Shown here: positions 1-11,881 of the stretch, one piece after another | Layout of the letters: each line of letters starts with the position of its first letter | How positions within the stretch are numbered: position 1 is the first letter of the stretch | Notes under the pieces: model-generated | Seen by the model: the letters and a program-made list of their open reading frames with translations, nothing else | Databases searched by the model: none | What the model was told of the DNA's origin: nothing | Source: Promethearchaeota archaeon | GTDB taxonomy: Archaea; Asgardarchaeota; Thorarchaeia; Thorarchaeales; Thorarchaeaceae | Direction of reading: 5' to 3' | Length of the DNA: 11,881 nucleotides | NCBI GenBank assembly: GCA_027031765.1 | Contig: JALVPN010000145.1 | Location: 1 to 11,881 of the forward strand | Made by a program: the position numbers and the translations under genes

Positions 1-67
1 CACCCTCACCCCCGTGTTTCTCGTGCAACCCGGCCCGGGCCTCGCCCAGCAACGCCATCCAGTCCAC
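1..67 (-). CDS. 5' end of a hypothetical protein that runs off the left edge (MDWMALLGEARAGLHEKHGGEG...)
   Basis: On the minus strand, AGGAGG (plus 75-80) lies 7 nt before a GTG at 67, and the frame stays open to the window edge. Only 22 codons are visible, so no product can be assigned. Confidence 0.45.
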   Translation of the reverse strand, partial: MDWMALLGEARAGLHEKHGGEG

Positions 68-227
68 CGTCCGGCCTCCTGGGTGTGTATTACTGGCGTA
101 GTCCCCAGCCCACTACTCCCATGATGCACCGCTATTCCCCGCATCATACTCGGTTTTATTACGTGCTCCAGTGGTAATGTAGGTGAGTTGTACCACAGAA
201 ACTGAGTCCACATGGAGATGCTGACAG

Positions 228-368
228 ATGGAGAACGGAGCCCAGCCGACCTCGACCCTCTGGAAGAACGCAGAAGTGCTGCATGTCCTCTATGGCCTGC
301 TCGACAGTGACCGCGAGCCGACCGACGCTGATGCCCGGCGCCTCAGGGCGCTCTATGCTGGCTCGTAG
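228..368 (+). CDS. possible 46-aa small protein (MENGAQPTSTLWKNAEVLHVLYGLLDSDREPTDADARRLRALYAGS)
   Basis: ATG 228 to TAG 368, with GGAGA about 10 nt upstream and an amphipathic-helix-like composition. It is below the ORF-track cutoff and no family is recognised. Confidence 0.3.
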   Translation: MENGAQPTSTLWKNAEVLHVLYGLLDSDREPTDADARRLRALYAGS

Positions 369-431
369 GCAGCTGGATGCGAGGACCGTTGACCTGACCA
401 ATCACGCTCCTCATTTCCCGGAATGAGGTCA

Positions 432-635
432 CTACGCTGTCTCCGCATGCATCTCCCGGCAAGGCAGAGACACACAGTGGGGACGGTACCTCCCCGGCGC
501 CGTCCCCACACCACGGTCCTGGTGGACTCCGCCCACCCAGTAGGGCCCACTCTTTGAGATGCGCGTGTTGTAGACCCAGGCCTTCCTTTTCCACTCCGAC
601 TCTGCCGGGCGTCTGGTCTGTGGTGCCCACTCCAT
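432..635 (-). CDS. possible 67-aa small hypothetical protein (MEWAPQTRR...MHAETA)
   Basis: Open frame from ATG 635 to TAG 432 in an otherwise unassigned gap. Codon usage is plausible, but there is no clear RBS and no recognised motif. Confidence 0.2.
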   Translation of the reverse strand: MEWAPQTRRPAESEWKRKAWVYNTRISKSGPYWVGGVHQDRGVGTAPGRYRPHCVSLPCREMHAETA

Positions 636-782
636 GCTACATGCCCCGATTGCCCCCGTCACTACCGGCATCTGCCTGCACATCGCGCCTGATGTCCCCG
701 GTGTGACTCAGAGGGTGCGTCAGTCTTATCTGCGTCCGTCACCTGGGCGGGCATGACCCCTTGTGGGAGTTGAGCGCACAGT

Positions 783-1661
783 ATGCGTAGGGTCGTCATT
801 GACTATGACAACAGACCATACCGACCGGGAGAGGTGGTCTCCGGGAAGGTCAGTGTGACTACGGACAAGGAGTTCCAGTGCAACAGGGCCCTCATCTCAT
901 TGGTGGGCGTGGTGAGGACATCAGTGGTGCGTGGTGGTGGGCGTACGAGACGTGTGTACCGGGACTCCCTGACTCTGGTCGATGAGACCTGTGTCCTGAG
1001 CGAGGAGCGGTCCATCCCAGAGGGTGAGACCTCCTTCCCCTTTGAGTTCCGGCTGCCCACATATATCCCCGACACATTCAGTGCGTACCGTGCTGAGGTG
1101 TCCTATGGTCTTTCTGCGAAGGTCGAGGTGTCATGGGCCCTCGACCCCAAGGCTGAGTCAGAGGTACATGTGTCGGTGCCCCTGAGCGAACGCAGGGGGG
1201 AGCGTCAGACGCCACGTATTGACACCGGGGACGGTGACGAGGTGCTCGTAGACATGCCCTCCGACACGCTGGTGCCAGGTAGTTCCGTCCGTCTACGCCT
1301 CTCCGTCCACGGCTCGCCCCGGATCCGTGGTGTGCGCACCGAGCTGTTCCAGGTGGTGCACCGGGTGGCCCGTGGGCGCGATGATGAGTCATGGGTCGAG
1401 CTTGACAGACAGACGGTGGAGGCGGAGGAGCTAGCTGCTGGCCTCTGGACCGACGTGACACTCGGCCCCGTCCCTGAGCGGCTCGTAGAGATCAAGACAC
1501 CCCTGCTGACCGTCAGGTACATCCTCAAGGTCACAGCAGACATACCGTTCCGGTTCGACAAGTCGGTGGAGATACCACTGGCCGTTGGACTTGCACCATC
1601 CGACGACCTCCTCGAGGCCGACGTGTCCTCCGTGGGCTGGGAGTTCCGCATATCTGGCTGA
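783..1661 (+). CDS. arrestin-domain protein (alpha-arrestin/SpoOM-like; Arrestin_N + Arrestin_C), 292 aa
   Basis: The N-domain matches the alpha-arrestin pattern: 'YRPGEVVSGKVSV', 'LISLVGVVRT', 'GETSFPFEFRLP...PDTF...VSYGLSAKVEVSWALD'. The C-domain ends with 'TPLLTVRYILKVTADIPFRFDKSVEIPLAVG'. The composition is all-beta. Confidence 0.85.
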   Translation: MRRVVIDYDNRPYRPGEVVSGKVSVTTDKEFQCNRALISLVGVVRTSVVRGGGRTRRVYRDSLTLVDETCVLSEERSIPEGETSFPFEFRLPTYIPDTFSAYRAEVSYGLSAKVEVSWALDPKAESEVHVSVPLSERRGERQTPRIDTGDGDEVLVDMPSDTLVPGSSVRLRLSVHGSPRIRGVRTELFQVVHRVARGRDDESWVELDRQTVEAEELAAGLWTDVTLGPVPERLVEIKTPLLTVRYILKVTADIPFRFDKSVEIPLAVGLAPSDDLLEADVSSVGWEFRISG

Positions 1662-1893
1662 CGGCCCTCGACAGTAGGCCGCTGCGTGCATCTGGCCAGT
1701 CTTGCTGTCGGGAGCGGTCCAGTCCGGACCCGGTGCAGTAATGGGGCTCACGGTACTGTCCAGACTGTGTGCTGACCGGTGTTTTATTTTTGTGTCCGTC
1801 ATGCTACTGCTTGGGGAGCAGAATGTGTGGTCTTGCACGGAGGTGCGATTCCTTTATGTGTCTGTGTCCACTCCACGGTGTTGGCGTGATATC

Positions 1894-2379
1894 TTGAAGA
1901 AGAGAGTCGGAGTCGTCCTGGGACGTGGTGGCCACACTGCGCAGACCTTCGCGCTGGTAGACCTCTTGGGCCGGTCTTTCGAGTATATCTACATGGTCGG
2001 AGTCCTCGACCCACTGACAAGGGCGAAGATCCGCATCCCGGGACGCGTGTTGCCGGTACTCCCACCACGGCTCCAGCCCACCGACTCCCGGCTCCTGTCC
2101 GTACTGCGGACGCTCGTGACCCTGCTCCTGGCCTTTCTCTACCTGGCGTTCTGGAGGCCCGGCATCGTTGTGAGCTGTGGCACCGGCCTCACGGTCCCCG
2201 TGTTCTATGCCGCACGGGCCCTAGGTGTCAGGACCGTCTACATTGAGAGCATGTCGCGGGTGGAGACCCTATCCATGACCGGGCGGCTCCTCCTTGGTAA
2301 GACTGACCTCTTCATTGTCCAGTGGCCCCAGCTCGCGGAGAGGACACCCGGGGCGGTCTATGGGGGGCAACTGCTATGA
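1894..2379 (+). CDS. alg14: Alg14-like (PssD/CpsF-type) acceptor-binding subunit of UDP-GlcNAc transferase, 161 aa
   Basis: Motifs 'VVLGRGGHT', 'RPGIVVSCGTGLTVPV', 'TVYIESMSRVETLSMTGRLL' and 'FIVQWPQL'. The start is re-placed at TTG 1894 (MKKRVGVVLG), which fits the family N-terminus. The stop TGA overlaps the next ATG (ATGA, 2376-2379). Confidence 0.9.
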   Translation: MKKRVGVVLGRGGHTAQTFALVDLLGRSFEYIYMVGVLDPLTRAKIRIPGRVLPVLPPRLQPTDSRLLSVLRTLVTLLLAFLYLAFWRPGIVVSCGTGLTVPVFYAARALGVRTVYIESMSRVETLSMTGRLLLGKTDLFIVQWPQLAERTPGAVYGGQLL

Positions 2380-2834
2380 TATTCGTCACTGTAGGCACTT
2401 CCCACTATGACCCGCTCATCCGTGAGATGGACGGTCTGGTCGCATCCGGCAGGGTGCCCCGGCCAGTTGTGGCACAGATTGGTCGCGGTCAGTACGTCCC
2501 CCAACACATGCGCTACTACCGTTTCCTGAAGAGCCTCCAGCCGGCGTATGACGCTGCTGACCTGGTCGTGAGCACTGGTGGTGCTGGCACGACCATAGAG
2601 TGTGTCCGTCGTGGCCTCCGCCTGGTGGTCGTGGAGAACGAGTCACTGATGGAGCGTCACCAGGCCCAGCTGATTGGGGAGATGGCAAGACGCGGTCACC
2701 TCCTATGGTGCCGGCGGCTCGATGACCTTGCAGACTGCGTCCACGAGGCCCTCAGTCGTGAGTTCCCACCATTCGTGTCAGACCCGCCAGATGGGATACG
2801 CACTGTGGTGCTCGCCCTCCTCCATGACGACTGA
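2376..2834 (+). CDS. alg13: Alg13-like (Glyco_tran_28_C; PssE/CpsG-type) UDP-GlcNAc-binding subunit, 152 aa
   Basis: Motifs 'MIFVTVGTSHYDPLI', 'QIGRG', 'ADLVVSTGGAGT' and 'VVVENESLMERHQ'. ATG 2376 overlaps the alg14 stop by 4 nt. Confidence 0.9.
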   Translation: MIFVTVGTSHYDPLIREMDGLVASGRVPRPVVAQIGRGQYVPQHMRYYRFLKSLQPAYDAADLVVSTGGAGTTIECVRRGLRLVVVENESLMERHQAQLIGEMARRGHLLWCRRLDDLADCVHEALSREFPPFVSDPPDGIRTVVLALLHDD

Positions 2835-3059
2835 TAGGCACACCCAAGTCCCGTGCGCATGACCTGTCCAGGACTGTCACTGCCCCGGCCATCACTACGT
2901 CATTATGCCAGACGGTATGCCCCCGGTATGTCCATTTGGCGCCAAACGCGGCAGCCCCTCGGGGGCCTCCATGCGGTGCTGTGGTCATCCCAATACCCCG
3001 GTGGGTATGCGGATATCACGTAGGGCTGTATGGTGCTATTCTCCGGGTTTGATGCATCC

Positions 3060-3104
3060 TTTATATTCGTCGTCTCCCACCCGTTCCATAGGAAACTGAG
3101 GTGA
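3060..3104 (+). promoter_or_regulatory. TATA-like box (TTTATATT 3060-3067) and ribosome-binding site (GAGGTGA 3098-3104) of the 3112 gene
   Basis: A rare AT-rich octamer in GC-rich DNA about 45-50 nt upstream of ATG 3112, plus an archaeal SD-type sequence 7 nt before the ATG. Confidence 0.6.
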
Positions 3105-3111
3105 GTAAAAA

Positions 3112-3864
3112 ATGAGCAAGAAGAGAAGCAGGAAGTCAAAGAGGCTCATCCGGACTCGTGGGATGGCGCTTGCCGTCAAGCTCTTCCGCTGCAACGGCCT
3201 GAGCATGAGCCCTACCAAGCTGGCGGCCACGTTCCGCAACATGCCCTATTCACCCAGCAAGGACGAGATCACCGCCGGGTTCACAGAGGTCAAGGCGAGT
3301 GGCAAGGTGGTGCGTGGTGAGTTCGTGGCAGGGTTCAGGGTACCAGTGCTGTCGTACGACGCCGAGGGCAACCTGACACCGGTGCACTATGTGAGTGTTG
3401 ACCGCGGCACAGTGCTGGTCAAGCTCGACCGTGGCACCGTAGAGGTCAGGGGTTCAGAGCGCATATCCCGGAAGTTCAGGAGGATCCTTGAGGACACGAC
3501 CGGTGCCAAGCTGTCGCCTCTCAACCTGAACGGTGGGACAAAGAAGCTGTACACACAGGCTGCGGAGATTGACGCTGTCCTGCTCACGGGGGTCGAGAAG
3601 GGGAACCTCACGCAGGCAGAGTTCAGGGGCCTTGGGATACAGAACGAAGAGGAGATTGGCCTCTACACGCGACGTTACAAGGGGTCGATCAGTCGTTTCC
3701 GTGGCACATTCCCCTATCCATCCGGGGCGTTCTTGACCACCACTGTGAATGCAGATGCGGGCTCGCTAATCGTGTACCGCAGTGGTGACGGCATACTGGA
3801 GAAGGACCTGGAGTGGATAGTCGACCTGATGGAAGAGGCGGCACTGGCCGAGGAGAACGCATAG
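3112..3864 (+). CDS. hypothetical alpha/beta protein with a highly basic N-terminal tail, 250 aa
   Basis: Strong RBS, a TATA-like box and coding-like codon usage. It begins MSKKRSRKSKRLIRTR. No family recognised. Confidence 0.8.
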   Translation: MSKKRSRKSKRLIRTRGMALAVKLFRCNGLSMSPTKLAATFRNMPYSPSKDEITAGFTEVKASGKVVRGEFVAGFRVPVLSYDAEGNLTPVHYVSVDRGTVLVKLDRGTVEVRGSERISRKFRRILEDTTGAKLSPLNLNGGTKKLYTQAAEIDAVLLTGVEKGNLTQAEFRGLGIQNEEEIGLYTRRYKGSISRFRGTFPYPSGAFLTTTVNADAGSLIVYRSGDGILEKDLEWIVDLMEEAALAEENA

Positions 3865-4006
3865 TTGGCCGTGGGACGGGTCGCTGCGGCCCGCCCGGCC
3901 CCCATGTTTTGTCTGTCATGCCCTGTGCAGGGCAGGGGTGCCACTAACGCTGCTCTCTGATGGGCATACCTGTACCGCCGTGGACGGGGTTCACATCTGG
4001 TACACA

Positions 4007-4303
4007 TCACATCCAGGCGCTCGGGTCACGCTTGAGGCCTATCACTGTCCTCGTGTTCTCTACGTACCACCGTGTCCTGTCCCTGAACAGTGGCCAGAAC
4101 TCGAAGAAGACCGCGGGTTCCTCAGCCTCAAGCAGCAGGAACCCGTTCCACTCAGTGCCCCACGCATGGCGGTAGTCACCTATGAGGTGCAGCTCTTCGG
4201 GCCAGCCCTCGTCGAGGAACTGTTTCCAGAATGCACGGGCCCTGTCCGACTCCTCAGTGGTCATCTGCCTGAACTTGTAGAACACAACGAAGGCGTATGT
4301 CAT
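4007..4303 (-). CDS. small dimeric alpha/beta-barrel-like (ferredoxin-like fold; DUF3303/GYD-like) protein, 98 aa
   Basis: The start is re-placed at ATG 4303 (MTYAFVVFYKF), because the longer start overlaps the divergent nuclease gene. The pattern strand-helix-'LIGDYRHAWG'-'GFLLLEAEE'-helix-'TRTVIG' fits beta-alpha-beta-beta-alpha-beta. The fold call is an inference. Confidence 0.65.
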   Translation of the reverse strand: MTYAFVVFYKFRQMTTEESDRARAFWKQFLDEGWPEELHLIGDYRHAWGTEWNGFLLLEAEEPAVFFEFWPLFRDRTRWYVENTRTVIGLKRDPSAWM

Positions 4304-4343
4304 CGGGTGCACGCGTCCTGGGAATGGAGTGGGTGGCGGTGGA

Positions 4344-4354
4344 TTAAAAAGATT
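4344..4354 (+). promoter_or_regulatory. TATA-like element TTAAAAAGATT in the 73-bp divergent gap between the 4303(-) and 4377(+) starts
   Basis: An AT-rich island 33 nt upstream of ATG 4377. Read on the minus strand (TTTTTAA) it is about 40 nt upstream of ATG 4303. Confidence 0.55.
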
Positions 4355-4376
4355 GGTCATGGGTGGTGGACAGAGG

Positions 4377-5108
4377 ATGAGCGAGGACGAGAGCGCGGTC
4401 GTGAGCCGTGATTTCCAACACGGACGCGTGGCATACCGGTTCCTGTGGAACACTGCGCACCATCGCAGTCTGGGCTACGAGTCGGGAGACCTTGCTGCCC
4501 TGTGGGCGCACTTGGAGGCGGTGCGGCGGGGCAGTATTCCAACGGTACCGTTCCAGGACCCGTCCTACCTGCGTGCGTCAGGCCTCAGGCTGACACGGAT
4601 GTCGCGGTCGGCGGCTGTGGGTTTCAGGGAGCGTCTGTTCAGGAGCGGCATGGTGCGTGTGTACAGTGACGACCCCCTCGTGAATGCCCTCCGTCAGTTC
4701 CACAGGGCCAGGAACAGCACAGCCCGCCCGCTAGACCACGGCGTGCTACGAGACTTCATCATGCACGACCCGGCCAGCATTGCGCTGGAGGTGCCGGTCT
4801 GGTCCGACGAGTACCACCTCTCCGGGCACATTGACCTTGTGAGGTTTGAGGACGGTCTCGTCCAGGTCTGTGACTACAAGCCCGGCCCTCTTGAGACGAC
4901 CAGGCACCGGTTCCTTGAGGCCCTCCCGCAGGTCGCAGCCTATGGTGAGATGATGGCCTATCACCTTGCATCCACGTTCAGGCAGGCACTGGATGCCCCG
5001 TTACTCCCCCATGTCACATGTGCGGTCTTTGACACCCACTCGTGCTGGCGGTTTGGCGCGGAGCTGTTCGTCACACTTGTTGCAGCACGTCGTGTCGAGG
5101 GCCTCTAG
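4377..5108 (+). CDS. PD-(D/E)XK (RecB/Cas4-like fold) nuclease family protein, 243 aa
   Basis: Ordered catalytic motifs 'ALEVPVW' (E), 'LSGHIDLV' (D), 'VCDYKP' (DxK) and 'PQVAAYG' (QxxxY). There is no 4-Cys Fe-S set. The start is placed at ATG 4377 after GAGG. Confidence 0.85.
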   Translation: MSEDESAVVSRDFQHGRVAYRFLWNTAHHRSLGYESGDLAALWAHLEAVRRGSIPTVPFQDPSYLRASGLRLTRMSRSAAVGFRERLFRSGMVRVYSDDPLVNALRQFHRARNSTARPLDHGVLRDFIMHDPASIALEVPVWSDEYHLSGHIDLVRFEDGLVQVCDYKPGPLETTRHRFLEALPQVAAYGEMMAYHLASTFRQALDAPLLPHVTCAVFDTHSCWRFGAELFVTLVAARRVEGL

Positions 5109-5968
5109 CCCCGCCCGTTCTCCACAACACGCATGCGGATTTCTTCCTCAACGCTCGGTGCATGGGCCGCCATGCCGCTCCACCTGATTGAGATTGTGGG
5201 GCGTTCTGACACGAGCCCCTCACGTATGCGGGAGAAGTACTGTTCTGTGAGGACACCAAAGTAGCCAATCGCAGGGTCGACGGGCACCCACCCTTTTCCC
5301 GCCAGGTATGCTTCAGACCACGCGTGTGACTCGGGGTTGCTGCCGTCCCGGTATATGTGGCCGACCACGCGTCTGGCGGGAATCTTGGCTGCGCGCAGCA
5401 GGGCTATGAACAGGTCTGCGTGTTCGTCACAGTCACCCTCCTTCTCCCTCACGGCACGGGACGCACCAATCCTCTCGTCGAGGTGGGTCTTCAGTCTGAG
5501 GTGCTTGCGGACCGTGTCGAACGCGAGCCGTGCGTACCGCTCGTCGCTGTCTGCCCTGCTGGATATCTGTTCGGCCATCTCCTGTACGAGTGGGTCGTCC
5601 ACCTCCCAGTACTTGTCTGCCTTGCAGTATGTCCCCCGGTGCCTTGACATCTCTTCCGTGGGCGTTTCCAGCCGTTCCATCATCCAGTCGCGTGTGGTGG
5701 TGTCTATCCGGAGGGTCACTGTGGGTGAAAAACTCTCGCCGGGCTGCAACTCTGGTACCTTGATGATGGCCACCATGTTACGTTCAGCCTTCTCGACAAC
5801 GCGTGCTGGTGGGAAGACATCGATTGCCCGTACGAACTGGTTGTCCATGTCGGTGAGCAGGTGCCAGGTCATCCGTGCGTCCTGTAGTCTTCCACCACCG
5901 TTGTTGTGTACGTCTGCCTGCATCTCTATGAGCAGTCTCAGTATGGTGACCTCCGGTAGCCATGTCAC
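5105..5968 (-). CDS. soluble transglutaminase-like (Transglut_core) cysteine protease/transferase
   Basis: Intact triad: 'GDCDEHADLFIALLRAAKIPARRVVG' (Cys), 'HAWSE' (His), 'GWVPVDP' (Asp). The start is uncertain (ATG 5995, GTG 5968, or ATA 5944/CTG 5941 after GGAGGT). The stop overlaps the convergent nuclease stop in CTAG (5105-5108). Confidence 0.9.
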   Translation of the reverse strand: MTWLPEVTILRLLIEMQADVHNNGGGRLQDARMTWHLLTDMDNQFVRAIDVFPPARVVEKAERNMVAIIKVPELQPGESFSPTVTLRIDTTTRDWMMERLETPTEEMSRHRGTYCKADKYWEVDDPLVQEMAEQISSRADSDERYARLAFDTVRKHLRLKTHLDERIGASRAVREKEGDCDEHADLFIALLRAAKIPARRVVGHIYRDGSNPESHAWSEAYLAGKGWVPVDPAIGYFGVLTEQYFSRIREGLVSERPTISIRWSGMAAHAPSVEEEIRMRVVENGRG

Positions 5969-6279
5969 TGATGTCCTTTGTGTGCAGGGGCCCATGGACT
6001 TGGGATGGAGTGGTTACCCCGTGTGGCACGGTCATTGCACCGCCGGTAGTGTCCTCTTGCACCTGTTGACGCTGGTCACACTGGTGTGCCTCTGGGCACT
6101 CCCGGACCGGACAGCACAGACCCGTTGTGGGAGGCCTGGTCTGCCGTCCCACTCACAGCTAGCCTTCCCGGATACATTTATGTGTTGCCAAGGGTTCACT
6201 CTCCGATGGCTGCCACAATCACGCTGGGGCCAGGCCGCCCGAGTCAACGGTCGGGCGTGTGTACGGGGGTCCTTGCCGC

Positions 6280-7719
6280 ATGAGCGATGAGAGAAAGGTC
6301 GTTGAGGAACTCCTTGCAGAGATGGGTGTTGACAGTGAGAAGATGCGCGAGCTGGTCGAGTCCGGTCAGCTCCCGGCTGACATCCTGAAGGTAGAGTCTG
6401 CTGACCAGGTGCGTCGACGCCTTGAGATCGAGAGGAGCTCAGAGAGGCTGAGGGAAGCACTGAAACAGCTGCAGGACAAGCTCGACGACCTGGACACAGT
6501 GGTGGACCGTGTTGAACGCGATGTGGTGCCTGTCATCCTCTCATTCCTCGTGGGCCTGAAGGGCAACCTCGTTTCCCTCCGGAGTACCATCATAGGTCGG
6601 AGCAAGAGGCTTGCCAAGACCAACCTGCAGGCCACATTTGTGGACACCGAGGTCAAGCGCGTGGTCGAGGAGGAGTTCGCAAGTATTGAGGAGACCCTCA
6701 CCACCGGCATGTCGGCACCAATCCTTGACAAGGTGCGGGAGCTCACAGATGTCCTGAAGGAGTCCATGAAGGCCCTGGCAGCCCTCCTGACAGAGGTGAA
6801 TGCCCGTGTTGACGACTATGCCCAGCGGACACGTACTGAGTTCGACTTTCTGACACGGGAGTTGAGCAGCAAACCGCGGACGGAGCTGACACCCGAAGTC
6901 CGGGAGACGATTGCTGCCCTTGAACGTCGCGTCGAGGAGCTGGAGAGCGACCTGACAGCTGCAAGGCAGGCGATTGAGAACCGGGACAGCGAGATTGAGA
7001 GGCTGCGTGCGGAGGTCAGCGTGCTCCGCGAGAAGAACGAGGCGCTGGAAGACACGGTCGCAACCCTTCGTGCTGCTCCGACCGCCGATGTCGCACAGCT
7101 CGCCGAGCTGCGTCAGACGATCAAGACGGTCGAGACGTCCCGCGACCTGCTCGCCCGGAAGTTCGAGCAGGAACGGAAGCGGGCGGAGGAGGCGGAGGAG
7201 AAGGCCCGCGGACTGAGTGCGGTGATTGCGGAGAAGGACATCGAGATTGGCGACCTCCAGACACGTGTCAAACGACTTGAGGAGGAGCTTGAGACGATGC
7301 GTGCCCGTCTGGCCGAAGTGGACGACCTGCGTGCCCGTCTGCGCTCCTACGAGTCCGGTGACAGGGCCCGCGAGCTGGAGCTCGCAAAGGCGGAGCTCGA
7401 CCGTGTACAGGGGAGTCTCGAACGTCTTACTGCTGACCACCAGGAGGTGGTGCGCAGGCTCAGGGCTGCTGAGGAGAAGATCAGTGCCTACCACCGTCTG
7501 ATGCAGGCCGCAGAGAAGACAAAGGCGTACCTGATGGTGGAGGACAACAAGTCAATGACCATCCGTGAGATTGCCCGGGCCCTCGGCGTCTCTCCTGCTA
7601 CTGTCACGAAGTGGGCCGAGGACTTTGAACGACTGGGCATAGCACGGGTTGTCGACGGCACAACACTCGTGCCAATGGGGCCATCAGAGGGGGACGACTC
7701 CACCTCAACGGGCGACTGA
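6280..7719 (+). CDS. long coiled-coil protein with a C-terminal winged helix-turn-helix, 479 aa
   Basis: About 400 aa of E/R/L/A-rich heptad-like sequence followed by 'MTIREIARALGVSPATVTKWAEDFERLGIARVVDG' (HTH plus wing, starting near 7549). There are no Walker motifs. The start is placed at ATG 6280. Confidence 0.85.
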   Translation: MSDERKVVEELLAEMGVDSEKMRELVESGQLPADILKVESADQVRRRLEIERSSERLREALKQLQDKLDDLDTVVDRVERDVVPVILSFLVGLKGNLVSLRSTIIGRSKRLAKTNLQATFVDTEVKRVVEEEFASIEETLTTGMSAPILDKVRELTDVLKESMKALAALLTEVNARVDDYAQRTRTEFDFLTRELSSKPRTELTPEVRETIAALERRVEELESDLTAARQAIENRDSEIERLRAEVSVLREKNEALEDTVATLRAAPTADVAQLAELRQTIKTVETSRDLLARKFEQERKRAEEAEEKARGLSAVIAEKDIEIGDLQTRVKRLEEELETMRARLAEVDDLRARLRSYESGDRARELELAKAELDRVQGSLERLTADHQEVVRRLRAAEEKISAYHRLMQAAEKTKAYLMVEDNKSMTIREIARALGVSPATVTKWAEDFERLGIARVVDGTTLVPMGPSEGDDSTSTGD

Positions 7720-8160
7720 TGGATCGCGTCTGGACACCCTCTGGAACAGTGCCATGAGGTCGAGCAGTCTATCAATGGCCAGTGCCTTTGCATACACATT
7801 GACGACGTTGTCGCGCCCCTCGTTGTCACCAATCAGATAGCTCCTGACTGCGGGCTGGAGCACCGCCTGTACGTACTCCTGTCTGAGCGAGCGCAGGTCA
7901 GCAACGAGTGACTGGTCGAGTTCACCGCGTTCGAGGGCGCTCTTCACGGAGGCCGCGAACTTGCAGCACGGGTCTTCGGGCTCACCGGTGCACTCATCGA
8001 ACATATCTGATGCTAGGGCAAGGCACTCCTTTAGGGCACTGGGGTAGTCGGTCATGGCCAGCAGGGTCACCTCTGAGCACCTCTTGAGGAACACCTCCTC
8101 GACCGAGGCAATCTCTCCAAGGAGACGACCAAGCTTCTTCATGCTCTCGCGCTCAGACAT
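7705..8160 (-). CDS. hypothetical all-alpha protein, 151 aa
   Basis: The start is re-placed at ATG 8160 (MSERESMKKLGRLL), downstream of a TTAAAA box. The upstream part of the track ORF is low-complexity G/T/H/R noise. It overlaps the coiled-coil gene end by 15 nt. Confidence 0.7.
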   Translation of the reverse strand: MSERESMKKLGRLLGEIASVEEVFLKRCSEVTLLAMTDYPSALKECLALASDMFDECTGEPEDPCCKFAASVKSALERGELDQSLVADLRSLRQEYVQAVLQPAVRSYLIGDNEGRDNVVNVYAKALAIDRLLDLMALFQRVSRRDPSVAR

Positions 8161-8188
8161 ATGAAAAGACCGCACTAACGGACTCACG

Positions 8189-8199
8189 AATCCTTTTAA
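8189..8199 (-). promoter_or_regulatory. TATA-like element TTAAAAGGATT upstream of the 8160(-) gene
   Basis: The reverse complement of AATCCTTTTAA (8189-8199) starts 39 nt before the ATG. It is 10/11 identical to the element at 4344-4354. Confidence 0.5.
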
Positions 8200-8459
8200 C
8201 ACTGTCTGGCCCCATGTCCTTTTCCGCCCACGTGTCCTGTCCCCACACGGGCCCTGCACTTGCATGTGTAGGTGGTGGAGTGATTGCACGCCCTGACCAG
8301 CCCGCTGTCCACGGGCAGTCCCACTCCTGCCTGTGGTGTTGTGCCCTGCATGTGTGCCACCACGTCCCAAGCCCCATCTATGACCATGGGCCACGAGCGG
8401 CCCAGTGCCGTGTCACAGTTGTACCGCAAAGCGGATAAGAGCCCGCACGGAGCTGCACC

Positions 8460-9512
8460 ATGATGAGAGAAGCAGTCCTTTATTCCCAGATCAAGGACGG
8501 TGTGCGCTGCGACCTGTGTGCACGGCGGTGTGTGATCCGCGAGGGCGAGACCGGGTTCTGTAGGGTGCGCACGCTCAGGGACGGCAAGCTCTACAGCACG
8601 GTATATGGTCTCGTTGATGGCATGGCACCAGACCCCATAGAGAAGAAGCCACTGTTCCACTTTGCACCCGGCTCTCACACGTTCTCAATCAGCACGTCGT
8701 CATGTAACTTCAGGTGCCAGTTCTGCCTCAACTACCACTCATCACAGAGGGAGACCCCCGTTGGTCAGCAACTGACGCCTGAAGAGATTGTTGCCCTTGC
8801 CAAGAGGTACGGCTGTCATGGCCTGAGCTATACGTACACGGAGCCGACCATATTCATGGAACTCGCACATGACACTGCCGAGATTGCCCACAACAACGGC
8901 ATGTACAACACGTTCGTGACCAACGGCTACATGACCGAGCAGGCTGTGGACTACATCGCACCTGTGCTCGACGCGGCCACCGTGGACTTCAAGGGCAGCG
9001 GCAACCCCGACTTCTACAGACGGTACATGGAGGTGCCCCGGGTCGACCCCATCTTCAGGTCGCTCAAGCGTATGAAGGGACGTGGCATATTCATTGAGAT
9101 CACCAACCTCATCATCCCGCAGGTCGGAGACCTCGTCGACGACACCAGGCGCCTCGCAAGGTGGATTGTCGATGAGCTCGGCCCACGCACTCCAGTCCAC
9201 ATAACCGCCTTCAGTCCCATGTACAAGATGACCCACCTGCCAAGGACTCCTGCTGTGACCCTTGAGAAACACATCCGGGCCTGCAAGGACGAGGGCCTTG
9301 TGTTCGTCTACTCGGGCAACATCGCAGGACACGACTATGAGAACACCTACTGCCCGGAGTGCGGCTTCAGGGCCGTGGAGCGCTGGTCCGTCTTCCTCAA
9401 GAAGAACCGGCTCGCTGAGGACGGCACGTGTCCCAAGTGCGGCGCCGACCTCAACATTGCTGGTGTCAAGTACATGGGGAGTGGCGGCTCACGGCTGCCA
9501 TTCTTCTTCTAG
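8460..9512 (+). CDS. amrS: AmmeMemoRadiSam-system radical SAM enzyme (PflX/PFL-activase-like family), 350 aa
   Basis: N-terminal 'CDLCARRC...GFCRVR', 'DPIEKKPLFHFAPG', radical SAM 'CNFRCQFC', 'YTYTEPT', 'FVTNGY', and a C-terminal zinc ribbon 'NTYCPECG...CPKCG'. Confidence 0.93.
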   Translation: MMREAVLYSQIKDGVRCDLCARRCVIREGETGFCRVRTLRDGKLYSTVYGLVDGMAPDPIEKKPLFHFAPGSHTFSISTSSCNFRCQFCLNYHSSQRETPVGQQLTPEEIVALAKRYGCHGLSYTYTEPTIFMELAHDTAEIAHNNGMYNTFVTNGYMTEQAVDYIAPVLDAATVDFKGSGNPDFYRRYMEVPRVDPIFRSLKRMKGRGIFIEITNLIIPQVGDLVDDTRRLARWIVDELGPRTPVHITAFSPMYKMTHLPRTPAVTLEKHIRACKDEGLVFVYSGNIAGHDYENTYCPECGFRAVERWSVFLKKNRLAEDGTCPKCGADLNIAGVKYMGSGGSRLPFFF

Positions 9513-9528
9513 CCGAGGGCGCGGGACC

Positions 9529-10413
9529 TTGAACATCATCGGTATCAGGTGGACCGCACAGGACGACACCAGCTTCAAGGTCGGTATGTCCGGGTGGCAG
9601 GACGGACGGACAGTGACAGTGCCACTTGCCCCGGGCATGCATGTGTCGTGGCGCATCAGCGGGCCCCGCCTGTGTGTGGGCTACAGGGGTGTTGACGGCA
9701 CCATGCACCCATGCCCAGAGGGACGACGCGCCCTCCTCTCCAGTCCCCAGTGCGGCCCATGTATGGCCTCAGACATCTCGTCACCCTGTGCCAAGTGCGA
9801 CGGCAGCAGGTGCAGCGCCCAGCCCGCGCGTCGTGCATCGTGTATCCAGAGAGAGCATGTGCTCTACGTCGCAGTCTTCGGCCACGGCCTCGTCAAGGTC
9901 GGTGTGTCATCATCAAGACGGGTGCGCACGCGGTGGGCCGAACAGGGTGCCGACTATGCTGCGGTACTGGCAACATATGACAGCGGCATGGCTGCACGAC
10001 GTGTGGAGGCAAGGCTGGGCCGTAGCCCGGGTCTCTCCACCAGGGTCACCACCAAGTACAAGGCGTCACACCTGCACCCGCTCCCCCCGGACAGGGCCAT
10101 GCAGACGGTCGCCGCCCTGCGCCCTTTGCTGAGAGCACATGGCCTCACGCTGCCAGACCTGCTTGAGGACATGTCACAGCACTACGGTCTTCGACAACTG
10201 GGGCCACATGTCTCATGCGAGCTCCTCCGCGTCGACCGGGACCACAGGTCCATCGATGTCGTCGGGGAGGTGGTCGGTGTGAAGGGCCCGATACTCGTCA
10301 TCCGGCGTGGGGCCCTGCTGTATGGCCTGAGCGTGCCATCTGTGGCCGGCCTCCACCTGATAGAGGACACGCGCATCATACCTGAGACCCAGACACAGCT
10401 GACCGACTTCTGA
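9529..10413 (+). CDS. DUF2797-type protein: Cys-rich N-region, GIY-YIG-like core and C-terminal PIP-box-like motif, 294 aa
   Basis: 'HVLYVAVFGHGLVKVGVS...RVRTRWAEQGA' (9856-9951) and 'GEVVGVKG' match the DUF2797 pattern. Eight Cys lie upstream of the core, and the protein ends QTQLTDF*. The start is re-placed at TTG 9529, 16 nt after the amrS stop. Confidence 0.8.
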   Translation: MNIIGIRWTAQDDTSFKVGMSGWQDGRTVTVPLAPGMHVSWRISGPRLCVGYRGVDGTMHPCPEGRRALLSSPQCGPCMASDISSPCAKCDGSRCSAQPARRASCIQREHVLYVAVFGHGLVKVGVSSSRRVRTRWAEQGADYAAVLATYDSGMAARRVEARLGRSPGLSTRVTTKYKASHLHPLPPDRAMQTVAALRPLLRAHGLTLPDLLEDMSQHYGLRQLGPHVSCELLRVDRDHRSIDVVGEVVGVKGPILVIRRGALLYGLSVPSVAGLHLIEDTRIIPETQTQLTDF

Positions 10414-10639
10414 CGGCCTCAGCCTGTCACTGTCAGCTGTTCCACCACTCCACTCCTCCAGTCTACTTGCGCGTCCCAGGTCGCGTGGTCGGCGGCGGAC
10501 ACTGTGCACAGGGCCAGGACCCGCACACGTATTCAGGCCACATCTATTGCCGGCCTGGCCGCGTCCCCGTGACACAGCATCCCTACTGCTCCCAGCTATC
10601 TTCATATTGGATGGAGTACAGTGCACTGTCCGGGTGCGA

Positions 10640-11506
10640 ATGGCCGGCACACTTGACGAGAAAAAGGTCCGGTATATCTCCCTCGTACGAAAGGAGGGTG
10701 GCGAGCCAGTACTGAGTATACCGTTCAGGGAGATGAGCGTAGACCCGGACCTCGTGGCAAGCTTTGTCCTTGCAATCATCATCTTTGAGAACCGGCAGCT
10801 GAAGACGTTCACGAAGGAGGGCTATGTCGTCGTCATCGAGGAAGGACAGTACGTTGTCGGCCTGCTGATTGTCGACCGGGTGGACGACGACACGGAGTAC
10901 AGGCGGGCCCTTGTCGATGTGATCCAGAGGTTCGAGGAGCGCTACGAGGGCCACTTCCTGAGCTGGCGCGGTGACATCCGACCGTTCCGTGAGTTTGCAC
11001 TCGACATCCTCAGCGTCTTCCCGTACTGTCGGTTCGACTGGGATATGATACCAAGACTAAGGGTCGGTGGCGTGGAGGGGGCAGAGTCGCGGCCCATTCC
11101 GTGGAGCGTGGGAACGACCGACGAGAAGTTGCACCGGGTGCTTGGCTTTGTCAATGGCAAGCGTACGGTGGCGGAGATCTGTGATGCGTCGGGCCTTCCT
11201 GATAGAGAGGTGGCTGCCATCTTCTCAATGCTCCTCAAGTACGGGTGGGTCACGATGACGCGGCGGCTGGACGAAGACACGGTGCTCATAAAGATGGCGG
11301 ACCCACCAATGCGGCTCCTCGGGGCCTACGGCGAGCAGCTCACCAAGCTCGTCGACCTCTGCGATGGTACCAGGACATTGCGGGAGGTATGCGGACTGTT
11401 GCCATATGACATGGCCGCAGTTATGACGGTGGCCCGCAACCTCGTCAATGCTGGTGTCCTCGCACACTATGAACCGGGTGAGCAGGGAAGACACGGAGGG
11501 CAGTGA
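10640..11506 (+). CDS. longin-domain + 2x winged-HTH protein (NPRL2/NPRL3-like architecture), 288 aa
   Basis: N-terminal longin pattern up to about 11020: 'RYISLVRKEGGEPVL', 'DPDLVASFVLAIIIF', three strands, 'YRRALVDVIQRFEERY...WRGDIRPFREF'. Two related wHTH repeats follow at 11132-11257 ('VNGKRTVAEICDASG...MLLKYGWV') and 11345-11470 ('CDGTRTLREVC...NLVNAGVL'). The start is placed at ATG 10640. Confidence 0.75.
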   Translation: MAGTLDEKKVRYISLVRKEGGEPVLSIPFREMSVDPDLVASFVLAIIIFENRQLKTFTKEGYVVVIEEGQYVVGLLIVDRVDDDTEYRRALVDVIQRFEERYEGHFLSWRGDIRPFREFALDILSVFPYCRFDWDMIPRLRVGGVEGAESRPIPWSVGTTDEKLHRVLGFVNGKRTVAEICDASGLPDREVAAIFSMLLKYGWVTMTRRLDEDTVLIKMADPPMRLLGAYGEQLTKLVDLCDGTRTLREVCGLLPYDMAAVMTVARNLVNAGVLAHYEPGEQGRHGGQ

Positions 11507-11509
11507 ACC

Positions 11510-11881
11510 ATGACAGTCGACGTCAGCAAGATCCGCTACGTTGCCCTGATACGCCTTGAGGGCGGCGAGTCGGTACTCAATGTACCATACGCAAAGATGA
11601 CAGTTGACCCCGACCTGATTGCAGGCTTTGTCACTGCGGTCATCATCTTTGCCAAGACACCAATCCGTACAATCCGGAAGGCTGCATACGACATCTTGAT
11701 TGAGGTGGGGGACACCGTGCTGGTGCTCCTCGTGGTGGACCCTGTCCCTGACGAGACACCGTACCGAGAGAGGCTGAAACGCATCCTGACAAAGGTCGAG
11801 TCGGAGTTCGGGGCGAGGCTCAGGGACTTTGAGGGCGACATCCGCCGTTTCAGGGAGTTTGCACTGTCTGTCCTTGTGGAG
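11510..11881 (+). CDS. second longin-domain protein, paralogue of the upstream gene (partial, runs off the right edge)
   Basis: Not in the ORF track. GGAGGG (11495-11500) precedes ATG 11510, 3 nt after the upstream stop. Translation: MTVDVSKIRYVALIRLEGGESVLNVPYAKMTVDPDLIAGFVTAVIIF...EGDIRRFREFALSVLVE. It aligns without gaps to the upstream longin domain. Confidence 0.85.
   Translation, partial: MTVDVSKIRYVALIRLEGGESVLNVPYAKMTVDPDLIAGFVTAVIIFAKTPIRTIRKAAYDILIEVGDTVLVLLVVDPVPDETPYRERLKRILTKVESEFGARLRDFEGDIRRFREFALSVLVE

Follow-up and report, generated by a model that had tools for sequence, protein, structure and literature searches.

Two adjacent genes, A and B, lie at the end of the window, that is, of the whole stretch of 11,881 nucleotides of thorarchaeal DNA analysed here, which is contig C145 of a 2.95-Mb genome, 95% complete. 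The source habitat is hydrothermal vent sediment. We read their products as two anciently diverged paralogues of an Asgard NPRL2-like family, which make up one conserved two-gene unit and may function as a pair of small-GTPase regulators, a reading to which we give about even weight.

Gene A runs on the forward strand from position 10640 to position 11506, with an ATG at 10640 and a TGA at 11504-11506. It encodes a protein of 288 residues for which the translation, an AF2 model and Foldseek searches indicate an NPRL2/NPRL3-like organization, made of a longin domain followed by two winged helices. The alignment of orthologues favours the ATG at 10640 as the start over an upstream TTG at 10547. 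Gene B starts on the same strand with the ATG at 11510, 3 nt past the stop of A, and is preceded by a GGAGGG sequence that resembles a Shine-Dalgarno site (11495-11500, forward strand) and is located within the 3' end of gene A. The first 124 codons of B (11510-11881), which correspond to a complete longin domain, are open up to the end of the window. An earlier sequence-only reading of this DNA had proposed such a second gene, 3 nt after the first stop and with its own GGAGGG, and had counted about 55 identities in 122 positions (about 45%) between the two products. These observations hold. Indeed, BLASTP aligns residues 1-124 of B with A without gaps, at 56 identical positions out of 121 (46%, E 7e-37), and the motifs EGGE, VDPDL and GDIRxFREFAL, claimed to be common to both genes, are present in both translations.

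That B is intact past the window and carries winged-helix repeats, two points raised by the same reading, is borne out by other contigs. The rest of B is found on contig C114 of the same genome (L005:131-586), which opens with 130 nt matching the last 130 nt of the window. The two sequences are identical at 129 of these 130 positions, and the single mismatch, 4 nt before the end, is synonymous in a valine codon. Once read across this overlap, B is complete at 275 residues, with its stop at L005:584-586, and its architecture is the same as that of A. In addition, a contig of 4034 nt from a separate assembly of the likely source metagenome begins at window position 11707 and extends beyond the end of the window, thereby bridging the break, and other Thorarchaeota assemblies show the same gene order without interruption. 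Hence, B is neither truncated nor a pseudogene. Its orthologues, 272 to 286 residues long, are found in more than 270 database clusters, and the database relatives are all annotated as "hypothetical proteins" of Thorarchaeota.

Sequences of A and B, 43 in all, went into the AF2 model of A, which reaches a pLDDT of 86.8 and a pTM of 0.80. In this model, the longin domain is predicted at residues 10-126 (10667-11017, forward strand), with the order strand-strand-helix-strand-strand-strand-helix-helix according to DSSP. It is connected by a short linker of low confidence to the first winged helix (residues 159-218; 11114-11293, forward strand), which also gives weak Pfam matches to TrmB and wHTH-PRTase_assc. 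The second winged helix (residues 224-276; 11309-11467, forward strand) carries a conserved DG motif and gives weak Pfam matches to HTH_47 and DUF742. With VIA-align, the longin domain of A superimposes on that of Sec22b with a Z score of 15.2 and an rmsd of 2.5 A over 120 residues, and then matches VAMP7, Fuzzy, Ykt6 and sigma-adaptins. A roadblock fold was also considered for the N-terminal domain and was ruled out, as the strands and helices follow the longin order and the scores of roadblock proteins are lower.

When full-length A is compared with the PDB by Foldseek, the top 13 matches all belong to GATOR1/SEA-complex entries and are chains of NPRL2, NPRL3 or the corresponding yeast proteins, with E values from 1.6e-7 to 2.3e-5 over 320-368 alignment columns, and single-domain longins rank below. 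The C-terminal half of A was also modelled alone (pLDDT 84.3), and its top 11 Foldseek matches are solely GATOR1/SEA-complex chains. In an exhaustive VIA-align search of 48,161 representative chains, independent of Foldseek, human NPRL2 comes out on top for this half with Z 10.6 over 141 residues (chain residues 173-349), followed by a yeast SEA-complex chain with Z 9.7. At the sequence level, the best PDB match of the family profile is again human NPRL2, residues 170-236, at a weak E value of 0.089. Against PDB sequences, a profile restricted to the longin domain does not align with NPRL2 and gives only chance-level matches, namely eL8 (E 0.04), MON1 and AP-4 sigma (both about 0.4). Pfam and NCBIfam return nothing for the longin domain and sub-threshold matches only for the winged helices (HTH_47, DUF742, TrmB). 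The Pfam models NPR2 (PF06218) and NPR3 (PF03666) do not match A or B at E<=1, and PF06218 finds no match in the whole genome, in a search that had no positive control. Thus, the longin domain and the likeness to NPRL2/NPRL3 advanced by the sequence-only reading are supported by structure. From the models, it is very likely that A and B have an NPRL2/NPRL3-like architecture; they match NPRL2 and NPRL3 in this respect, and the curated sequence models do not assign them to either family.

The family is present in 85 of the 87 Thorarchaeia genomes, and the A-then-B arrangement is found in nearly all of these 85. Among the matches listed in this class-wide search, A-type copies are 48-65% identical to A and B-type copies 39-48%, and wherever a genome is listed with both, its A-type copy is immediately followed by the B-type copy in the same orientation. 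The NCBI locus tags of the A and B orthologues are consecutive. The expectation that the pair would be conserved in relatives, with its synteny, is therefore verified across Thorarchaeia. The distance from the stop of A to the start of B was scored in the 18 loci with exact gene ends, within a family whose A orthologues are 55-65% identical. It ranges from -1 to 3 nt in 11 of them and from 59 to 154 nt in the other 7, and a GGAGG sequence is found 6-12 nt upstream of the start of B in all 18. Judging from these junctions, A and B appear to constitute a conserved two-gene unit, usually tightly coupled, in which translation of B may often be coupled to that of A.

In the phylogenetic tree, A and B form two strongly supported clades (100/99 and 100/97, respectively). 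The sister group of the B clade consists of a few additional paralogues that occur sporadically in Thorarchaeia; such extra copies (groups C, D and E) are found elsewhere in some Thor genomes and have no A-type tandem partner. Of the 272 columns that can be compared, 70 carry one and the same conserved residue in the two clades, and these cover most of the longin core; another 35 are at least 90% conserved in each clade on different residues, 26 of the latter being located in the longin domain. These clade-specific fixed differences argue that A and B are under selection for distinct roles. Outside Thorarchaeia, only weaker matches were found, in some other Asgard families (E 1e-11 to 1e-37). 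The genome of the window itself encodes a dozen additional copies of the domain, more distantly related and embedded in larger proteins.

The sister lineage gives indications on how the pair arose. In the sole genome of the sister family, which belongs to the same order, a single full-length copy, at L036:1483-2307, is found between a DUF2797 gene and a convergent roadblock gene, that is, at the place occupied by A and B in Thorarchaeaceae. The homologue is likewise single-copy in other Asgard lineages, which suggests that the ancestral protein functioned with no paralogue as its partner. In the best tree, the Thorarchaeaceae copies all group together to the exclusion of the sister-family copy (86/81), and the same clade is recovered at 95/85 after four long branches are dropped. 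AU tests reject neither the grouping of the sister copy with A (p 0.112) nor its grouping with B and its kin (p 0.11). We favour a duplication in place at the base of Thorarchaeaceae, after the split from the sister family, over an older duplication followed by the loss of one copy. The duplication is old, predates the radiation of Thorarchaeaceae, and is lineage-specific. Therefore, the A/B split would parallel the NPRL2/NPRL3 split of eukaryotes and would not be its ancestor. Of the proposal that a local duplication took place here, resembling the step behind the eukaryotic complexes, the local origin is plausible, with one copy at the same sister-family locus, and the resemblance is that of a lineage-specific parallel.

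The surroundings of the pair are also conserved. In Thorarchaeaceae, the block keeps the order radical SAM gene, DUF2797 gene, A, B, and then genes on the opposite strand. The latter encode a NifB-like radical SAM protein, a roadblock/LC7 protein (PF03259, E 1.7e-9), a protein of about 340 residues of unknown function and a protein with a coiled coil and a winged helix. No GTPase gene was found in the neighbourhood of A and B in any of the Thorarchaeia loci examined. Hence, of the small GTPase or roadblock gene that had been suggested to follow the pair, the roadblock gene is there, on the other strand, and the small GTPase is absent from the locus.

The links of the module to small GTPases are found elsewhere. 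On contig C207 of the same genome, a GTPase is fused to a homologue of residues 25-274 of A (E 4e-24). The protein is cut by the start of the contig, and its visible 522 residues comprise an N-terminal Arf/Roc/Ras-type GTPase domain (PF00025, E 1.2e-15) and, over the last 260 residues or so, the homology to A, with a near-identical VDLCDGTR motif. Full-length members of this fusion family have about 645 residues and are conserved in Thorarchaeota (245 clusters at E<=1e-20). The 120 of these clusters that were listed are annotated as Arf-like proteins and show 62-69% identity over the whole query. On contig C135, also from this genome, a more distant homologue of 431 residues, a gene of 109 codons and a Ras-family GTPase gene (PF00071, E 1.3e-47) follow one another on one strand. 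In Candidatus Baldrarchaeum yapensis, an operon with overlapping stops and starts encodes a protein of 351 residues, an Arf-like GTPase, a protein of 180 residues, the homologue and a protein of 157 residues. The 180- and 157-residue neighbours show no similarity to the longin profile detectable by hhalign, and a scan for relatives of this operon returned the same genome only. For the other distant homologues, no GTPase was found among ten flanking genes. Thus, the association of the module with GTPases is recurrent and not universal, most distant homologues having no GTPase neighbour. The genome of the window yields 24 matches to the Arf model, so that candidate partner GTPases are plentiful. 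It also yields three Gtr1_RagA matches, two of them above the cut-off. Ordinary prokaryotes used as controls also give matches to both models, and in the genome of the window no match shows linkage to A and B. From these fusions and clusters, a role together with a small GTPase is probable for A and B as well.

In the paralogous pair of NPRL2 and NPRL3, the two longin domains form a heterodimer, and an extensive interface joins the C-terminal domains (PMC8534245). A and B could, by analogy, associate in the same manner, longin domain with longin domain and winged-helix half with winged-helix half, and we regard the formation of this heterodimer as evenly balanced between true and false. The pair would then serve one of the many Arf/Rag/Ras-like small GTPases of the cell, either as a regulator or as a docking platform (GAP, GEF or scaffold), and the roadblock protein encoded next door may participate. 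We infer the pairing, and the same applies to which GTPase is involved and in which direction it is regulated. A complex prediction with the full-length A and B orthologues of one genome gave a score of 0.01 against a mark of 0.32; it was run without controls and speaks neither for nor against pairing.

As for the possible activity, the NPRL2/NPRL3 dimer carries GAP activity via Arg78, located on a longin loop (PMC8534245), and a GP motif before strand 2 marks GAP-type longins (PMC12290439). Before strand 2, A has GGEP and B has GGES. In the loop between longin strands 4 and 5, EEG is found in A and EVG in B, and this loop has no conserved arginine; several non-Thor homologues, including that of Baldrarchaeum, have ERG there. 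As we take the strand 4-5 loop to be the site of the Arg78 arginine finger of NPRL2, a GAP mechanism of the NPRL2 type is doubtful for A and B. A scaffold or exchange-factor role would be equally open.

Other explanations of the pair have to be considered. A and B could be separate homodimers, each acting on a different GTPase or under a different condition, and be adjacent only through co-regulation. The single-copy ancestor was presumably a homodimer too. The single-copy homologues of the sister family and of other Asgard lineages show that such a state is viable, paralogues C, D and E have no A-type gene in tandem with them, and the residues shared by the A and B clades extend over most of the longin core. 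However, the strict gene order, the near-universal co-occurrence and the frequent coupling of stop and start exceed what co-regulation needs, and the fixed differences between the clades concentrate in the longin domain, which is the expected pairing surface. For these reasons, we consider separate homodimers rather unlikely.

Two further explanations start from the winged helices. Many prokaryotic winged helices bind DNA, and A and B could be transcription regulators in which the longin domain senses a ligand or a partner. The weak Pfam matches to winged helices of the HTH_47, TrmB, MarR-type and DUF742 families are in line with this possibility, as is the occurrence of MarR regulators among the weak PDB sequence matches. 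Nevertheless, taken together, the two winged helices are far closer to the C-terminal half of NPRL2/NPRL3, which binds protein, than to any DNA-binding regulator, and this module also occurs fused to small GTPases or in clusters with them, which makes DNA-binding regulators improbable. Alternatively, A and B could be peptide-binding accessories of the neighbouring radical SAM enzymes, their first winged helix working like a PqqD-type RiPP recognition element. In Thorarchaeaceae, the pair has a radical SAM gene on either side, the first winged helix has Z scores of 6-8 with MccB, PbtF, TigE and PqqD-type domains, and there is a sub-threshold PqqD match (E 0.005). These Z scores are nevertheless tied with those of dozens of ordinary winged helices, and the match to NPRL2/3 is stronger and covers both winged helices. 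Furthermore, of the flanking radical SAM genes, the downstream one is encoded on the opposite strand, and in the sister family the open frames beside the single copy are those of DUF2797 and of the roadblock protein, without any radical SAM gene between the copy and the roadblock gene. A role as radical SAM accessory is thus very improbable.

Coming back to A and B as a pair of GTPase regulators, a bolder form of this reading can be put forward. Thorarchaeaceae might have independently evolved a minimal GATOR1-like core, in which a longin/winged-helix heterodimer, duplicated in place, would switch an Arf/Rag-like GTPase with a roadblock protein and without DEPDC5. We see this as speculative and, on present evidence, unlikely. 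If true, it would offer a prokaryotic, experimentally tractable replay of the origin of the eukaryotic longin heterodimer regulators.

The closest known systems are NPRL2 and NPRL3 (Npr2 and Npr3 in yeast; GATOR1/SEACIT), which likewise consist of an N-terminal longin domain and a C-terminal half of two winged helices, and occur as two paralogues. The archaeal proteins are nevertheless shorter, with 275-288 residues vs. roughly 360-460 in the solved NPRL2/NPRL3 chains, and have the same architecture without the inserts. They also differ by giving no match to the Pfam NPR2 and NPR3 models and by having no conserved arginine in the strand 4-5 loop. In contrast with GATOR1, no IML1/DEPDC5-like partner was found; this search of the 95% complete genome with PF12257 had no positive control, the control genomes being equally blank. 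Finally, the duplication is specific to Thorarchaeia and is not the NPRL2/NPRL3 split itself.

The protein family has already been reported. Liu et al. (2020/2021) described a family combining a longin domain and an NPRL2-type C-terminal domain in most Thor MAGs and in few other Asgard genomes (bioRxiv 10.1101/2020.10.19.343400). As far as the accessible part of that work goes, the distribution observed here, with 85 of 87 Thorarchaeia genomes and weaker relatives only in other Asgard lineages, fits this family (bioRxiv 10.1101/2020.10.19.343400). Since both architecture and distribution agree with this part of the text, it is almost certain that A and B belong to the Asgard NPRL2-like family of Liu et al., and the earlier description of the locus as an uncharacterised system has to be given up (bioRxiv 10.1101/2020.10.19.343400). 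The same part of the text makes no mention of the tandem pair, its coupling, the syntenic single-copy state of the sister family or the roadblock neighbour. Relative to it, what is known is the protein family, and what is new is the conserved paralogue pair and its context.

Within the same lineage, the Thorarchaeota "ADP-ribosylation factor-like protein" fusions of about 645 residues are homologous to residues 25-274 of A over their C-terminal 260 residues. They carry an Arf/Roc/Ras-type GTPase in the same chain, whereas A and B have none and would therefore need a separate GTPase. In bacteria, the conservons, with CvnB (roadblock), CvnC (DUF742) and CvnD (small GTPase), as well as MglB-MglA, are systems in which roadblock/longin-type and winged-helix proteins work with a small GTPase. 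The weak DUF742 matches of A (E 6.5e-4) and B (E 0.14) and the roadblock gene next door recall the conservons. In A and B, however, a single chain holds both the longin and the winged-helix parts, the topology is that of a longin and not of a roadblock, and the locus has no kinase or GTPase gene.

To our knowledge, all the longin regulators that act on small GTPases in eukaryotes (GATOR1, FLCN-FNIP, C9orf72-SMCR8, Mon1-Ccz1) are heterodimers of paralogues. The locus described here offers small, soluble-looking archaeal counterparts (275-288 residues) that already occur as a conserved pair. With a single-copy relative at the same locus of the sister lineage and a third, GTPase-fused paralogue in the same genome, the questions of the partner, of GAP or GEF activity and of dimerization become directly testable. 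The family being already published, the value of the locus resides in the pair and its context rather than in the discovery of the proteins.

In the same genome, the module found in gene A, the first gene of the NPRL2/NPRL3-like pair A-B, is also joined to a small GTPase. On contig C207, the plus-strand frame 2-1567 of locus L023 (C207:1-3058) encodes a protein in which a small GTPase domain of the Arf/Roc/Ras type is naturally fused to a module of one longin and two winged-helix domains that is homologous to gene A. The contig begins inside this coding frame; full-length relatives of the protein, of about 645 aa, form a large conserved Thorarchaeota family and are annotated as Arf-like proteins. 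On contig C135, a three-gene cluster on one strand (L028, C135:1345-5109; positions 2373-171, minus) comprises a 431-aa protein weakly similar to gene A, a 109-aa gene with no assigned identity, and a Ras-family GTPase of 171 aa that matches PF00071 at E 1.3e-47.

A GTPase gene also lies near a homologue in Candidatus Baldrarchaeum yapensis (L057, JAEOSH010000015.1), within a plus-strand run of five genes with overlapping stops and starts (446-4213). The products are, in order, a 351-aa protein with a weak TFIIE-like match, an Arf-like GTPase of 276 aa carrying an N-terminal extension of about 110 aa, a 180-aa protein with no assigned identity, the longin/winged-helix homologue (303 aa), and a 157-aa protein, also with no assigned identity. 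This homologue is one of three with the motif ERG, whose Arg falls in the alignment column of A residue 68, directly after the near-invariant Glu ending longin strand 4. Arg occupies this column in four of the six non-Thorarchaeota homologues (the fourth has ERI), A has Glu and B has Val.

The pair itself has a convergent roadblock/LC7 gene in all Thorarchaeaceae loci seen (minus strand, 1421-1936 of L005, the contig C114 locus completing gene B), with counterparts in the Thorarchaeota loci L006 and L007. In the sister family (L036), this gene directly adjoins that of the single-copy homologue. If its TTG start is real, the roadblock protein of the present genome has 171 aa vs. 130-135 aa elsewhere, with an N-terminal extension of about 45 aa. 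Radical SAM and DUF2797 genes surround the pair (window 8460-9512 and 9529-10413; L005 583-1545). Radical SAM genes lie on either side, the downstream one being NifB-like (TIGR01290, E 6e-72, below cut-off), and the Cys-rich DUF2797 gene is always upstream of gene A, a link also kept in the sister family. The conserved block further contains two coiled-coil proteins with a C-terminal winged helix, of 223 aa (L005 2970-3641, minus) and 486 aa (window 6259-7719, plus); in another Asgard genome, a similar 171-aa coiled-coil/TrmB-like gene (L038:831-1343) adjoins a distant homologue.

The window carries a further eukaryote-type signature gene, encoding a two-domain arrestin-like protein (783-1661) that matches Arrestin_N at E 4e-18, Arrestin_C at E 5e-12 and also Spo0M. 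Side by side at 1702-2834, Alg14-like (PF08660) and Alg13/glycosyltransferase-28 C-terminal (PF04101) genes represent the eukaryotic Alg13/Alg14 pair in its split form.
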